Positions 1 through 64,000 of a stretch of DNA of 64,000 nt are shown here, one piece after another (the stretch's first letter is position 1; each line of letters starts with the position of its first letter). The notes beneath the pieces were generated by a model. The model saw nothing but the letters and a program-made list of their open reading frames with translations. It was not told the origin of the DNA and searched no databases. The stretch comes from a virus. The translations under genes were made by a program, and so were the position numbers. The DNA lies in the IMG/VR virus record IMGVR_UViG_3300018080_000001, positions 96,001 to 160,000 of that record; one strand, written 5' to 3'.

Positions 1-590
1 CGTCCGGAATCTACCTGCTTAGATCTACTCAAAAGTAACCGTTGCTCTTCGTACGCTTCCAATATTTCAACATCCACAGTAGTACCTTTATCCGAAGCTA
101 ACTTCTCATAGAAATTATTATATTCATCTTCATTCAAAAGATCCATAATAGGTGGATGCCTGTTCAACATCTTTCGCAAATCCATACTCTTTTTCAATTC
201 TTCAAAAGGAACGAACTGCGTTAGATTGTAAGGCTTCTGACTCTCAGGAATAATAATCGGATAAATATCCGGAGCCTTACCAAATTGAAGTGCAATTTGT
301 GTATTAGACATATTCAGCACATACACATCTCGTTCTTCTTTAAAATAGTTGGTAAAATTCTTTACAGCTTGTAGCATATCCATTTTTCTCACCCGTTTCT
401 CTCCCTTTAACCTTATGGTGAAGGGGTTAGTGTTGAAGACAAGAGCCTTACCCTGTTTAACCAAGATCCTTGCTTTGGCAGGATGTGTAAACGAGATGTG
501 TCTGTTGTCCACATCCAGAACACTAATTTTTGACTGATCTTTGTTTGGCAATGCAAGGACTCTCGCCCAACTCTCCCATACATTTTGCAT
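1..590 (-). CDS. Partial CDS (runs off window): N-terminal PLMP/RRXRR-like domain fused to a putative head-associated protein
   Basis: Not in ORF track. Manual translation is open from ATG 590 to the window edge: MQNVWESWARVLALPNKDQSKISVLDVDNRHISFTHPAKARILVKQGKALVFNTNPFTIRLKGEKRVRKMDMLQAVKNFTNYFKEERDVYVLN...; alternative start ATG 383. Confidence 0.75.
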   Translation of the reverse strand, partial: MQNVWESWARVLALPNKDQSKISVLDVDNRHISFTHPAKARILVKQGKALVFNTNPFTIRLKGEKRVRKMDMLQAVKNFTNYFKEERDVYVLNMSNTQIALQFGKAPDIYPIIIPESQKPYNLTQFVPFEELKKSMDLRKMLNRHPPIMDLLNEDEYNNFYEKLASDKGTTVDVEILEAYEEQRLLLSRSKQVDSG

Positions 591-596
591 GGGGTT

Positions 597-629
597 AAAA
601 AGAACGGGGAGTAATATTACTCCCCGTTC
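597..629 (-). terminator. Rho-independent terminator after the major capsid gene
   Basis: GAACGGGGAGTAATATTACTCCCCGTTC perfect palindrome followed by TTTTT on the minus strand. Confidence 0.85.
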
Positions 630-638
630 AGCACCCTT

Positions 639-1859
639 TTACTTAACTCCCTTGGCCACAGCCTTACTATTGGCGCAACCGAAAGAAACCAATTCACAGA
701 ATGACCAACCCTTAACAGTTTCCATATTGGCGTACTTATTAAAGGGTTCGCTAAACAGATCCATTCGAATACCCATCTCACCAAAATACTCAGAAGCCGT
801 ACAGGCATAGAAAGTACCGGCCGGAATGACTTCCTCAACACCAATACCCGCAGCCGTAAGAATCTGAGCACTTAGGATATTCCCGATATGTCCAGCTAAA
901 ATCAACTCACGCTCAGTTACAGGATCAACAGCCGTTGACATCGTAGTAATAATGTCAGAAAGCTCCGCACGATTAATGAAGAACTTCTCCACCATCAAAC
1001 GATGCCGCTCAACTTGAAAACGAACAGCCTCAAAAGCTGCAATACCCAACGTGGCATAAGTCGTCACGGTGTTAATCGCGGTTGAAGCGGCATCCGCCAG
1101 AGCAATACCGAGTTTATCCTCCTGAAGCTCAATCTCTTGACGGGCAGTATCCTGCGCACGATCAAGAACATCAAAGTTCAGATGATAGATATCTGCGATA
1201 TCCACGGTCGGAAAAGAGGTAATCTTGTCCTCTTTAGGGGTGATCCATTTGGACTTAATCCTTGATTCCGGAGTCTGCCCGTCCTGACCAACAACCCAAG
1301 CAACCGAACGAACATCTACAGGAATACGGAAAAGTTCACCTTGAGCAACATCTCGCACTCTATACCACTTACGAGCAAAACCTTCGTAATCAAGAATTTG
1401 CTTAATAGGATATGCAAGCTCTTGCCCAACAACATGCCAACCCGCGTCAGATGTTCGATCAGTCAAAGCAGCTGCAAGAATTTCTCGACGCTGCTCCGGA
1501 CTCATAGTCTGAGAGGGATCATCAGGATTGTATGGACGCAGGGAACTTGCTTCCTTAGACGTGGTATTAAGAAGCTGGCGAATCTGCACAAGTGCGTCTT
1601 TCGCGTCATCAGCGTTAATCTGTCCTTCTTTATTGAACATCTTATCGCCGACAGCTGCTTTCACATCACGCGGAGTATAGCTGTAACGCTGCGGATTATA
1701 CTGTCCGTTCTCATCATACAGCTGCTCATCCTTACGAGAAGTCAACCGTTGCTTAGGACGCATGTGTACACGTCGTTGTTTGCCCTTAGTAGCTCTCCTA
1801 GCCGACGTAGAAGGGGCAGGACGATTACTATTACTGATGCTCTTATAGGGATTACCCAT
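639..1859 (-). CDS. Major capsid protein (HK97-fold)
   Basis: 406 aa; PIKQILDYEGFARK and DVLDRAQDTARQEIELQED segments typical of large-phage MCPs; last gene of protease-scaffold-decoration run; AAGGAG RBS; followed by terminator. Confidence 0.85.
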   Translation of the reverse strand: MGNPYKSISNSNRPAPSTSARRATKGKQRRVHMRPKQRLTSRKDEQLYDENGQYNPQRYSYTPRDVKAAVGDKMFNKEGQINADDAKDALVQIRQLLNTTSKEASSLRPYNPDDPSQTMSPEQRREILAAALTDRTSDAGWHVVGQELAYPIKQILDYEGFARKWYRVRDVAQGELFRIPVDVRSVAWVVGQDGQTPESRIKSKWITPKEDKITSFPTVDIADIYHLNFDVLDRAQDTARQEIELQEDKLGIALADAASTAINTVTTYATLGIAAFEAVRFQVERHRLMVEKFFINRAELSDIITTMSTAVDPVTERELILAGHIGNILSAQILTAAGIGVEEVIPAGTFYACTASEYFGEMGIRMDLFSEPFNKYANMETVKGWSFCELVSFGCANSKAVAKGVK

Positions 1860-1873
1860 CGTACTACTCCTTT

Positions 1874-2653
1874 CTAGGTCAAGCCACCACGGTAGCGAAT
1901 GCCCATGTACGGATCAGATGCCGTAGGAACTTGGAATACTGTTCCAATGTCCGGTCCTGCCCCCGTACCCGTCAATGTTACATACCCATCAAGACCCTGA
2001 GCCGTAGCCCCGGCCTCAACCACACTATTCACCGCGTAGATTTTACTCGGGTCATACGCAGTTGTGAAAATAGTAGACCAGTTATTAATAACTGTCATGC
2101 GGCTGTCATTGTACTCTGTATAATCGAGAGAATTAAAAAAATTCTTACCCTCAAACTGGAGTGTAGACAGTGGAACTTGATACATATACGTTACGTACAC
2201 ATACCCACCGGAAGGAATGGTAGAACCTGCTGTACGCACCACAGTACCATTAGTGTAATTGACGGTATAATCACTACCCGCACCTTCAGTGTACGTTGTA
2301 CCACCACCAACTACTGCGCTTGAAACTCGAACACCACCACCTGAACCAGTAGGATCAAGTAATATTGCGTTTGCAAGAGACGTAGCAACAACACCGGTTA
2401 ACTGAATATACTCGTCAACCACTGTTTCGTACAAAGCTGTCGTCTTGTCATACTTGGCAAAACCAAACGGAGCAGCACCAGTGCTGACAATGATCTCCTG
2501 ACTCGTATTAAGCTCGACCAACATACCGGCTCTAAACGTAGTAGTTGCATTAACCACATACGTACCGATATTTGATCCAATAACCGAGCGCTTCAGATCA
2601 ATACCTGCATTGATAATGCTAGTTTGGTACGCCTGCCATTGAGGTGTAGCCAT
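1874..2653 (-). CDS. Capsid decoration / head-stabilising protein
   Basis: 259 aa, beta-rich (T/G/V/Y), immediately upstream of MCP. Confidence 0.6.
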   Translation of the reverse strand: MATPQWQAYQTSIINAGIDLKRSVIGSNIGTYVVNATTTFRAGMLVELNTSQEIIVSTGAAPFGFAKYDKTTALYETVVDEYIQLTGVVATSLANAILLDPTGSGGGVRVSSAVVGGGTTYTEGAGSDYTVNYTNGTVVRTAGSTIPSGGYVYVTYMYQVPLSTLQFEGKNFFNSLDYTEYNDSRMTVINNWSTIFTTAYDPSKIYAVNSVVEAGATAQGLDGYVTLTGTGAGPDIGTVFQVPTASDPYMGIRYRGGLT

Positions 2654-2680
2654 AATCTAGCTCCTTTTGAAATACAGCAG

Positions 2681-4747
2681 CTACTTACGCATATCTCCAA
2701 GTTGCCTGCCCAATTTAGTAGACGTAAGCGCGTTGCTAATTTCATCAAAATTTGTTTCATGAGGAATACTGACAGGTTCCTCTGTTTTCACATTAAAATT
2801 CCCAGAAGACAATTTTTCTCTCATACTTCTGGAATCTCTGCTCGCCACTACATTATCATTCGTTTCCACTGGAGTAGGAAACAGTCCTTCAATATCTTTC
2901 TGTACATCATTCAGATAAGAATCATCCTTTTCCAAAAGATCCGCTGCTTTGGATAAAAGATCTTCAACAAAGCTATCATGACCTTCTTGTGCAATAAGCT
3001 CAATCAATTCTACGGCTGTTCTCTGGTCCATTCCCGTATAGATTTCACCATCAGAAAATTCAACCGCACCTTCATTAGCCGCTAGAACATCAGCCATCGC
3101 AACTTTATAACTATTTGGATAATGATTTAACTTCATCCTAGCAGATGCAATCCGTACACATTTAGAAAACTTATGAGCAAACTTTTCAACTTGCTCTTGC
3201 ACTAATTTCTCAGCACGAGCTTGATATAGTTTCTTATAGTTATCTTCTAATTCAGCTGTTTTGAAATCCACTTCAGCTTCATCCAAAGAAGACTCCTCCG
3301 GCTTATCCGGCTCCTCTTTAGTATCAGTATCCGACTCATCCGTAACACTCATATCCCGAGCATCGCCAATACCTTCGGGCTTTTCCTCGGTAACAACTTC
3401 AATATCATCCTCGATACCGCCCAACTTCTTATAACGTGCTACCGTCTTCTCTTTGGATTTTCTCTCTTTAACTTTTTCTTTTAACGATACTTTAGTAACT
3501 GTTGGTTTCTCCTCAGTATCTGTATCCATTTCCTTCAACACATCAGATTCGCCCTTATCCAGCTCTTCTCTAGAATCCGTATCGCCGCCCCCAGTAACAG
3601 GCTCATCCACTGGAAGGACTTCACCACCTGTAGTCTCTATATCTTCATCCACTCCCGCTTTAAGCAAACGGGAACCGCATAACTCAGCGGCTTTACTCCA
3701 ACCATCACGTATAATAACGCTCTTAACCTTATTAGCTAATTTAGCCAAAGCCTTTTTATCCGCTTTAACTTTCTTATTAGTAAGACCGAAAAACATGGGG
3801 CCATGATCTTCATGGTGCGCAGCTATGTTCCCTTCTTTCGTAATCACAATTTTAGATTTCTTAGCCCGAATGAGTTGTTCTCTATCCAAACCCATCTCAT
3901 CCACCGTAGGCATTTTCTTATCTTCTTCTTTCAATTCCCTAAGCTTTTTCATTTTATCTTCTTTATCATCCTCGTCCTTATCCTTATCCAGCTTAGGTTT
4001 ATCTTTATCCTTTTTATCCCTATCCTTTTCGTCTTCTTCCTCTTCCGCCAGCATGGGTGGAGTACTAACAGGAGGTGGCGTTGACATATCCTGTACCGCT
4101 TGAGCAGACTTAATCCGGGCCAAAGCAATAATATATTTACGAGCCTTACCCATTAACTTCTTTACTTCATCCTCATCACGATCTTCAGATTTTTCATCAA
4201 TCTTCTTTAAATCTTTTACCTTCTTCTCTAGTCCTTCTTCCTCTTTCTTTTCCTTCTTCTCTTCCTTTATTTCTTCCTTCTCTTCTTTCTCTTCTTTCTT
4301 ATCTTCTTCACCCAAAATTAATTTAGCTGCACTCATTATTTTCTTAAGTTCTTCTTTATCGCCTTTTTCTAATTCTTCTTCCTTACCTTCCAACTCCTCA
4401 AGAATTCCTTCTAGTTCTCCTGCACCTTCTTCAATATCTTTTTTCTTATCAATTTCTTTTAACTCCTCTTTAGCTTCGCCCTTATCCTCTTTAGAAAGCA
4501 TTCCCTTTTCCTTCATAAACTCCACCATAAGATCAAATGCTTCTTCAGGATCTTCAACATTCCGCAACTTAGCCAAGCAACCTTCAAAGTCCTCTGGCAT
4601 TTTAACTGCACTACGCCGAAACATAGACTTCCGAATTAAATCTTGTGTCTGACTTTCAATAACACTTCGATCAGACGCGCTTAATTCGATATCTCCGCGA
4701 TTGAATATATCTGCTACAGTCCTAAATAGTTCGATTTTATGATCCAT
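2681..4747 (-). CDS. Capsid scaffolding protein
   Basis: Very E/K/D-rich coiled-coil protein between protease and capsid genes; AGGAG RBS favours ATG 4747 (MDHKI) over 4783. Confidence 0.65.
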   Translation of the reverse strand: MDHKIELFRTVADIFNRGDIELSASDRSVIESQTQDLIRKSMFRRSAVKMPEDFEGCLAKLRNVEDPEEAFDLMVEFMKEKGMLSKEDKGEAKEELKEIDKKKDIEEGAGELEGILEELEGKEEELEKGDKEELKKIMSAAKLILGEEDKKEEKEEKEEIKEEKKEKKEEEGLEKKVKDLKKIDEKSEDRDEDEVKKLMGKARKYIIALARIKSAQAVQDMSTPPPVSTPPMLAEEEEDEKDRDKKDKDKPKLDKDKDEDDKEDKMKKLRELKEEDKKMPTVDEMGLDREQLIRAKKSKIVITKEGNIAAHHEDHGPMFFGLTNKKVKADKKALAKLANKVKSVIIRDGWSKAAELCGSRLLKAGVDEDIETTGGEVLPVDEPVTGGGDTDSREELDKGESDVLKEMDTDTEEKPTVTKVSLKEKVKERKSKEKTVARYKKLGGIEDDIEVVTEEKPEGIGDARDMSVTDESDTDTKEEPDKPEESSLDEAEVDFKTAELEDNYKKLYQARAEKLVQEQVEKFAHKFSKCVRIASARMKLNHYPNSYKVAMADVLAANEGAVEFSDGEIYTGMDQRTAVELIELIAQEGHDSFVEDLLSKAADLLEKDDSYLNDVQKDIEGLFPTPVETNDNVVASRDSRSMREKLSSGNFNVKTEEPVSIPHETNFDEISNALTSTKLGRQLGDMRK

Positions 4748-4763
4748 CTTCGGTGCTCCTATG

Positions 4764-5672
4764 TTACCGAGGTTGAAGTGCATGATTCAGTATACTAGCC
4801 ACCGACCCGGGAATGGTTTCGGCATGCTTAACTACAAAATTTGCGATTTCTTGCAAATCGTTTTTATTAAAATTCTTATTACTGGCCGCTAAACTAAGAA
4901 TATCATCTTGAATTTCAGCCGTCTCATCAGCCGGGTCATCAACCGCAGAAATCTCTTGGAAAATAGTTCCCATACACTTTTCCCAAGCCAACCGCATTGA
5001 TCCATCTTTAGCCTTAAGCGGCATTCTGGCATGTTTTCCACGGACGCATTTACATAATTCAAAATCTGTAGTAGCTACGTTGCCGCATACTGCGCACTCC
5101 GTAGCAACAACATCACAACCCATAGAAAATTTTCTTACAGATCCACTCTTATACGCACTAGCAAGAGCTGGATCTTTTGTAGTATCTACGCCAATAAGCA
5201 ACTCTACAAAAACGTCCCGATCAACGTCTTTACCCAAAGCCTCTTTAACTGCTCTTTTAACAGTGTCATCAGCAGCATTCTGAGTATTGAGATGGCTATC
5301 TAATATAACACCACGACTTAATTTAAGATCGGAAGCATTATGGTTAACAAAATGAGGCTTTAAGTTATAAGTCTTATAAACTTGACTAGCAATTATATCA
5401 TCAAACCGCTCTAATTCAGCTTGTTCCCAACCATCCAAATTATTATTTGGACGGTCAGCACTATTTGCCCGAGCAGGAATAAAAATATAATCCCTTGGAT
5501 CTCTACTTATAACGTAAGCATCCGCAACAGAATCTAATGCAGCCTCAACATTCATATTCACTCCATCTTCCATATAAAAAGATGAAATTTTTGATGAAGC
5601 AGATTTAGATCTGGACCATGAACCATTATGTCGGAAACCTAATGGCTCCCACTGTGATATTTTTCTGAACAT
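4764..5672 (-). CDS. Prohead maturation protease with Cys-rich insertion
   Basis: FVNHN...GVILDS...FSMGC...CAVC...EISAVDDPAD pattern; position between portal and scaffold. Confidence 0.75.
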   Translation of the reverse strand: MFRKISQWEPLGFRHNGSWSRSKSASSKISSFYMEDGVNMNVEAALDSVADAYVISRDPRDYIFIPARANSADRPNNNLDGWEQAELERFDDIIASQVYKTYNLKPHFVNHNASDLKLSRGVILDSHLNTQNAADDTVKRAVKEALGKDVDRDVFVELLIGVDTTKDPALASAYKSGSVRKFSMGCDVVATECAVCGNVATTDFELCKCVRGKHARMPLKAKDGSMRLAWEKCMGTIFQEISAVDDPADETAEIQDDILSLAASNKNFNKNDLQEIANFVVKHAETIPGSVASILNHALQPR

Positions 5673-5755
5673 ATACTACCTTATAAAAGTATAGTCCTCT
5701 ACTAAACAAATTGTAGTTTAATTATAATAGGAGATTTAAAACAACTGAGGATTAA

Positions 5756-6070
5756 TTAAGTTAAATACTTCAGTACTAAATCATCAAAAGTTTTTTTATC
5801 TAAATCAGTTTTTAACTCTTTATACTGCCAGATGCCAGTACACGCTTCCCCCAGAATACTATCGATCCAACCATAATCATTGCGATTATGGTTAACAATT
5901 TTTAATCGCCCACCCTTTTTTATGAATCTACCCAGCATACGACCACAAACCATATTAAAAGACTTCACAAAAGATTCTACTTTAGATCTACAATAATAAC
6001 TACCATCTACATAATTATGATAAACCAAAGAAACAGGTCTATCTTCGTCCGAAATTAAAAAAATACGCAT
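5756..6070 (-). CDS. Hypothetical protein
   Basis: 104 aa ORF in operon. Confidence 0.6.
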   Translation of the reverse strand: MRIFLISDEDRPVSLVYHNYVDGSYYCRSKVESFVKSFNMVCGRMLGRFIKKGGRLKIVNHNRNDYGWIDSILGEACTGIWQYKELKTDLDKKTFDDLVLKYLT

Positions 6071-6197
6071 AATTTAATTTTTCTTTTCTTTTTTATCTTT
6101 CTTCTTAGAATCCTCTGCCTCTCCTTTCAAATCTTTATAGTCAATGACCTTACCAACTACCTTTGCATCACTTCTTTTTTTGAAACCCATTTTTGCC

Positions 6198-7184
6198 TCA
6201 CGTTATTAGTGCTCTTGTTTCAGCATCCCAATAATGATTATCGTATCTTATAACCTCTTTACCATCTAAATAATAAGTTTCTAAATCATTTTTATTTATA
6301 TCTGCGTCCAAAAACGAATCTAGCTCTTTTGCCTTACCAAACTCACGAACAAATACATCAGGTCCATATCCATACACATAGCCATTATGAACGTACAAAA
6401 CATCGTCTTCTTCATCATATACGACAACTTCATCAGCTTCAATACCGGTAATATCTCCATAAAAAATATTAGTAAATTTTATTTTATTATACGACAAATT
6501 TACGAGTAGATTTATAAAATTTTTGTTTTTAAATTCTAAAGGAAAATCTACTATAACTTTTCCCGAAATATTAATCTCTTTCACATCCAAATTCCCGAGC
6601 AAAGGTCCACTATATACCTCGCGAAAAATAACCGGAAAATAATCACAAGAACAATGTGCGTGTGATATTGTATCTCCATCTAAAAGAACATTTAATATAT
6701 AATTAGTATCAAAAATACAACCGTTATAAGCATTACAAACCGGACACAATCCAGAAGATTTAAACATAACTTGATGGATACCCATATCCAAAAAAGCTTT
6801 TGTCCTAGCTATAGAGCACAAAGCAAAATAATCATTCACGTTGGACATAGCAAATTCCAAAATATTTATATCGCTATCATCCATAATTAAGTCTTTAGCG
6901 CTTAAAGCAACCCCCTTCATAAGGGTGGACTTAATAGACAAAAAATCAAATATTTTAAAAGCTTTTTTCTTGCTATTTAAGAATATTTCATAATACTTAT
7001 CAGGCTTAATTATAATTTTATCCGAAATAAATTTATCAAGATCGTTTTCTAAAACAGGGCCATTAGCAAGTGATAGGATAGTTTTCTTATCAAACACATT
7101 TTTTTTAATTAACTTTTCACTAGACTTTTTTAGTAAAGCTGCGGAACCATCGCCAACAAAAAAAGAATCAAAATCCTCACTCAC
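6198..7184 (-). CDS. Head morphogenesis protein, SPP1 gp7 / Mu gpF-like
   Basis: CPVC...HAHCSC resembles the CxxC...HPNCRC motif; directly downstream of portal. Confidence 0.5.
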   Translation of the reverse strand: MSEDFDSFFVGDGSAALLKKSSEKLIKKNVFDKKTILSLANGPVLENDLDKFISDKIIIKPDKYYEIFLNSKKKAFKIFDFLSIKSTLMKGVALSAKDLIMDDSDINILEFAMSNVNDYFALCSIARTKAFLDMGIHQVMFKSSGLCPVCNAYNGCIFDTNYILNVLLDGDTISHAHCSCDYFPVIFREVYSGPLLGNLDVKEINISGKVIVDFPLEFKNKNFINLLVNLSYNKIKFTNIFYGDITGIEADEVVVYDEEDDVLYVHNGYVYGYGPDVFVREFGKAKELDSFLDADINKNDLETYYLDGKEVIRYDNHYWDAETRALIT

Positions 7185-8953
7185 TATTCTACTCCCATAG
7201 GCATTGCACCCTCAGAAGGTGCTTCAATACTTTCTTCAGGTGTCCCAGCTTCCCCGCTACCTGGTGCTCCTGGACCTGTAGGCTTAGCAGCATTCGGAGG
7301 TTTAGCTGCCCCTCCAGCTGGCTTAGGAGCCCCTCCCGGGGGAGCAGCTCCCGGCTTAGGCATCGTAGTTTCTTGCTTATACTGCTGTGCTAACTCTGTT
7401 CCCAACGTTTTGTCAATAATCTCTTTTTTCTCTTTCCATTCCACTGCTTTGTTCTTCGTTTCTGCCTTCCAATCAAGACCTAAAACAGAACCAACAGTAG
7501 ACTGGGAAACATCAAATCCCAATTTTTCCATTTGTAAAAGAGCTTGTAGCAAATCACTGTCAACAGAAGGATCTAACTTATTTTTCCATTGTAATTTCGG
7601 CATAATAAGCAAATTCTCATCCGATAGTTCCTGTGCAGTTCTCTTCTTTCTATATCCACCTGCTATTTCTTTTGGACTAGATTTATACCAACCGTTCACA
7701 ATAGCTATCGGCCTTATAAATTTTGGATAAATCCAAACACTCTCAAAATATTGCCTCAAGGACAGAAGACGACGAAGAAAAACTTGAAGACCGCCTTTCA
7801 CACTGCTAAATGAAACCTCTCCCGTCATAAAGCCTTTAGACAATCCAAGAGCTGTTAGCTTTACTTTTTCGATAACATCATGCTCACCACGAATTGAAAT
7901 AGCTCGATCAGTAGTCCCCCAAGCTTCAAAATTTATACCATAATCCCAACAAAGCCATGCATTCGGATCAACCTCACATCTACTCAGCATAGCTAATAAC
8001 TCCGTTTCCCTTTCAGGATCAGGAATCCACTGTGTAGCAGCATCACCAAGTTTAATAACTTTAATCGGACTCGCATGACGCCTATAAGTGGCAATAGTGC
8101 TGTTATATACAGCGTCCTCCACCATCCAAATACGCCATAATCTTGATGCCATAGAAGTACCACGACTATCATAGGGTGATAGTCTCCGAGCAATGAAAGA
8201 ACAATTACTAGACTCCAATTTAATTGGTTGTCTCGCTAAAACGCGGCTAACAAATTCAGATGGCAATGAAGTTCTTAATTTAATAGAGTCTGGAGATCTG
8301 TCGGACAAAAGCTTAATTAGCTCCTCATCGGGTTGCAAATATATAATAGGGTCCATATTTATAATGGGAGAATCTTTTACCTCTATATTATCCGGATTGT
8401 GTAAAGCTATATAATCCCAGATACCCAAATCTTCGTTGAAAAAACAATGAGGGAAAACTTCACCAAGTACTAAATACTCCCTCACCATTTGTTTCAGTCG
8501 ATCAAGAAAATCAACCTTCTCGCACATTAAATTAATAGTATTTTTTATATCCTCTTTATCCCCGTCTTCTACTTGAACTTCAAACGAGCTAACAAGCATC
8601 TCACTGTACATATCCATCGCCATGCCAAACATGGGATCTAATTTTTGGAATAATCTCCAATAAGAATTGGCCGTCCTACGATCAATCGGATACTGCATCC
8701 GATCAGGGCTTTCAATTTCTGGCAGGTACGGCCTTTGCATATGATTAAGTACTTGACCACCACCTCCACCACCATATGTAGTTTGCATAGTACCTGGATT
8801 AAAAGTTCCCATACGTGGAGGTAGAGGATTCAAAGTACCACCGATCTTAGCCACATCATCTCTAACAACTTCCCTCTGCATAGATCTTGGATTAGTAGAT
8901 ATAATGCGCGGTTTAAAAGAATTAGCCCTTTTTTTAAATTCATCTTTATCCAT
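7184..8953 (-). CDS. Portal protein
   Basis: 589 aa; REYLVLGEVFP, PYDSRGTS, IKVIKLGD segments and Pro/Gly/Ala-rich tail; position in head module. Confidence 0.85.
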   Translation of the reverse strand: MDKDEFKKRANSFKPRIISTNPRSMQREVVRDDVAKIGGTLNPLPPRMGTFNPGTMQTTYGGGGGGQVLNHMQRPYLPEIESPDRMQYPIDRRTANSYWRLFQKLDPMFGMAMDMYSEMLVSSFEVQVEDGDKEDIKNTINLMCEKVDFLDRLKQMVREYLVLGEVFPHCFFNEDLGIWDYIALHNPDNIEVKDSPIINMDPIIYLQPDEELIKLLSDRSPDSIKLRTSLPSEFVSRVLARQPIKLESSNCSFIARRLSPYDSRGTSMASRLWRIWMVEDAVYNSTIATYRRHASPIKVIKLGDAATQWIPDPERETELLAMLSRCEVDPNAWLCWDYGINFEAWGTTDRAISIRGEHDVIEKVKLTALGLSKGFMTGEVSFSSVKGGLQVFLRRLLSLRQYFESVWIYPKFIRPIAIVNGWYKSSPKEIAGGYRKKRTAQELSDENLLIMPKLQWKNKLDPSVDSDLLQALLQMEKLGFDVSQSTVGSVLGLDWKAETKNKAVEWKEKKEIIDKTLGTELAQQYKQETTMPKPGAAPPGGAPKPAGGAAKPPNAAKPTGPGAPGSGEAGTPEESIEAPSEGAMPMGVE

Positions 8954-8956
8954 CTA

Positions 8957-9490
8957 TTACTCTTCTACATCCTTCTTCTGCTTTTGTTCCTTCAACTTAG
9001 TATCCACAATAATACCAGCCTCCCTAAGAGTAAACATCTCCCGCGCTGATAACTCTTCCGGAAGATCTTTTCGCTCTATATTAGAAAAATTAATCTCTAC
9101 TTTTTTCTTTAATAAAGACGGTAATTGTTTTATACGGTCTTCCTCTTTTTTAATAGAATCCTTATAATTTTCTTTCAATTCGTTTAGCTTTTCTTTATAT
9201 AAAACTAAATTTTCTGCTTTTATAGCGTGAAGTCCTGTTCTCTCGTCTATGATACAATTACCATCTTCATCCCTACTACAGTAATCTTGAATTAATTCCA
9301 AACGTTTTCTATTATATGGCAAAAGTTCTTCCATTTCTTTTCCCGCTTCCTCAAGAAAAGAAATTTTATCCTTTATCGCAATCATATTTGTAGAAATATC
9401 CCAACGAAAATCCAAAGTTCCTAATTTTTCTTCAGAAATTTTACTAAGAACATTCCAAATATCAACTAGATCTTTGTTACTAAATTCCAT
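8957..9490 (-). CDS. Hypothetical helical protein (possible fibre assembly chaperone)
   Basis: 177 aa, charged, follows fibre genes. Confidence 0.5.
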   Translation of the reverse strand: MEFSNKDLVDIWNVLSKISEEKLGTLDFRWDISTNMIAIKDKISFLEEAGKEMEELLPYNRKRLELIQDYCSRDEDGNCIIDERTGLHAIKAENLVLYKEKLNELKENYKDSIKKEEDRIKQLPSLLKKKVEINFSNIERKDLPEELSAREMFTLREAGIIVDTKLKEQKQKKDVEE

Positions 9491-9556
9491 TTTTAATTAC
9501 CTCTTTAAAGTTTTTATTATAATATACTTTTTAAAAAACATAGACTTATTAGAACT

Positions 9557-11575
9557 CTAACTCGTTGAAGCACTAAAATCACTATAGTATACCACAATTC
9601 TCACTTTCATATCATCTACAGTAACATTAGAATCTGTAGTAATCGTTAATGTAGTGGCGCTACCATTAGCAATGGGTAATTGAGTTCCATCATTTCCTCC
9701 CGGAGAAACCGCAGTATTTCCTAAAGATACACCCGCATTTTGAATTAATTCATCAGCATTTCCACTACCCGTGATACCAACATCATAATTAGTCGCACCA
9801 CCTCCAGCTGCATCTGTACATCTTACTGTCACTCCCCAAATTAATGAATTTGCAGGAGCTAAATTACCTGAAGTTGCAACTCCTCCTGCACCTTGACCAA
9901 CTGCAATTGTAACCTCTTCAGAAACCCATTGACACCCTAAACCACAAGATGCAGCATTTTGCCCACCAACAGAATAACCCTGAACAACAAACAATTCGTC
10001 CGTTCCTGGATCACTAGCACTAGTACCAATCCACACACCATCACCAATAGAAATAGTTCCTCCTTGAGAATTATTTCTAGTTGCAAAAACCCTTACTATA
10101 CCATCCTGCGTCCCGACACCATTAGTTTCACATTCTACTTCAATTTCTCCATATGTACACTGAGAAGGCGTAGCATTTTGACCAAAAAATCTAATGTGGC
10201 ATATATCACCTACACCATGAGCACTACCATTAGTCACAAATAAATAAGCATCCCCAGAACCATTATATACTGTAGTTGTAGGAGCAGATAATGAACCATT
10301 ATAACCAATAGAAAAACCTAACACAGAATTACAAGAAATACCTAAATAATCATTAAATATTCTGTATAAACCTAATCCCGTATCATCAAAGAATTTTATC
10401 GCAGGATCACTCTCAGTGCCGGGCGGTGCATAGTAATAACCGTCAGTATCTATATACGCCACATTAGCTTCATCAGAATCCCGCCAGACCTGAATATTAG
10501 TTGAACCGTCATTAGTAGATCCTTTTACAATTAATTTACCAATCGCCGGTGTCCCGTCAAAATCTGTAGTTCCTATACCAACATTTTCTCCTGATATAGA
10601 CATCCGTGTAGCAAGAGATCCACCAGAACTAGTCTTAAAATCTAGTCTACTTTCTTCACTGGCCGCTGTATGATTAATACAATAATTAGAGATACCTGAA
10701 TATACATAAGAAGTCGGTGTACTATTCATTCCGATAAAAGCTATACTAGAAATATCTGTCGCAGAACCATGTGCATTTGTTGTTAATAAATTTAAATAAG
10801 CTTGACCGCTAGCATTATATACATTCGTCACAGGAGAACTCGTACCTGTATCATAATTAACAACTAAACCAGTAACTTGATTAACCGTAACTCCTACAGC
10901 ATCTCCAAACGTGGTAGCGTTATATAACCCATTATTAGAATCACTCTCCCAGGCTATCGATGGTGCAGCAGAGTTACCGTCCGCGTATTTACCTATTCCT
11001 TTTACTAAAGTATCACCACTGCTATCAATAATTAACTTATCAACTGCATTCTGTTTTATACTCAATGCTGTATCAGAGTTATCATCCTTATCGTACTCTA
11101 AAACTAAATTAGTAGCAGTACCTCCATTTTCTAATGTAATACCTTCAGCCTCAACAAGCATAGTTGTCAAAGCTTCAATATTCATAGACGTAGTAGACTG
11201 TATTTCAATTGTTGTCGTCGCTTTAAGTTCAGCCGTAGCAGTAGATTTTAAACTTAAAGCAGCTCCAGTTCCCGTTGATTTGAGGGTAAGTGCTGCACCA
11301 TCGACACTCCCCACAACACCGGCATCGTCCCCATTACCAGAAGTATTAGAAATAAGAAGATTTCCGTTCGTTCCATTTACCCAAAAATCATTGCCACCCA
11401 TCGCAAAATTAACATCCGTGGCAGGACTTATATTAATATCCCCGGAAGAAACTGTAGAAATATCTAAATCTCCACTTGCAGAAGGAGAAATATTCCCCGC
11501 ATATAGAGTATTTGCATCAGCAACACGTGTATACTTTCCACTATTTAAAGTAATAGGATGTCCACTCGCTGACAT
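9557..11575 (-). CDS. Virion fibre protein
   Basis: 672 aa G/S/T/N-rich; RMSISGENVGIGT fibre motif; N-terminus MSASGHPITLNSGKYTRVA shared with the neighbouring gene. Confidence 0.7.
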   Translation of the reverse strand: MSASGHPITLNSGKYTRVADANTLYAGNISPSASGDLDISTVSSGDINISPATDVNFAMGGNDFWVNGTNGNLLISNTSGNGDDAGVVGSVDGAALTLKSTGTGAALSLKSTATAELKATTTIEIQSTTSMNIEALTTMLVEAEGITLENGGTATNLVLEYDKDDNSDTALSIKQNAVDKLIIDSSGDTLVKGIGKYADGNSAAPSIAWESDSNNGLYNATTFGDAVGVTVNQVTGLVVNYDTGTSSPVTNVYNASGQAYLNLLTTNAHGSATDISSIAFIGMNSTPTSYVYSGISNYCINHTAASEESRLDFKTSSGGSLATRMSISGENVGIGTTDFDGTPAIGKLIVKGSTNDGSTNIQVWRDSDEANVAYIDTDGYYYAPPGTESDPAIKFFDDTGLGLYRIFNDYLGISCNSVLGFSIGYNGSLSAPTTTVYNGSGDAYLFVTNGSAHGVGDICHIRFFGQNATPSQCTYGEIEVECETNGVGTQDGIVRVFATRNNSQGGTISIGDGVWIGTSASDPGTDELFVVQGYSVGGQNAASCGLGCQWVSEEVTIAVGQGAGGVATSGNLAPANSLIWGVTVRCTDAAGGGATNYDVGITGSGNADELIQNAGVSLGNTAVSPGGNDGTQLPIANGSATTLTITTDSNVTVDDMKVRIVVYYSDFSASTS

Positions 11576-11587
11576 ATTAAATCCTTC

Positions 11588-13027
11588 CTACAAACTAACA
11601 GGTTCACCTAAAACAATTACGATTGTACGACTAGAACCTGATCCTGTATCCAACGAATATCCTACTCTCTGGGATTCCCCCGACGTAGGAGCTGTACTCG
11701 TAACTTCACCATCTGTACCAGACATATAAACAACTTGTCCGACAGTCCAAGCTCCAACATCCGACGTAAGAACAGTGGATTTACCAGAACTTTTAATACT
11801 TACAGAAGCACCGCCAGCTACTCCAGTTTGAGCTACGCCAACAACAAAATTCTGATTTGCCGTGTCTTTATTAGCCTTAACAATTTTTCCGGTGGCTGAT
11901 CCATCATCGGCAGACACAATATCGTATTGGGTAATAGCTTCATCCGCTGTATCCGACCACACGCCAACATCAGTTATCTCGCCCTTAAGCTCGTTAAGAC
12001 CACCTATAATAGAAGTCGCAGTAAAACCACTTAAAGAAGTGTCCCCCGCTTCATTCAACGTTATAGTAGCCGCACGAGCACCTAAAGTAAGATCAGCAGC
12101 CGCTCCAGAAACAGTAAAATTGGACGCACTGGTAGCGTCCAAAGCAATGTCAATTCCGTCAACATCAACAGAATTAGCATTACCATTAATTGTTACCCCG
12201 CCAACACCATTCAAAGTAATTACACCTGCTAATGTAGCGGTTAAAGTTAAATTCGTATTCACCGTAGTCCACGTAGAAGCAGCAGCCGCATTCAAAGCAA
12301 TACCCGCTGATGTATCTAAATTAATAGTAGAAGCATCAATATCAACAGAAAGATCATTTGCGCCACCTCTCAAAAATTTAGCATGATCTGTACCATTCAG
12401 CACCTGAAAACCGTCTGCTCCCGTACCGGGAATAGCAGATAAATCAACTGTAAAAGAGTAATCACCAGTAAGATTCCAAATAGTATCATAAGCATCTACA
12501 GTAATCGTAGCCCCGTTATTATAACCGTCGTCCAAATCCCAGGTAGATGCCGCCGCAGTAGACCAAGAAGCCCCATTCCACCATTGCAAATCATTAGATC
12601 CATCTATTCTTATGGCTCCAGTTTCACCCACAGAACTACTAGGAAGAACCAGCACACCCGTACCAGTTACCCTTTCAAAACGCACATCAATTGCAACCAA
12701 CACAGATAGATCACACTTTAAAGAGGCAGAATCGCTACTACCGCCACCAATAGATATAGAGTCTCCAGAATTATCACCAAGAGTGACATTACCATTAAAA
12801 GTAGCACCACCCGTAACAGTTTCCGCACCGTCAACAGCTAAATCGCCTAAAACTCTAGTTATTCTTCCTACAGTACCTAACTTTAGCTCTCCGGTACCAT
12901 TGGCAAGAACCAATAAATCTAAATCCGTGGTATTAGGTTGAACAACACCAACATATAAAGTGTCTGTTTCAGCAACCCTAGTATACTTTCCACTATTTAA
13001 CGTAATTGGATTTCCACTTGCAGACAT
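11588..13027 (-). CDS. Virion fibre protein
   Basis: 479 aa; N-terminus MSASGNPITLNSGKYTRVA; C-terminal cement-like domain (VYMSGTDGEVTSTAP...QRVG). Confidence 0.7.
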   Translation of the reverse strand: MSASGNPITLNSGKYTRVAETDTLYVGVVQPNTTDLDLLVLANGTGELKLGTVGRITRVLGDLAVDGAETVTGGATFNGNVTLGDNSGDSISIGGGSSDSASLKCDLSVLVAIDVRFERVTGTGVLVLPSSSVGETGAIRIDGSNDLQWWNGASWSTAAASTWDLDDGYNNGATITVDAYDTIWNLTGDYSFTVDLSAIPGTGADGFQVLNGTDHAKFLRGGANDLSVDIDASTINLDTSAGIALNAAAASTWTTVNTNLTLTATLAGVITLNGVGGVTINGNANSVDVDGIDIALDATSASNFTVSGAAADLTLGARAATITLNEAGDTSLSGFTATSIIGGLNELKGEITDVGVWSDTADEAITQYDIVSADDGSATGKIVKANKDTANQNFVVGVAQTGVAGGASVSIKSSGKSTVLTSDVGAWTVGQVVYMSGTDGEVTSTAPTSGESQRVGYSLDTGSGSSRTIVIVLGEPVSL

Positions 13028-13357
13028 TTAAACCCCCCTAACTTTTTTATCTAGATTTTTTATATTTTTCTTTTTGCCTAAAATTCTGCCTTTAACACGA
13101 GAAGACTTTTCTTCCATAAATAATTTATTCCTAGCAACCCAAGGTTCCCCATTAATAAAAATAGGAGGTGGCACATAGTTTTCTAAAGCTTTTTTCATTC
13201 TTAGATCTTCAACCTCTAAAATCTCTCCCGGCTCTATAATAAATTCTTCTTTTTTTCCGTCTTCCGTAGGCAATCTAATCTTTATCTTAGAACCTGTACC
13301 ATCCCAGTCTTTAGCAAATACCGACATTTTATCAGAGACTTTAAACTTCGTACCCAT
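13028..13357 (-). CDS. Hypothetical protein
   Basis: 109 aa ORF with GAGG RBS. Confidence 0.65.
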   Translation of the reverse strand: MGTKFKVSDKMSVFAKDWDGTGSKIKIRLPTEDGKKEEFIIEPGEILEVEDLRMKKALENYVPPPIFINGEPWVARNKLFMEEKSSRVKGRILGKKKNIKNLDKKVRGV

Positions 13358-13366
13358 TGATAAACC

Positions 13367-14035
13367 TCAATTAAATAAAGGTTCTCCGAAAGAGAACGCA
13401 AAAGTTGTGGCATTCTTTACATATCCAACAGATTGAGATATAGTTCCCGCCGCTGTAACGGGTGTTGCAGTTATTGCACCGTCAACACCTAAAAAATATT
13501 GCGTTCCTGGGGTTAAAGCTGCAAAACCGCCAATTATAACATCCTTGGAAATATAACAAGTAGTGCCCGTAGGTTTATTATATACTACAGATAAAGCAGG
13601 TCCAAAATTAGCCCCCGCAGCATTAGATGCAAATTTAACAGTATCTGCAACAGTATCTATCTGAACCACATCACCGACAGCAACACCCAACGGACAATTA
13701 TATAAGCCCATGCCACTGCCAACAAGAAGATTATAACTCACTCCAGTATCATCAGTATACCACAAAGAAAAACCCGGACCTCCTGTGTTGTCTACCCATA
13801 CCGTAGGATCTCCTGGAGTACCCGGATTAGCGGCTTTACCCAATGGATCAAAAGACACACCACCAAGACCAATACAAGGATCGTTGTCTATACCAAGTTT
13901 TGCCTCAATGTTTTCGATTGCTTCATATCCACTGTTTTGGTGATCTACGATCACCTCATCAACGCCATCAAGAAGACGAGGAAGAAAACTATCTAAAGAA
14001 GTAGGATAAACACTGCCGCCATAAACTGTAGTCAT
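13367..14035 (-). CDS. Virion structural / head-fibre protein
   Basis: YPTSLD...AIENIEAKLG N-terminus; C-terminal LTPGTQYFLGVDGAITATP...QSVG domain; likely ATG 14035 (ORF track 14065). Confidence 0.6.
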   Translation of the reverse strand: MTTVYGGSVYPTSLDSFLPRLLDGVDEVIVDHQNSGYEAIENIEAKLGIDNDPCIGLGGVSFDPLGKAANPGTPGDPTVWVDNTGGPGFSLWYTDDTGVSYNLLVGSGMGLYNCPLGVAVGDVVQIDTVADTVKFASNAAGANFGPALSVVYNKPTGTTCYISKDVIIGGFAALTPGTQYFLGVDGAITATPVTAAGTISQSVGYVKNATTFAFSFGEPLFN

Positions 14036-14202
14036 ATTCTCACCATTCCATACATAGGCATACAAGTACCTAGTAGAATTCTAATTTAAGTCTAACATGT
14101 AATCTCGTAGGGAATTTTAAATATAGTACTATATAGTAAGGAATATAAGCTCAGTACGGCATTAACTATAACATAAAAAAATAAAAAATATATCTCAGTA
14201 TA

Positions 14203-14230
14203 TTGACAGCTTAAAAAAGTGTATTATATT
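14203..14230 (+). promoter_or_regulatory. Sigma70-like promoter
   Basis: TTGACA-N16-TATATT with A-rich upstream element. Confidence 0.75.
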
Positions 14231-14253
14231 TTATATAACACAAGGAGAAAACA

Positions 14254-14436
14254 ATGAAAATCAGAAAAACAGAAACATTGAAAAAAGAAAAATACACCTT
14301 CAAAATATATAGAGAAGGCCAATACTGGTATGCAGATATTCACAGAAAAAACGAAGAAACCTGCACTAGAAAATGGGGATGTACCACAACAAAAAAGAAA
14401 ATTTTAGAGTATATTAATCACTTTTGCAAAAAATAA
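14254..14436 (+). CDS. Small basic hypothetical protein (moron)
   Basis: 60 aa; own promoter and AAGGAG RBS. Confidence 0.75.
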   Translation: MKIRKTETLKKEKYTFKIYREGQYWYADIHRKNEETCTRKWGCTTTKKKILEYINHFCKK

Positions 14437-14454
14437 AAAACATATCTCAGTATA

Positions 14455-14483
14455 TTGACAGCTTAAAAATTAAGTACTATGTT
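14455..14483 (+). promoter_or_regulatory. Sigma70-like promoter (duplicate of 14203)
   Basis: TTGACA-N17-TATGTT; shares atatctcagtatattgacagcttaaaaa with the previous promoter. Confidence 0.75.
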
Positions 14484-14506
14484 TTATTTAACAAAGGAGA
14501 AAAACA

Positions 14507-14833
14507 ATGAAAAAAATAACCAGCATAGATGAAGTCCGCATCGCAAACCAAGACGTGGCAAACGCTGTTCTTATTAGAATCACAACAAAACGAGGATCTG
14601 TTCCAGGAATGCCTTGGTTTGGATCTAGACTACATACTATTACTACGCTTGGAGATTGTCATACTAGAGTAATAGAAGGTTTTCTTCTGGAAGCTGTAGC
14701 TGATTTGGTTAGTGAAAATAAGATCAAAGATGTTTCTGCCACTGCATTTATAGAAAACTACAAATTTAATTGGGAACTATCTTGGGTAGACTGCACTGAT
14801 GGTCAAAAACACCTCTTAGTATCGCCAGAATAA
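14507..14833 (+). CDS. gp25 / Mu gp46-like baseplate-wedge family protein (moron)
   Basis: RITTKRGSVPGMPWFGSRLHTI matches the T.+G..P..P.FGS.L pattern of this family; AAGGAG RBS. Confidence 0.6.
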   Translation: MKKITSIDEVRIANQDVANAVLIRITTKRGSVPGMPWFGSRLHTITTLGDCHTRVIEGFLLEAVADLVSENKIKDVSATAFIENYKFNWELSWVDCTDGQKHLLVSPE

Positions 14834-14839
14834 AAAGCG

Positions 14840-15217
14840 CTACTCCAACCTCTCGTACTCATACCTATCTCGTAAATTAGTCCATATAAATTGACCTTTA
14901 GACGGTGCAGCAAAAAACTGATCAAACACTTCGGGCTCAACATTATAATAACCGTATAAAGATTCTGGCCTGTTTCCTTTGGCTAAAAATCTTACATACA
15001 AAATTTGGTTATCATCGTCATACCCAAATTCTTTTACATTAGAACTTTCAACAGGATACATCGTTGGAAACTGATCACCAGTTTCCTCCTCTACAACCTG
15101 CTCCGCATCCTCTACAAACTGCTCTTCTTCATACAAAGGTGTTTCATATTCCTGTTGAGCCATTTTATAACCTACTGTTGAAGCAATACGCTCCAATGCT
15201 GAATCAGATAAACTCAT
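14840..15217 (-). CDS. KTSC domain protein
   Basis: PVESSNVKEFGYD...LYVRF...Y.YYNV...F.AAPSKGQF...RYEYERL. Confidence 0.85.
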   Translation of the reverse strand: MSLSDSALERIASTVGYKMAQQEYETPLYEEEQFVEDAEQVVEEETGDQFPTMYPVESSNVKEFGYDDDNQILYVRFLAKGNRPESLYGYYNVEPEVFDQFFAAPSKGQFIWTNLRDRYEYERLE

Positions 15218-15218
15218 G

Positions 15219-16613
15219 TTATTGCTGTATAATAGCCTCTACAAAACCTTTTATACCCTCACATACTAAAGCCTTAATCTTTTCTTGATTAAAAGACTCT
15301 ACATTATCCCACTCCGTTTCATGCGGAGGAACTCCAGTAGAAGGATCACCCTCTACTTTTTTATAAACGATACTATATGCATTAACATCATTGCCCCCAA
15401 CAACAGTTAATTCTACTTCAGCTTCATACGCTTCTTCCTCCACCATGATAGCATCAATAACATCCTCAAAATGCATAGAAGATAGCCTATCACCTTCTAT
15501 AGCCTCGGAAATAAACTCCATATAAACTTCAGACGTTGTATTACCTGCTGGGGGAATCGCTTCCAAAGCCATATCCACACAGTTTCTAATAAAACCGTCT
15601 CCCACCTCCACCTCTATTTTACCCACGAACTCCGCGCCTTCCGGCATTTCATCGGGCATAGCGTACTGCGCCTTTCTCCCCGCCGCTATTGCACCCCCCA
15701 AACTCTCCGTTACCTTATTAAACTTATCAGGATCTGATTCTTTCAAATCCATTAATTTGTCAAGAACCTCTACAATTTGTAAAGACTCCTCATACTTTAT
15801 TCTTTGGTCTTCAGAATACTGAGCTAAATTATTTTTCAAAAGATCTGCTGAACTTTGCACAGCATTCCAGTCCCCGTCATAAACCGCACTCTGAATTTGC
15901 TCCAAGCCCCTAGCAATTTCTTGTATTTCTTGAGACCTTGACTGCGGACTATATTTAAATTTTTCAATCTCGTCTAAAGTAAATTCCATGTCAGCAACAG
16001 TAGAATCAAGCCTAGAAATATAATCAAGAAGTTGATTAACACGATCTTGCTCCTTATCCACAGAACTCATAGACCTGTCAAAAAAAGAAAAAGCAGTCTC
16101 CAGATCCATAGGAGACATACGACCTTGTTCCGTATATAAACCGGGAATATTAGATTTATAAAATATAACTTTTCCATCTTTATCTAAAGCAACACCAACG
16201 GACTCTAAAACTTCTTTCAATCTTTCAATATCCTCTAATTCATCATACTCCTCTAAAGTCCACGCTTCCTCTATATCTTCATCCCCCAACGGTATGATCT
16301 CTTCTTCAGCTTCGAAATCAGGATATTCTTCTTCCGACTCGGCATATTCTTCAGGAACAAAAAGTCCGCCGTCCTCTTTCTGAACAAAACGTTGTGCGGC
16401 TTTACTCAATTTACTGGAAATATTAGATTCTTCTGCACTTTTTACTTTTCCCGTCCTAACACCTATACCTCTTTCAGCAAGAGCCACAGTAAAAGGATAA
16501 ACGTCCTCTTCATCTAAACTTTTTACCAGCATATTATATGAATCTTGACGAAGAATTCCTTCTTCTTCCATCATCAATTCCGCACGTCCTATAGCATCTT
16601 GTAATGTAATCAT
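15219..16613 (-). CDS. Acidic hypothetical protein
   Basis: 464 aa ORF, coupled to neighbours. Confidence 0.7.
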   Translation of the reverse strand: MITLQDAIGRAELMMEEEGILRQDSYNMLVKSLDEEDVYPFTVALAERGIGVRTGKVKSAEESNISSKLSKAAQRFVQKEDGGLFVPEEYAESEEEYPDFEAEEEIIPLGDEDIEEAWTLEEYDELEDIERLKEVLESVGVALDKDGKVIFYKSNIPGLYTEQGRMSPMDLETAFSFFDRSMSSVDKEQDRVNQLLDYISRLDSTVADMEFTLDEIEKFKYSPQSRSQEIQEIARGLEQIQSAVYDGDWNAVQSSADLLKNNLAQYSEDQRIKYEESLQIVEVLDKLMDLKESDPDKFNKVTESLGGAIAAGRKAQYAMPDEMPEGAEFVGKIEVEVGDGFIRNCVDMALEAIPPAGNTTSEVYMEFISEAIEGDRLSSMHFEDVIDAIMVEEEAYEAEVELTVVGGNDVNAYSIVYKKVEGDPSTGVPPHETEWDNVESFNQEKIKALVCEGIKGFVEAIIQQ

Positions 16614-17182
16614 CGATTTCTCCGTCCAACCCTAGTATTAGAAGCACTAGCCTTCATTGCAGATTTTATAGTATCTTCTATAGCTTTAAGCTGTTTTTTA
16701 TTCTTTTTTTCTTCTTCTACTTTTACACCTTCAAAAGCCACACGTAAAGATTCTTGAGAATTTTCTAATTTCTTAACAGAAACTTGTACTTCTTCTACCT
16801 TCTCCGTAGTCCCCTCTACAGTACCTGTTAGACTATAATACTGTTTAAACGCAGCACCGATAACACCAATTATAGCTATGATAACTACTATTTTTATTGT
16901 TTTCCAACCATCTAAAGTTTTTCTAATACCTTCAATATTTGCACTCTGAATTTCAATATCCTTAGTTATTTTATCCAAAGAACTTTCTTTTACACACATA
17001 TGCTCCCCCGCTTTCTTACGAGCGCTCAAAGCTATTTTTTTAGTCTCATCTAAACCTTTTTGCAAAGAATCTATTTTTACATCGACATACTTTTCATTAG
17101 CCTTAGTATCCAATTCATTCTTTACCCAGCTCCAACTTGGGGGTGGAGGGGCAGAAGATGTATCCCTTGATTTCGCTGCCAT
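16610..17182 (-). CDS. Single-pass membrane coiled-coil protein (possible lysis protein)
   Basis: TM segment IVVIIAIIGVIGAAF flanked by coiled coils; GAGG RBS. Confidence 0.55.
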   Translation of the reverse strand: MAAKSRDTSSAPPPPSWSWVKNELDTKANEKYVDVKIDSLQKGLDETKKIALSARKKAGEHMCVKESSLDKITKDIEIQSANIEGIRKTLDGWKTIKIVVIIAIIGVIGAAFKQYYSLTGTVEGTTEKVEEVQVSVKKLENSQESLRVAFEGVKVEEEKKNKKQLKAIEDTIKSAMKASASNTRVGRRNR

Positions 17183-17213
17183 AGTTCACCTCGCATCTTC
17201 CCCCGTCCTTTCT

Positions 17214-17858
17214 TCATGACGATACAGAATATATATCTTCAAGAGAAATCCCATTAATTTCATCTATATTTGCATTAGGTACAGCATTTATATCGTCTTT
17301 AAATATTAAGTCATAATTAATCTCTAATTCAGGTCTATAAGAAGCTGTTGAATAATTAGCGTTATAACAATCCTTGTACTCATCACTGGCAGAATCACCA
17401 CCATCCACAATTAAACCAATGTAATCAGAAGAACTGTACCCGCCACGATCAAACCAATCCTTAACAGCTAACTTCATATCAGGAGATGTATACTCAGTAC
17501 CCACAACCCAATTTGTTGATATAGACCAATTTTGGGAATTACCAATATCTGTGTAACCAAAAGCTAAATTTGTAGTAGACAAATTCGGAGCAGACCCATC
17601 ATGCACATGAACACCGCTTGTATAAGCGCCAGAACCTTGTGCTGCACAAGTTAATCTTATATAAGAAGAATTAACCGTTATATTATGCCGTGAAATATCA
17701 ATATTTGGTTGCCACCTACAAGCTAAACGAAAATCTCGATCTATTGTATCTATCTTAGGATACCCAAAAGTCAAAGGTTGCGCCGTACTTCTATTACCAC
17801 TATCATACATATCGTGACCCTGGTCCAGGGTAGTGGTATTCTGCTTATACTGGTCCAT
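17214..17858 (-). CDS. Putative virion beta-sandwich protein
   Basis: 214 aa; SYIRLT...YRPELEINY pattern. Confidence 0.5.
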   Translation of the reverse strand: MDQYKQNTTTLDQGHDMYDSGNRSTAQPLTFGYPKIDTIDRDFRLACRWQPNIDISRHNITVNSSYIRLTCAAQGSGAYTSGVHVHDGSAPNLSTTNLAFGYTDIGNSQNWSISTNWVVGTEYTSPDMKLAVKDWFDRGGYSSSDYIGLIVDGGDSASDEYKDCYNANYSTASYRPELEINYDLIFKDDINAVPNANIDEINGISLEDIYSVSS

Positions 17859-18414
17859 TTATTTTTTCCTGTTTTCTTAACTTACTAGAACATATAGGGA
17901 TTTTACCTGTACATACAGGCTTTACTATATAAATAGCGGGTTCCGATTTATTTACACTGGCTATTCTCCGCGCCACCTTTGAATACTCTTTTTGCCAACA
18001 GCGGCCTTTGTCTTTTTCGCACAACACGATAACATCATAATCCACATTATGTGCGTCTTCTAAAGCATCGGCAATAGTGTCATATGTTAAATATGTAACC
18101 CGATTTTCTGCATTTAGATCATTATTTATATAAGTTTCTACAATTTGCTTTCTAAAATTTATATCCTGAATACCCCAGGTCTCTCCCTGTGGCGACGAAT
18201 AAAATGCGGACTTAGTAAAAGCAACAACCATATTTTCACATAAATTAAATGCCTGCTCTAAAATATATTCATGACCACAATGAAATCTGTCCCAATTACC
18301 GAATATCGCACCTGTATCGTATTTATACATATTTCTCCGTTTTCCTAGCTCCCCCCGAACTATCTTTACTTCATCTTTAACAACTTTTTTATCTTTTTTA
18401 TCTTTTTTAACCAT
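17845..18414 (-). CDS. HxGH nucleotidyltransferase (cytidylyltransferase / archaeal-type PPAT-like)
   Basis: GNWDRFHCGH and C-terminal ICSSKLR (ISST-like) motifs. Confidence 0.7.
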   Translation of the reverse strand: MVKKDKKDKKVVKDEVKIVRGELGKRRNMYKYDTGAIFGNWDRFHCGHEYILEQAFNLCENMVVAFTKSAFYSSPQGETWGIQDINFRKQIVETYINNDLNAENRVTYLTYDTIADALEDAHNVDYDVIVLCEKDKGRCWQKEYSKVARRIASVNKSEPAIYIVKPVCTGKIPICSSKLRKQEKINGPV

Positions 18415-18415
18415 A

Positions 18416-21400
18416 TTAATTTATTTTTATCTCCGTCCAAGATGCGGGATCAAAATAAATAGCGTTCGACGCAGTCGCCCAGCCTACACGCTGAGAATAA
18501 TCCCCTGTTGTTGTAGGATTAGTCTGCGTTAATTGACCGGCTGTAGTACTCACATATATTATACCTCCGGGTGTCCAGCTCCAAGTGTCATTCCTAATAG
18601 TACCACTTAATAAAACAGGTTTAGATCCTGTACCTGTAGCAAGAGCTAATGCTATACACGGCATAAAGGCATCCACATTGGCATCTGCCATATCAAAATT
18701 TCCGTCACTGGCAATCGACAAAGGAGCACCAACACCTGCTGTATTTGTATCCACTGTAGCCGTAACCCAATCCCCCGTATAATCCAAATTAGAAGCAGGC
18801 ACCAAAACTAATTGTCTTTTATTAGTACTACGCCACGTAAGATTGCCCGCCAAAAAATGCTCTGAATTATTATCCCCCTTGGGACAAAGTCCGTGAGCGC
18901 TTATAGTAGCATTTAAATCAGTATTATCTTGAGGATCATCAAAATCGTCTAATCTAACAGCATCCGACCCACCTTTTCGGTGTGAAGAACCGTGTACTGT
19001 GGGAGTTCTAGTATCACTGGAATCGTCCAGTGTAGCATCCGATATTTTGGCATTAAGATTAGCCAAAGTATCTGCACTATGCGCAGCGCCGCCCATAGCA
19101 TGTGCTGTGGGCGTTCTAGACGCTGAAGAATCATCCAACGTGGCATCAGAAATCTTAGCGTTCAGATTGGCTAGAGTGTCCGCAGAATGAAGAGCACCCG
19201 CTAAACCGTGCGCTGTAGGAGTACGGGATGCAGAAGAATCATCCAACGTGGCGTCCGACACCTTGGCATTCAGATTAGCAAGGGTGTCAGCACTATGCTC
19301 CACACCCGCTAAATTGTGTGTAAAATCGGATATTGTATTTTTTAGTTGTGTACCCGTATGATTAGCCCGTGCTCTATCCGTTGCATGATAGTGTAAAGCC
19401 GTATCACCGGTATCAGTTAAATCTGTATGCTGAGCATTAGTAAAATGATAATAATCATTTAAAGCCCCACCCTGGATACCAGTCAACGTGTTATGACCGC
19501 CAAAAGGTGATGTAGAAACTGATAGATATGGATCAAACGGAGATTGTATGTCTGTAAAACTAACCCCATTATACTGTACTATAATCTTGAATATAAGAGT
19601 ACCCACGGAAACATTATCAAATTCCGGAGGTAATGTTGTGGGCAATTTAGCTATCTGAGCATCCGATAAATTCGAATAAACCGCTTGTCCATATAAAACA
19701 GACAAAAACGGCGTGGTATCAAAAACTAAAAAACCCCAGTGAACACCATAATTTCCAGCGCCTACAGCTGTCAACACCCCACTGTTATCATAGTTTTGAT
19801 TATCTATCTGTGTCTGACTACTGACCCGATTCCACCCACCAGCGCCATTTTGGTATACATAGGTAAAAGTATCCGCGCCTGAAGTATCAAAAGACGGATG
19901 AGAAATTCTTCGAGAACCATAGAAAAAAAACCCAGCAGTAACACTTAAATTACGAGTTCCGGTTTCTGTGGTCTTTGTCCCAGTTTTTACATGTTCATAG
20001 CCTTTTGTAGTAACAGATTTCTCATAATAGTTATGCTGCATGTCTACAGCTTGATTCCTGAAATCTCTTATGTATAAAGTATTTCCATTTCGTACAATAA
20101 TATAAATGAATATCTCAGAAAATCCATTAACTGGAGTTGTGGAATTTGTTATAATAGGATTTCCCGAATTCTCATCTATATACACATAATTTATAACATT
20201 ACCCGGAGTTGCTTCAGTAAGAGCAATAGAAGCCGCTGCGGGTACAGCATAAACCTTAAGCTCAGAAGACTCGGTAGCACCAACCCGTAACATAGCTTCA
20301 CCCGCAGCTACACCCACAGTCCCATCACCATTATCAGTAATCGCAAACCCATTTACTGTAGTTGAGCACCAATCAGCATTAAATAAACACGCCAAATCAG
20401 TACACGTAATAACCCCAGCATTCCCTTTTGTTATATAAGTCGCAGTAAAAGGATGATCAGGATCAGCAAGACCAGAAAGATTTCCATGATCTTGGACACT
20501 ACCCTCAACAGGATTTGCCCGACTAACACGCCAATCAACAAAGTCCTCACCCGTACCCGTAGATACAAATCTGGTTTTCACAGCATTAGTATAGGCGCTG
20601 CTAGTTTCACTGATAATAGAAGCGATAGCCAAAAATTCCTCAAAGGGTAAACCTGTTAAAATAAGTGAAGAAATTTCAGTATTAGCACCCGTACGAGCGG
20701 ACGCTACATCCGCGTATTCAACCTGTCCAACCACCGCAATAAAAGGCTGATTAGGATCATTAGTACCAAATACATGTATTAGAATAAATTTTCCCTCACC
20801 ACCTTCTGTTAACTGCCAATTACCGCCAGTAAACTGATTCCAAGCCATCCTACCCGTACCCGTTGTAGTCAAAGGAAAAGCAGTTTGCGGATCTATACGA
20901 CGCCAAACACCAGAACCTGATCGATAAAAAACCGGCCAATTTGCAGTAGAAACACGCGCGGATAACGTGTGTATAATATCCTCGTCTATTATTTGACCGC
21001 GTGTCAAACCCAACTGCGCGTGAGCATCTAAACTGCCATCACCGTCCACAACCATAGAAATAGGAGCTAGACCAAAATGATATACGGTACCAATAGCTGT
21101 ATGCCATAAAAACTGATCGGCACCGTCCATTTTAGGACCATGCCTTTCTTCAGCAAAATACAAAGCCTTTTTATTATCCGCATCCCAATAAATAATAGAA
21201 ACTATTGCATTTTGTAAATAAGTAGAAAAAGAAAGAGACGCTTCCTCTTTCAACGTGTAGTCCTCATAATATAAAAAATGTGATCCTTCGATATCCGAGA
21301 TAATAAGAGTGTCCGTATAATCTATATTACGTTTCTGCCCAGATGTATAGTAGGAAAAAGAAGATCCCGTAGGTTGAATAGTAAAGGCGCGAGTACCGTC

Positions 21401-21694
21401 GTCAAAAGCTATAGATGAATCCGTAGTATTAATAAAACCATTGGGCTCCGTACTGTCTACAAATTGATCTATTATAAGAACAGGAATGCTTTTTATTTCA
21501 CTACCATTTTCATCGGTAATAGTTATATACTCATTATCCACAGCATTTTGAATAGACGAAGATGCGGCCACTTCCTCTGCGGTAAATTCCACTAATAAAT
21601 CGTAATTAACAGTAGGGTGCGTAAAAGTTCTTGCACCCAAGTCATCCAAAACAACTGGACTCTGTAATCCGGTAGTTGTCAAATATATAGGCAT
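18416..21694 (-). CDS. Large virion fibre protein
   Basis: 1092 aa; His-containing shaft repeats (RANHTGTQ); C-terminal WTPGGIIYVSTTAGQLTQT...QRVG domain. Confidence 0.75.
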   Translation of the reverse strand: MPIYLTTTGLQSPVVLDDLGARTFTHPTVNYDLLVEFTAEEVAASSSIQNAVDNEYITITDENGSEIKSIPVLIIDQFVDSTEPNGFINTTDSSIAFDDGTRAFTIQPTGSSFSYYTSGQKRNIDYTDTLIISDIEGSHFLYYEDYTLKEEASLSFSTYLQNAIVSIIYWDADNKKALYFAEERHGPKMDGADQFLWHTAIGTVYHFGLAPISMVVDGDGSLDAHAQLGLTRGQIIDEDIIHTLSARVSTANWPVFYRSGSGVWRRIDPQTAFPLTTTGTGRMAWNQFTGGNWQLTEGGEGKFILIHVFGTNDPNQPFIAVVGQVEYADVASARTGANTEISSLILTGLPFEEFLAIASIISETSSAYTNAVKTRFVSTGTGEDFVDWRVSRANPVEGSVQDHGNLSGLADPDHPFTATYITKGNAGVITCTDLACLFNADWCSTTVNGFAITDNGDGTVGVAAGEAMLRVGATESSELKVYAVPAAASIALTEATPGNVINYVYIDENSGNPIITNSTTPVNGFSEIFIYIIVRNGNTLYIRDFRNQAVDMQHNYYEKSVTTKGYEHVKTGTKTTETGTRNLSVTAGFFFYGSRRISHPSFDTSGADTFTYVYQNGAGGWNRVSSQTQIDNQNYDNSGVLTAVGAGNYGVHWGFLVFDTTPFLSVLYGQAVYSNLSDAQIAKLPTTLPPEFDNVSVGTLIFKIIVQYNGVSFTDIQSPFDPYLSVSTSPFGGHNTLTGIQGGALNDYYHFTNAQHTDLTDTGDTALHYHATDRARANHTGTQLKNTISDFTHNLAGVEHSADTLANLNAKVSDATLDDSSASRTPTAHGLAGALHSADTLANLNAKISDATLDDSSASRTPTAHAMGGAAHSADTLANLNAKISDATLDDSSDTRTPTVHGSSHRKGGSDAVRLDDFDDPQDNTDLNATISAHGLCPKGDNNSEHFLAGNLTWRSTNKRQLVLVPASNLDYTGDWVTATVDTNTAGVGAPLSIASDGNFDMADANVDAFMPCIALALATGTGSKPVLLSGTIRNDTWSWTPGGIIYVSTTAGQLTQTNPTTTGDYSQRVGWATASNAIYFDPASWTEIKIN
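18990..19320 (-). repeat. Three 108-bp (36 aa) tandem repeats in the fibre gene
   Basis: HSADTLANLNAK(V/I)SDATLDDSS..RTPT at 108-nt spacing, with synonymous divergence. Confidence 0.9.
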
Positions 21695-21698
21695 TATC

Positions 21699-22352
21699 CT
21701 ATCTCCTTACCACTAGTACATTAATAATCGGACGATCTATTAATGTGCCATTACAATACATTTGAATCTCATCACCCGCATCAATATTTACTGACGGCGC
21801 AACATAACCCTGATCAGCGTTCACAATTGACAAAGAAACTATAGGTGTTAAAACACCGTTTTTACGCACTTCAGCCACCCATGTTTCGTTTCCACTAGTA
21901 GACACAGTAACAAAACCTATAGTAAGCGCAACAGGTACATAATAACCAGATATATTAGTAGGCACATTCCCAGGACCTCTTAAGTACGAATTAGTTACAA
22001 GACTATCTCTACCCGCAGAAATAAGAGCACTACCATAAGCCGAACTACCCACAGCAGCTATGTACTTCAAATCCATTACACCATCACGACTTAAGAGTAT
22101 TCCGTCCAAATAAACATCGATATCGGAGCTATCTATTAAACCAAGCAAAGAATTTACAAATAAATCATCCAATTGGATATATTTCATATCCAAAGTCTCG
22201 CTACCTTTAGGTGCTACGGTAACACTGGCAAATCCAGTTTTACCTATAACGGAAATAGACTTATTATCATCCTTATTAGTAATCGTAATAAATCGGGCAT
22301 CAGGCATTTCACACCCCCTGACAAAATTATTAGAAGTGAAGATCTCCCCCAC
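21699..22352 (-). CDS. Virion protein with N-terminal domain related to the 34-43 kb fibre paralogs
   Basis: FITITN...LDMKYIQLDD...VYLDGILLS.D.VMDLKY; start may be ATG 22307. Confidence 0.6.
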   Translation of the reverse strand: MGEIFTSNNFVRGCEMPDARFITITNKDDNKSISVIGKTGFASVTVAPKGSETLDMKYIQLDDLFVNSLLGLIDSSDIDVYLDGILLSRDGVMDLKYIAAVGSSAYGSALISAGRDSLVTNSYLRGPGNVPTNISGYYVPVALTIGFVTVSTSGNETWVAEVRKNGVLTPIVSLSIVNADQGYVAPSVNIDAGDEIQMYCNGTLIDRPIINVLVVRR

Positions 22353-22408
22353 ATCATAACAAAATATATTATCACTATAATGTAGAGAATTCTTAAAGAC
22401 TTTAAATA

Positions 22409-22579
22409 TTATTTATTATAATTATCGGAATAAAGTTTACATTTAGAATAGTATTCACCGCACACTTCTTTATCACAAGTACTGTCGTGCTCACCAAAAC
22501 AGGAAGGCTTACTCGATACTTTTTTATCCGACAACTTAGTAAAAACTATTTTCTCTATCTTTTTCCTACGCTTAGCCAT
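22409..22579 (-). CDS. Small Cys-rich protein
   Basis: 56 aa by manual translation, MAKRRKK...CFGEHDSTCDKEVCGEYYSKC; abuts terminase stop. Confidence 0.5.
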   Translation of the reverse strand: MAKRRKKIEKIVFTKLSDKKVSSKPSCFGEHDSTCDKEVCGEYYSKCKLYSDNYNK

Positions 22580-24763
22580 TTACCAAGGTCTCTTACCGGG
22601 CAATAACCTACCTGTATAAGATCCAGCCTGAGAAACTTGTCGCTTTCTCATCTCGCGCAGCTTCATAGTATCCGACGTTCTATCTACTACAGAATCTTGT
22701 ACCAGTTTATTAGCGCCCACTACACAATGTGCAGTGTCATCGGAATCAATACCGCGCTTCTTACCTTTATTTGGGTTAAAAACTTTCTTCAAGTCCGGAG
22801 ATCTGTTCAAACGCATAAGCTCCACAACCGCCACACCCGCTCCACTCATTTCAACTTGTGTCTTCCCAAACATTAAATTTCCATGTGCATCTATATCAAG
22901 ATTGTCTTTTTCATCGGGTGGCAGCATCACAACACGACCGTTATAAGCTAAACGTACAAAAGACACAAAATCCTCGACCTTCAAACTCTCTTTATGAGAC
23001 ATAATACCTAAATCTCTTATCTGTTGTATGGAACTATCAGAACTCCAACGATCAAAACAGACTGAAGCAATATTAATACGATCTTTTAAATTTTGGATAA
23101 TATCTATAATACATTGAAACCAAATATCGCGCTCAACAGTGGGTACAATGCGCATAGCGAAATCCACCACCGTCGTTAACATCTCTCCAGGGTGTATTCT
23201 TGAGACAATAGGCTTAACCGGCTGATTTACAAAACGCTTCCCCATTCCTCTAGCTGAAGGACTATCGGGATGAACACCGTACCTATCCTGTATATGCATC
23301 ATGCCGCCTGATGGCTCTATACGCCCTCTGGCTGGCTCCGCAATCGCCGCATTGCCCTCTTCATATATCTCAGCATCAACCCACTCAGGATGAGCACAGA
23401 CAAGCGCAAAACTATCCCAAGAGACACCCGCATCACCAAACAAATAATGAGGGGTCTTAGGCACTAAATCGCAAAATTCTAAGGCAGAAGCCACATACAA
23501 CTTTTCCGTTTTATCACTACGGTATTCTTCAACAAACGTAGCAATCGGCCTACGATTAAAATCAATTGAAGACCAAAATCTTAAGGGATCATCAATCAAC
23601 GGTGTTTCTGCATTTGGAGGATTAGCCCCAAAATCTCTCTCCGCACCTATTGGATCTTCCGCGTATTTATCATCAAAAGCAGACCTTGGCTGCTCTGGAT
23701 TAAACTCCCATGTAGGGCAGTGCACCCAATAAGTTTTCTTCAACTCCCTGGCCTGTGCTCTTTTGCAATGAAGCATCGCAGGATCTTCTTGAGATAGGGG
23801 GGAAGTAACATTAAACATCATACCAAAAGGTAACGTTGTAATATCATGAACCAGATTATAGTTTCTTACCGTCATCAAAGAGTTGTCCAAAACTCGATAT
23901 AACTCTTTAGCAGATCGTGCGCTTTCCGTATCCTGTAAACGAGACCACTCATCAATAGAAGAAAATATCCTAGTTTTACCCGCTACACCACTACTATCGG
24001 AAGCAATCCTATTGTAACGAACTTGTAAATAACCATCACTTATAATATGATCTAACTGACGGTACTTCCAAGGATCTACGCTGCCTGTCTGCTTTCTTTC
24101 CTTTTTCTTAACCCAATTTATATACTTTTTTATCCAAGGGCTGTTCTTGCGCATCTCTCTATATTTTGCGTATATAGTATCTTGCGCCTGAGTTGCAGTA
24201 GATGCGGCAAAAGTCACTTCAAACCATTCTGATCTCTCCTGACCTAGAAATGTTTGGAGAGCTCCTTTGTTTCTTATACCCTGGGTTATAGCTAAATGCT
24301 CTATATAACCCCCAACATGACCGCCTGAATACGATTTTCCCGCACGCATTCCTATAATCCAAATACCGTCATTTACATAACGAATAACCCCGTCTTTAAG
24401 AAATTCCCGCATCGTATTGCCGCACTTAGGACAAACAAAATCTTTATAATCGGTATTCCAAACTAATAATGTCTCGGACTCTAATTCTAATCTAGATTTA
24501 CCCCAACAACTTATATCTTCAGGATCTTGAGAATTACATAACTTGCATCTCAAATTAAACATATCTCGAAGATGCTGGTATTGCCCCCAAAACTTATAAG
24601 TAGACGGAACATTCCAGTACTCCGTACGAGTAATCCATTCAATTATGTTTGGAGCCGGTTGACTAAGATATTCTAAATCTTTATCGACAGAAGCTGACCC
24701 AGAAGAAACGCAGCTATCTATTTTATCGTCTAAATCAGATAAAAAATCATCCAAGTCTTTCAT
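22580..24763 (-). CDS. terL: Terminase large subunit
   Basis: Walker A GMRAGKS, Walker B SSIDEW, nuclease-domain LFGDAG and DSDDTAH; N-terminal CxxC pairs. Confidence 0.88.
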   Translation of the reverse strand: MKDLDDFLSDLDDKIDSCVSSGSASVDKDLEYLSQPAPNIIEWITRTEYWNVPSTYKFWGQYQHLRDMFNLRCKLCNSQDPEDISCWGKSRLELESETLLVWNTDYKDFVCPKCGNTMREFLKDGVIRYVNDGIWIIGMRAGKSYSGGHVGGYIEHLAITQGIRNKGALQTFLGQERSEWFEVTFAASTATQAQDTIYAKYREMRKNSPWIKKYINWVKKKERKQTGSVDPWKYRQLDHIISDGYLQVRYNRIASDSSGVAGKTRIFSSIDEWSRLQDTESARSAKELYRVLDNSLMTVRNYNLVHDITTLPFGMMFNVTSPLSQEDPAMLHCKRAQARELKKTYWVHCPTWEFNPEQPRSAFDDKYAEDPIGAERDFGANPPNAETPLIDDPLRFWSSIDFNRRPIATFVEEYRSDKTEKLYVASALEFCDLVPKTPHYLFGDAGVSWDSFALVCAHPEWVDAEIYEEGNAAIAEPARGRIEPSGGMMHIQDRYGVHPDSPSARGMGKRFVNQPVKPIVSRIHPGEMLTTVVDFAMRIVPTVERDIWFQCIIDIIQNLKDRINIASVCFDRWSSDSSIQQIRDLGIMSHKESLKVEDFVSFVRLAYNGRVVMLPPDEKDNLDIDAHGNLMFGKTQVEMSGAGVAVVELMRLNRSPDLKKVFNPNKGKKRGIDSDDTAHCVVGANKLVQDSVVDRTSDTMKLREMRKRQVSQAGSYTGRLLPGKRPW

Positions 24764-25014
24764 TAACTTTTCTTTAAAGACCTAGAACTAGTACTTAAAC
24801 CACAATCATATAGACATTTCAAGAATTCTTTGAAAGTCATATTAATATTATAGGATCTACCACATTTTAAATGAACTACACAAAAAGGTTCTCCCGAAAT
24901 AGATAGCTTGGTATGGTCTTCAACAGACGATATATCCTCCGGTTCTATTAGAACTTGTTCATACGTGTCTACAGAACCAGAATGTAAATAAAGCAATGAA
25001 ATTTTACTTTTCAT
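24763..25014 (-). CDS. Hypothetical protein
   Basis: 83 aa, coupled ORF. Confidence 0.55.
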   Translation of the reverse strand: MKSKISLLYLHSGSVDTYEQVLIEPEDISSVEDHTKLSISGEPFCVVHLKCGRSYNINMTFKEFLKCLYDCGLSTSSRSLKKS

Positions 25015-25015
25015 A

Positions 25016-25300
25016 TTATAACAATCTTTCCAAATAAAAATTATTTACTAAAATTTTATTTATTGTATTTGTTATCTTAAGATCAGGAATATTTTCCGGA
25101 ATTTTATATTTATCTCCATCAATATATAGTACTAAACCTTTAGGGCGAAGATTAAAAACTTTCGGAATTTCTACTACTGCAACTTTTATATTCTCACCTT
25201 CAACATAATCAGAATCAACCATTACAACACGAGCAATAGGTTTTCCAATCTCATCACGAGCCATATGATCTTTAGAAAAATATTTTGGTTTATCTACCAC
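25016..25300 (-). CDS. Hypothetical protein
   Basis: 94 aa, coupled ORF. Confidence 0.55.
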   Translation of the reverse strand: MVDKPKYFSKDHMARDEIGKPIARVVMVDSDYVEGENIKVAVVEIPKVFNLRPKGLVLYIDGDKYKIPENIPDLKITNTINKILVNNFYLERLL

Positions 25301-25494
25301 TAAATCCAGCCCTTCTTTTCAGCAAACCAACTGGATGCTATTAAATCACCTTCAGTTCCTTCCTTATATACTTCAGAATCATCATCAATTTGGGATAAAG
25401 GAATCCATAGAGCCTCATCAAATTCATCGCACTCAACTAAAATGGCTTTATCTGTTTCTCTGACACAGACACATTTTTCTATTGTGTGTTTCAT
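25300..25494 (-). CDS. Small phage protein (ETDKAIL...WIPLSQI type)
   Basis: 64 aa, coupled ORF. Confidence 0.6.
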   Translation of the reverse strand: MKHTIEKCVCVRETDKAILVECDEFDEALWIPLSQIDDDSEVYKEGTEGDLIASSWFAEKKGWI

Positions 25495-25760
25495 CTTTCT
25501 TTATTCTCGCCTATAACAACAGGACCCACAGGTTCAAATAAAATTGACGTTTCTCCAATATAAGCACATTTAAAAGTATAATCATTTATGACATACTTTT
25601 CACCCACGGTAAAAATACTCCAATGTTTCGGTACAGGAGATCCATCAGGTCTTAATAAAACATTTTTAACAAAGGTATCGGGATTATATTCATTTATTTT
25701 ATCAGCAATTTTCTTCGTGTCTGAAGATAGTACTTCAAATTTATTTGTTTCGGGATTCAT
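25491..25760 (-). CDS. Hypothetical protein
   Basis: 89 aa ORF. Confidence 0.6.
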   Translation of the reverse strand: MNPETNKFEVLSSDTKKIADKINEYNPDTFVKNVLLRPDGSPVPKHWSIFTVGEKYVINDYTFKCAYIGETSILFEPVGPVVIGENKER

Positions 25761-25772
25761 TTTTTATCCTAT

Positions 25773-26003
25773 CTAGTTGCCTCGCGTGCGTTTATATAAT
25801 CCTCGCGGAAACGGAATCTGTTCACAACAAGTCTTAGGTCTTAAATCTCTAGAACGAAAATTACCAGTTTTTTCGTTTTCGTTTTTAGATAATTCAAATT
25901 CAAAACCCTTTTCATAACACGGAGCATTAAAACACTTGTAATTACCTTTTTTATTAATAGTTTCCTCTGCTGTCATTTTTCCACACAATGGACATTTCTT
26001 CAT
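25773..26003 (-). CDS. Small zinc-ribbon protein
   Basis: CPLC...CFNAPC. Confidence 0.55.
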   Translation of the reverse strand: MKKCPLCGKMTAEETINKKGNYKCFNAPCYEKGFEFELSKNENEKTGNFRSRDLRPKTCCEQIPFPRGLYKRTRGN

Positions 26004-26004
26004 T

Positions 26005-26799
26005 TTATTTTATCCCAAAATCCTTTATTATACTATTTATAATATCGCGCACAGCAGATTTCATATTGGTCTTAACCTTCGACCTTATTAAAGAAATTAC
26101 CTCGTCTGGAACAGATGAATTAGCCGGTAATATCTGCCTAAGCATTGTGTTTGCCTCTTCAGTGGCATCAATTAAACTATTTAAAAAAGACATTGTTGTA
26201 TGCTCAACCGCGCTTTTAATTGCGGATTCAGTTATTTTACTACTATTTTTTAATTTTAATAAATCTTGTCTAGTAGATATAGCGGATTGAGCTAAATCAA
26301 ATGCCAATTTCATTTCTTGTATGCTCGGTTTTTTATTAGGATTTTTTTCCAACTCCTTTTTGGTTCGATCATTATATTCCATAAGACGCTGCTCTAAATC
26401 ACGAATCATGTCTCGAAGTTGATTAAATTTATCTAACTCTGTTATATAACCATCTGTTACAACGGCATCTGCCATAGCCTGCGTTGTTTCATCAAACGCG
26501 GCAGAACCACGCTCAACAGAAGTTGTTATACTGCGAGAAACCTCTAGCATCATTAAGTCCACTGTAGGAATATGTTGTTTAAAATGATTAGATAAATTTT
26601 GATGATTAAATTTCGGAAGCTGTTTTTCTCTAATAACTCCATTATTATAAACTTCTATCGAGTTATTTAACCAAGCCAAAACTTTAGTTTGAGACATTTT
26701 ATCTTTTAATACTTTATTATGTACTTGTACCCAAAGATCTTTGTCTCGCTTAATTAATTTGCATAACTTGCATTTGTAATGTAACTTTGCTTTAGTCAT
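26005..26799 (-). CDS. Candidate terminase small subunit / DNA-binding protein
   Basis: CKLC...NHFKQH N-terminal domain plus helical coiled coil, upstream of terL. Confidence 0.4.
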   Translation of the reverse strand: MTKAKLHYKCKLCKLIKRDKDLWVQVHNKVLKDKMSQTKVLAWLNNSIEVYNNGVIREKQLPKFNHQNLSNHFKQHIPTVDLMMLEVSRSITTSVERGSAAFDETTQAMADAVVTDGYITELDKFNQLRDMIRDLEQRLMEYNDRTKKELEKNPNKKPSIQEMKLAFDLAQSAISTRQDLLKLKNSSKITESAIKSAVEHTTMSFLNSLIDATEEANTMLRQILPANSSVPDEVISLIRSKVKTNMKSAVRDIINSIIKDFGIK

Positions 26800-26847
26800 T
26801 ATTCAGCACAACAAAAAGATATAATATTGTAATTCTCCAAAATCACG

Positions 26848-27255
26848 CTACCCTCCGGCTACTGTATCATACCCATAAATCTCACAACTCGTAGGATCTT
26901 CTTCCCCGCAATCGGGTAAATTCTTAACACGATTTAATTGCTCTTCGGAAATTTCCTCGCGGTGCATCGCCAAATAATGTATGCACAAAAAATTTGTTAT
27001 TTCCCCACCGGGAAGTAGATAATCAACATTTGAACTAGCCGCGCCACAAGAACAAGTATGAAAGCCTCTTGTAGAAAGCCCAGCAATAAATTTACCTGTA
27101 TTTACTCCAACACGGCCTATGCCACTATCCGCGCAACCTTCGCACACAGCAGATCTAAAACAAGCAGTCATTTTTTTAGTAAGATTATCTATCACGGGCT
27201 TCTTACCCGGTTTATTTTTAGGCTCAATAAAAAGTAAAAATCTGTTATCGATCAT
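26848..27255 (-). CDS. Hypothetical Cys/His protein
   Basis: RGFHTCSCG...LCIHYLAMHR. Confidence 0.65.
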   Translation of the reverse strand: MIDNRFLLFIEPKNKPGKKPVIDNLTKKMTACFRSAVCEGCADSGIGRVGVNTGKFIAGLSTRGFHTCSCGAASSNVDYLLPGGEITNFLCIHYLAMHREEISEEQLNRVKNLPDCGEEDPTSCEIYGYDTVAGG

Positions 27256-27259
27256 CCCA

Positions 27260-27670
27260 TCACCCTATATTATATTTGAATCGTTGCCCGTCACTCTCAG
27301 GACTACCACAAAAATAAGTGTACCAGAAAAAACCTGCGTCAATTAGACCCACTAGCGGAAATATAATAAAAAATATTTTCCACTCAGTTGGAACTAAGTA
27401 AACTACAAGTGACATAAGAAAGAACCAAAATAAACCAGCAAAAAATGGTGCTATGTGTCTTGGCTTTGGGGAAGCAAACTCAGAAGCCTCTCCAGAAATG
27501 TAACGAGAAAAATAAAATCTAGAACGATACCGGTGCGGGTAGGGGTAAACACCCAAAGGTTTTCTTCCCTCAACGATCCAACCAACCAAAAGGTGGCTTA
27601 ACTCATGCATAAGATTTTGCATAAACCAGGCTACGGGGATAGTCAAGAAAACATACCAAGAAAATTCCAT
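27260..27670 (-). CDS. Membrane zincin-like metallopeptidase
   Basis: HELSH (HExxH) in hydrophobic context, ...AP...SDG; GAGGAG RBS before ATG 27670. Confidence 0.6.
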   Translation of the reverse strand: MEFSWYVFLTIPVAWFMQNLMHELSHLLVGWIVEGRKPLGVYPYPHRYRSRFYFSRYISGEASEFASPKPRHIAPFFAGLFWFFLMSLVVYLVPTEWKIFFIIFPLVGLIDAGFFWYTYFCGSPESDGQRFKYNIG

Positions 27671-27739
27671 TTCGCAGCTCCTCACAAAATAAGATACTTT
27701 TACAAAAAATAAGATTTTGATAATCGATAGCAATAAGCG

Positions 27740-28082
27740 GATTAAAAATTTATTTTCAAATTTTTAAATATAAAAACTATATTTTTAGTTATAAACTATA
27801 ATAGACCCTTCCCCTCTTTCCTTCCTTCTCCCCCATACCCCCTCTTCTATCCTATTACCCTAACCCTTTAGAACTTAGAAATACATGTTTGTATTTCTAA
27901 GTTCATATTGTTATTAGACTACTTGTCACCTATGGTGACATGTACTCCAAGTTCTATGTTCAATCTCTGCTACTATATTTATATTATAACTATGTTCAAA
28001 TGGACGTATAGCTATAATATAAATATAGATAGCAAGATTTTCCCTACGGTAAAATCTACTATTCAGCGCACGCGCGCGTGAT
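27740..28082. other. Non-coding hairpin-rich region, candidate replication origin or packaging site
   Basis: AT-rich tract, pyrimidine tract with CCCCCATACCCCC, three inverted repeats (27871-27904, 27924-27940, 28029-28062), CACGCGCGCGTG palindrome. Confidence 0.45.
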
Positions 28083-28436
28083 CTAATCTAAAAGAGAATT
28101 TCCAGATAGAAAAATACTTCTGAGATTTCCTAATTCAAAAATTATAGCTTCAAGTTTATTGTATGCTTGGTTTCTACATTTACCAGCTAAAATTATTTCC
28201 ATAGTTTCATAAGATAATCTTTCTAGCTTATCTATAGACTTAAGCTCTACACTTTCCTGGATTTCTTCTAAATGTTTTTTTAACTTTACATCGTGTTTTA
28301 TACTTATTAATGGTGTTTTTTCTACATTTTCCATGTTATTATTTTCTATTAATTCTATTTTTTTATCTACGTTTTTCATAGAATCTAATCCTCTTGATCT
28401 ACTATTTTTTCCAGTAATTTTATTAAATCTTCGCAC
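28083..28436 (-). CDS. Hypothetical protein
   Basis: 117 aa ORF; start uncertain. Confidence 0.5.
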   Translation of the reverse strand: MRRFNKITGKNSRSRGLDSMKNVDKKIELIENNNMENVEKTPLISIKHDVKLKKHLEEIQESVELKSIDKLERLSYETMEIILAGKCRNQAYNKLEAIIFELGNLRSIFLSGNSLLD

Positions 28437-28588
28437 GCTTCTTTCTTGAAATGAACAACTACAATGCCTCCATTTACATTATTTTTTGTACAATAATTAT
28501 ACTGAATTTTTAATTTTTCTAAAATTAAAAACAAGTCTAAATTATCTACTTTTGATAAACCTAATTTTATAGGTTTTATATTACTCAT
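28385..28588 (-). CDS. Hypothetical protein
   Basis: 67 aa, ATGA-coupled. Confidence 0.55.
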   Translation of the reverse strand: MSNIKPIKLGLSKVDNLDLFLILEKLKIQYNYCTKNNVNGGIVVVHFKKEACEDLIKLLEKIVDQED

Positions 28589-28773
28589 GGCGCTTCTTCC
28601 GTCATAAATTGCATGGAACTCTTGGTTAAAACCAGATCAGAAATTTTTAGTCTTTCATCAGGATTCAAGCACGTAGCACACGTAAGTTTTTTTCTAAACT
28701 TTATAACTATATCAACTTTTCCGCAATGCTTACACACACCCTTTTTACCCAGACTTCTACTGTTATTTGTCAT
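28585..28773 (-). CDS. Small zinc-finger protein
   Basis: CKHC...CATC; start overlaps the kinase stop codon. Confidence 0.6.
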   Translation of the reverse strand: MTNNSRSLGKKGVCKHCGKVDIVIKFRKKLTCATCLNPDERLKISDLVLTKSSMQFMTEEAP

Positions 28774-30074
28774 TATTCATTACCCGCTGTTTTCAGTATT
28801 GGTAGAGTTATATAAAAAGTAGTTCCTTTATCATCTGTTTTATATAATTCTAATTTTCCGCCCAATGCTTTTATTTTATTTTTAGCTAAAAATAAACCAA
28901 GCCCACTACTTCCTTGCTTTTCTTCATCTGTATTAAATTTTGTAAAAAGTTTATTCTTTATTTCCTCCTTTATACCCGGTCCATCATCTTCAATAGCAAT
29001 TGTTATAGATCCTCCACCATTTACTACCATTAATATTATTTCAACTTTTGAAGATCCGGCCTCAAAAGCATTATTAATTAAATTATCTATCGATATTCTT
29101 AAATTTTCCATTTTACCTTTTATATAAACATTAGGTAATTGTTTTATTATAATATTCTTATTTATATCGTTAGAATACAACTCGTCTATAAGATCTTTAA
29201 TACAAAATTTATCATCACCATCTTTTATATTACATAAATAATCTTCCGCTATTTTAGATATTTTATCTACATCTATTATAGTATCATTCAGCGCATCAGA
29301 TGCATCTATACTGTTGATTTCACTACTTTCTTTTATAAATTGAAGATTAAAATTAACCGGTAATATTAAATTTTTTATTTCATGCAGTAAAGTACCTACT
29401 GCAATAACACTGGAATCAACTTTATCCTCTTTTAATAATATATCTACTTGATCAAGAGCATCTTCCGTCTTTTCTTGTTTAACTTCTAGTGTTCTATATG
29501 AACGAGTTAATCTTGCTTGATGTAAATAAAAAACAAAATTAAATACAAATAAGAAAAACTGAATTACAGTAATATCTAGTATTAAAGAAAATATAAAAGG
29601 TATTAATATAATTTTAATAACACTTATAATAGAAATACCTATAAATCTAGCCCATTGATTACACATTATTATATAAAGAACCATCAAACTACACGAAACT
29701 GTCGGTACAGACGACAGTGATGCCATTATAGTAACCGACGAAGCATAAAGAGGTATATCTATTAATTGCGATATTACTGCTACGTGCTTATTTTTATGTT
29801 TCCAATAATAATGATAACCTGTAGAAGAGATTAAACCCGCGATACTAGAGAATATAAGAGGAAACCAACAAATAAAATAATAATAATTTTCATATAAATT
29901 TATACCAATATTGGTAAAAGAAAATAAAAACACAACGGGTATAACATAAGCCGGACCACATTGAAGCATAGAACCTTCTAAATTAATTGAATTATAATAT
30001 GAGAACCAGAGCTTTTTTATCCCTTGAACAAACTTACTAAATTTTGACAATATTCTATTGCTATTGAACCGCAT
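28773..30074 (-). CDS. Membrane-bound sensor histidine kinase (HisKA + HATPase)
   Basis: About 5-6 TM helices, then H-box LLHEIKN, N-box NLINNA, G1 EDDGPGI, F-box LF, G2 GLGL. Confidence 0.93.
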   Translation of the reverse strand: MRFNSNRILSKFSKFVQGIKKLWFSYYNSINLEGSMLQCGPAYVIPVVFLFSFTNIGINLYENYYYFICWFPLIFSSIAGLISSTGYHYYWKHKNKHVAVISQLIDIPLYASSVTIMASLSSVPTVSCSLMVLYIIMCNQWARFIGISIISVIKIILIPFIFSLILDITVIQFFLFVFNFVFYLHQARLTRSYRTLEVKQEKTEDALDQVDILLKEDKVDSSVIAVGTLLHEIKNLILPVNFNLQFIKESSEINSIDASDALNDTIIDVDKISKIAEDYLCNIKDGDDKFCIKDLIDELYSNDINKNIIIKQLPNVYIKGKMENLRISIDNLINNAFEAGSSKVEIILMVVNGGGSITIAIEDDGPGIKEEIKNKLFTKFNTDEEKQGSSGLGLFLAKNKIKALGGKLELYKTDDKGTTFYITLPILKTAGNE

Positions 30075-30769
30075 ATTTCTGCCTTACATTCTAAATCGTC
30101 TAACGCTCTATTAAATAAATTACTTTTATCTTTATTACTTAAACTTATATAACGTTCGTCTAGCGAATTTTTATCATGTATGATTTGTAAAATGATTCCA
30201 TAAGTCATACCTAAATTATACCAATTTTCTAAATTATCAGATCCTCCGGATATAGCAGCTAAATTAAAATATAGAGCGAACTGCTCTCCCGCAACTCTTT
30301 TAGCCACTTCATAATAAGTATCATAATCCCATAAAGTTGTAACTAATTCTAATCTTTGACCCACAAACATTTTGGATAACGAAGTAAACATTATGTTCGC
30401 AATTTTATCTGAGATAGAGTAAGATCTCATTACAGCCAGACTAAACATATGCGATTGAGTATTGATTTGCAAAGACATTGGTATATCCATATAAGATGAA
30501 TCACCATCCTGCATATCGTCGGTCAAGTTTACAGCGGCAAAGAACAACTCAGCCAAAGAACCCGCGACAAGGGCTTGGCTTTCTAAAGCTCCAATCTTCT
30601 TACTCACATCATATACTAACCCCCCGGGGTGTGCCTGTACAGAAGAACGGTCAAGAGCCTTCTGTATGTTCTCCCGAGAAGGCGCGTCAATAACAGGGAA
30701 TTGTTCTTGCGAGAGCTTGTAGAGCCATCTACGAGTCTCCCAGCTTATATAAGGGTTGGAAGCAGACAT
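30017..30769 (-). CDS. ComQ-like isoprenyl transferase (trans-prenyltransferase fold)
   Basis: ELFFAAVNLTDDMQDGD (first Asp-rich motif), GQ motif, degenerate second motif LQIIHD, no RRG loop. Confidence 0.8.
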   Translation of the reverse strand: MSASNPYISWETRRWLYKLSQEQFPVIDAPSRENIQKALDRSSVQAHPGGLVYDVSKKIGALESQALVAGSLAELFFAAVNLTDDMQDGDSSYMDIPMSLQINTQSHMFSLAVMRSYSISDKIANIMFTSLSKMFVGQRLELVTTLWDYDTYYEVAKRVAGEQFALYFNLAAISGGSDNLENWYNLGMTYGIILQIIHDKNSLDERYISLSNKDKSNLFNRALDDLECKAEICGSIAIEYCQNLVSLFKG

Positions 30770-30786
30770 GATTTATAAAATCAAAA

Positions 30787-31050
30787 CTAGGGAAAGTATA
30801 CAGCTGCGCCAGACACATTACTATTTAGGACGTTAGTATCGTCCATAAATTTCTTTACCGCGTCTTTCACAGTTTTTGCTTTGGCGGGGTCTCCAGCGGC
30901 CAGATCATCAATAGCTTCTTCCAGCTTCTTCTCAAATGCCGGATTAAAACTTTGTGCTCCTGGGTTTCCGGTAATAGCTCCGATCTCATACAATGCTTCT
31001 AGCATTGCAGGGAAAGAGCTAGCCATGTTAATAAGTACGGGGGTTGCCAT
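30787..31050 (-). CDS. Putative ComX-like signal precursor peptide
   Basis: 87 aa, strong AAGGAG RBS, helical core, C-terminus NVSGAAVYFP; first gene of the cassette. Confidence 0.6.
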   Translation of the reverse strand: MATPVLINMASSFPAMLEALYEIGAITGNPGAQSFNPAFEKKLEEAIDDLAAGDPAKAKTVKDAVKKFMDDTNVLNSNVSGAAVYFP

Positions 31051-31143
31051 TTTCTCTTCTCCTTGTTATTCATACATTCACTGCGAATGCATACAACAGT
31101 CTCTAATATACTATAGGATCTTTGGAAAATATAAAAAATCTAT

Positions 31144-31506
31144 TTATAACGGCGTAATTGTACTGGCTGTGGAAGGAACCACTCCATTATTATAGTCATC
31201 CAATAACTGATTATAATTTTCAATTATTTCATTTATTTTTGTTTTTAACGCAGGAATTGTAGGAACTTCGTTATCATCCAACCAATTAGCCAAGCCTTCT
31301 ATTATTATACGTGTAAATTTATCTGCCAACCATTCTTGACCAGGCGTTACCGTATCACCTGGTTCTGGCGGTGTTGGCGGGGTTCCGATATCTGGAGGAT
31401 ACTCAATTTTTAACCCTGTAGGATCTCCTAAAGCAAGTTTTATATCTTCTTTACTGGCATCTGCAACATCTTGTATTGCACTGCTTAAATCTCCGTAGGT
31501 AGTCAT
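31144..31506 (-). CDS. Hypothetical protein
   Basis: 120 aa, GGAG RBS. Confidence 0.7.
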   Translation of the reverse strand: MTTYGDLSSAIQDVADASKEDIKLALGDPTGLKIEYPPDIGTPPTPPEPGDTVTPGQEWLADKFTRIIIEGLANWLDDNEVPTIPALKTKINEIIENYNQLLDDYNNGVVPSTASTITPL

Positions 31507-31517
31507 ATGAATGTCTC

Positions 31518-31766
31518 CTAATTCATATTTTTATTAGTTAGTTTTACCACTGATCCGTTATAAATATCGTTATATATCTTATTAATTTTTTTATTACGTG
31601 CTGTTATTTCTTTATTTAACTTTTTTACTTCTTCATTTAATATTACTAATTGATCTGTAAATACAGTTATATCTTTTTTTATTTTGTTGAATTGATCTTG
31701 CACAATGGCCTTAACAATTTCCGTAACAAACTTTCTTACAATATTTTTAGTTAACATTTTCCACAA
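31518..31766 (-). CDS. Coiled-coil hypothetical protein
   Basis: 82 aa ORF. Confidence 0.55.
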   Translation of the reverse strand: MWKMLTKNIVRKFVTEIVKAIVQDQFNKIKKDITVFTDQLVILNEEVKKLNKEITARNKKINKIYNDIYNGSVVKLTNKNMN

Positions 31767-31941
31767 TACCTTGTAACTCGTGAGCCATCTTTTTTATTTT
31801 ATCATCGTTATTAAGATTATTGCGCGTATAAATATCTAGGGCTTTTTTTATTCTTAGTTCTAAATGATTTACACGGCCAGATAAACTTACATTGGATTTC
31901 TTCAAATTATTTAGTTCCAATTCTTTATAAAAGTCACTCAT
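31747..31941 (-). CDS. Hypothetical protein
   Basis: 64 aa ORF. Confidence 0.55.
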   Translation of the reverse strand: MSDFYKELELNNLKKSNVSLSGRVNHLELRIKKALDIYTRNNLNNDDKIKKMAHELQGIVENVN

Positions 31942-32084
31942 TCGTTAGACCTCTTTCTTTTCTTTCCCATAAATTCTCTATACTCTGTTTTTACACTAGA
32001 ACCATAAATAGCTCCGACAATAAAAAATAAAATAGGAATTACCCAATCCGATAATTCTTCCATTCATGCCCCCTTTTGTTTATA

Positions 32085-32273
32085 CTATCTATTCTTTTTC
32101 CACTCATCTAGAGACATCTGTCTAAGCTCTCTTTCTATCAGTCTTTTCCATCTAGTATTATCATATTTTTCTTTTAGCTGTTCTAAAGTCAATTCCTCTA
32201 AACACATTATTTTCCTGTTGGCATTAATACGATTTAATGCATGTGCTTCTGCTTCTTCTTTGGTTGCAGACAT
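32085..32273 (-). CDS. Hypothetical protein
   Basis: 62 aa, AAGGAG RBS. Confidence 0.6.
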   Translation of the reverse strand: MSATKEEAEAHALNRINANRKIMCLEELTLEQLKEKYDNTRWKRLIERELRQMSLDEWKKNR

Positions 32274-32287
32274 AAAAGTATCTCCTT

Positions 32288-32659
32288 CTACCGTTCAAGT
32301 ATTTTCTCGTCTTCAATTATAAAACCGACCTTTTCAAAAAATTCTTTGAATTTATCAAAATTTGGTTTTTTTATCCAACTGAAATAATCCAAATATATAA
32401 TATTATTTTTCGGTTCTGTATGCATTATAACATGATTTTCTCCGGTAATAATTGCAACACTAAAACCTACACTTTCGGGAAAAAATTCATGTTTAACAAC
32501 AGCAAATATAGAACATTCTGCATAGTGACAAGAACTTAGTAAAAGGTTATATAGTGCATTATTATCAAATAATGATATCCGATTAAAATATATTCCCGCA
32601 TTTTCTGTGAATATATTAGTATCTTTACTTAATTTAAGCATTAAATGTTTATGGCTCAT
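32288..32659 (-). CDS. S-adenosylmethionine decarboxylase (SpeD)-like protein, catalytically degenerate
   Basis: KHEF.P..GFS..IITGENHVIMHTEP...YLDYFSW versus canonical ESHxSxHTxPE...DxFTC. Confidence 0.65.
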   Translation of the reverse strand: MSHKHLMLKLSKDTNIFTENAGIYFNRISLFDNNALYNLLLSSCHYAECSIFAVVKHEFFPESVGFSVAIITGENHVIMHTEPKNNIIYLDYFSWIKKPNFDKFKEFFEKVGFIIEDEKILER

Positions 32660-32973
32660 AACTTTATACCCTTGCTAATAATTTGTGTACAATTTTCTTC
32701 AAAATCTTCCCCCATCAAATCAGATTGATTGGGTTCATAACCACTTTCCAATAAAATACTAATAGCTCTGTCCAAATCCTCGCCACGTTTTTGTTGATCC
32801 TCATTCATCTTACTAAAAACTAAGGACTCTTCTTTAGTCATACCACTGGTTATCCATTCCTCATCACATTTTTTTCTATAATTAAGAAGTATCCTTAAAG
32901 CATAGCCCAAAGGAGTTGCATCTATAAACCATTCTCTACTATCTACTGCATTTCTTACTGGGGGAAAGCTCAT
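32656..32973 (-). CDS. Hypothetical protein
   Basis: 105 aa, coupled. Confidence 0.6.
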   Translation of the reverse strand: MSFPPVRNAVDSREWFIDATPLGYALRILLNYRKKCDEEWITSGMTKEESLVFSKMNEDQQKRGEDLDRAISILLESGYEPNQSDLMGEDFEENCTQIISKGIKL

Positions 32974-33281
32974 CGTACCACCTTTTCCGGATCATCAATA
33001 GTCATTGTATACCCACAACATTTCGGCCAGCCTTCATTAAAACATGTTTCATAATTTACTTTAATACTCTGACCGCATTCCCTGCACCAGACTTTATCCG
33101 CTTTATTTACTTTTAGAGCATCCTTTATAATGGAATTTGTTTCTTTATTCACGTATTTGTCTGGATTTACATAGTTTTCTGGTATCCTATAAGCATCTAG
33201 CAGCTTATTTGTCATTTCTTTAATAGCTTTAATAATTTCTTTTGCCGATTGTCCAGCATGTTGATCTTTTATATCGGACAT
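32970..33281 (-). CDS. Zinc-ribbon protein
   Basis: VWCRECG...GWPKCCGYTM. Confidence 0.6.
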   Translation of the reverse strand: MSDIKDQHAGQSAKEIIKAIKEMTNKLLDAYRIPENYVNPDKYVNKETNSIIKDALKVNKADKVWCRECGQSIKVNYETCFNEGWPKCCGYTMTIDDPEKVVR

Positions 33282-33859
33282 TTTTCATTTCTCCTATTAT
33301 TTAATATACCGTTGATAACTTTTACAGTGTCTTGTGCATCCCTAAACTCACTAGATTCTAATTCATTTCTCAAAATTTCTACAATTTTTTCCGCATTATT
33401 TGCACGCTCTCTTTCCTTAATGATAGTGGAACTTAGGTTTTCTTTCATTTCTAAAATAGCTTGAGCTGCCAAATTCCATCGTGGATCGGATAAAGAAACA
33501 GGTACTTTTTCCGGAGAGCCGGAAATAGCTTGCATAATAATTCTCATATGCAATTCGAATCTTCTTACTTTTGCTTCTAAAAAATTATATCTTTCTCGCC
33601 AAATCTCTAGTAAACCCTCTTCATCCATATACTTATTTTTTCTTGTTACTATATAAGGAGCATACGTGCTAATTAATTTTTTAAGTTCATCTAACTTAAC
33701 GCAATTATTACATTTTTCTTCTTCTGTGTTAATTGATGCCAAGACATCTTTATAAGATGCTTTTAATTTTTCAAAAGAATCAACTATTTCCTCGGTCACA
33801 GATTCTCTACTATATAAAAACCTTTGAACTGTTATAACATCATTATCAGCGTTCTTCAT
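33269..33859 (-). CDS. Coiled-coil hypothetical protein
   Basis: 196 aa ORF. Confidence 0.6.
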   Translation of the reverse strand: MKNADNDVITVQRFLYSRESVTEEIVDSFEKLKASYKDVLASINTEEEKCNNCVKLDELKKLISTYAPYIVTRKNKYMDEEGLLEIWRERYNFLEAKVRRFELHMRIIMQAISGSPEKVPVSLSDPRWNLAAQAILEMKENLSSTIIKERERANNAEKIVEILRNELESSEFRDAQDTVKVINGILNNRRNEKCPI

Positions 33860-34148
33860 ACAAAATTCCTTTTATATCCGTACCATAGAAGTACATTCTT
33901 TTTAATTTTTTATCCAAAAAACCTACGGGTTTAGACTTATCATTTGCAACAAATATATCATTATCTATTACTTTTATTAATTTTACATTGTCTCTATTTT
34001 CTATAATATTTAACAAAATGTTTATTACGCCCCAATCTTCTGACACGTCTTTCCAGATATTGGATAACTTTCTAAGTGTTTTAAACCACTCTTCCGACAA
34101 ACTTCCTTCAAAAAGACCATCTTCTACGATACTTTTATCAATACCCAT
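33846..34148 (-). CDS. Hypothetical protein
   Basis: 100 aa, GGAGG RBS. Confidence 0.6.
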   Translation of the reverse strand: MGIDKSIVEDGLFEGSLSEEWFKTLRKLSNIWKDVSEDWGVINILLNIIENRDNVKLIKVIDNDIFVANDKSKPVGFLDKKLKRMYFYGTDIKGILYEER

Positions 34149-34248
34149 TATTTTCCTCCCACATCTTATAAAATTGCCCCGAATGTCTGATTATAAAATA
34201 CGGAAGAGAAAAATTATATATTTATATCGTATTAAGTTATTATTTTAT

Positions 34249-35832
34249 TTATTCTGCTAATATCCAAGAATCTTCGCTGTCATTTACATTATTTCCCGCA
34301 GAGGGTAAAGAATGTGTCGCAGCGCTTCTATTAAAATATATATCTGCGGTAGTACCCGAAATACTTGTGCTACCAGCATTAAAAATAAGACGACACGATC
34401 CGTTTAAATAAAGAGCATAACGTGTTGCAGAAGATAATTCGTCAATAGTTTCTATTATAGCTCTAGAAAAATCTTCTAATTTCAAAATATCTCTGGGTGC
34501 CGTGTCTATGAATATATTAGACCCTTCAAATAAACCCCCATCATCGATAGCAATACAATCTATAGTACTATATGTAGGTTCAACATCAAATCTACAATAA
34601 CTAGCTGAACATTGAGCCCTATGATCAATAACAAGATGATCCATGGCAGCGAGAAGCAATGTAGATCTCTCGGTAACTACTGTTACACCGGTTCTCGTAC
34701 AAAAACAATTTAGATTAATTCCAGAATTAATAGAGTGTTTTCCGGGCTCTATGTATATATCCGTATCGGGAGCAGCGGGTGCACCGATCAAACTATTACA
34801 CATTTGAAGGGACGATATATAACCAATGCTATACGCAGTATCATCAAAACCATCACTGTCTAAAAGAGGAACTGAATTAACACTTCCGCCACTTTGTATC
34901 CAAATATTGTCATCAGTTGGAACCTTAAAACGACAAAGTGTTAAGATCGACATGGCATCACCCTTCCAAATAAAAGGTTTTGCTTCTGTAGAAGTAAATA
35001 CGGTGTTTGCAATACCAAATTGTGAATTTGACCAATAAATGCTACCATCTACATCAAATGTTATAGACTGATTAATATTTATATTAGCAGCAGGATCAAT
35101 AATATTAAAAGAATCTGTTGCAGCTATACCCGCGAAATTATAAGGTATTTTAATAGCATTAGAAGAATTTTTGTAAATAGGAAAAGTATATCCACTCCCC
35201 GCACCACTAGTCATCTTAATAAATCTCCCAAACCATTGGTCATTAGTCCAAGACGCACCACTAACTGTAATATCTAATCCTGCTAATACACCACGATTAG
35301 TTAGAGTACCAATGGTATGAGGCCCGGAAAGAACTACGGGATCTCCAGTACATTCAAACGTTAATTGTCCATTTCTGTCAAGTTTTTTGTTAACATAATT
35401 AGGAAAAGAAGTATATGTACCGGCCGTGTAACGAATATGTACACGATGTTTTATTAAATAAGGTATATCATTATATGCTTTATCTATAGTTACATACGGA
35501 ATACTTTCACTACCATCTCCTGATACATCGCTACCGTTAGATCCATCAACATAAATATCCATATTTGCAGTTGTCTCATCCTTACCTATAAGACCATCAT
35601 TATCCACATCTCTATACTTTAAAGTTAGTACTTTTTCCGAAGAAAGAACTTCAGAATCTAAAGAACAAGAAACTTTTCCGGCATTTATATAATCTGCTAC
35701 AACATCTAATACTGCGGTGTCAAATTGAATTTCATGTAAGTCTACGCTCTTTTGTCCGTGTGCGATTATATTGAAATTCGGAAAAGACAAAAAACTAGAT
35801 GTGCTATTGATTAATGTTATTGTTTTAGACAT
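34249..35832 (-). CDS. Beta-helix fibre/spike protein, paralog 1
   Basis: Conserved N-domain (LSFPNF..EIQFD..LKYRD..IGKDET) plus IYVD..GSD.SGDGS...PY.TI..A pectin-lyase-like cap. Confidence 0.75.
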   Translation of the reverse strand: MSKTITLINSTSSFLSFPNFNIIAHGQKSVDLHEIQFDTAVLDVVADYINAGKVSCSLDSEVLSSEKVLTLKYRDVDNDGLIGKDETTANMDIYVDGSNGSDVSGDGSESIPYVTIDKAYNDIPYLIKHRVHIRYTAGTYTSFPNYVNKKLDRNGQLTFECTGDPVVLSGPHTIGTLTNRGVLAGLDITVSGASWTNDQWFGRFIKMTSGAGSGYTFPIYKNSSNAIKIPYNFAGIAATDSFNIIDPAANININQSITFDVDGSIYWSNSQFGIANTVFTSTEAKPFIWKGDAMSILTLCRFKVPTDDNIWIQSGGSVNSVPLLDSDGFDDTAYSIGYISSLQMCNSLIGAPAAPDTDIYIEPGKHSINSGINLNCFCTRTGVTVVTERSTLLLAAMDHLVIDHRAQCSASYCRFDVEPTYSTIDCIAIDDGGLFEGSNIFIDTAPRDILKLEDFSRAIIETIDELSSATRYALYLNGSCRLIFNAGSTSISGTTADIYFNRSAATHSLPSAGNNVNDSEDSWILAE

Positions 35833-35843
35833 GTTTCTTTATT

Positions 35844-37460
35844 CTATTTCATTGCAATAATGTCCCCACCTGTAGTAGTATAGCTATTACCGCTTGCAGG
35901 CCATGTCGCTTGTGTAGATCCGTCCCATGTAAATTGAATAGCTCCCGTCGCCCCTAAGATATTTACTACAACAGGACCTCCTTTTGCATAAAATATACAA
36001 GCTTCTTCGGCTTTAATAGCATATGCACCCGCTGTATTATTTCCCATCAAATAAGATACTGTTAATCTTCCTCTAGCCTGTATAGCTTGATTACATGCCG
36101 CAAAATAACAGGAATAAATTTTTGTGTGACCGGCAGCTAAAAATCCAATAGTAGAAAATCCAATCTGTTCTATTAATGTAGCAGATATAGCATTCATAGC
36201 ATTCGAATATTCAAATGTAAGCCCACCGCAAATAGAGAAAGTTACTGCGTTATCATAAGATTTTATACCTTCAATACGACCTCGTACTACAACACCTGAT
36301 ATTTCAGAATTATGCATAACAACATTAGTATTATCAGAAGTAGGAACCGCTCCATTGGAAGGTAAAATATTAGTACATACAGATCCAATATCATCTATTT
36401 GTGGATTGTCAAAAGTGGGTTCGTACAGTACCGATTGCCAATTTAACTGACTATTAAAAAGTTCTAAAAATACATATTTATCACTGTCAACTATACTACA
36501 AAAAGGTAAATGCGCAGAAATACTTTTAAATGTAAATGATCTATCTCCACCAGTTGCTGAAGTCGCCACAAATTTAATAGCTCCTGCAAAAAATTCTAAA
36601 CCCCAAGGGGTTTCATGCGTATTCATATACAATTCGTCGTCTAATATACTGTCTCCTTCTACAATTACACGATAAGAACATGTGATTGTAACAGGACAGT
36701 CAACAATATTAAAAGTATCTCCAGGAGCATAACCATAATATTCTGTAAATGTTCTAATAGTATCAGAGTCGTTTTTCCAAACAGGTTGAACTTTCCCCGC
36801 CCAATTTCCGGTTAGCACATGAATGAACTTTCCATAATATTGATCGGAACTCCATCCAGGAGTACCCGTAACTTGTAAATCTTTTCCGAAATAAGAACCA
36901 AATAGATCAGGAGTAGAAGCTACATTCGTAGCGGTCCCTATAGCAAAAGGGCCTGCTACTATGGGATAACTTAATCCTGTAGCATCGAAAATTATTTTTC
37001 CATCTTCTATATATCTATGTTTAAAAAATGCTGGAAAACCTGTATAATTTCCTGCTACTTTGAATCTAACATGTATTTTATATTTTATAGTGAAAGGTAA
37101 ACTTTCAAGAAATGCTAGTGTTTTATATGGATCGCTACTACTACCATTACCCGCATAATCGTCTCCATTATCACAATCAACATAAATATTAGATGCTGCT
37201 GCGGTTTCATCTTTACCAAAAGAGGCAGAAGAATCTGTTTCTCTATATTTCAGAGATAAAACTTCGGTATAAGTTAATTTTTGGTTATCTAAATAACAAT
37301 CAACTTTTCCTGAATAAATATAATTAGAAATTACTGTTAAGATACCTTCATCAAATTGTATCTCTTTCAGGTCTATATTGTAAGAACTATATTTTTCTAT
37401 ATAAAAATTAGGAAAGGATAATGTATTGCTAGATTTGTTTGTTAATGTTACAGTTTTCAT
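35844..37460 (-). CDS. Beta-helix fibre/spike protein, paralog 2
   Basis: Same architecture, 538 aa. Confidence 0.75.
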   Translation of the reverse strand: MKTVTLTNKSSNTLSFPNFYIEKYSSYNIDLKEIQFDEGILTVISNYIYSGKVDCYLDNQKLTYTEVLSLKYRETDSSASFGKDETAAASNIYVDCDNGDDYAGNGSSSDPYKTLAFLESLPFTIKYKIHVRFKVAGNYTGFPAFFKHRYIEDGKIIFDATGLSYPIVAGPFAIGTATNVASTPDLFGSYFGKDLQVTGTPGWSSDQYYGKFIHVLTGNWAGKVQPVWKNDSDTIRTFTEYYGYAPGDTFNIVDCPVTITCSYRVIVEGDSILDDELYMNTHETPWGLEFFAGAIKFVATSATGGDRSFTFKSISAHLPFCSIVDSDKYVFLELFNSQLNWQSVLYEPTFDNPQIDDIGSVCTNILPSNGAVPTSDNTNVVMHNSEISGVVVRGRIEGIKSYDNAVTFSICGGLTFEYSNAMNAISATLIEQIGFSTIGFLAAGHTKIYSCYFAACNQAIQARGRLTVSYLMGNNTAGAYAIKAEEACIFYAKGGPVVVNILGATGAIQFTWDGSTQATWPASGNSYTTTGGDIIAMK

Positions 37461-37638
37461 ATAGTATACCCCTTTCTTTTTCCCTTTTACAGGAGAATAC
37501 TATAAAGGTTATACTAGTATATTCTGTATAGAAATTTTTAAATTATTTCTCTATACGTTTAGTTTTATATTTATTATTATAGTTTTCTAGAGCTTTAAAC
37601 ATTTTTTTATTACCTGGAGATTCTTTATATAAGTCTCC
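37372..37638. repeat. Direct repeat, copy of 43413-43680
   Basis: Identical 5' end of fibre gene, similar upstream leader and 3' end of the upstream ORF. Confidence 0.85.
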
Positions 37639-37917
37639 ACCACTCTTTCTAAAAATTAAGGTTTCGCTTTCATTATTAATAGATATAATATATAATATAT
37701 CTTTTATTATTTTATATCTAAGTACTAACTGAGTTATGAATCCAATAGTGCAAATTGCAAAAACATAAACACAAGAAACTATAGAAATACTTAACTGAAT
37801 AGAATCTATATCTTTTCCAAAATATAGGACTAAAACTAATATAGTTGTTACTAATAATCCGGGAATTATCCATCCAAGATATGACCACTTCCATAGTGAT
37901 AAATAAGAATATTTCAT
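37543..37917 (-). CDS. Chimeric membrane protein (N-part from 39499-40146, C-part from 43585-43833)
   Basis: WKW.YLGWIIPGLLV...LIFRKS joined to GDLYKESPGN.KMFKAL..YNNKYKTK. Confidence 0.75.
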   Translation of the reverse strand: MKYSYLSLWKWSYLGWIIPGLLVTTILVLVLYFGKDIDSIQLSISIVSCVYVFAICTIGFITQLVLRYKIIKDILYIISINNESETLIFRKSGGDLYKESPGNKKMFKALENYNNKYKTKRIEK

Positions 37918-37925
37918 TTCTTATC

Positions 37926-39506
37926 CTATGTATTTACTACAAATGAACCTGCGCTATCTGTAGCAGAAAGACCTGCTGCTGGATATGCAACAGTAGTTCC
38001 TCCTGTGACAAATCGAATATCTCCAAGAGTACCGCTTAGTGCTGATGCGTTGATTCTAATAATAGATAAAGCATCTATTTCTAGACCATACTTAGTAATA
38101 TTTGCAGTTTCTCCATCAATATTTACACAATCAAAATTAGCACGTCTAACAAAAAAAGCACTATCTACAGTATCTCTAAAGTATACATAAGTGAAATGCC
38201 CGCAACCACCAATTGAATATATTCCACTAGAGAAACATCTACCAACATATGTATTATTTATAGTCACACTGGAATTATCATATATTTCTATTCCAGAACA
38301 AGTTACTCCGTAAGTTTCCATATTTGAGTTATAGCCTGTAAATATAGTTCCTAGAACAGTAACATCAGCAAGATTACACTTACCGTAGTATATATCAAAA
38401 GCTCTCTTGTAAGATCCTGGAGCACCATCTGTATCAGTAATAATCGTACCAGGAAAATAATCCGTATTGGGTAATCTAAAATCTACATTCTTAATTTCAC
38501 TTGGAAATGATAAAGCTGCACCCCCAATAAATACATTTCCTTCAACCGTAGTCTTAGCAGCTTTTAATTTTACTCCATTAGTATGAAGGAAATTGTCATT
38601 TCCAGAGATCTTTAGTCTATTATCTGATCCTGTTACTTCAAGATAAATACCGGTTACACCGAATCTGACTCCATTTGTATACAATGTACCTATGTCAAAC
38701 CTATTCTCTACATGTAAATCTATCCCGTGATTGACAGAAATTTTTACAGGTAAATCTACAATTTCAAATGTTTCAGACGTACTTGGTATAGAAAGCGATT
38801 CTCCTATAGTAATTCTGTCTGCATCATTTGAATGAATAGCATAGCATTTACCAGAATTAGATCCAGAAGTCGCTCTAAGAAATTTTCCTACAAATTGATC
38901 TGTTGTCCATCCTGCTCCAGCTACAGTTATATCATGAGCTACAGGAACACCCGCAGCAGTAATATTAGTAGTTCCTGTAATCGTGAAAGGTCCTGCAACT
39001 GTAGTAGTATCTCCTTGTCCTTGAATTGTTAATTGACCAATTCCATGTATTTCATGAGTAATATCATAAGGAAACTCAGTATAAGTACCTTCGGTAAGTA
39101 GAACATTTATCTTATGTCCTATTTTCCTTGGTATTTTGGAAAGAGCATACGTAATAGTTTCATAAGGTTTACTGTCTGATCCGTCTCCTGCATAATTATT
39201 TCCTGTAATTTGATTAACATAAATATCCAAATCTGTATCAGTAGTATCTTTCCCAATAGATCCATCTGATACTACATCTCTATATTTTAAACTAGTTACA
39301 TCATCCGCAGATAATTGTACAGAATCCAAATAACAATAAGCTTTACTTGTAGAAACATAAGTAGATAAAATATCCAATATAGTACTATTAAATTGAATTT
39401 CGTTCAAATCTATTGTTTTTTGTTCCCCAACAGATAAAGTAAGATTAGCTTGTGGAAAAGACAATACATTTTGTGATATATTTGTTACAGTAATTATTTT
39501 AGACAT
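37926..39506 (-). CDS. Beta-helix fibre/spike protein, paralog 3
   Basis: 526 aa; C-terminus YPAAGLSATDSAGSFVVN. Confidence 0.75.
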   Translation of the reverse strand: MSKIITVTNISQNVLSFPQANLTLSVGEQKTIDLNEIQFNSTILDILSTYVSTSKAYCYLDSVQLSADDVTSLKYRDVVSDGSIGKDTTDTDLDIYVNQITGNNYAGDGSDSKPYETITYALSKIPRKIGHKINVLLTEGTYTEFPYDITHEIHGIGQLTIQGQGDTTTVAGPFTITGTTNITAAGVPVAHDITVAGAGWTTDQFVGKFLRATSGSNSGKCYAIHSNDADRITIGESLSIPSTSETFEIVDLPVKISVNHGIDLHVENRFDIGTLYTNGVRFGVTGIYLEVTGSDNRLKISGNDNFLHTNGVKLKAAKTTVEGNVFIGGAALSFPSEIKNVDFRLPNTDYFPGTIITDTDGAPGSYKRAFDIYYGKCNLADVTVLGTIFTGYNSNMETYGVTCSGIEIYDNSSVTINNTYVGRCFSSGIYSIGGCGHFTYVYFRDTVDSAFFVRRANFDCVNIDGETANITKYGLEIDALSIIRINASALSGTLGDIRFVTGGTTVAYPAAGLSATDSAGSFVVNT

Positions 39507-40146
39507 TTTTTTCCCTTTCCTTCATTATTCGATGCTGTTTCTCAACATCCCACTTAGGATATGCGAAACTTAAAACAGCATGTTCCAATTCATGAAGTAA
39601 TAAGTTAAGCGTTTTATCTATATTTCCACCCCACTCTACTTCGCACCATCTTCCTTTTTGTATTCCGTAATGTCTAAATACTTTCCCAAATCTTTCAGTT
39701 TTTATTGTACCTGGTTTTTTGAACGTAACAAAAACGTGGGGTGAAAAATATTTTGTATTAGCTCTTGGAGCAACTTTTTTAAGTTTTTCAATATTATTAT
39801 TGATATTAGTTTTTATTCCTGGTACAGGGATCATAACTTTCCACAATCTTTCTAGATCCTCTATACCTTTACTCTTTCTAAAAATTAAGATTTCGCTTTC
39901 ATTATTAATAGATATAGTATATAATATATCTTTTATTATTTTATATCTAAGTACTAATTGAGTTATGAATCCAATAGTGCAAATTGCAAAAATAGAACTA
40001 CAAGAAACTGTAGAAATAATTAACTGCGTAGCATCCAGATTTTTTCCAAAGCATAGGACTAAAACTAATATAGTTGTTACTAATAATCCTGGAATTATCC
40101 AACCAAGATATGCCCACTTCCACAAAGGAAAACAAGGATATTTCAT
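39499..40146 (-). CDS. Two-TM protein with HExxH metallopeptidase-like motif
   Basis: LLHELEHA; AGGAG RBS. Confidence 0.65.
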   Translation of the reverse strand: MKYPCFPLWKWAYLGWIIPGLLVTTILVLVLCFGKNLDATQLIISTVSCSSIFAICTIGFITQLVLRYKIIKDILYTISINNESEILIFRKSKGIEDLERLWKVMIPVPGIKTNINNNIEKLKKVAPRANTKYFSPHVFVTFKKPGTIKTERFGKVFRHYGIQKGRWCEVEWGGNIDKTLNLLLHELEHAVLSFAYPKWDVEKQHRIMKEREKNV

Positions 40147-40154
40147 TTCTTCTC

Positions 40155-41735
40155 CTACTTATTTACTACAAAAGAACCTGCACTATCTGTAACAGAAAGA
40201 CCTGCTGCGGGGTATGCAACAGTAGTTCCAGAAATATCCCAATGTATATCTCCTAAAAGACCACCTAATGTTGTATCTCTTATTTGTACACTACTTATTA
40301 CTCCTATATGCATACCATATTTCGTTATATTAGCTGCTATACCCCCAATATCTGAAAAACGACATTTGCTTCTTATAGCATAAAAAGCACTTTTAACAGC
40401 ATCTTGAATAAAAATATTTTGACAATGAAGAGAAGTACTTTTTACATAAATTACATCATCAAAACATCTTCCAAAATAACTTTCTGACAAATCTACGTTA
40501 GAATTATAACTTTCTAACCCTGAAGCTGTACAATGATATACATTTAGATATGATCCATTCAATGCACAAAAGCCTCCTATAACTGAAACATAATCTATCT
40601 CACAAGAACCTCGTGAAACTTCAAATGATCGTTTCCATGAACCAGGGGCCAAATCTGTTTCGGTGAAAATGGTACTTGTTATATAATTTACATATATCAT
40701 ATTAGTTACTCTCATATCTGTATTTTTTATTTCATTTGGATATATTAAATTTCCTATATTTATTGTAGCTGTCCCTTCAACTGCATTCCAAACAGAATTA
40801 AATTTTACAGCGTTAAAATAGGAATTATTTTGATTTCCTGAAAATTTAAAACCATAGTAAGTAGATCCATCAATTTTAAAATAAATCCCAGTGACTCCAA
40901 AGCTTAAACCGTAAAAGGAAGGAAAACTTTCATCTCCTCTCGTTTCTACGTGGAAATCAACTCCATGATTTAATTCTAGTTTAACAGGAAGATCAACTAT
41001 TTCAAATGTATCTGTAGGCGCAAGAGGCATAGAAGTTAATCCAAGAGTTATTTTATCTGCATCATTAGATTGAATTGAATAATAACGACCAGAATTAGCT
41101 CCAGAAGTTGGTCTTAAGAAATAACCAACAAATTGATCTGTTGTCCAACTAGCTCCCGCTACATTAATATTATGAGCTACTGTAGTACCATCAGCTACAA
41201 TATTTGTCCAAGAAGTTGTTGTATAAGGGCCATATATAACCGTAGGGTCGCCTTGTCCTTGAATAGTTAACTGACCTCCTTTATGAATCTCATGAGTAAG
41301 ATCATAAGGAAATTCAGAATATGTTCCTGCTGCGATTAAAACATTTACTTTATGCTCTATCTTTTTAGGAACTCTTGAAAAAGCATAAGTTATTGTTGCA
41401 TATGGACTATCTGCCGATCCATCTCCTGAATAATTATCTCCAGTAGTAGGATTAACATAAATATCCAAATCTTCTATTGTAGTATCTTTTCCAATAGATC
41501 CGTCTGATACTACATCCCTGTATTTCAAACTCTCCACATCATCTGCGGATAATTGCTGAGAATCCAAATAACAAGATGCTTTTCCTTCTTCAACATAATT
41601 GGATATTACAGTTAATAAAATTTCTTCAAACTGTATTTCATTTAATTCTAGACTATAGGAATCACGATGGGATATATTAAATCCAGGAAAAGAAAGAATT
41701 GAATTTGTATTGTTTGTTATTATAATACTCTTCAT
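40155..41735 (-). CDS. Beta-helix fibre/spike protein, paralog 4
   Basis: 526 aa; closest to paralog 3. Confidence 0.75.
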   Translation of the reverse strand: MKSIIITNNTNSILSFPGFNISHRDSYSLELNEIQFEEILLTVISNYVEEGKASCYLDSQQLSADDVESLKYRDVVSDGSIGKDTTIEDLDIYVNPTTGDNYSGDGSADSPYATITYAFSRVPKKIEHKVNVLIAAGTYSEFPYDLTHEIHKGGQLTIQGQGDPTVIYGPYTTTSWTNIVADGTTVAHNINVAGASWTTDQFVGYFLRPTSGANSGRYYSIQSNDADKITLGLTSMPLAPTDTFEIVDLPVKLELNHGVDFHVETRGDESFPSFYGLSFGVTGIYFKIDGSTYYGFKFSGNQNNSYFNAVKFNSVWNAVEGTATINIGNLIYPNEIKNTDMRVTNMIYVNYITSTIFTETDLAPGSWKRSFEVSRGSCEIDYVSVIGGFCALNGSYLNVYHCTASGLESYNSNVDLSESYFGRCFDDVIYVKSTSLHCQNIFIQDAVKSAFYAIRSKCRFSDIGGIAANITKYGMHIGVISSVQIRDTTLGGLLGDIHWDISGTTVAYPAAGLSVTDSAGSFVVNK

Positions 41736-41941
41736 TATTTATAACTCCTTATTTTTTTCTATTTAATTAATCTAATTCTAATTTATCTATGCGCTCTTCC
41801 ATTTCTTTTAACGTCTTCTTATCTATTTTTTCGTCTAAAGCCAAACCATAAAAATGTAATCCGTATTTCTGTATAAGAATTTTTTCATTTACTTTCAAAA
41901 ATTCTTTCATTTTTTTTGAAATAGCCATAAAAATCTCCTTT

Positions 41942-43501
41942 TTAGTATCCGACTATTTGAGAACCGAGTGTATCGTTTACTTCGGCGTTGGCCGCTGGAT
42001 ACGCTGTGTCTATTGCGCCACCGCTTAGCCATTTTATCGCCGTTGCCGCACCTCCAGCACCCACAAGAGTGCATGAGGAATTCTCGATAACCGCCCTGCT
42101 TCCCTGGCCCATCGCAATTGCATTCGTCACGTTAGCCGCAGTACCTTCCAGACCTTTAATCGTGACGCCACAAACACCAGGCCACAATTTAACACCGTAC
42201 TGTGCACTTTCTACAAACACAGCATCAACATTGGCGGAACCTACCATCGGCAATCTAACCGCTTGATTGTTGGTTTTTGCCTCAATATAAATTCCCGCTA
42301 CTCGTACACAACCAACAGACGCGTACGCATCAACACCATAGCCATTAGTCGCGTTAGCAATTGCACAATAACCAACCAGGCAATTCGAATACGCAACATC
42401 AATACCTTTGTCGAACACAAAAAGTCTTGTAATGTCGCTGCTTCCGTAAACTGTTAGATAATCAGTGCCCGTCCCCTTTTTCATAATACAATTAGTATTA
42501 TAGTTACTAACAAGACCTGAATCATCTACAACATCCGTCGGTGAAGGATAATAGTACAACCCCATATCTGTAGTAGTGTCATGAAATTGTACAGTACCTG
42601 AAATAATAGATCCTGTCATATTAATACAACAATCCTGCACAACCAAGCGTTTACTAGAAAAATCTATATCCAGCCCGAACAATCCGTGGTTAGCAAAATA
42701 AGTATTGCCTCCACCGCCAATTAAATTTTTAAATTGATCGGAAACAATGGTCACACCAGGCTCTACAACCTTAAAAGTTTCTCCCGCAGAAAGAGCGATA
42801 TACGTATACTCAATTCTTAAAGAGGTAGTTGTATTCGAAACAATCGCGGCGACTTCACCTACTCTTGCACCACTCGTAAATTTAACATATTTTCCACGAT
42901 AGGCATTAGAAGTCAAACCACCACCAACAACAGGAATATCAGCCACGTTATTAGTCTGTATTACTGTTGGTCCTGCTACATCAATTGTCATTTCAGTGGA
43001 TGCATCGACTAAAGCGAGCGAACCATCAAAAGAGAGGAACCCAGCATCAATAAAAGAATGATCTATATTGGATGGCCATGCACTGTAAGTACCAGCGGCA
43101 ATATGAATATGTACAACGTGTTTAATTTTAGTAGGAACATCCGCATATGCTCTGGTAATCGTACTATAAGGAGAACTGGAACTACCATCGCCTAAAACAT
43201 CAGCTCCCGTAGTAGCGTTAACATATATATCCATATCCGCAACAGTTTCATCTTTACCAATAGATCCGTCATTATATACATCTCTGTATTTTAACGTTAA
43301 TATTTCACTGGGAGAAAGCTCTACAGAATCTAAGTAACAAGATAGTTTAACATCAGTAACATAACCATAAATTATATTTAATAATTCCTCATCAAATTGA
43401 ATTTCATTTAATTCTATATTGTAAGAACTATATTTTTCTATATAAAAATTAGGAAAGGATAATGTATTGCTAGATTTGTTTGTTAATGTTACAGTTTTCA
43501 T
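41942..43501 (-). CDS. Beta-helix fibre/spike protein, paralog 5
   Basis: 519 aa; first 29 aa identical to paralog 2. Confidence 0.75.
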   Translation of the reverse strand: MKTVTLTNKSSNTLSFPNFYIEKYSSYNIELNEIQFDEELLNIIYGYVTDVKLSCYLDSVELSPSEILTLKYRDVYNDGSIGKDETVADMDIYVNATTGADVLGDGSSSSPYSTITRAYADVPTKIKHVVHIHIAAGTYSAWPSNIDHSFIDAGFLSFDGSLALVDASTEMTIDVAGPTVIQTNNVADIPVVGGGLTSNAYRGKYVKFTSGARVGEVAAIVSNTTTSLRIEYTYIALSAGETFKVVEPGVTIVSDQFKNLIGGGGNTYFANHGLFGLDIDFSSKRLVVQDCCINMTGSIISGTVQFHDTTTDMGLYYYPSPTDVVDDSGLVSNYNTNCIMKKGTGTDYLTVYGSSDITRLFVFDKGIDVAYSNCLVGYCAIANATNGYGVDAYASVGCVRVAGIYIEAKTNNQAVRLPMVGSANVDAVFVESAQYGVKLWPGVCGVTIKGLEGTAANVTNAIAMGQGSRAVIENSSCTLVGAGGAATAIKWLSGGAIDTAYPAANAEVNDTLGSQIVGY

Positions 43502-43584
43502 ATAGTATACCCCTTTCTTTTTCCCTTTTTAAGGGAAAGTCTCTAAAAGAGTATACTATTATATTCTGTATAGATATTTTTAAA

Positions 43585-43833
43585 TTATTTTTTTATATGT
43601 TTAGTTTTATATTTATTATTATATTTTTTTAAGGCTTTAAACATTTTTTCATTGCCCGGGGATTCTTTATACAAGTCTCCGCATCTTTTATGTAGAAAAA
43701 TTGTATAGGGCTTATCCCCAGTTTCCGCGCATCCATAGAGTCTCCAGCAAATAGATTTTGGATCTATCGTAAACATACAAGAAGAGCACTTTTTTGGTGT
43801 GCGAGCTTTAATAATTTTAGCAGATATTAACAA
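43585..43833 (-). CDS. Small zinc-binding protein
   Basis: CSSC...HKRC. Confidence 0.6.
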   Translation of the reverse strand: MLISAKIIKARTPKKCSSCMFTIDPKSICWRLYGCAETGDKPYTIFLHKRCGDLYKESPGNEKMFKALKKYNNKYKTKHIKK

Positions 43834-43835
43834 AA

Positions 43836-44096
43836 TTAATCCAAAATAAACTTTAGCATAGTTAACGAAGATATATCATTTTCCGATATTAGAGATTCCT
43901 CTACGATAATTCTACAATCCCTAAGCTCCTGTACGGCCCCACAAGCTGTTTTCATTACTTCAGGTACTCTGTCCTCAACATAAGCTTCCATCAGCTCTGG
44001 CGTGTCGCACACTCGTTGACAAGCATTAACAGTATCAAAGTAACCTTGAGCAAACATAGCAGCCCAAACCATTTTTTCTCCATCAGTCATTTTCAT
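43836..44096 (-). CDS. Hypothetical protein
   Basis: 86 aa ORF. Confidence 0.6.
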   Translation of the reverse strand: MKMTDGEKMVWAAMFAQGYFDTVNACQRVCDTPELMEAYVEDRVPEVMKTACGAVQELRDCRIIVEESLISENDISSLTMLKFILD

Positions 44097-44097
44097 T

Positions 44098-44348
44098 TTA
44101 TACCTCGTTTAATTCTTTTTTCGATATTAAAGATTTAACAACAAGATCTTCTATACTTCCGTCTTCTACGAAGAGAACTCCGTATATATAGTTTTTTGAA
44201 TTATTTATATTTATATGATATAAATCTACCAATTCCTTTTTTAAAATCTCTTTAGTGCCATAAGACGCTAATATAATTATATTAGTACTACTTATATTTT
44301 GCTGCTGAATTTCTTCTATAGCTTCTCTAATTTTTTTATAAATCATTT
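44098..44348 (-). CDS. Hypothetical protein
   Basis: ORF track 44098-44367; likely internal ATG (MIYKK). Confidence 0.5.
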
Positions 44349-44590
44349 TCTGTTTTAGCGCAGTCAAAAGTTCTTTCTACATTTTCCTTAACCCAGAATA
44401 GAGCATCACAATGCTCACAATAAACTTCTTGTGGTCCGTCTTCTCCCCAATAAGTTACCAAGTTATTTAATTCAAAATCAGAATAATGATTATGCGGATC
44501 ATAATTTAATTTATTGCAATGTGGACAGCGAATACTTTGGTCTTCCCTGCGTTTTTTTCCTATATCATCCAAATATTTGTCAATATCCAT
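44336..44590 (-). CDS. Zinc-ribbon protein
   Basis: CPHC...CEHC; likely start MDIDKY with GGAG RBS. Confidence 0.6.
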   Translation of the reverse strand: MDIDKYLDDIGKKRREDQSIRCPHCNKLNYDPHNHYSDFELNNLVTYWGEDGPQEVYCEHCDALFWVKENVERTFDCAKTENDL

Positions 44591-44591
44591 A

Positions 44592-44969
44592 TTATTCTCC
44601 AAACAATCTGTAGTACTCTTTTTTATATGTTCCATATACCAAATCATATATAGAATCTTCAACATCTTCAGCTTCATCCCATCTAGCATATAGAGATTCG
44701 GTTAAATCACATTGTTTATCTAATATAGTAATAGGACAAAATGTACCTAGTCTATTACAACTAGGGGAGTACAAACCACATAAACCGCAACTACTCCCAA
44801 ATCCACGTTTAGTATCTCTTAACACATGCCATTTTGCTGCGGACAACAACGAAGCTATTAATAACTTATAAGTATCTGGTACTTTGTCTAAAAAATCTTG
44901 GACTTGACCAAGATTTTTTAAATTTTCAGCAATAGCAATCCAAGCTCTCCAACTATTCGTATTCTTCAT
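44592..44969 (-). CDS. Cys-rich hypothetical protein
   Basis: CGLCGLY...C...CP...C. Confidence 0.6.
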   Translation of the reverse strand: MKNTNSWRAWIAIAENLKNLGQVQDFLDKVPDTYKLLIASLLSAAKWHVLRDTKRGFGSSCGLCGLYSPSCNRLGTFCPITILDKQCDLTESLYARWDEAEDVEDSIYDLVYGTYKKEYYRLFGE

Positions 44970-44977
44970 CTCTCCCT

Positions 44978-45196
44978 CTATATATCAGTTTTTAATTCTT
45001 CTATTTCTAGCACATCCGATAAATCAGAAAAATTTTCTATATCAGGATCATAAATACAAAGAAAACCACCTATATAACAACACAGCATTTCTATTTCTTC
45101 AGATAAATTACTATTTCCGGCATTATACTTTTGAATCAGAGAATTTAATTCTCTGACCATACCTCTGCGCATATTATCAAAATTAATTTTCATCAT
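44978..45196 (-). CDS. Hypothetical protein
   Basis: 72 aa, GAGGA RBS. Confidence 0.6.
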   Translation of the reverse strand: MMKINFDNMRRGMVRELNSLIQKYNAGNSNLSEEIEMLCCYIGGFLCIYDPDIENFSDLSDVLEIEELKTDI

Positions 45197-45226
45197 ATCC
45201 TCACCCTATACGTGTTAAATAAAATA

Positions 45227-45417
45227 TGGTGCTGGCTGGTCCTGCTCCAGCTAAATAAAATGTGTCCTCCTAGTGCGGTGTTCTCCTACCACCACACAGG
45301 GCCAAGAGACGGGCCGCTGAGGAGAAGTCAAGCGGCGTTTGAGGTCTAGTAAACCTCACGATCTCAGACCGTTTCTAGGACGCTTAGCAGTGTATCTAAG
45401 CTCCACATCGCAGCACC
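45227..45417 (-). ncRNA. Unknown structured RNA with tRNA-like termini (about 190 nt)
   Basis: GGTGCTG/CAGCACC-A closing stem, GCTGG-N7-CCAGC T-arm-like hairpin, several internal helices with G-U pairs on the minus strand; starts 2 nt after tRNA-Leu. Confidence 0.7.
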
Positions 45418-45419
45418 CG

Positions 45420-45502
45420 TGCGAGAAGTGGGATTCGAACCCACAAGGGATTTCTCCCGTTGGATTTTAAGTCCAATCCGTAGACCGTTCCGGCATTCTC
45501 GC
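45420..45502 (-). tRNA. tRNA-Leu(TAA)
   Basis: GCGAGAA/TTCTCGC acceptor, TTGGA-CTTAAAA-TCCAA anticodon arm, long variable arm, GTGGG-TTCGAAT-CCCAC T-arm, A73; CCA not encoded. Confidence 0.93.
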
Positions 45503-45516
45503 CTTATTGCACAAAT

Positions 45517-46212
45517 TTATTTTAAAATACTTTTCCATCCAACAATTGGCATTCTTTTATCAATAGAAACTTTATTATTATAAAATAAAAAAATTTTACC
45601 AATTTTATTTGGTAAACCTCGCAAATCATTTATTTTATTATTATGGCAGTATAAACTTCCATGAATTTCTTCGTCAAAAAAATTAAGTTTCTCTATTTTA
45701 TTATTATTACAATATATACTCCATCCGATATATGTAGGTCTTCCATTAAGTGACGTCAAATTATTATAAGAACAATCCAAACATCCCGACAAATATGAAG
45801 TAATGCCTTTTAATGACTCTAAATTGTTATTAGAACAGAAAAAACTAACTCCAACACGTTTCGGACTATTTTTTAAAGAAACCAAATTATTGTTAGAACA
45901 ATTAAAACTAGTACCTACTGTTTCTGGTGAATATCGTAATGATTGGATGTTATTAAAATTACATTTAAAACTACCGCCCACGTATATAGGAGATCCATAC
46001 AAACTGATTAATTTGTTCCGAGAACAATCAAAATCACCTTCTACGCGATAAAATAGAGGAAGATTTGAAAAATTAAAGTTTTTTAAATTAACAGAACCTT
46101 TAATTATCCAACCTTTTTCCGACCAAATTACTTCATTATTTTTAAGCAAACCCTCAAAAAACTTTATTACTTTTTCCTCATTAGGAGATTTCCCGTATTT
46201 ATTTAAATTCAT
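45517..46212 (-). CDS. Leucine-rich repeat-like protein
   Basis: 22-aa repeats V.GSF.CS.NNL.SL.G.P. Confidence 0.8.
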   Translation of the reverse strand: MNLNKYGKSPNEEKVIKFFEGLLKNNEVIWSEKGWIIKGSVNLKNFNFSNLPLFYRVEGDFDCSRNKLISLYGSPIYVGGSFKCNFNNIQSLRYSPETVGTSFNCSNNNLVSLKNSPKRVGVSFFCSNNNLESLKGITSYLSGCLDCSYNNLTSLNGRPTYIGWSIYCNNNKIEKLNFFDEEIHGSLYCHNNKINDLRGLPNKIGKIFLFYNNKVSIDKRMPIVGWKSILK

Positions 46213-46244
46213 CGTATAACCCTTTTTTACAATATCTAAATTTC

Positions 46245-46817
46245 TTATTTTATCTCAATATAAAAAGCTACAATATCATCCGGCAATTTTCTCAGATCAA
46301 TACCGTAGGCTCCTGACTCATATTTTACAAGGCATTCATTCGAAATTAGCACTTCTTGCTTTACTTCCGGTATTGATTCAGGGTCTCTACCCACAAAAAA
46401 CTCTTTCACTGCCCAAGGAACATCTACATCCGCTTCCTTACAAGCCTTGTGCACAGCTCGCATTTTTTCCCATTCTTCGTCTGTTTTTCTGTAAGCAACT
46501 ATAGAAATATTACTTTTCTTCTTTTCTTTATCAATTTCACGAAGTTCAGATTTCATCGCAACACGCAACTGAAGATCCGTAGACATATCAATCTTAACAT
46601 TTTTGTAGTATCTATTGACCATGTGTATGAACTTATCCGTTTTCATTACCTTTCTAGTATCATCTTTGTATTTAATTATTACATGGTCTTTATTAGATTT
46701 GTTAGAATAAGGACCCCATACTTTATGAATAGGTCTTAGATTTACAGTTTTCTTTGCAAATTTCTTCTTTGACACTTTCTTTTTCATGATTTTCTTTTTC
46801 ATTATTTTCTTTTTCAT
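46245..46817 (-). CDS. Basic hypothetical protein
   Basis: 190 aa, Lys-rich N-terminus, AAGGAG RBS. Confidence 0.65.
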   Translation of the reverse strand: MKKKIMKKKIMKKKVSKKKFAKKTVNLRPIHKVWGPYSNKSNKDHVIIKYKDDTRKVMKTDKFIHMVNRYYKNVKIDMSTDLQLRVAMKSELREIDKEKKKSNISIVAYRKTDEEWEKMRAVHKACKEADVDVPWAVKEFFVGRDPESIPEVKQEVLISNECLVKYESGAYGIDLRKLPDDIVAFYIEIK

Positions 46818-46854
46818 TACTAAATTCTCCTTTTAAATTTATATACAAATTACT

Positions 46855-47301
46855 TTAAGAAAAAATACTATCTAAACGTATTTCAAAATTTATAGGTTTA
46901 ATTTTATTTCCAATTAATGTTACTACGTTTGGAGGAAGATAAATTTCCAAATTAGAAGAAAAAGTATCCTTTTCTCCATAAAAATCACTACAATGTTTAA
47001 TAGCTTTAAAAGTATCCCATATTTCGCGGTGTTTATTTTCTGGATCTGCATAATATACGGATAGCAAATATTCATAGGGTTCAAAATACAAATCCAAAAT
47101 TAAATTATTTAATTCAACGGACAAAGATTCAAAATCAGAATATGGTGCAGAAATATTAAAATTAATACAATCTTCTGACATTTCTACAAAAACTTCTTCA
47201 AAAGAAAACTTTCGTTTAACGGCCGTACAAACTAATTCATCAAATTTATATGGCCATTTAAAACCGTTTATTCCAGTAAACCCTATAATATTCTTTGTCA
47301 T
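46855..47301 (-). CDS. Hypothetical protein
   Basis: 148 aa ORF. Confidence 0.6.
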   Translation of the reverse strand: MTKNIIGFTGINGFKWPYKFDELVCTAVKRKFSFEEVFVEMSEDCINFNISAPYSDFESLSVELNNLILDLYFEPYEYLLSVYYADPENKHREIWDTFKAIKHCSDFYGEKDTFSSNLEIYLPPNVVTLIGNKIKPINFEIRLDSIFS

Positions 47302-47633
47302 ATATTATTTCCTTTCACTTCTTTCGGAGATCCTCCGAGAGAATCTAACTGGTTATAAGAACAATCAAAATAAGAATTTATATTTTCTGGCGCTCCTTCA
47401 AGAAATACAAGTTGATTATGATCACATCTATAACTTCCGCCTACTTTTTTTGGACCATTTTCTAACAATTACAATTTGTTTATATGACAATAAAAATTAC
47501 CCCCAACTTCTTTAAGTTTAGGAAGATCTGTTAAACCCATATCTATCAAATATAAATTTTCCTTAATCACCCAACCTTCTTTTGTCCAAATAGCATTTGC
47601 TTTCTCTAATGCTTTTTCAATATTTTTATTCAT
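47298..47633 (-). pseudogene. LRR-like paralog interrupted by an in-frame TAA
   Basis: MNKNIEK...WTKEGWVIK...VGGNFYCHINKL*LLENGPKKVGGSYRCDHNQL...; TAA at 47469-47471. Confidence 0.75.
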
Positions 47634-47646
47634 TTTAAAAATCCTT

Positions 47647-47862
47647 TCATCTTTTCATTGCTTCAAGTGCTTTTTTAGCAATACATACATTACATAATAA
47701 ACCGTCCTTTCTATCTTCACAGTACACCATACATTTGGAACTTGCTATTTTGCGCAAAGCATCTGTAGCCATTTTCATGTTTGTAGTTTCTTCTAATTCT
47801 TTTTCTTCACGTATTGCACAACAATCAACACAACAACAACTTGTTTTATCGTGTTTAGACAT
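47647..47862 (-). CDS. Cys-rich small protein
   Basis: 71 aa, GAGG RBS. Confidence 0.6.
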   Translation of the reverse strand: MSKHDKTSCCCVDCCAIREEKELEETTNMKMATDALRKIASSKCMVYCEDRKDGLLCNVCIAKKALEAMKR

Positions 47863-47885
47863 TTACTACCTCATAATTTCACAGC

Positions 47886-48410
47886 CTAAAAGCTTCTTTC
47901 ATTCAATTCTTTGGCCAACGCTTCTCTAGCTCGGGCCAAATCCTTTTCCGTGTGAATACTTCCACCGGTATTCATATCCAAATACCACTGAATAACATCT
48001 GATCTCTTCTCCAAATCATTTACATGGAAACTAAAACGAGCAGTTAGGATATCTAAGCTGCCTGTAAAATCTTTGTATAAACAATCAAAAGCCGGAACTT
48101 CATTATGTAAAAACCCTAAAGCCGCTGATAATCTTTGTTTACCATCCACAATTTCGATAGGAGTATCAAAACCTTTAAACCAAGAAGAACAGTTCCAAAA
48201 TATTTCTCTTCCTGACATGCCATTTTTTAATATATACTCTACATAAGCACTTTTCTGTTCTGTTGTCCAAACATAGTTCCGCTGATAATCAGGATCTATG
48301 TCCAACCCAAGCTCTTCAGCTTGGTCCTTTAACCAGGTTTCTAAATGAACCCATGACATATCAATACGATATTTACTGCGCGTAAATGATCTAATTTCTT
48401 GAAAATTCAT
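47886..48410 (-). CDS. DUF262 (GmrS / ParB-Srx-like) domain protein
   Basis: PDYQRNYVW...EIVDGKQRL...LDMNTGG. Confidence 0.8.
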   Translation of the reverse strand: MNFQEIRSFTRSKYRIDMSWVHLETWLKDQAEELGLDIDPDYQRNYVWTTEQKSAYVEYILKNGMSGREIFWNCSSWFKGFDTPIEIVDGKQRLSAALGFLHNEVPAFDCLYKDFTGSLDILTARFSFHVNDLEKRSDVIQWYLDMNTGGSIHTEKDLARAREALAKELNERSF

Positions 48411-48467
48411 AATATAATCGCCTAATCTTAAAATTCTTTCATTTTTTTTGGTTACAATCTAATTTTT

Positions 48468-48944
48468 TCACAATATACATATATGACATGCGCTGGAATC
48501 TTGGTTACAACATAATTTTTTCACAACATCCATATCTGACATGCGCTGAAACCAAGGAAGACCATATTCTTTCACTGCATCACGTTGTTCCACTGCTATA
48601 TGAGAATCAACAGCTCCTTTAATTTTCCACCAAAGATCACAAGGAACTGGCAATAAAAGTCCAATACGGGTTCTTACCGTGCAATCGTATTCTTTCGGAA
48701 GTCCTTTAAATTTAGGGGTATCTAAAAACTCACTGGTCCCAGGATAATATACTCCCAGATTTATAGTGATACGACCTTCGTCTCCTTCATTCCATCTACT
48801 AGATTGAACATTTACTACTTCTATTCGTTCCTCGAATTCTCGATAAAAAGTTCTAGCCTTCTTCTTGAACCCTTGTTCCTTAAGAAAAGGGACGAGTCCT
48901 TCTCGTATAGTCTCATCAATTATTTTTGAAATAGTGCCCATCAC
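48468..48944 (-). CDS. DUF4304-like protein
   Basis: PFLKEQGFKKKARTFYR...VNVQSS...TINLGV. Confidence 0.65.
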   Translation of the reverse strand: MMGTISKIIDETIREGLVPFLKEQGFKKKARTFYREFEERIEVVNVQSSRWNEGDEGRITINLGVYYPGTSEFLDTPKFKGLPKEYDCTVRTRIGLLLPVPCDLWWKIKGAVDSHIAVEQRDAVKEYGLPWFQRMSDMDVVKKLCCNQDSSACHICIL

Positions 48945-49191
48945 AATACCTTTCTTTCTCCATTTCTTTAATTAACGCAATTCATTTTTCTAATTTCTTG
49001 AAAATTCATTAGTACACCTCATTGATACAAAAAATAAATTACAATGGCTCCAGTACACAATGCTGCAATAATTTTAAGTAGTAAAGGGTATTCAAGTCTC
49101 GGACGAATGAGTTTAATAAAAAATTCTGGAAATACAAATCCCACAAAACCCATACAACCTAGAACAAAAATTATTTCCACGAATGTCATTG

Positions 49192-49413
49192 TTATTCTAC
49201 TCCTTTTATATGACCTTGTTCCTGAAATTTCGGACCACATATACTAACACCTGCCATGACTTTTATTTTGTGGGCTTTACAATAACACCACGAACTGTGC
49301 AGATCATATTCGCATTCGGGACAGTCCGTACCTCCACAATAAGGCTTACTATCATTTTGTTTATAAAAAGGTTTTATTTTAGAACACATTTTATTACTCT
49401 TCACCATGTTCAA
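49192..49413 (-). CDS. Cys-rich small protein
   Basis: 73 aa ORF. Confidence 0.5.
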   Translation of the reverse strand: MNMVKSNKMCSKIKPFYKQNDSKPYCGGTDCPECEYDLHSSWCYCKAHKIKVMAGVSICGPKFQEQGHIKGVE

Positions 49414-49750
49414 TAGGATTCAACCAATCCAAAATAAACTCTGCTGCTTTATATACATCTTCTTCATTAAATGAAATTTTTTTCTTATATGTTTCTTCAT
49501 CAATACCATCCATACAAGAATTTTCCATTTTATAAACTACAATACCATCTGCATTTTTACAATTCGAGAAATAAGCTACGCGACCTTTAGCGCATGGTTG
49601 GACACTAGAAGAATAGAGTTGTACGCAGAATCCGTTTTCTCTCCCATTGTGATAAGTAACAACACAACCATTCAATGCGTAGTCGTTAAACTTCATTTCC
49701 AAAATACACAGAACAGCTTCTGCTTGCTTCCAAGTTCTGATGAGACCCAT
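49394..49750 (-). CDS. Hypothetical protein
   Basis: 118 aa, AAGGGG RBS. Confidence 0.65.
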   Translation of the reverse strand: MGLIRTWKQAEAVLCILEMKFNDYALNGCVVTYHNGRENGFCVQLYSSSVQPCAKGRVAYFSNCKNADGIVVYKMENSCMDGIDEETYKKKISFNEEDVYKAAEFILDWLNPIEHGEE

Positions 49751-49775
49751 GATATTACCCCTTTCTGTTCATATA

Positions 49776-50100
49776 AAACTAAACACTACATGGTGGATGA
49801 CATCGCTGTACCTTCCCAGGCGCTTTGGTGTGACCCGTTGTCGGCTACACTGGCTTTTCCACCTTTCGGTTTCGTCCTCCTAGAACTTAACGTTCATCAT
49901 CGGAGTAACACCATACCGCTTCCGAGTCCTGTAAATCTTGCCCTTTTGGATACCTTACTGGACTTATTAGCTTACGCTTTGGCCAACCCTACTCAATTCG
50001 GGATGCTCGGTATCGAAGGCTCAACAGTCATCGCGTCCACTTTCCCACGTTTTCGGCAGACGTTCTTCAGCCTGTCATCCACCATGTAGTATTTAGTTTT
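49776..50100 (-). ncRNA. Unknown structured RNA (about 325 nt) closed by a 28-bp stem
   Basis: AAAACTAAATACTACATGGTGGATGACA ... TGTCATCCACCATGTAGTGTTTAGTTTT; GNRA-capped hairpins; own promoter. Confidence 0.7.
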
Positions 50101-50128
50101 CAAAGAACTTTATTAATTTCTAATATAT

Positions 50129-50156
50129 AATATAGTCTTTAAAACTTATCTGTCAA
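50129..50156 (-). promoter_or_regulatory. Sigma70-like promoter driving the ncRNA
   Basis: TTGACA-N16-TATATT. Confidence 0.75.
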
Positions 50157-50170
50157 TATATCTAACTAAA

Positions 50171-50428
50171 TTATTCTTCTTTTTCTTCTAGATAAAACCA
50201 TCTGGCAACAAAACAAGAATACAATTCCAAATAGGGACTTTTAAGACAGTACAAAATTCTAGTAACTTCTTCCCATTCGTCAACACCAAGAAAATCTACT
50301 AAGCCAACTTGAGCTTCAAGTTTTATTAGTTCATCAATAGTAGATACCTCGACTATCATTTCTCTAATAATAATTAAGTCCTCGTTAAATTCAGTTGGAG
50401 TTTTCTCTGCATCGATTAACTTGATCAT
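50171..50428 (-). CDS. Hypothetical protein
   Basis: 85 aa, GGAGG RBS, own promoter. Confidence 0.65.
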   Translation of the reverse strand: MIKLIDAEKTPTEFNEDLIIIREMIVEVSTIDELIKLEAQVGLVDFLGVDEWEEVTRILYCLKSPYLELYSCFVARWFYLEEKEE

Positions 50429-50454
50429 TGATATTTCCCTCCGTGCTTAAGGAA

Positions 50455-50483
50455 AACATAACACGCCAATTTTATGCTGTCAA
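50455..50483 (-). promoter_or_regulatory. Sigma70-like promoter
   Basis: TTGACA-N17-TATGTT; module shared with 57534-57562. Confidence 0.75.
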
Positions 50484-50511
50484 TATATTGAAGTAACTTT
50501 TTAGAATTTTT

Positions 50512-50739
50512 TTATGAAATACTACAATACACAGAACATACATCATCGCAATGCGAACAATAATTACAGTCATCAACTTTTTCGTATCTTGATTTAAACT
50601 CTGGGCAGCTTTTATTTATAGAATGTGTTTCAAATTTACTTAAGATACATAGACCTACAAAAACATTATACGGGTTAGACGAAAAATAAAAACAATCATA
50701 ACAAGTTTCTTCAGAATATTTTACCTTATTATTTTCCAT
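50512..50739 (-). CDS. Cys-rich small protein
   Basis: 75 aa with multiple CxxC motifs. Confidence 0.55.
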   Translation of the reverse strand: MENNKVKYSEETCYDCFYFSSNPYNVFVGLCILSKFETHSINKSCPEFKSRYEKVDDCNYCSHCDDVCSVYCSIS

Positions 50740-51001
50740 TGTTATAGTACTTATATTTTCTTGCCCTAACTTCTAATATATCTGAGATACCCAAACCGGC
50801 CGGAAAAAAGGATGGTACACAGTACCATACTGATCCATATTGACTAAAAAATTTCTCTACCGATGCTTCAATACCAAGTAAATTACCAAGCCATGTCGGT
50901 TCGTAATATACAACGGCATGAAATTTCTCATGTTTCTCTTCAGAACTAATATCGATTTTAACTATCTTTTTTAGCATCGGTATCCCATGCCACTTGAACA
51001 T
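50729..51001 (-). CDS. Hypothetical protein
   Basis: 90 aa ORF; start uncertain. Confidence 0.5.
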   Translation of the reverse strand: MFKWHGIPMLKKIVKIDISSEEKHEKFHAVVYYEPTWLGNLLGIEASVEKFFSQYGSVWYCVPSFFPAGLGISDILEVRARKYKYYNNGK

Positions 51002-51437
51002 CTTCCAACGGTTTTTCCATTTTATACCGCATGTGCTTATCCTGTGGATATAAGCCTAAGGCATAACCATGTTTGCACACCCAACATTCACAGGTTTTCA
51101 TATCCCAGTGTTGCGACATAATTTGTTCTACAATGTCTTCCGGTACCTCTATTACAGGATTCATGCCCTCTCGTTTTTCTTTTTCTTCTTCTGTAAGCTT
51201 AACCAAAGCTTTTCTAACAATAAGTTGTACATATTCAAGATCTCTATTATCGAATTGTATTACAGATACCAATTGCAATATTTTATCTAGAGTTGAGTTA
51301 AGTTCAGTTATCCTCTGTCTGTATTCTTCTCCTTTTTCTAGGGCTTCATTCCTACGTTGTCTCAGATGATATAATTCTTCTCTCATTTTTTGATAAGAGC
51401 ATACAAATTCTTCAACATCCAAATTAAGCCCTGTCAT
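50958..51437 (-). CDS. Coiled-coil hypothetical protein
   Basis: 159 aa ORF. Confidence 0.6.
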   Translation of the reverse strand: MTGLNLDVEEFVCSYQKMREELYHLRQRRNEALEKGEEYRQRITELNSTLDKILQLVSVIQFDNRDLEYVQLIVRKALVKLTEEEKEKREGMNPVIEVPEDIVEQIMSQHWDMKTCECWVCKHGYALGLYPQDKHMRYKMEKPLEDVQVAWDTDAKKDS

Positions 51438-51630
51438 CTGATTCTTCTTTCTTTAGTGCATTAGGAATAGGAATTCCTTGATATTTAAATTCACAATACT
51501 CTTTAATAATCCTTTTAACAGTTTGATCATCGGACTCGTGACCTTCTCTCACATGGCACATTAAATTTTGTACTAGTTTTGCTAATTTTAGGTCTTTTAA
51601 AATTACTTCTAAATCATTTATGAAATCCAT
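51424..51630 (-). CDS. Hypothetical protein
   Basis: 68 aa ORF. Confidence 0.55.
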   Translation of the reverse strand: MDFINDLEVILKDLKLAKLVQNLMCHVREGHESDDQTVKRIIKEYCEFKYQGIPIPNALKKEESDDRA

Positions 51631-51635
51631 AATAG

Positions 51636-51839
51636 CTAACTCCCCGCATCCTCGTCTTCTCCTATGACTTTAGCATCCACAATTTGACCGTCTTCTATCT
51701 TTGCTAATATCCTTGGAGGCTTTGACAATTTAACCGCGAGTTCTGCTATCTTACTAGATAATTCAAAACACTGTTTTTTCCAATGATTTGCTAGTTCTTT
51801 ATTCATTTCACAATGTGGGCACGATTTATAATCAGACAT
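51636..51839 (-). CDS. Hypothetical protein
   Basis: 67 aa, GGAG RBS. Confidence 0.55.
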   Translation of the reverse strand: MSDYKSCPHCEMNKELANHWKKQCFELSSKIAELAVKLSKPPRILAKIEDGQIVDAKVIGEDEDAGS

Positions 51840-51842
51840 ATT

Positions 51843-52526
51843 TTATATCTCCAAATTAAGAATATCTTTTAACAAATTTTGTTTCTTTTCGTTACTTAAA
51901 AAATTATCTAAAAAACACTTAATAAATTTTGACTTTTTAGCAGACAAGCCCGCATTATCTTCACCAAACTTAAAAATATCCCGTAAATACTGAATAACTT
52001 CTAACGCATCTTTTTCATCTATAATAGTTTCTGTTTTAGATTCTTTATCAAAAGAAATTTCAGAAAAATCATTATAGTATAAAGAATCAAATAATAATTG
52101 TTTATCCAGATTAAAATGCCTGGACAGCCTATCAATTATATAAGGAGCTGGATTTTTTACTTTTCCATTTTCCAATTGACTTAGATATGGATTGGAAATA
52201 TTTAGTTTTTTAGCCGCTGCTCTCAGCGTAAGATTCGCTTCTTTTCTAGCTTTCTTTATTATATCTGAAAAAGATGACTCACTTTTATTTTTATTTGACA
52301 TAGTATTTAATCTCCTTAAATAATACAAAACTGCTTCTTCCGGTTTTCTTATAGAACTTGGAATTATTGTCCAATTATTTTTATTTTCTTTTCCATTGTG
52401 TTTCTGTATCCCTAAATTTTTTGCGTTACCAGGACATGTGTATATTACACGATAATGTTGACCCTTATAATAAGCATCACACCCGAGCTTATTATTCCAT
52501 TCGTTTGTTATTATGCTAATTGTCAT
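51843..52526 (-). CDS. XRE-family HTH transcriptional regulator
   Basis: IKKARKEANLTLRAAAKKLNISNPYLSQLENGK; internal AAGGAG RBS before MSNKNK suggests start near 52301. Confidence 0.8.
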   Translation of the reverse strand: MTISIITNEWNNKLGCDAYYKGQHYRVIYTCPGNAKNLGIQKHNGKENKNNWTIIPSSIRKPEEAVLYYLRRLNTMSNKNKSESSFSDIIKKARKEANLTLRAAAKKLNISNPYLSQLENGKVKNPAPYIIDRLSRHFNLDKQLLFDSLYYNDFSEISFDKESKTETIIDEKDALEVIQYLRDIFKFGEDNAGLSAKKSKFIKCFLDNFLSNEKKQNLLKDILNLEI

Positions 52527-52530
52527 GTCT

Positions 52531-52899
52531 TTAAATTACTTTATGCAGTATTTCATTACAAACAAGATAAAATTCGGGACTCTGAATATATTTATTTAGT
52601 ATTGGAGTTATTTTATTACCTATTTCATCCAACATCTTTTCTTCAGTTTCCTCAGAGATATCAGGCCAATCCTTGGCAGCTTCACCGACTTCCGCACAAG
52701 CACGGATACTGAGCATATCGGTAATATCTGGCAAAATACTTCGTGCAAAGTATTCTGTTGTAAATGTAGTAACAATCCTAGCTGTTTTTATAATAATATC
52801 TTCGCCATAACGTTCTCGTGCCTCTTTGATTGCATCTTCACGAGTAGGACAGTTACCCGTATACGTTCCATCATTCTTTCGACAATAGCAGTATGCCAT
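52531..52899 (-). CDS. Hypothetical protein
   Basis: 122 aa, GGAGG RBS. Confidence 0.65.
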   Translation of the reverse strand: MAYCYCRKNDGTYTGNCPTREDAIKEARERYGEDIIIKTARIVTTFTTEYFARSILPDITDMLSIRACAEVGEAAKDWPDISEETEEKMLDEIGNKITPILNKYIQSPEFYLVCNEILHKVI

Positions 52900-52902
52900 G
52901 CT

Positions 52903-53886
52903 TCACCTCCAATCATAAAAAAGTTTGTTTATCCGCGTTGACCATTTTATGGAGTTGGTTCCTTTATCTGCAAGATATTGTAATTCTTCTTTCATTTCAT
53001 TTTCTAACTCTTCTGTCTCTCTCCAACGATCTACATCTCCATAATCTTCTAATAAATTTTCCACCCAAGAATCCAGTACAGAGACTAATGTCCTTGGTTC
53101 TAAAGCATCAAGCTCCCATGATACGGGTCCATGTTCCTTTATATATTTGGCAGCCCTACTATCAGACTCTTTAGCAGGATTTGGTGGTGGATTAAAACTT
53201 TCTATTTGATCTTTTGTCAAAGCTAATCTGTGGAATAAAATATCGGTATTCTGTTCCGACCTATCACGCCCAAACATAGATAATCTATTTTGTACGTCTT
53301 CATCCATATTCAATCCGCTAGGATCATGGTCCCCAAAATAGAAAATATGGTAATCCCGTCCAGAACTTTTTATCTCTCTAATTTGTTTCCCTGTAATATA
53401 TAGTTGTGATTGAGAAGAATATCCTTTATTCGAGGTAAAAGGTATATGCCATTTAGAACATGCAGGCTCCAGAACACCCTCTAAAGCTTGCTTTTCGCAC
53501 ATAACATCCAAGTGTATGGGTTGGCTTTGCCATCGGTCTATGCGGAACTGTTGGGCTGCTGATTCTATGATCTCATCCGGTGCACTCCAGTGTGGTTCTA
53601 CTATAGTTTTTCTCCCCCTGTCCACTATCATGTCCCAATCAATAAAACCAACAAGTCTAGCGTCATTAATAATATTTTTAATCCTGGTATAACTTTTAAC
53701 AGTGTTTTCTATTAGGTCAGAAGCCACTAGTTGATAATATAATTGACGAACTGTTAAGTCATAACCTTCCTGTGCATAATCTTCTAGAATAGAAATACAG
53801 TGATCAATTATTTCTAATGATTCCCTACGAAACTTTTTTGATATAAACTTTTCTTTCATTTTATTTACCTCTAATATACTGTGCAC
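52903..53886 (-). CDS. Topoisomerase VI-A / Spo11 / JetD-like winged-helix + TOPRIM protein
   Basis: TVRQLYYQLV, CEKQAL, KGYSS, YFGDHDPSG, WELDAL; likely start MKEKF near 53859. Confidence 0.75.
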   Translation of the reverse strand: MHSILEVNKMKEKFISKKFRRESLEIIDHCISILEDYAQEGYDLTVRQLYYQLVASDLIENTVKSYTRIKNIINDARLVGFIDWDMIVDRGRKTIVEPHWSAPDEIIESAAQQFRIDRWQSQPIHLDVMCEKQALEGVLEPACSKWHIPFTSNKGYSSQSQLYITGKQIREIKSSGRDYHIFYFGDHDPSGLNMDEDVQNRLSMFGRDRSEQNTDILFHRLALTKDQIESFNPPPNPAKESDSRAAKYIKEHGPVSWELDALEPRTLVSVLDSWVENLLEDYGDVDRWRETEELENEMKEELQYLADKGTNSIKWSTRINKLFYDWR

Positions 53887-54143
53887 TTATTTTTTTGTTC
53901 CCATTCATTATATTTAAGATGTAATTCAAATGATAAATCTTTAGGACTAATAAAGATAGTGTTCCAGTGGTCAGTCCAAGTATCAATCCACAAAGAGCTT
54001 AAATTTTGTTCTTCTTTTAAAAATGTTATAATACATTTCTCTTCCTTATCCTTTTTTGACATAATTGCTAGAACATCGGTCATTAAAATTATGACGAATG
54101 CTGATATTAATAGCAAACTAACAATAAATAGTATTTTCTTCAT
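53871..54143 (-). CDS. Membrane-anchored hypothetical protein
   Basis: N-terminal hydrophobic segment. Confidence 0.55.
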   Translation of the reverse strand: MKKILFIVSLLLISAFVIILMTDVLAIMSKKDKEEKCIITFLKEEQNLSSLWIDTWTDHWNTIFISPKDLSFELHLKYNEWEQKNKCTVY

Positions 54144-54158
54144 TTATATATCTCTTTC

Positions 54159-54347
54159 TCACTTTTCTTTATCTTGTTTAAGATCTTCTAAGGATTTCCA
54201 TATAAAACAATTCTCGTCTTTGCACTGCACTAAACCAAGATTTTTAGGCAGGTTATCTACTTCTTGTATAATTTTTTTACAACAACTGTATACTTTGTAT
54301 TTGCAGTTATCAGATAATATATTAAATGTTACCAATTTGTAAAACAT
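54159..54347 (-). CDS. Hypothetical protein
   Basis: 62 aa ORF. Confidence 0.5.
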   Translation of the reverse strand: MFYKLVTFNILSDNCKYKVYSCCKKIIQEVDNLPKNLGLVQCKDENCFIWKSLEDLKQDKEK

Positions 54348-54363
54348 TATTAAAACCTCGCAA

Positions 54364-54588
54364 TTATTTTATATCTCTAATTTTATCAGCCATTTCCTTC
54401 AAAGCATCCGCCAATGAATCGCACCCAACAGGAGATGTGGCAAGTATCTTTTGATCAGTAGAATCATACCATTCACCCTTTATCTTATCTACAAGGTATA
54501 TAGATCTACCAAGCTCTGTATTCCTACAAATCAAATATCGGTCCTCAGTTATTGGTATTGTTATTTCTGTTTTTTCTTTGATGCTCAT
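54364..54588 (-). CDS. Hypothetical protein
   Basis: 74 aa ORF. Confidence 0.6.
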   Translation of the reverse strand: MSIKEKTEITIPITEDRYLICRNTELGRSIYLVDKIKGEWYDSTDQKILATSPVGCDSLADALKEMADKIRDIK

Positions 54589-54590
54589 AC

Positions 54591-55049
54591 TTAGTCCTTA
54601 TTACTATGATATTCTAATGCAAAATGATCTGTGAAGATGTGGGAATACATACCGTCTCTAATATCTTTAGTATCTCTGTAAGACATAAATATATATTTTA
54701 TAAAACCCATGGTAACAACGCTTCCTTCTTTAAAAGCTAAAATACTTTTATGTTTTACTAAGTCTAAAAATTGTTTCTGTAACAGCTCACAATGTGGCCC
54801 ATTAGCTCCTTGTATTAAAATTGGCTTGCCGTAAGATTCTTCACGCACGGATAAAGCTTCGAGTAACATAGTTTGTGTGATATTTGTTTTTACGAAACAA
54901 TCCTCAATAGCATCGTGTAGAGCATCGGTTATAAAACCATCAAGCAATACACGGTTAAAAAGTTTTCTTGCGCCGTCCGGCATTAGGTCGTAGTTGCTTT
55001 CAATTCTATTTATATAACTATCAATTGTTTCTTGTAAATCATCTTTCAT
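54591..55049 (-). CDS. Hypothetical protein
   Basis: 152 aa, coupled. Confidence 0.6.
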   Translation of the reverse strand: MKDDLQETIDSYINRIESNYDLMPDGARKLFNRVLLDGFITDALHDAIEDCFVKTNITQTMLLEALSVREESYGKPILIQGANGPHCELLQKQFLDLVKHKSILAFKEGSVVTMGFIKYIFMSYRDTKDIRDGMYSHIFTDHFALEYHSNKD

Positions 55050-55438
55050 TTTACAACGTCCTTTACTTTTTCTTCAACCTCATTAACAACGCCTTTAGGA
55101 TACCAAGAGTCAATATGAAGTCTAAGCTTATCCATAAGTAAATTAGCGTTATCAACCGCCTTTTCTGTAGTATCACTATTAATTGTTCTATAGACAATAA
55201 CATTTTTATAGATATCCCAGGCACTGCGAGGAACTGTAGAAATCAAAAGAACGGCAAAGCACAAGAACATAAGTTTTTTAAGCTTTTTAAATACTGAAAT
55301 TAAAAGAGGCTGTTCTTTTTCAGAATCATGAATAGCTATAAATAAAATAACTAGAGCGAAAAAAACAAATATAAGAGAAACCATAGATAAATTCCAAATA
55401 GTACTCGCGATGGGTTCTAATATTAGTAAAAATTCCAT
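55046..55438 (-). CDS. Two-TM membrane protein
   Basis: 130 aa, AAGGAG RBS. Confidence 0.65.
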   Translation of the reverse strand: MEFLLILEPIASTIWNLSMVSLIFVFFALVILFIAIHDSEKEQPLLISVFKKLKKLMFLCFAVLLISTVPRSAWDIYKNVIVYRTINSDTTEKAVDNANLLMDKLRLHIDSWYPKGVVNEVEEKVKDVVK

Positions 55439-55449
55439 TTTAGTGCTCC

Positions 55450-55743
55450 TTATTTAAATAGATCTTTTTTATCTTTTTCTCTTACACTGTCCAAAATCGA
55501 AAGCTCTTCTTTCACATATATTCTAGAAGTTTCATAACGAAACATACCTTCTTTATCGGTTTCCATTCTTCCCACGTCTCCATTATCAAGATGCCAAAAA
55601 CCATGAGCAAATCCATGTTCATCATTTATAGTCAGATCTGGATCTCTTATTTTATTATTGAATTCAAGCCTTTTCCTTTGGTCCTTTTTTCTACCTTCAT
55701 CGAGAATTTTACTCATATTTTCTAATGTCCAACCGTCTTTCAT
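55450..55743 (-). CDS. Hypothetical protein
   Basis: 97 aa ORF. Confidence 0.6.
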   Translation of the reverse strand: MKDGWTLENMSKILDEGRKKDQRKRLEFNNKIRDPDLTINDEHGFAHGFWHLDNGDVGRMETDKEGMFRYETSRIYVKEELSILDSVREKDKKDLFK

Positions 55744-55772
55744 TGTACATCTCCCTATTTATAAATTACGTT

Positions 55773-56267
55773 TTATAACAAACCTCTGTCTTGAGCTTCT
55801 GACTGCATTACATAATAAATTTCCGGCAGATAATTTTCATTGGCATCAGGATTATCCATCAACGCTTGTAATTCGTTATCCATTTGCCAGGAAGCTTCGG
55901 AATCCGGATTAAGTACATTAGAAATACACAGACAAGCAGATACGTCGCTTCTCCTACGTTCTTCAGTTTTTCTTTCTAGGAACTTGATAGTATTAAGCAA
56001 ATGCCTGTCTTCCATGTCATACACTGATATTTTTTCACCGTCTTTAGTAGACCACATAAAATTTTCGCACCACCAAGTAAAGTCGGGTTCTTGTACCCCA
56101 GTATCTTCGACTTCACCTACAACTCTACCCCAATGATTTTTTGCCGTAGCTATTATTTTTCTTTGATATAGTTTTCTTAGCTCAGATTCTAATTTATAGT
56201 ATTCTCTAACTTTCATTATTGATTTACCACTTTTCGTTTTATAATATATTCGAGCTAACATTACCAA
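55773..56267 (-). CDS. Hypothetical protein
   Basis: WSTKDGEKISVYDMEDRHLLNTI motif seen in phage proteins. Confidence 0.6.
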   Translation of the reverse strand: MVMLARIYYKTKSGKSIMKVREYYKLESELRKLYQRKIIATAKNHWGRVVGEVEDTGVQEPDFTWWCENFMWSTKDGEKISVYDMEDRHLLNTIKFLERKTEERRRSDVSACLCISNVLNPDSEASWQMDNELQALMDNPDANENYLPEIYYVMQSEAQDRGLL

Positions 56268-56581
56268 TCACCCCCGCCAACCCATACATCAATACCAATA
56301 AGAGCTATTAATTCCTGTTGTGATTTTTCTTGCCTGTTATGCGAATCTCCCAAAAGCAAATCAAATCCATCACCACCACCGGTATAATAATTAGCATCAG
56401 GAAAATGTTCTTGTATATCTTTGAGCAACGTGCTCATTTGTTTGCATACTTTATCAAATCTTTTTTCTATTGATGGCATTCGTTCTAACAATATTTGTCG
56501 AGAATCGCAGTATTCTCCAGATTCTAACATTGCTAAAATATCTTCCTCGTATAAAGGTTTATTTTTCATGTTAATCACCAA
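56261..56581 (-). CDS. Hypothetical protein
   Basis: HFPDANYY...LLLGDSH...GGGDW. Confidence 0.6.
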   Translation of the reverse strand: MVINMKNKPLYEEDILAMLESGEYCDSRQILLERMPSIEKRFDKVCKQMSTLLKDIQEHFPDANYYTGGGDGFDLLLGDSHNRQEKSQQELIALIGIDVWVGGGDW

Positions 56582-56715
56582 TTCTCTAAATCCTGTATAG
56601 AAATACCAAGTTTATCCAAATATATTTACTGTTTCCGTTTTACTTTTTCTCTTCATGCTAGCCATTACCGAATAATTTATTCATCAAATCATGCCATTTT
56701 TGAGGGGCTCATTAT

Positions 56716-56901
56716 CTACTCAACTATTTCATATGTAATATCACCCCATTTGCCGGACTCAATCATTACATCATACATGCTGTCATTATTGGAATCCAAC
56801 TTAGCCATCTCTTCCAAAGTTTTGGCACCATCAAGATACCATTCCGTCTTTGGATCTTCAACCTCGTACGTTACAACAACTTTGTAAATTATCTTAGCCA
56901 T
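56716..56901 (-). CDS. Hypothetical protein
   Basis: 61 aa, GGAGG RBS. Confidence 0.6.
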   Translation of the reverse strand: MAKIIYKVVVTYEVEDPKTEWYLDGAKTLEEMAKLDSNNDSMYDVMIESGKWGDITYEIVE

Positions 56902-56927
56902 GTTTATTTCCCTCCTCTATTTATTTT

Positions 56928-57155
56928 CTACCGCCCCCTAAAATCTTTTTTATCCATCTTCCTTATAGCATCTTCCAATTTACAACACGGACATACGGCA
57001 AAAATTACTGTAGGACATGTATCTTCTTTCGATATTAATCGCTCTTTCCAATCAAACACGTGTCCCTCAACACTATAGAAATTACCGGTAGAAATATCAT
57101 CAGATTGAATCTCATTATAATCGCACACAGAACAATAGAAAGTTTGTTGTGCCAT
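56928..57155 (-). CDS. Zinc-ribbon protein
   Basis: CSVC...CPCC. Confidence 0.55.
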   Translation of the reverse strand: MAQQTFYCSVCDYNEIQSDDISTGNFYSVEGHVFDWKERLISKEDTCPTVIFAVCPCCKLEDAIRKMDKKDFRGR

Positions 57156-57164
57156 AATTTTTCC

Positions 57165-57509
57165 TTACTTAAATACGTCCTCCGTATAATACTTACTCTT
57201 TTCACTTCCGATGCGTATCCAAAAATGACAATCCTCTTTTATACCCTTAATTTTGAAAAGATCCTTAGCATACACGCAACTATTAACTATATTCAAGTCC
57301 GTACTATCTAAAACACAAGAGTCTGGTGTCTCTCCATAATTCAAATCACAATGACAACCGAATTTTACATTTTTTTCTTTTTCCTCCAACCATTTGGAGA
57401 TCTTATCAAAAGCCGATATCCAACCTAGTTGAAAGTTACTAGGATCAGAACCAGGTTCATCTTGATTCTCTTTCAAATAATTTTTGATTTCTTCTACTGT
57501 GATTTTCAT
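57165..57509 (-). CDS. Hypothetical protein
   Basis: Start MKITVE after GGAGG RBS and promoter. Confidence 0.6.
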   Translation of the reverse strand: MKITVEEIKNYLKENQDEPGSDPSNFQLGWISAFDKISKWLEEKEKNVKFGCHCDLNYGETPDSCVLDSTDLNIVNSCVYAKDLFKIKGIKEDCHFWIRIGSEKSKYYTEDVFK

Positions 57510-57533
57510 TGTTTTCCTCCCTGTGTTAAGGAA

Positions 57534-57562
57534 AACATAACTCATGTTTTTAGGGCTGTCAA
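57534..57562 (-). promoter_or_regulatory. Sigma70-like promoter
   Basis: TTGACA-N17-TATGTT. Confidence 0.75.
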
Positions 57563-57622
57563 TATATTGAAGTAAGTTTTTTTAACTTTTTTAAATCAGT
57601 GTACGAAATAAGTTTATTTATG

Positions 57623-57808
57623 CTATTCATAATACACAGGTCCCTTTATATCTCGAACAGAAAAATAAACATTACGTTTTATAGCAGCTAAACCAACACG
57701 CATATTAGGGTCTAAGCATAAAACTATATCATATCCAGTAATATTCGAAGCAACATGTAAATTATAATCAAATATACTATCATCCGTTTTTTTACCCAAA
57801 ATCTTCAT
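57623..57808 (-). CDS. MKxLGK-family micro-gene (diverged)
   Basis: MKILGKKTDD... Confidence 0.6.
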   Translation of the reverse strand: MKILGKKTDDSIFDYNLHVASNITGYDIVLCLDPNMRVGLAAIKRNVYFSVRDIKGPVYYE

Positions 57809-57815
57809 GTTTACT

Positions 57816-57895
57816 TGGGGGAGATGGCAGGATTCGAACCTGCATGTTCCCCTTTGGGTGAGTTTTCCACGGTGGCCACCTACTCTACATCTCCC
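57816..57895 (-). ncRNA. tRNA-like element lacking a normal anticodon arm
   Basis: (G)GGAGATG/CATCTCC-C-CCA acceptor, GCAGG-TTCGAAT-CCTGC T-arm, GAGT/ACTC D-stem with oversized loop, anticodon arm reduced to CCC-AAA-GGG. Confidence 0.7.
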
Positions 57896-58097
57896 ATAAA
57901 TTATGAACAAAGCTTATTTTATCATATACTTCTTTCTGTACTTTAAAAATAGCCTTGAACTGAATAAAAAGTCCTAATCTATTAGCAATACCTCTATCTA
58001 CTTTATTTCTATCCGTTATAGAAATACGATAATTAGGATTATTAGCATAAAGATTAGGACTTTCCAGATATTTACAGTACTTCCCTAACTTCCGCAT
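57885..58097 (-). CDS. MKxLGK-family micro-gene (diverged)
   Basis: MRKLGKYCKY... Confidence 0.55.
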   Translation of the reverse strand: MRKLGKYCKYLESPNLYANNPNYRISITDRNKVDRGIANRLGLFIQFKAIFKVQKEVYDKISFVHNLWEM

Positions 58098-58099
58098 TA

Positions 58100-58411
58100 T
58101 TAGTCGGCAACTTGTTGCCAACCACGGGGGAGAAACTCTTGCTGCCGTACAACCTTGTAGTTTCCCACGGGAAGGTCAATAGGCGCGTGCTCATCGTGCA
58201 GCAGCTTAGACTGCTTAAGGCACTCAATATACATCGAAGCTCCCGCCATCATGATAGCGGCCTGTGCACCCGCAGAAAGCCTATGCGTATGACCAGTGAC
58301 TTCACCCCTGGCAACGATGTTGGTAGTCTGCTTTTGAGCATCCTCCGGAATGTCTGCAATCTCCATGATAAGAATGTCGCCCTGCCTACGTTGAATCAGA
58401 TTCTTTTCCAT
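58100..58411 (-). CDS. RQGD...GExTGHxH...HxEH protein (recalled as a usual neighbour of DUF6745 genes)
   Basis: RQGDILI, GEVTGHTH, LLHDEHAPIDLPVGNYKVVRQQEF; AAGGAG RBS. Confidence 0.75.
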   Translation of the reverse strand: MEKNLIQRRQGDILIMEIADIPEDAQKQTTNIVARGEVTGHTHRLSAGAQAAIMMAGASMYIECLKQSKLLHDEHAPIDLPVGNYKVVRQQEFLPRGWQQVAD

Positions 58412-58455
58412 TTTGCATTTCTCCTTTTTTGTTTTTTGTAAATGCCAATTATAAA

Positions 58456-61400
58456 TTACTTTACATACTTTTTCAATTTTCTTGCATCTTGAGCCACGAA
58501 AAAAGTTACTGCGCCAATAGTTATATAAGCTTCGTTAATAGTTTCTATTTTATAACGCAACTTAAGTATTTTATACGAAGAAACTGGTAACTCAATCTGA
58601 GAATATGAATAAATAGTATCTCCCAATATTAATAGATTACTATCACAAACTATGAAATCTTTCGATATTTTTTTTCCTAAATACTTCATACCTTATAATT
58701 TATACCTAGTATATAAAAAATATTTCATTAAATTAGTATTATATGGAACGCTTGATAACTTCATGAACAGGTCTTCTAACAAAAATACGAACTGCTATTT
58801 ATACTCTTTGATATACGCGCATTCTAAGCTCATATATACATAGATAGACGAACGTTGTATAATATCATAACTAAAATCTTGTTGTTTTCCTATGAGTTTC
58901 ATTCACAGCCCCTTAATTGAATGCCAAATCAAAATTCTAATAGTATTATTTACCAAGGTAACAACTGAAGTATTGATCATATCCGATACTGAATAACTAA
59001 TGGGACTACAAACTGAGTACCAGTCTAAGTCCCAAGCAAGCTCTCTAACTGAATATTCGACCGATCTTCCTAATGTTTTCATTTTATAGCATCTACGATT
59101 ACACGTAAAAATAAATTAGAAACAAGATTTCTAACTAAATCTCTAATAAAGTACCAAACTAAATTGTCAACTGAATTCCAAACTGAATTGTTAGTTAAGT
59201 CCCAAACTAAATACCAAACTAACTTTTTAACAGGTTTTCCCAATGTTTTCATTATAATAGATCTTCATATATAAAATTTTCAACAGACATCCGCATTTCT
59301 CCCGTTATATAAAATTCTAAGGAATGACCGAAAATACAAAACCTTTCTGCTATAAAAACCCATACACTATAAGTACTTATGATACTTAGTACTTTTTTGT
59401 ATATAAGACCAGTTTCGGGGTGGACCCTATCATTTTCTTTCCCTAAATCAATACTGATAGTTTTTCCCAAAATCTTCATTATCTTAGTTACAATGTAAGA
59501 GCAATTCTAATATAGTGATCAAGAAAATCTCCGACCTTATAAAATGCGGCGTATTTAATAAAATACCACAAGTCGTTATCTATATTATTAAATAATTTAC
59601 TGTCAAAAAGATCTCGTCCATTATATAGATAATTTTCCAAAGTTTTAGTGCTGGATTTACCTAAATATTTCATTTCCTCACCTTATATTTATAAATAGGA
59701 ATAGAGTTTTTTATATTTCTTTTTACTATTACTTTCAAAAAAGGGATGTCTATAGAACTTCTAATCAGCATACTCGGAGTAGTATCGTGTATAATTTTAT
59801 TAATCATAGTATTTAAATAATCAAAAATGTCGATATTCACAACTTTACTAACAGCATCTCTAGCCATTACACACCGGTTAAAACCAAACATAAAACTTAC
59901 ATTTTTATCTATATTTTTCATGATACAAACTCATAATAAGGAACCATGTGGATTATATTTCTCTGTACTACTTTTTTATAAATAGGAATCTCTATTGAAG
60001 GCACAATTATATGCCAAATAAAAGGATCTAACTTAACAGTGTGTATATAAATAGAAAGATTCTCTTCTATGAATACATAGAGCAAATAACTAACAATTTC
60101 TCGCATTTTTGTATTAACAAATGGAAAATTATAATCCTCAACCAATTCTTCTACCGGTTTACCTATTGAGTTCATTTTATAACCCTAACTAAAAACCTAA
60201 CTGAATCCCAAACTGAATCCCAAACTGAATCCCAAACTGAATCGATAACTGAATTCCTAACTGAATCAATAACTGAATCCCAAACTGAATTCCTAACTGA
60301 ATTCCTAACTGAAGTACTAACTTGTTTTCCTATATTTTTCATTTCATTTACATCCTGTTTTTATAATATCCCCACATATTACCCGGTTTAAAAATTTTGT
60401 ATCGTGGTATGACTCAAGCATACTTGTAATAACACGCTCTAGCACTATATTAGAAACAAAATCATAAACAGTAATGTTGAAAAGATAGGGATAAGCAAGC
60501 GGACCTATTCTAAATGCTATGGCATCAAGACTTGCAAAATATTCTGTATGTTCTGGATTACCTAATATTTTCATTTTATACCCCTAACTGAATGCCAAAC
60601 TGAATCACTAACTGAATTTCTAACTGAATTTCTAACTGAATTTCTAACTGAATACCAAACTGAATACCAAACTGAATTCCTAACTGGATATATAACTAAA
60701 TAACTAACAGGTTTACCTAATGATTTCATTTTATACCCCTAACTGAATGCCAAACTGAAAACCTAACTGAAGCAATAACTAAATCCCTAACTGAAGCATA
60801 AACTGAATCCCAAACTGAGTACCAAACTGAATTACCAACTGAATGCCAAACTGAAGCCCTAACTGAACCCCAAACTGAATTTCTAACTGAATTTCTAACT
60901 GAATTTCTAACTGGTTTTCCTAATGTTTTCATTTTATACCCCTAACTGAAACCCAAATTGAATCCCAAACTGGATTACTAACTAAATATCTTACTGAGTA
61001 ACTTACTGAATACCCAACTAGATCCTTAACTAAACCCCAAACTAAATCACTAACGGAATCAGTAACTGAATCAATAACTGAATCAATAACTGAATCAATA
61101 ACTGAATTTCTAACTAAAATATAGACTGAATTATCAACTGGTTTTCCTAATGTTTTCATTTTATAGACCTAATTGAATTACGGAGTAAGACTCTAGCTAA
61201 ATCCCAAACTGAAGTATTGACTGAATTATTAACTGAAACCCAAACTGAATACCTAACTGAACTACTAACTGAACTACTAACTAAATATCTTACTGAGTAC
61301 CTTACTGAATACCCAACTAGATATCTAACTGGTTTTCCTAATGTTTTCATTTTATAGACCTAACTGAATTACTAACTGAATTCTTAACTGAATCAAAAAC

Positions 61401-61768
61401 GGAATCACTAACTGAATCCCAAACTGAATCCCAAACTGAATTCCAAACTGAATTATTAATTGAATCACTAACTGAATCACAAACTGAATCCCAAACTGGA
61501 TTACTAACTGAAGCTTTAACAGATTCTCCTAATATTTTCATTTTATAACCCAAACTGAATTATTAACTGAATCACTAACTGAATAACTAACTGAATACAC
61601 AACTAAATCCCAAACTGAATACATAACTGAATCCTCAACTGAATCACTAACTGAATCCCAAACTAGCTTATTAACTAACTTAGTACTTAAATCATTAACA
61701 AAATGATAAGTTGAAAGATCAATTGAATCCTTAACTAAATTTCTAACGGGTTTTCCTAATATTTTCAC
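58456..61768 (-). repeat. Tandem array of 16 MKxLGK micro-genes; those at 60172-60342 and 60571-61768 are built from a 12-nt (SVxx) repeat
   Basis: Units: 58456-58689, broken unit starting 58902, 58903-59082, 59079-59252, 59252-59479, 59488-59673, 59670-59921, 59918-60175, 60172-60342, 60344-60574, 60571-60729, 60726-60932, 60929-61159, 61156-61350, 61347-61541, 61538-61768; junction consensus ATAAAATGAAAACATTAGGAAAACC. Confidence 0.9.
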
Positions 61769-61959
61769 TAGAAACCTATAGTAAGGAAGAGAAAATTTTA
61801 ATCATAAAAGCTGTACCAATACCGAGTATAGAAACTGTTAGAAAAATAAAAATAAAAAAATCTATTTTATCTTTAGTTGTAGTTACCAATTTTCTCGATT
61901 TTAGTAGCGGCGGTATTGGTACAACTCCAAATATCATTTTGGACCTCATTTCTCACGTC

Positions 61960-62892
61960 TTAGGTCTCCTGATCGGGATTATAATCTTCAGGTTTCTCAA
62001 AACCAAAGGACTTGGCTACACCTTCAGCCGCTGTCTTGGTCTCAGGAGGAACTCCCAAAGCATACTTTTGATCCGGATGTGTGGAATCAGTAACAATAAC
62101 GAATAGCGATTCGTCATCATTTCCATCAATACCCGTGATACTAACAAGCTTGCCACGATTATCTTCTTGAATGAGCTTGGCTCCAGCATCCTCAAGAAAC
62201 TTCGCAAACCCGTATTTCTCAATCATCGCTCTACGAATCTCTTGGTTCTCTTCACCAAAAATATTCGTCTTGTCCAGCTTCTCCGGCTCCTCAACAATCC
62301 AACCGGGAATTCTAGTACCGTGCCAAGCGTATACGGAATATCCGTCCCTATACTTCACTGCCGGACCATCTTCACAATGCAAGCGGCCTTCATCATCACG
62401 CTTCAGTACTTCCGGCCTATCACAAATAATACAAGCATACTCGAACGGCCACCACCAATGTGCACTCTTGGCCACTTCCATCTGTCCCTCCAGCGGTGCA
62501 ATGATGTCCGGGAGGTAAGGATTGAAGAAATCATAGAATGACAACCAACCTGCGCTGTGTTGCCCGTAACAGCAATTATTGAGCTGCTCTCTGATTTCCT
62601 CATTGGTCACGTCTGGAAGTGGTGGATCTCCTTCTTCGGGAATGCCACCGGCTTTTACCCATTGTGCGGCCAATGTAACGCCAGCCAACGGGCTATCTAC
62701 CCAGGCAAGGGTATGGATGGCTTCAGGGTCAAGGTTAGCTGCTTTGTAAGCTTTACGGATGCCCTCTTCAGCTCTTGGACGATCTGCCGGTTCAGTAGAC
62801 AAACCGATCTTTATCCACTGATCCCTAACGACAGGAATCCTTGCTTCCATCTCTGGGGTCAACTCTTCAATTCTCCTAGTTTCTTCGCTCAT
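61960..62892 (-). CDS. DUF6745-like protein
   Basis: IEELTPE...W..IGLSTEPADR..AE...DSP, YGQHSAGWLSFYDFF, RDDEGRLHCEDGPA..Y.DG..VYAWHG, NQEIRRAMIEKYG, Y.LGVPP...TA.E.VA.SFG...Y.P..ET. Confidence 0.8.
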   Translation of the reverse strand: MSEETRRIEELTPEMEARIPVVRDQWIKIGLSTEPADRPRAEEGIRKAYKAANLDPEAIHTLAWVDSPLAGVTLAAQWVKAGGIPEEGDPPLPDVTNEEIREQLNNCCYGQHSAGWLSFYDFFNPYLPDIIAPLEGQMEVAKSAHWWWPFEYACIICDRPEVLKRDDEGRLHCEDGPAVKYRDGYSVYAWHGTRIPGWIVEEPEKLDKTNIFGEENQEIRRAMIEKYGFAKFLEDAGAKLIQEDNRGKLVSITGIDGNDDESLFVIVTDSTHPDQKYALGVPPETKTAAEGVAKSFGFEKPEDYNPDQET

Positions 62893-62939
62893 TTTTCTAG
62901 TTTTCCTTTCTCAAAAGTTAAAAAATTGTTAACTGAAAA

Positions 62940-63128
62940 TTACTTTTTCAAATTTTGTAAAATATTGTTATAAGTAAAATCAAAAATTATACTATCTGCT
63001 ATTTCTTTATTAAATTTCTTAATTGGAATGAGTAATGTTCCTTTAGTGGAATCCCATATTCTCTCACGAACTTCTCCACTAATATCATATTGTATACGTC
63101 TCAAAACATTCTTTCCTAAAGTCTTCAT
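62940..63128 (-). CDS. MKxLGK-family micro-gene (diverged)
   Basis: MKTLGKNVLRRIQYDISGEVRERIWDS... Confidence 0.6.
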   Translation of the reverse strand: MKTLGKNVLRRIQYDISGEVRERIWDSTKGTLLIPIKKFNKEIADSIIFDFTYNNILQNLKK

Positions 63129-63351
63129 TTTAATTAACCGCACAAGCTCTGTTAAATAAAAAATTACTTTTTATATTTTTATTATTTAACGAGGAAATAA
63201 AATCATTAAACGAAATATTATTTTTTATAAAATTTATATAGCCCCAAAATATGAAATGTCCGAAAAGAACAAAGATTGTATCGGCTAAAAAACAATTACA
63301 AAAGGGTTCGATACTTTTTCCAATATCTCAAAGAAACATAACTTATTAGTT

Positions 63352-64000
63352 TTAAATATCTTTAATCCTTTGTTTAGCAATTATAAAATATTCTTTGTCT
63401 TTTTCAATACCTATAAAATTACGTTTAAGTTTTTTACAGGCTACACCTGTACTGCCACTTCCCATTGTGAAATCTAAAACTGTTTCGCCTTCCAAAGTAT
63501 ATGTTTCTATTAGGTATTCGAGTAAATCAACTGGCTTTTGTGTTGGATGTAACGATTTACCTTTATCCGCAGAACAGCTACGAAAATACAGCGTTTCATT
63601 AGGATATGACATATTTACAGGAATTTCTCTTTTTGATTCCGCAGTCATTTTGCCGTAATTATCAGCTTGTTTCCTTTTAGTTCTTGGGGGCCTTATATTT
63701 TTAGGGTCTTTTTTTGTTAGTTGCGGTTGGTATAGACATTGTTTTTTGTAAAATACTGAAATTATTTCATTTCTTCTCATTGGTTGCTTTTTTGCATTTA
63801 GATGATTAGTGGCCTTATCTTTTTGCCAGATCCAGTCATACTTGAACATTCTTAAATTACTCACCCTTAACATGCTAGAAAAAGGTTCAACACCAAATAG
63901 GCATATAGCACCGCTGTCCTTGATGATACGCTTTAATTCCTTCCACATAGGCTCAAATTCAATAACTATGTCCCATTTACATTGTGTTATATTGTAGGGA
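63352..64000 (-). CDS. DNA N6-adenine / N4-cytosine methyltransferase (5' end outside window)
   Basis: ...PY at the window edge, HPTQKPV, VLDFTMGSGSTG, FIGIEKD. Confidence 0.9.
   Translation of the reverse strand, partial: PYNITQCKWDIVIEFEPMWKELKRIIKDSGAICLFGVEPFSSMLRVSNLRMFKYDWIWQKDKATNHLNAKKQPMRRNEIISVFYKKQCLYQPQLTKKDPKNIRPPRTKRKQADNYGKMTAESKREIPVNMSYPNETLYFRSCSADKGKSLHPTQKPVDLLEYLIETYTLEGETVLDFTMGSGSTGVACKKLKRNFIGIEKDKEYFIIAKQRIKDI

What the first reader, a model, noticed from the sequence alone, without database searches (positions are those of the whole stretch)
30787..31050. Signal precursor has no tryptophan: possible Tyr/Phe prenylation
Seen: the 87-aa ORF contains no Trp or Cys and ends NVLNSNVSGAAVYFP, with Tyr third from the C-terminus. 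Known: ComX pheromones are prenylated on a Trp three to four residues from the C-terminus. Inference: the Tyr (or adjacent Phe) occupies the acceptor position, which would be new chemistry for a ComQ-type enzyme and a new RiPP-like signal.
Basis: partly seen in the sequence, partly recalled or inferred. Interest (0 to 1): 0.75.

Follow-up and report, generated by a model that had tools for sequence, protein, structure and literature searches.

The report
Tryptophan-free peptide beside phage ComQ-like enzyme
An 87-residue phage gene with no tryptophan sits directly in front of an enzyme that resembles the lipid-attaching ComQ of Bacillus pheromone systems, so it may be a signal precursor modified on another residue such as tyrosine. 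Nothing computed here can show this, because neither protein has any known relative.

Summary
The minus-strand ORF 30787-31050 encodes 87 residues with no Trp or Cys and ends ...NVSGAAVYFP, with Tyr at -3. It has a strong ribosome-binding site. These features are not rare: 37.5% of this phage's 60-120-aa proteins lack Trp, and 32% have an aromatic residue in the last four.

The neighbouring 250-aa gene makes it interesting. A ComQ profile built here from 31 sequences scores it 25.2 bits (best of 500 shuffles 6.1). A chain-elongating prenyl-synthase profile scores it 1.6 bits. It shares ComQ's first Asp-rich motif and two ComQ-type deletions, but has His where ComQ has Asn/Gly/Ser in the pseudo second motif. 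A multi-pass histidine kinase follows.

The window lies in a complete 170-kb phage genome with no response regulator.

The 87-aa protein matches no ComX or NHLP model, and Trp was present in all 32 Bacillaceae ComX genes examined. Peptide, enzyme and kinase sensor are all orphans, so conservation of the tail cannot be tested. Complex prediction gave no verdict.

My best reading, at about 0.33, is a Trp-less precursor modified near its C-terminus, on Tyr rather than Phe. Other first-stage notes of this scan flagged the same cassette. On other DNA the scan found ComQ-like cassettes with Trp peptides.

The parts
30787..31050 (-). X87: an 87-aa ORF and the candidate precursor peptide. It has no Trp or Cys. 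It is predicted at low confidence to form three helices (residues 4-26, 37-51, 55-78) followed by an unstructured tail.
31059..31064 (-). Shine-Dalgarno sequence AAGGAG, 8 nt upstream of the X87 ATG.
   Evidence: An SD-like motif precedes 53% of this phage's putative genes, against 7% of random 17-mers.
30790..30816 (-). Codons for the C-terminal tail, residues 79-87 (VSGAAVYFP). Tyr85 is at 30796-30798, Phe86 at 30793-30795 and Pro87 at 30790-30792. This is the proposed core or acceptor region.
   Evidence: Sequence. pLDDT is below 50 for residues 76-87.
30017..30769 (-). Q250: a 250-aa ComQ-like prenyltransferase-fold protein. It starts 17 nt after the X87 stop codon and has no SD of its own.
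   Evidence: Pfam polyprenyl_synt 27.7 bits, cut-off 27. ComQ HMM 25.2 bits against IPPS HMM 1.6 bits. hhalign probability 75% against 8.5%.
30506..30520 (-). First Asp-rich motif, DDMQD (residues 84-88). It is followed directly by GDS and has no RRG loop.
   Evidence: Alignment.
30164..30178 (-). Pseudo second motif, HDKNS (residues 198-202). His198 sits where ComQ has N/G/S and chain-elongating synthases have D. Asp199 is invariant.
28773..30074 (-). Multi-pass membrane histidine kinase. It has about 5-6 hydrophobic segments, then an H-box (LLHEIKN, His231) and N, G1, F and G2 boxes. The alternative start at 29969 would remove the 58-nt overlap with Q250.
30470..31050 (-). Compositional island. 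GC3 is 0.41 in X87 and 0.52 in the first 150 nt of Q250, falling to 0.18 at Q250's 3' end. The mean over putative genes is 0.27 with sd 0.08.

Best explanation
X87 is the precursor peptide of a phage-borne ComQ-type signalling cassette.

Proposed steps:
1. A helical N-terminal leader of about 78 residues docks on the ComQ-like enzyme Q250.
2. Q250 uses its intact first Asp-rich motif and Mg2+ to ionise a prenyl diphosphate.
3. The prenyl group is transferred to a nucleophile in the short disordered tail (SGAAVYFP). Because there is no Trp, the most plausible acceptor is the phenol of Tyr85, by O- or ortho-C-prenylation. Phe86 is not plausible.
4. Host proteases and exporters would release a short lipopeptide.
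5. The adjacent multi-pass histidine kinase senses the lipopeptide and signals through a host response regulator.

Shown here: the gene anatomy, the ComQ-likeness of Q250, the absence of Trp in X87, and the absence of a phage response regulator. Inferred: every biochemical step, including that X87 is a substrate at all.
For: 1. Q250 is ComQ-like rather than a chain-elongating synthase. The ComQ HMM scores it 25.2 bits (E 3.4e-10; best of 500 shuffles 6.1), and the HepT/IspA HMM scores it 1.6 bits. hhalign gives 75% against 8.5%.

2. Q250 has the ComQ-type FARM (DDMQD-GDS) without an RRG loop. It lacks the GKPxGxD loop after the second motif. A non-Asp residue precedes the invariant Asp.

3. 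X87 is the only small ORF abutting Q250. The gap is 17 nt, X87 has a strong SD and Q250 has none.

4. X87 and the 5' third of Q250 share a GC3 island that sets them apart from both neighbours. This suggests they were acquired together.

5. The low-confidence model shows a helical body and a tail of about 9 residues with pLDDT below 50. This is the architecture described for StheX, which is ordered over 1-59 and disordered over 60-69 (bioRxiv 10.64898/2026.08.29.745113). PalX is similar: an 80-aa NHLP leader with an 8-aa core (PMC10853753).

6. The peptide / ComQ-like enzyme / membrane kinase trio is the composition of the PalP-PalX-PalQ cluster (PMC10853753).

7. The acceptor-side motif differs from all 31 ComQs at conserved positions. 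Q250 has H198 where ComQ has N/G/S, K200 where ComQ mostly has Tyr, and D204 where ComQ mostly has an aromatic residue. This is compatible with a different acceptor.
Against: 1. Every characterised ComQ-family substrate carries the modified Trp. I found Trp in 32 of 32 Bacillaceae ComX genes.

2. PalQ and ComQ-natto were reported to accept only Trp (PMC10853753, PMC13731918).

3. X87 scores inside its own shuffles against a ComX HMM (-1.2 bits). It matches no Pfam, NCBIfam or PHROG family.

4. Small ORFs are the norm in this stretch of the phage, so adjacency alone is weak evidence.

5. Lack of Trp and an aromatic C-terminus are common among this phage's small proteins.

6. Q250 reaches Pfam's cut-off only marginally and is shorter than the ComQs fetched here (250 aa against 286-327 aa). 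His at the position where Asn-to-Asp mutation removes 90-98% of activity might equally mean a disabled or different enzyme.

7. The only database similarity of X87 is a weak match to a repeat of a phage fibre-like protein.
Confidence: 0.33

Rival explanations
1. X87 is an ordinary small helical phage protein with no link to prenylation. Q250 acts on another substrate, most likely a Trp-containing ComX-like precursor of the unknown host. The phage would then rewrite or eavesdrop on host quorum sensing. A small indole-type molecule is another possible substrate, as for the IPPS-fold enzyme Ord1.
For: X87 has no Trp, while Trp is universal in known substrates (PMC10853753). X87 belongs to no precursor family. 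The region is packed with unrelated 60-120-aa ORFs. The phage has no response regulator, so the cassette must already rely on host components. X87's only hit is to a fibre-like phage protein repeat.
Against: The shared GC3 island and the 17-nt coupling tie X87 to Q250 rather than to its upstream neighbour. In known systems the precursor gene abuts the enzyme gene. The host is unknown, so no host peptide can be named.
Confidence: 0.33
2. Q250 is a degenerate or repurposed ComQ-fold protein that no longer transfers prenyl groups. It could, for example, be a binding or decoy protein. X87 would be its partner or an unrelated protein, and no lipidated signal would be made.
For: The Pfam score is marginal (27.7 against a cut-off of 27). 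The protein is about 40-75 residues shorter than the ComQs fetched here (250 against 286-327 aa). His replaces the Asn/Gly that mutagenesis showed to be critical (PMC5331326; bioRxiv 10.64898/2026.08.29.745113). The composition is mosaic within the gene, which may indicate a chimaera.
Against: The FARM DDxxD, the GQ motif, the Q of QIxxD and the invariant second Asp are all intact. Ser and Gly occur naturally at the His position in ComQs that have Trp substrates. The ORF is intact and sits in an operon with an apparently functional kinase.
Confidence: 0.17
3. The true precursor is a different Trp-bearing small ORF of the phage. The only candidate within about 3 kb is the 62-aa gene at 32085-32273, which ends ...SLDEWKKNR with Trp at -5 and has a strong RBS. 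X87 would be an accessory protein.
For: A systematic scan for ORFs with Trp in the last seven residues found this as the only credible gene (GAAGGAG RBS). Trp at -5 is within the ComX range of -2 to -6.
Against: It lies about 1.3 kb upstream of Q250, with five genes in between, counting X87. The protein is highly charged and Lys/Glu-rich throughout, unlike known pheromone tails. Its GC3 of 0.29 is like the phage background, not the X87-Q250 island. It matches no family.
Confidence: 0.05

Closest known systems
ComQ / ComX / ComP of Bacillus subtilis and relatives (comQXPA; ComQ = InterPro IPR033965, ComX = Pfam PF05952)
   Same: The enzyme matches a ComQ profile (25.2 bits). It has the ComQ-type FARM, no RRG loop, no GKP loop and a non-Asp-rich second motif with the invariant Asp. 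A small ORF abuts the enzyme gene and a polytopic histidine kinase follows.
   Different: The gene order is X-Q-P, not Q-X-P. The peptide has 87 residues, against 50-73 in ComX. It has no Trp and no similarity to ComX. The first pseudo-SARM residue is His, where ComQ has Asn/Gly/Ser. The kinase has a HisKA-type H-box (HEIKN) and its best full models are PrsK/AtoS-like. From my own knowledge, not tested here, ComP belongs to the NarL-partner class of kinases, which would make this one a different class. There is no ComA-like regulator. The locus is in a phage.
PalQ / PalX / PalP of Paenibacillus alvei (PMC10853753)
   Same: It is a three-gene unit: a histidine kinase, a precursor of about 80 aa with a long helical leader and a short aromatic C-terminal core (PalX core DNVRRFFW; X87 tail SGAAVYFP), and an isoprenoid-synthase-fold peptide prenyltransferase of very low similarity to ComQ.
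   Different: PalX has a recognisable NHLP leader and a strictly C-terminal Trp. PalQ accepted no other residue tested. X87 matches no NHLP model, ends in Pro and has no Trp. PalQ keeps both Asp of its second motif. I could not compare the PalQ sequence directly.
StheQ / StheX of Sphaerobacter thermophilus (bioRxiv 10.64898/2026.08.29.745113)
   Same: The peptide gene is immediately adjacent to the enzyme gene. The peptide has an ordered body and a disordered C-terminal tail of about 10 residues. The enzyme has FARM plus a pseudo-SARM.
   Different: StheX has Trp at -2, and Trp68 was shown by MS to be prenylated. The StheQ pseudo-SARM is NDxxD, with Asn215 essential. Q250 has HDKNS.
Cyanobactin F-family (ABBA-barrel) Tyr prenyltransferases such as PagF and LynF
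   Different: The fold is unrelated (alpha/beta barrel, metal-independent). The substrates are usually cyclic peptides. These enzymes are not linked to kinases or signalling. Q250 shows no sign of that fold.

Membership tests
ComQ-type peptide prenyltransferase (for Q250) | Belongs to the trans-isoprenyl diphosphate synthase superfamily (Pfam PF00348). | tested here: met
   27.7 bits against a cut-off of 27, over residues 63-199. This is marginal. Bacillus ComQs score 55-69 bits and true synthases 200-247 bits. The fold could not be confirmed, because the AF2 single-sequence model had pLDDT 36.
ComQ-type peptide prenyltransferase (for Q250) | Intact first Asp-rich motif DDxxD. | tested here: met
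   DDMQD at residues 84-88 aligns with the invariant D, D and D of 31 ComQs.
ComQ-type peptide prenyltransferase (for Q250) | Pseudo-SARM NDxxx or GDxxx in place of DDxxD (PMC5331326). | tested here: not met
   Q250 has HDKNS. The second Asp is kept and the motif is not Asp-rich, but the first residue is His. The 31 ComQs have N in 28, S in 2 and G in 1; the synthases have D in 10 of 10.
ComQ-type peptide prenyltransferase (for Q250) | Closer to ComQ than to chain-elongating synthases, and lacking the IPP-binding RRG and GKP loops. | tested here: met
   ComQ HMM 25.2 bits against IPPS HMM 1.6 bits, with a shuffle maximum near 6. hhalign 75% against 8.5%. Both loops are absent, as in ComQ.
ComQ-type peptide prenyltransferase (for Q250) | Prenyl transfer to a peptide Trp. 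| not testable with these tools
   This needs biochemistry.
ComX pheromone precursor (for X87) | Sequence membership (Pfam PF05952, or a ComX profile). | tested here: not met
   No Pfam hit in X87 or anywhere in the genome. The ComX HMM built here scores -1.2 bits, and 159 of 500 shuffles score as high or higher. hhalign probability is 1%.
ComX pheromone precursor (for X87) | Trp in the C-terminal region as the prenyl acceptor. | tested here: not met
   X87 has no Trp at all. Trp is present in 32 of 32 ComX genes examined.
ComX pheromone precursor (for X87) | Small ORF abutting the prenyltransferase gene on the same strand. | tested here: met
   It lies 17 nt upstream of Q250. The order is X-Q, whereas Bacillus has Q-X.
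PalX / NHLP-type or StheX-type precursor (for X87) | Recognisable NHLP or Nif11 leader domain. | tested here: not met
   No NCBIfam or Pfam match at E up to 1.
PalX / NHLP-type or StheX-type precursor (for X87) | Folded helical leader followed by a short disordered core. | tested here: inconclusive
   The model shows three helices and a coil over residues 79-87, but mean pLDDT is only 54 and there was no alignment.

The most novel reading that the evidence does not exclude
A phage encodes its own lipopeptide pheromone system in which a ComQ-fold (isoprenoid-synthase-fold) enzyme prenylates a tyrosine instead of a tryptophan. The His-for-Asn change in the pseudo second motif would provide the base for the phenol. 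This would be both a new acceptor chemistry for this enzyme fold and a new class of phage communication signal.
Probability: 0.22. Interest if true: 0.8.

Novelty: new variant of a known kind. Interest (0 to 1): 0.5.

Why it matters
All ComQ-family enzymes characterised so far (ComQ, PalQ, StheQ) modify only tryptophan. A natural member paired with a Trp-free peptide would widen the chemistry of this fold and give a new tool for peptide lipidation.

The setting adds interest. My four literature searches found no report of a phage-encoded ComQ-type cassette. A self-made lipopeptide signal sensed by a phage kinase would be a new route for phage decision-making.

If X87 is not the substrate, the ComQ-like enzyme probably acts on a host peptide. 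That would be a different and also unreported kind of interference with quorum sensing.

Tried and rejected
**Homologue searches, all empty apart from the query itself**
- X87, Q250 and the kinase sensor domain were searched against 5.8 billion proteins.
- X87 was searched by HMMER against 1.84 billion representatives. The only hit was one weak match to a repetitive fibre-like phage protein. Its E-value of 3e-6 rests on five copies of the same repeat, and the best single pairwise alignment is 14 identities in 35 residues.
- tblastn and blastn against 50,697 phage records found nothing.
- IMG/VR pattern scans with Q250 and with the terminase found nothing.
- There are no paralogues in the phage genome.

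**Structure**
- The single-sequence AF2 model of Q250 was unusable (pLDDT 36).
- Complex prediction on Q250 plus X87 returned no verdict, with scores of 0.00 and the controls not run. This is evidence neither way.

**Other checks**
- phmmer of Q250 against PDB gave only E of about 1 to octaprenyl-diphosphate synthase. It was useful only as an anchor for the second motif.
- Rfam and repeat scans of 27.5-32.5 kb found nothing relevant.
- No promoter was found in the 93-nt gap upstream of X87.
- A frameshifted or read-through Trp-bearing tail is rejected. The +1 frame after the tail has no Trp, and reading through the TAG adds two residues before a TGA.
- A ComX-like ORF between Q250 and the kinase is rejected. 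The only candidate, 23 aa at 29890-29961, lies inside the kinase reading frame.
I reached Bacillus genomes through IF-1 instead.
- The Paenibacillus ComQ-like locus L128 has no obvious adjacent peptide and was not pursued.

Full report
**The observation**

The minus-strand ORF at 30787-31050 exists as described. It encodes 87 residues with no Trp and no Cys and ends NVLNSNVSGAAVYFP, with Tyr85 third from the end. It is very probably a real gene:
- AAGGAG lies 8 nt before its ATG.
- An SD-like motif precedes 53% of this phage's putative genes, against 7% of random 17-mers. Putative genes here are 252 non-overlapping ORFs of 60 aa or more picked by my own script.
- 236 of those 252 genes are on this strand.
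- GC1 exceeds GC2.

The listed features are not statistically unusual. Among 112 proteins of 60-120 aa in the same phage, 37.5% lack Trp, 8% lack both Trp and Cys, and 32% have an aromatic residue in the last four. The interest rests entirely on the context.

**Context**

The window is part of a complete 170,099-bp virus record with direct terminal repeats. Its terminase is only 36% identical to its nearest phage record, Virus Rctr197k. The host is unknown.

Transcription runs from high to low coordinates. The gene order is:
1. X87
2. after 17 nt, a 250-aa protein (Q250, 30017-30769)
3. a 433-aa histidine kinase (28773-30074)
4. three small ORFs
5. a 349-nt gap with two strong hairpins

The kinase has about five or six hydrophobic segments, followed by an H-box (LLHEIKN) and N, G1, F and G2 boxes. 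The genome has no receiver domain and no Pfam ComX match.

**Is Q250 ComQ-like?**

Pfam polyprenyl_synt matches only marginally, at 27.7 bits against a cut-off of 27. To test the claim properly I reached a Bacillus velezensis genome through IF-1. From there I collected 30 Bacillaceae comQ-comX loci, one Paenibacillus ComQ-like gene, and 10 HepT/IspA synthases from the same genomes.

| Comparison with Q250 | Against ComQ set | Against HepT/IspA synthases |
|---|---|---|
| HMM score | 25.2 bits (E 3.4e-10 for one sequence; best of 500 shuffles 6.1) | 1.6 bits, inside the shuffle range |
| hhalign probability | 75%, over 128 columns | 8.5%, over 49 columns |

The alignment shows that Q250 shares several ComQ-specific features:
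- The FARM architecture DDxxDxD(N/S), without the RRG loop.
- The GQ motif.
- QIxxD at the second motif.
- A deletion of the GKPxGxD loop.

The exception is the first pseudo-SARM residue. ComQs have Asn (28), Ser (2) or Gly (1), the synthases have Asp (10 of 10), and Q250 has His198. The literature defines ComQ by FARM plus NDxxx or GDxxx. It also shows that Asn-to-Asp mutation removes 90-98% of activity (PMC5331326; bioRxiv 10.64898/2026.08.29.745113).

Q250 therefore works like, and is most similar to, the ComQ branch, but it fails one defining motif. Two further positions on the acceptor side also differ: K200 where ComQ mostly has Tyr, and D204 where ComQ mostly has an aromatic residue.

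**Is X87 a precursor?**

Evidence against:
- It matches no ComX, NHLP or other family.
- It scores -1.2 bits against a ComX HMM, inside its own shuffles.
- It lacks the Trp that I found in all 32 ComX genes examined. In the 22 aligned sequences Trp lies at -2 to -6 and is at -3 in 13 of them. The natto type carries it about 20 residues from the end.
- PalQ rejected the other electron-rich residues tested at the acceptor position, and ComQ-natto is reported as Trp-specific (PMC10853753, PMC13731918).

Evidence for:
- It is the only ORF abutting Q250. It is tightly coupled to it, and it has a strong SD while Q250 has none.
- X87 has a GC3 of 0.41 and the first 150 nt of Q250 have 0.52. The mean over putative genes is 0.27 with sd 0.08, the upstream gene has 0.24 and the kinase 0.16. 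This suggests X87 and the 5' part of Q250 arrived together.
- A low-confidence model (pLDDT 54) gives three helices and a coil of about nine residues at the end. This is the leader-plus-tail layout reported for StheX and PalX.

**What could not be tested**

X87, Q250 and the kinase sensor are orphans in every collection searched.

The one hit of X87 is to a repeat of a 1661-aa fibre-like phage protein, and it is weak. The shared motif is TGNxxAxSFxxAFEKxL, the best alignment has 14 identities in 35 residues, and the E-value is inflated by five repeat copies.

The Q250 structure prediction failed.

**Alternatives**

A scan for small ORFs with Trp near the C-terminus found one credible gene, at 32085-32273 (62 aa...SLDEWKKNR). 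It lies about 1.3 kb upstream of Q250, is highly charged, and has background composition.

The main rival to the precursor reading is that X87 is an unrelated small phage protein and Q250 acts on a host Trp peptide or a small molecule. A third possibility is that Q250 is catalytically degenerate.

**Verdict**

The proposed Tyr/Phe acceptor chemistry is neither supported nor refuted.
- If X87 is the substrate, Tyr85 is the plausible acceptor and Phe86 is not.
- I put the precursor-with-non-Trp-acceptor reading at about one in three.
- Tyr prenylation specifically I put at about 0.22.
- Simple co-expression followed by mass spectrometry would settle the question.

**Earlier notes of this scan**

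Other first-stage notes flagged this same cassette. Follow-up reports on other genomes describe ComQ-like cassettes with Trp peptides in several phyla. One note describes ComQ-like enzymes paired with Trp-less leader-like peptides. I did not verify those.

Noticed in passing
window 27260-27733 (-): A 157-aa membrane protein carries an HELSH (HExxH) motif and matches no Pfam family. It could be a membrane metalloprotease. It lies about 1 kb downstream of the cassette, so it might process a peptide, but nothing links it to X87.
   Followed up: partly
window 32288-32659 (-): A 123-aa protein matches Pfam AdoMet_dc (S-adenosylmethionine decarboxylase) at 33 bits, above the cut-off of 25. It is a possible auxiliary metabolic gene of the phage.
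   Followed up: no
window 30470-31050: There is a GC3 island. X87 has 0.41 and the first 150 nt of Q250 have 0.52, falling to 0.18 at the 3' end of the same gene. The kinase has 0.16 and the mean over putative genes is 0.27. This suggests a recombination junction inside the ComQ-like gene.
   Followed up: partly
window 29969-30074 (-): The kinase start is ambiguous. The ATG at 30074 overlaps Q250 by 58 nt and adds 35 residues that include a Trp. The ATG at 29969 has GAAGG 4 nt upstream and would leave a 47-nt gap.
   Followed up: partly
window 32085-32273 (-): A 62-aa Lys/Glu-rich protein with a strong RBS ends ...SLDEWKKNR. It is the only credible small gene within about 3 kb that has Trp near its C-terminus.
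   Followed up: partly
window 27871-27904 and 27973-28028: A perfect 15-bp hairpin and a 21-bp hairpin of 95% complementarity lie in the 349-nt gap after the last small ORF. They probably mark the end of the operon that contains the cassette.
   Followed up: no
L001 6001-10986 (protein P0003): A 1661-aa, highly repetitive Ser/Ala/Asp-rich protein lies on a phage-like metagenome contig beside a tail-terminator gene. Its repeat WTGNSLASSFGSAFEKLL weakly resembles residues 26-43 of X87.
   Followed up: partly
window 31144-31506 (-): A 120-aa Pro/Thr/Asp-rich orphan lies directly upstream of X87. It has moderately raised GC, mostly from amino-acid composition (GC1 0.49, GC2 0.41, GC3 0.24), and no family match.
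   Followed up: no

Follow-up and report, generated by a model that had tools for sequence, protein, structure and literature searches.

Signals for the host Nus factors and for RNase III are known from several phage early operons, among them the boxA of the lambda nut sites, the boxA sequences downstream of the T7 promoters A1–A3 and the RNase III sites of the T7 and SP82 early mRNAs. In rRNA operons, boxA and the leader–trailer helices have a published role (PMC10250234, PMC4807359, PMC5725501). The locus compared with these systems here is an element on the minus strand of a phage genome, where signals of the same kind appear to bracket a non-coding stretch. Judged from its sequence, the element is most likely the source of an orphan early non-coding RNA released from an rRNA-style cassette. 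Stated in full, the reading is that an rRNA-style expression and processing cassette with a non-coding cargo is processed to release an RNA of ~270–300 nt while the polymerase reads on into a 118-aa gene, and we give this a probability of about 0.55. The motifs themselves are direct evidence for the identity of the putative cassette; that the cargo is processed, is stable or has some function in trans is what we infer from them.

The window, the stretch of 64,000 nt that was analysed, comprises bases 96001–160000 of a 170,099-bp IMG/VR genome from an uncultivated phage, with direct terminal repeats at the genome ends. A JGI metagenome contig (L016, sample 3300017991) is identical across the region. 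The genes of this region are encoded almost exclusively by the minus strand, and the element sits in a series of small genes of early type that is bounded by a topoisomerase-like gene, an HTH repressor-like gene and GmrSD_N/DUF4304 genes. Upstream of the element is a gene for an 85-aa orphan protein (50171–50428, minus strand) with a promoter of its own at 50483–50455. Downstream is the gene for a 118-aa protein of unknown function (phrog_6319; 49394–49750, minus strand), which is co-transcribed and preceded by a Shine–Dalgarno sequence, AAAGGGG, at 49764–49758. The element does not adjoin the tRNA gene, which is at 45419–45502. We also note a tRNA-like gene at 57819–57894 (minus strand), with the acceptor stem GGGAGAU/AUCUCCC, the T-arm GGTTCGAATCC and an encoded CCA; it scores 35.7 bits with the Rfam tRNA model, ARAGORN makes no call, and the gene could represent a tRNA of aberrant or non-canonical type.

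The predicted promoter is of the σA/σ70 type and occupies 50129–50156 on the minus strand. It combines the –35 hexamer TTGACA (50156–50151), a 16-nt spacer and the –10 hexamer TATATT (50134–50129), matching at 11 of 12 positions, which agrees with the promoter that had been proposed from the letters alone. Transcription would start near 50122. Promoter-like sites as such are not enriched in this A+T-rich genome (16, against 11.7 in shuffled sequence). However, the context ATA-TTGACA-G is common to five of the best-scoring promoters, including those of the element and of the upstream gene, and because the top promoters share this context we accept that the element's promoter belongs to a genuine class of phage promoters. 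More generally, the genome contains a phage-specific promoter family with the extended –35 context (A/G)TA-TTGACA-G, several members of which have up to 17 identical bases; sites of this family are found in the window at 50486–50477, 57565–57556, 14200–14209 and 14452–14461 and in the genome at 161377, 60053 and 48687.

The promoter is followed, about 14 nt downstream, by a boxA. The boxA region, GTTCTTTGAAAACTAAATAC, lies on the transcribed strand at 50089–50108 (boxA proper at approximately 50108–50095) and begins shortly after the end of the –10 hexamer at 50129; it forms RNA positions 1–20 and the first 20 nt of the 5′ arm of the inverted repeat described below. It agrees with the Escherichia coli boxA consensus GYTCTTTAANA at 10 of 11 positions (PMC5725501) and with the standard mycoplasma 16S–23S spacer PCR primer at 17 of 18 (PMC4312986), and the phage genome holds only this one boxA site. 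A scan of 185,579 species genomes located the exact 20-mer at 17 sites, 13 of them demonstrably inside or adjoining rRNA operons: 10–12 nt upstream of 16S (L103, L104, L109, L112 and L116), 26–119 nt upstream of 23S (L101, L105, L107, L110, L113 and L117) or, as the reverse complement, just 3′ of 23S and before 5S in two Ureaplasma genomes (L106 and L111). The similarity to the rrn loci stops at boxA; the rest of the arms and the cargo match nothing there, and a search of the same 185,579 genomes for boxA plus arm returned nothing. The boxA at the start of the 5′ arm, which is absent from the sequence-only reading and goes beyond it, strengthens the case for a processing cassette.

Two further occurrences of this sequence type may be recorded in their own right. 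In a Ruminococcus MAG (L108), the exact 20-mer lies at 5065–5084, outside any rRNA operon, and a pemK RNA motif follows ~200 nt downstream, at 5286–5403. A boxA-like 17-mer is also present in the 5′ arm of a 137-nt hairpin in a family of prophages (L017, L025, L044, L047, L055, L056, L077, L087 and L090, with a variant in L083), and directly after this hairpin stands a sequence resembling group II intron domain V, CTGTATGCGATGAAAGTCGCACGTACAG; in these prophages the 17-mer probably lies inside a group II intron.

The inverted-repeat search identified two 36-nt arms of 89% complementarity, 270 nt apart, as a leader–trailer-like helix on the minus strand. The 5′ arm is at 50073–50108 (core 50100–50073) and the 3′ arm at 49767–49802 (core 49802–49775). 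The core helix of 28 bp pairs RNA positions 9–36 with 307–334, and its sole non-Watson–Crick pair is a G·U on the minus strand; the 28-bp repeat with a single such pair that had been described earlier is thus borne out, within longer arms. The duplex energy is –57.1 kcal/mol, and no inverted repeat within 3 kb is longer anywhere in the 170-kb genome. The helix is built of GUUC/GAAC, a 4 × 4 internal loop and then AAAACUAAAUAC… paired with …GUGUUUAGUUUU. Thus, boxA and the next 24 nt constitute the 5′ strand of a helix of 28–36 bp, the 3′ strand of which comes 270 nt further on. [quoted passage not shown] Because the boxA bases are the 5′ strand of this helix in rRNA operons too, the phage seems to have copied the logic by which rRNA is expressed and processed. 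The proposal of an RNase III-type processing stem is in keeping with these observations: the helix is of that type, with boxA in its 5′ strand, and cleavage is predicted. An RNase III gene was not found in a search of the phage genome, and therefore the host enzyme would have to cut the helix.

A near-perfect 28-bp inverted repeat around an interior of foreign-looking composition, with equal fold scores on both strands, could also be the signature of a DNA-level element, either a MITE-like insertion with terminal inverted repeats or a site for replication or recombination. We consider this very improbable. Dispersed copies with target-site duplications, the marks by which the sequence-only reading would have recognized a MITE, are not found: the element is single-copy in the genome, its arms do not occur as a pair in viral contigs and its flanks carry no target-site duplication. 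The arms also contain a boxA that is correctly oriented and closely follows a promoter, the arrangement seen in rRNA operons, which speaks against a DNA-level role.

Expression from the proposed rRNA-style cassette would proceed as follows. Host RNA polymerase would start at the early promoter, and boxA would be bound by host NusB and NusE, which together with NusA and NusG would give a termination-resistant polymerase complex of the rRNA type. With boxA tethered to the polymerase, the distant 3′ arm could find the 5′ arm, and host RNase III could then cut the long helix to leave a cargo RNA of ~270–300 nt with a short duplex end. The modified polymerase would go on to transcribe the 118-aa gene and those that follow it, and the released RNA would be a stable early phage non-coding RNA acting in trans. 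That the phage makes a stable RNA at all is probable because signals of the rRNA type (a strong promoter, boxA and a long flanking helix) drive a protein-free stretch.

Is this arrangement peculiar to the element? Among 64 viral loci with a boxA 17-mer and enough downstream sequence, seven, counting the element, carry boxA in an arm whose pairing with sequence 0.3–1.5 kb downstream reaches –34 kcal/mol or better, compared with none of 192 composition controls. A metagenome scan for boxA, ~300 nt and a boxA complement returned one cassette, L200 (330–677, minus strand), with a protein cargo. The layout of promoter, boxA, 5′ arm, cargo, 3′ arm and next gene recurs in L200, in L092 (4632–4976, plus strand), L027 (3192–3662, plus strand) and L051 (2775–3234, plus strand), and in L043, L041 and L034, and the next gene stands right behind the 3′ arm, as it does in the element. 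The cargo of every other cassette found is a protein gene with a Shine–Dalgarno sequence and a start codon; the products are proteins of 65, 87, 113, 122, 130 and 276 aa of unknown family and a 412-aa integrase. The cassette is therefore an expression module that recurs in phages, the peculiarity of the element being its non-coding cargo, and the recurrence suggests that rRNA-operon-like bracketing is a general way of handling early phage genes. Because the cassettes of other phages bracket small protein genes, the presence of the cassette is uninformative as to the nature of what it carries.

The position of the 118-aa gene, whose start codon comes 17 nt past the end of the 3′ arm with no terminator between helix and gene, would also suit a long cis-acting leader of that gene, either riboswitch-like or a translational control element. 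This is improbable in our view, since the downstream genes of the other cassettes follow equally closely behind a cargo that codes for protein. In addition, no riboswitch or leader family matches at E values up to 10, and no expression platform overlaps the Shine–Dalgarno sequence.

The cargo itself comprises 270 nt (49803–50072, minus strand) and is non-coding on the transcribed strand, where each of the three frames holds five or six stops, of all three kinds. It is 62% purine and has a G+C content of 51.1%, compared with 35.3% for the window and 16 points above the genome; a G+C-richer non-coding island, as described previously, is therefore evident. High G+C alone does not mark RNA genes here because a 103-aa gene at 58100–58411 of the window (minus strand) is also ~53% G+C in this 35% G+C phage. 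Three hairpins with stems of at least 3 bp are capped by GNRA loops: AGC-GUAA-GCU (49969–49978), ACC-GAAA-GGU (49861–49870, preceded by GGACGAA) and GCCU-GGGA-AGGU (49810–49821, with CCU-GGGA-AGG at 49811–49820), all on the minus strand. The three had been noticed earlier, and they exceed the 0.26 expected from dinucleotide shuffles (P = 0.004), on the transcribed strand only; a fourth GNRA-capped hairpin is present at the helix base. Elsewhere in the genome, three loci have at least three GNRA hairpins per 270 nt, and all of them are coding, their hairpins having A+T-rich stems or stemming from a coding motif that is repeated, which leaves the cargo as the only non-coding locus of this kind in the genome. 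The tetramer CCGA is present six times where 1.6 would be expected, an excess that is no longer significant once all 256 tetramers are corrected for.

Beyond these hairpins, the interior shows little sign of a fold. The whole element gives z = –6.6 on the minus strand and –6.9 on the plus strand, and we do not take this score as evidence of interior structure because the inverted repeat produces it and the plus strand scores equally. The 270-nt interior alone folds no better than shuffled sequence (z = +0.13 minus, +0.17 plus), and none of its 90- and 130-nt sub-windows on the minus strand falls below z = –1.1. Long-range complementarity beyond chance was not found in the cargo either: five-mers number 16 against 24 expected from shuffles, and six-mers 3 against 5.5. 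The longer-range and pseudoknotted pairings of 5–6 nt listed in the sequence-only reading are thus rarer than in shuffled sequence, and the elaborately structured interior that they implied finds no counterpart in fold energy or pairing. A search of the phage genome and of the rrn loci for sequences that the cargo could target by antisense pairing found none.

Taken together, these properties bear on the main rival to our reading, which is that the cassette is functional and the cargo inert filler. The promoter, boxA and helix would then act solely for the downstream early mRNA, by loading antitermination factors and by processing or stabilising that transcript, and the 270 nt between the arms would be a relic, such as foreign DNA or what is left of a displaced cargo gene. 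The module would work whatever it carries, as the other cassettes, which bracket genes, illustrate; the fold of the cargo is at chance level, no homologue was found, and the gap upstream of the related gene discussed below is shorter. Against this, neutral sequence in a phage of 35% G+C should not keep 51% G+C, the GNRA hairpins are enriched, and all frames hold five to six stops of all three kinds. Because of these stops, the cargo is not a recently decayed gene. On balance, an inert cargo is possible, although we regard it as doubtful.

An abundant early non-coding RNA, as the sequence-only reading had it, therefore keeps its promoter and its RNase III-type helix and gains a boxA, and it loses its elaborate interior and its likeness to a ribozyme. 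For the role of such a cargo we can offer only a guess, the most plausible being a protein-binding decoy or scaffold, in which four small hairpins with GNRA caps would stud a G+A-rich loop that is otherwise largely open. A more ambitious version, which we think rather unlikely, is that the cargo represents a new class of phage non-coding RNA, which the host rRNA machinery (the Nus complex and RNase III) would fold and mature. Such a pseudo-rRNA would form a ribonucleoprotein or a decoy while the host is taken over, and might, for instance, titrate a defence sensor or a host factor that binds RNA.

The likeness to a ribozyme comes from hammerhead-like fragments. A core-like heptamer, CUGAAGA, is present at 50064–50070 (minus strand), and the bases that follow, 50062–50055, pair with 49880–49873; CUGANGA, a helix, GAAA and a GAAA-capped helix III (CGAAAC-C-GAAA-GGU) thus appear in the right order, and the last string is identical to that of the phage hammerheads in L137, L156 and L198. 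Nevertheless, a self-cleaving ribozyme derived from the hammerhead is hardly credible, as three defining features fail: two extra bases (A46 and C47) separate A9 from the first pair of helix II, cleavage position 17 is a G where H is required, and helix I is lacking next to the site, where the following bases cannot pair 5′ of the core. No Rfam hammerhead model matches, and we judge the element not to be a hammerhead. Canonical hammerheads were met by chance in a 15-mer scan of unrelated viral contigs (L137, L158, L156, L198 and L179). They consist of CUGAUGA or CUGAAGA, helix II, CGAAAC and ACC-GAAA-GGU, followed by C or A; the ACC-GAAA-GGU string is helix III in these real phage hammerheads.

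Several other identities were considered and set aside. The pairs GAUACC/GGUAUC and AGUCC/GGACU have the P3/P7 topology of a group I intron, but there is no P8 hairpin, host gene or Rfam match, and complementarities of this size occur in the cargo at chance frequency. A retron msr-msd or DRT non-coding RNA was rejected because the RVT_1 domain is absent from the whole genome, and a TnpB/IscB guide RNA or Ro Y RNA because TnpB-type and TROVE domains are absent from it. An antisense frame of 99 codons (49790–50089, plus strand) is open from arm to arm and could in principle encode a 99-aa protein. It is almost certainly spurious: it lies antisense to the whole operon, on a pyrimidine-rich strand that rarely has stops, and frames of this length arise in 4% of shuffles. 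It also has no Shine–Dalgarno sequence and no Pfam match, the JGI annotation calls no gene there, and among 1.84 billion representative proteins it matched only translated tandem repeats.

Searches for families and relatives found none for the cargo. An Rfam scan had been suggested as the route to a known RNA class; with the Rfam 15 covariance models, at the gathering threshold and at E values up to 10, the element yielded only three chance-level matches (E 2–9) and no family. The cargo has no match to SSU, LSU or 5S rRNA, and ARAGORN recognizes neither a tRNA nor a tmRNA in the element. A blastn search of the element against INPHARED phages and PLSDB plasmids found no match, and exact-motif scans of IMG/VR viral contigs, for which the arm and four motifs from the interior were used, gave only chance or unrelated matches when checked by nhmmer. 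In a 400-genome sample from the class of a Bacilli MAG, the cargo found only chance matches of 27–32 nt. Approaches through the flanking proteins fared similarly: the 85-aa upstream protein has no homologue, and the topoisomerase-like protein is conserved too widely to single out relatives. The 118-aa protein has one detectable homologue, P0002, at 57% identity on a Logan contig. The gap upstream of the P0002 gene is 249 nt, compared with a unit of ~420 nt here. The cassette unit may thus not be conserved there, with the caveat that the ORF annotated directly ahead of the gap might itself be spurious. The cargo RNA is thus an orphan, without a homologue by any nucleotide or flanking-protein route searched.

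If the cargo is a real processed RNA, the phage would have borrowed a complete rRNA production line, consisting of promoter, boxA and leader–trailer helix, for an RNA of its own, and the element would be a defined and easily tested entry point to a new phage non-coding RNA. Together with the cassettes that carry protein genes, it would also show that phages of Bacillota-type hosts repeatedly construct their early transcripts by bracketing in the rRNA style. Should the cargo be filler instead, the locus would still offer a clean natural example of the boxA–helix architecture outside rRNA operons.

How the element stands among known systems can be summarized by what is shared and what differs in each case. 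The large and stable phage RNAs, ROOL (RF03087), GOLLD (RF02032) and T4 RNAs C and D, resemble it in being phage-encoded, non-coding, G+C-richer than their surroundings and of unknown function. In contrast to them, the RNA of the element is much smaller, has no Rfam match, does not lie beside the tRNA gene and has a fold that energy does not support. The other phage boxA–helix cassettes share its layout but differ in carrying protein cargo, whereas that of the element has no usable ORF and a strongly deviant composition. What it has in common with the boxA and RNase III devices of phage early operons is that signals for the host Nus factors and RNase III are built into an early phage transcript. 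Relative to the leader and spacer regions of rRNA operons, where the helix is cut by RNase III or Mini-III, the differences are a 270-nt cargo unlike 16S, 23S or 5S, a phage-encoded location and protein genes directly after. The similarities extend to a strong promoter upstream and to an identical boxA 20-mer, which in both cases belongs to the 5′ strand of a long-range helix and has its complement on the 3′ side. The phage helix has the same construction as the natural 16S and 23S leader–trailer helices of Bacilli and Mollicutes.
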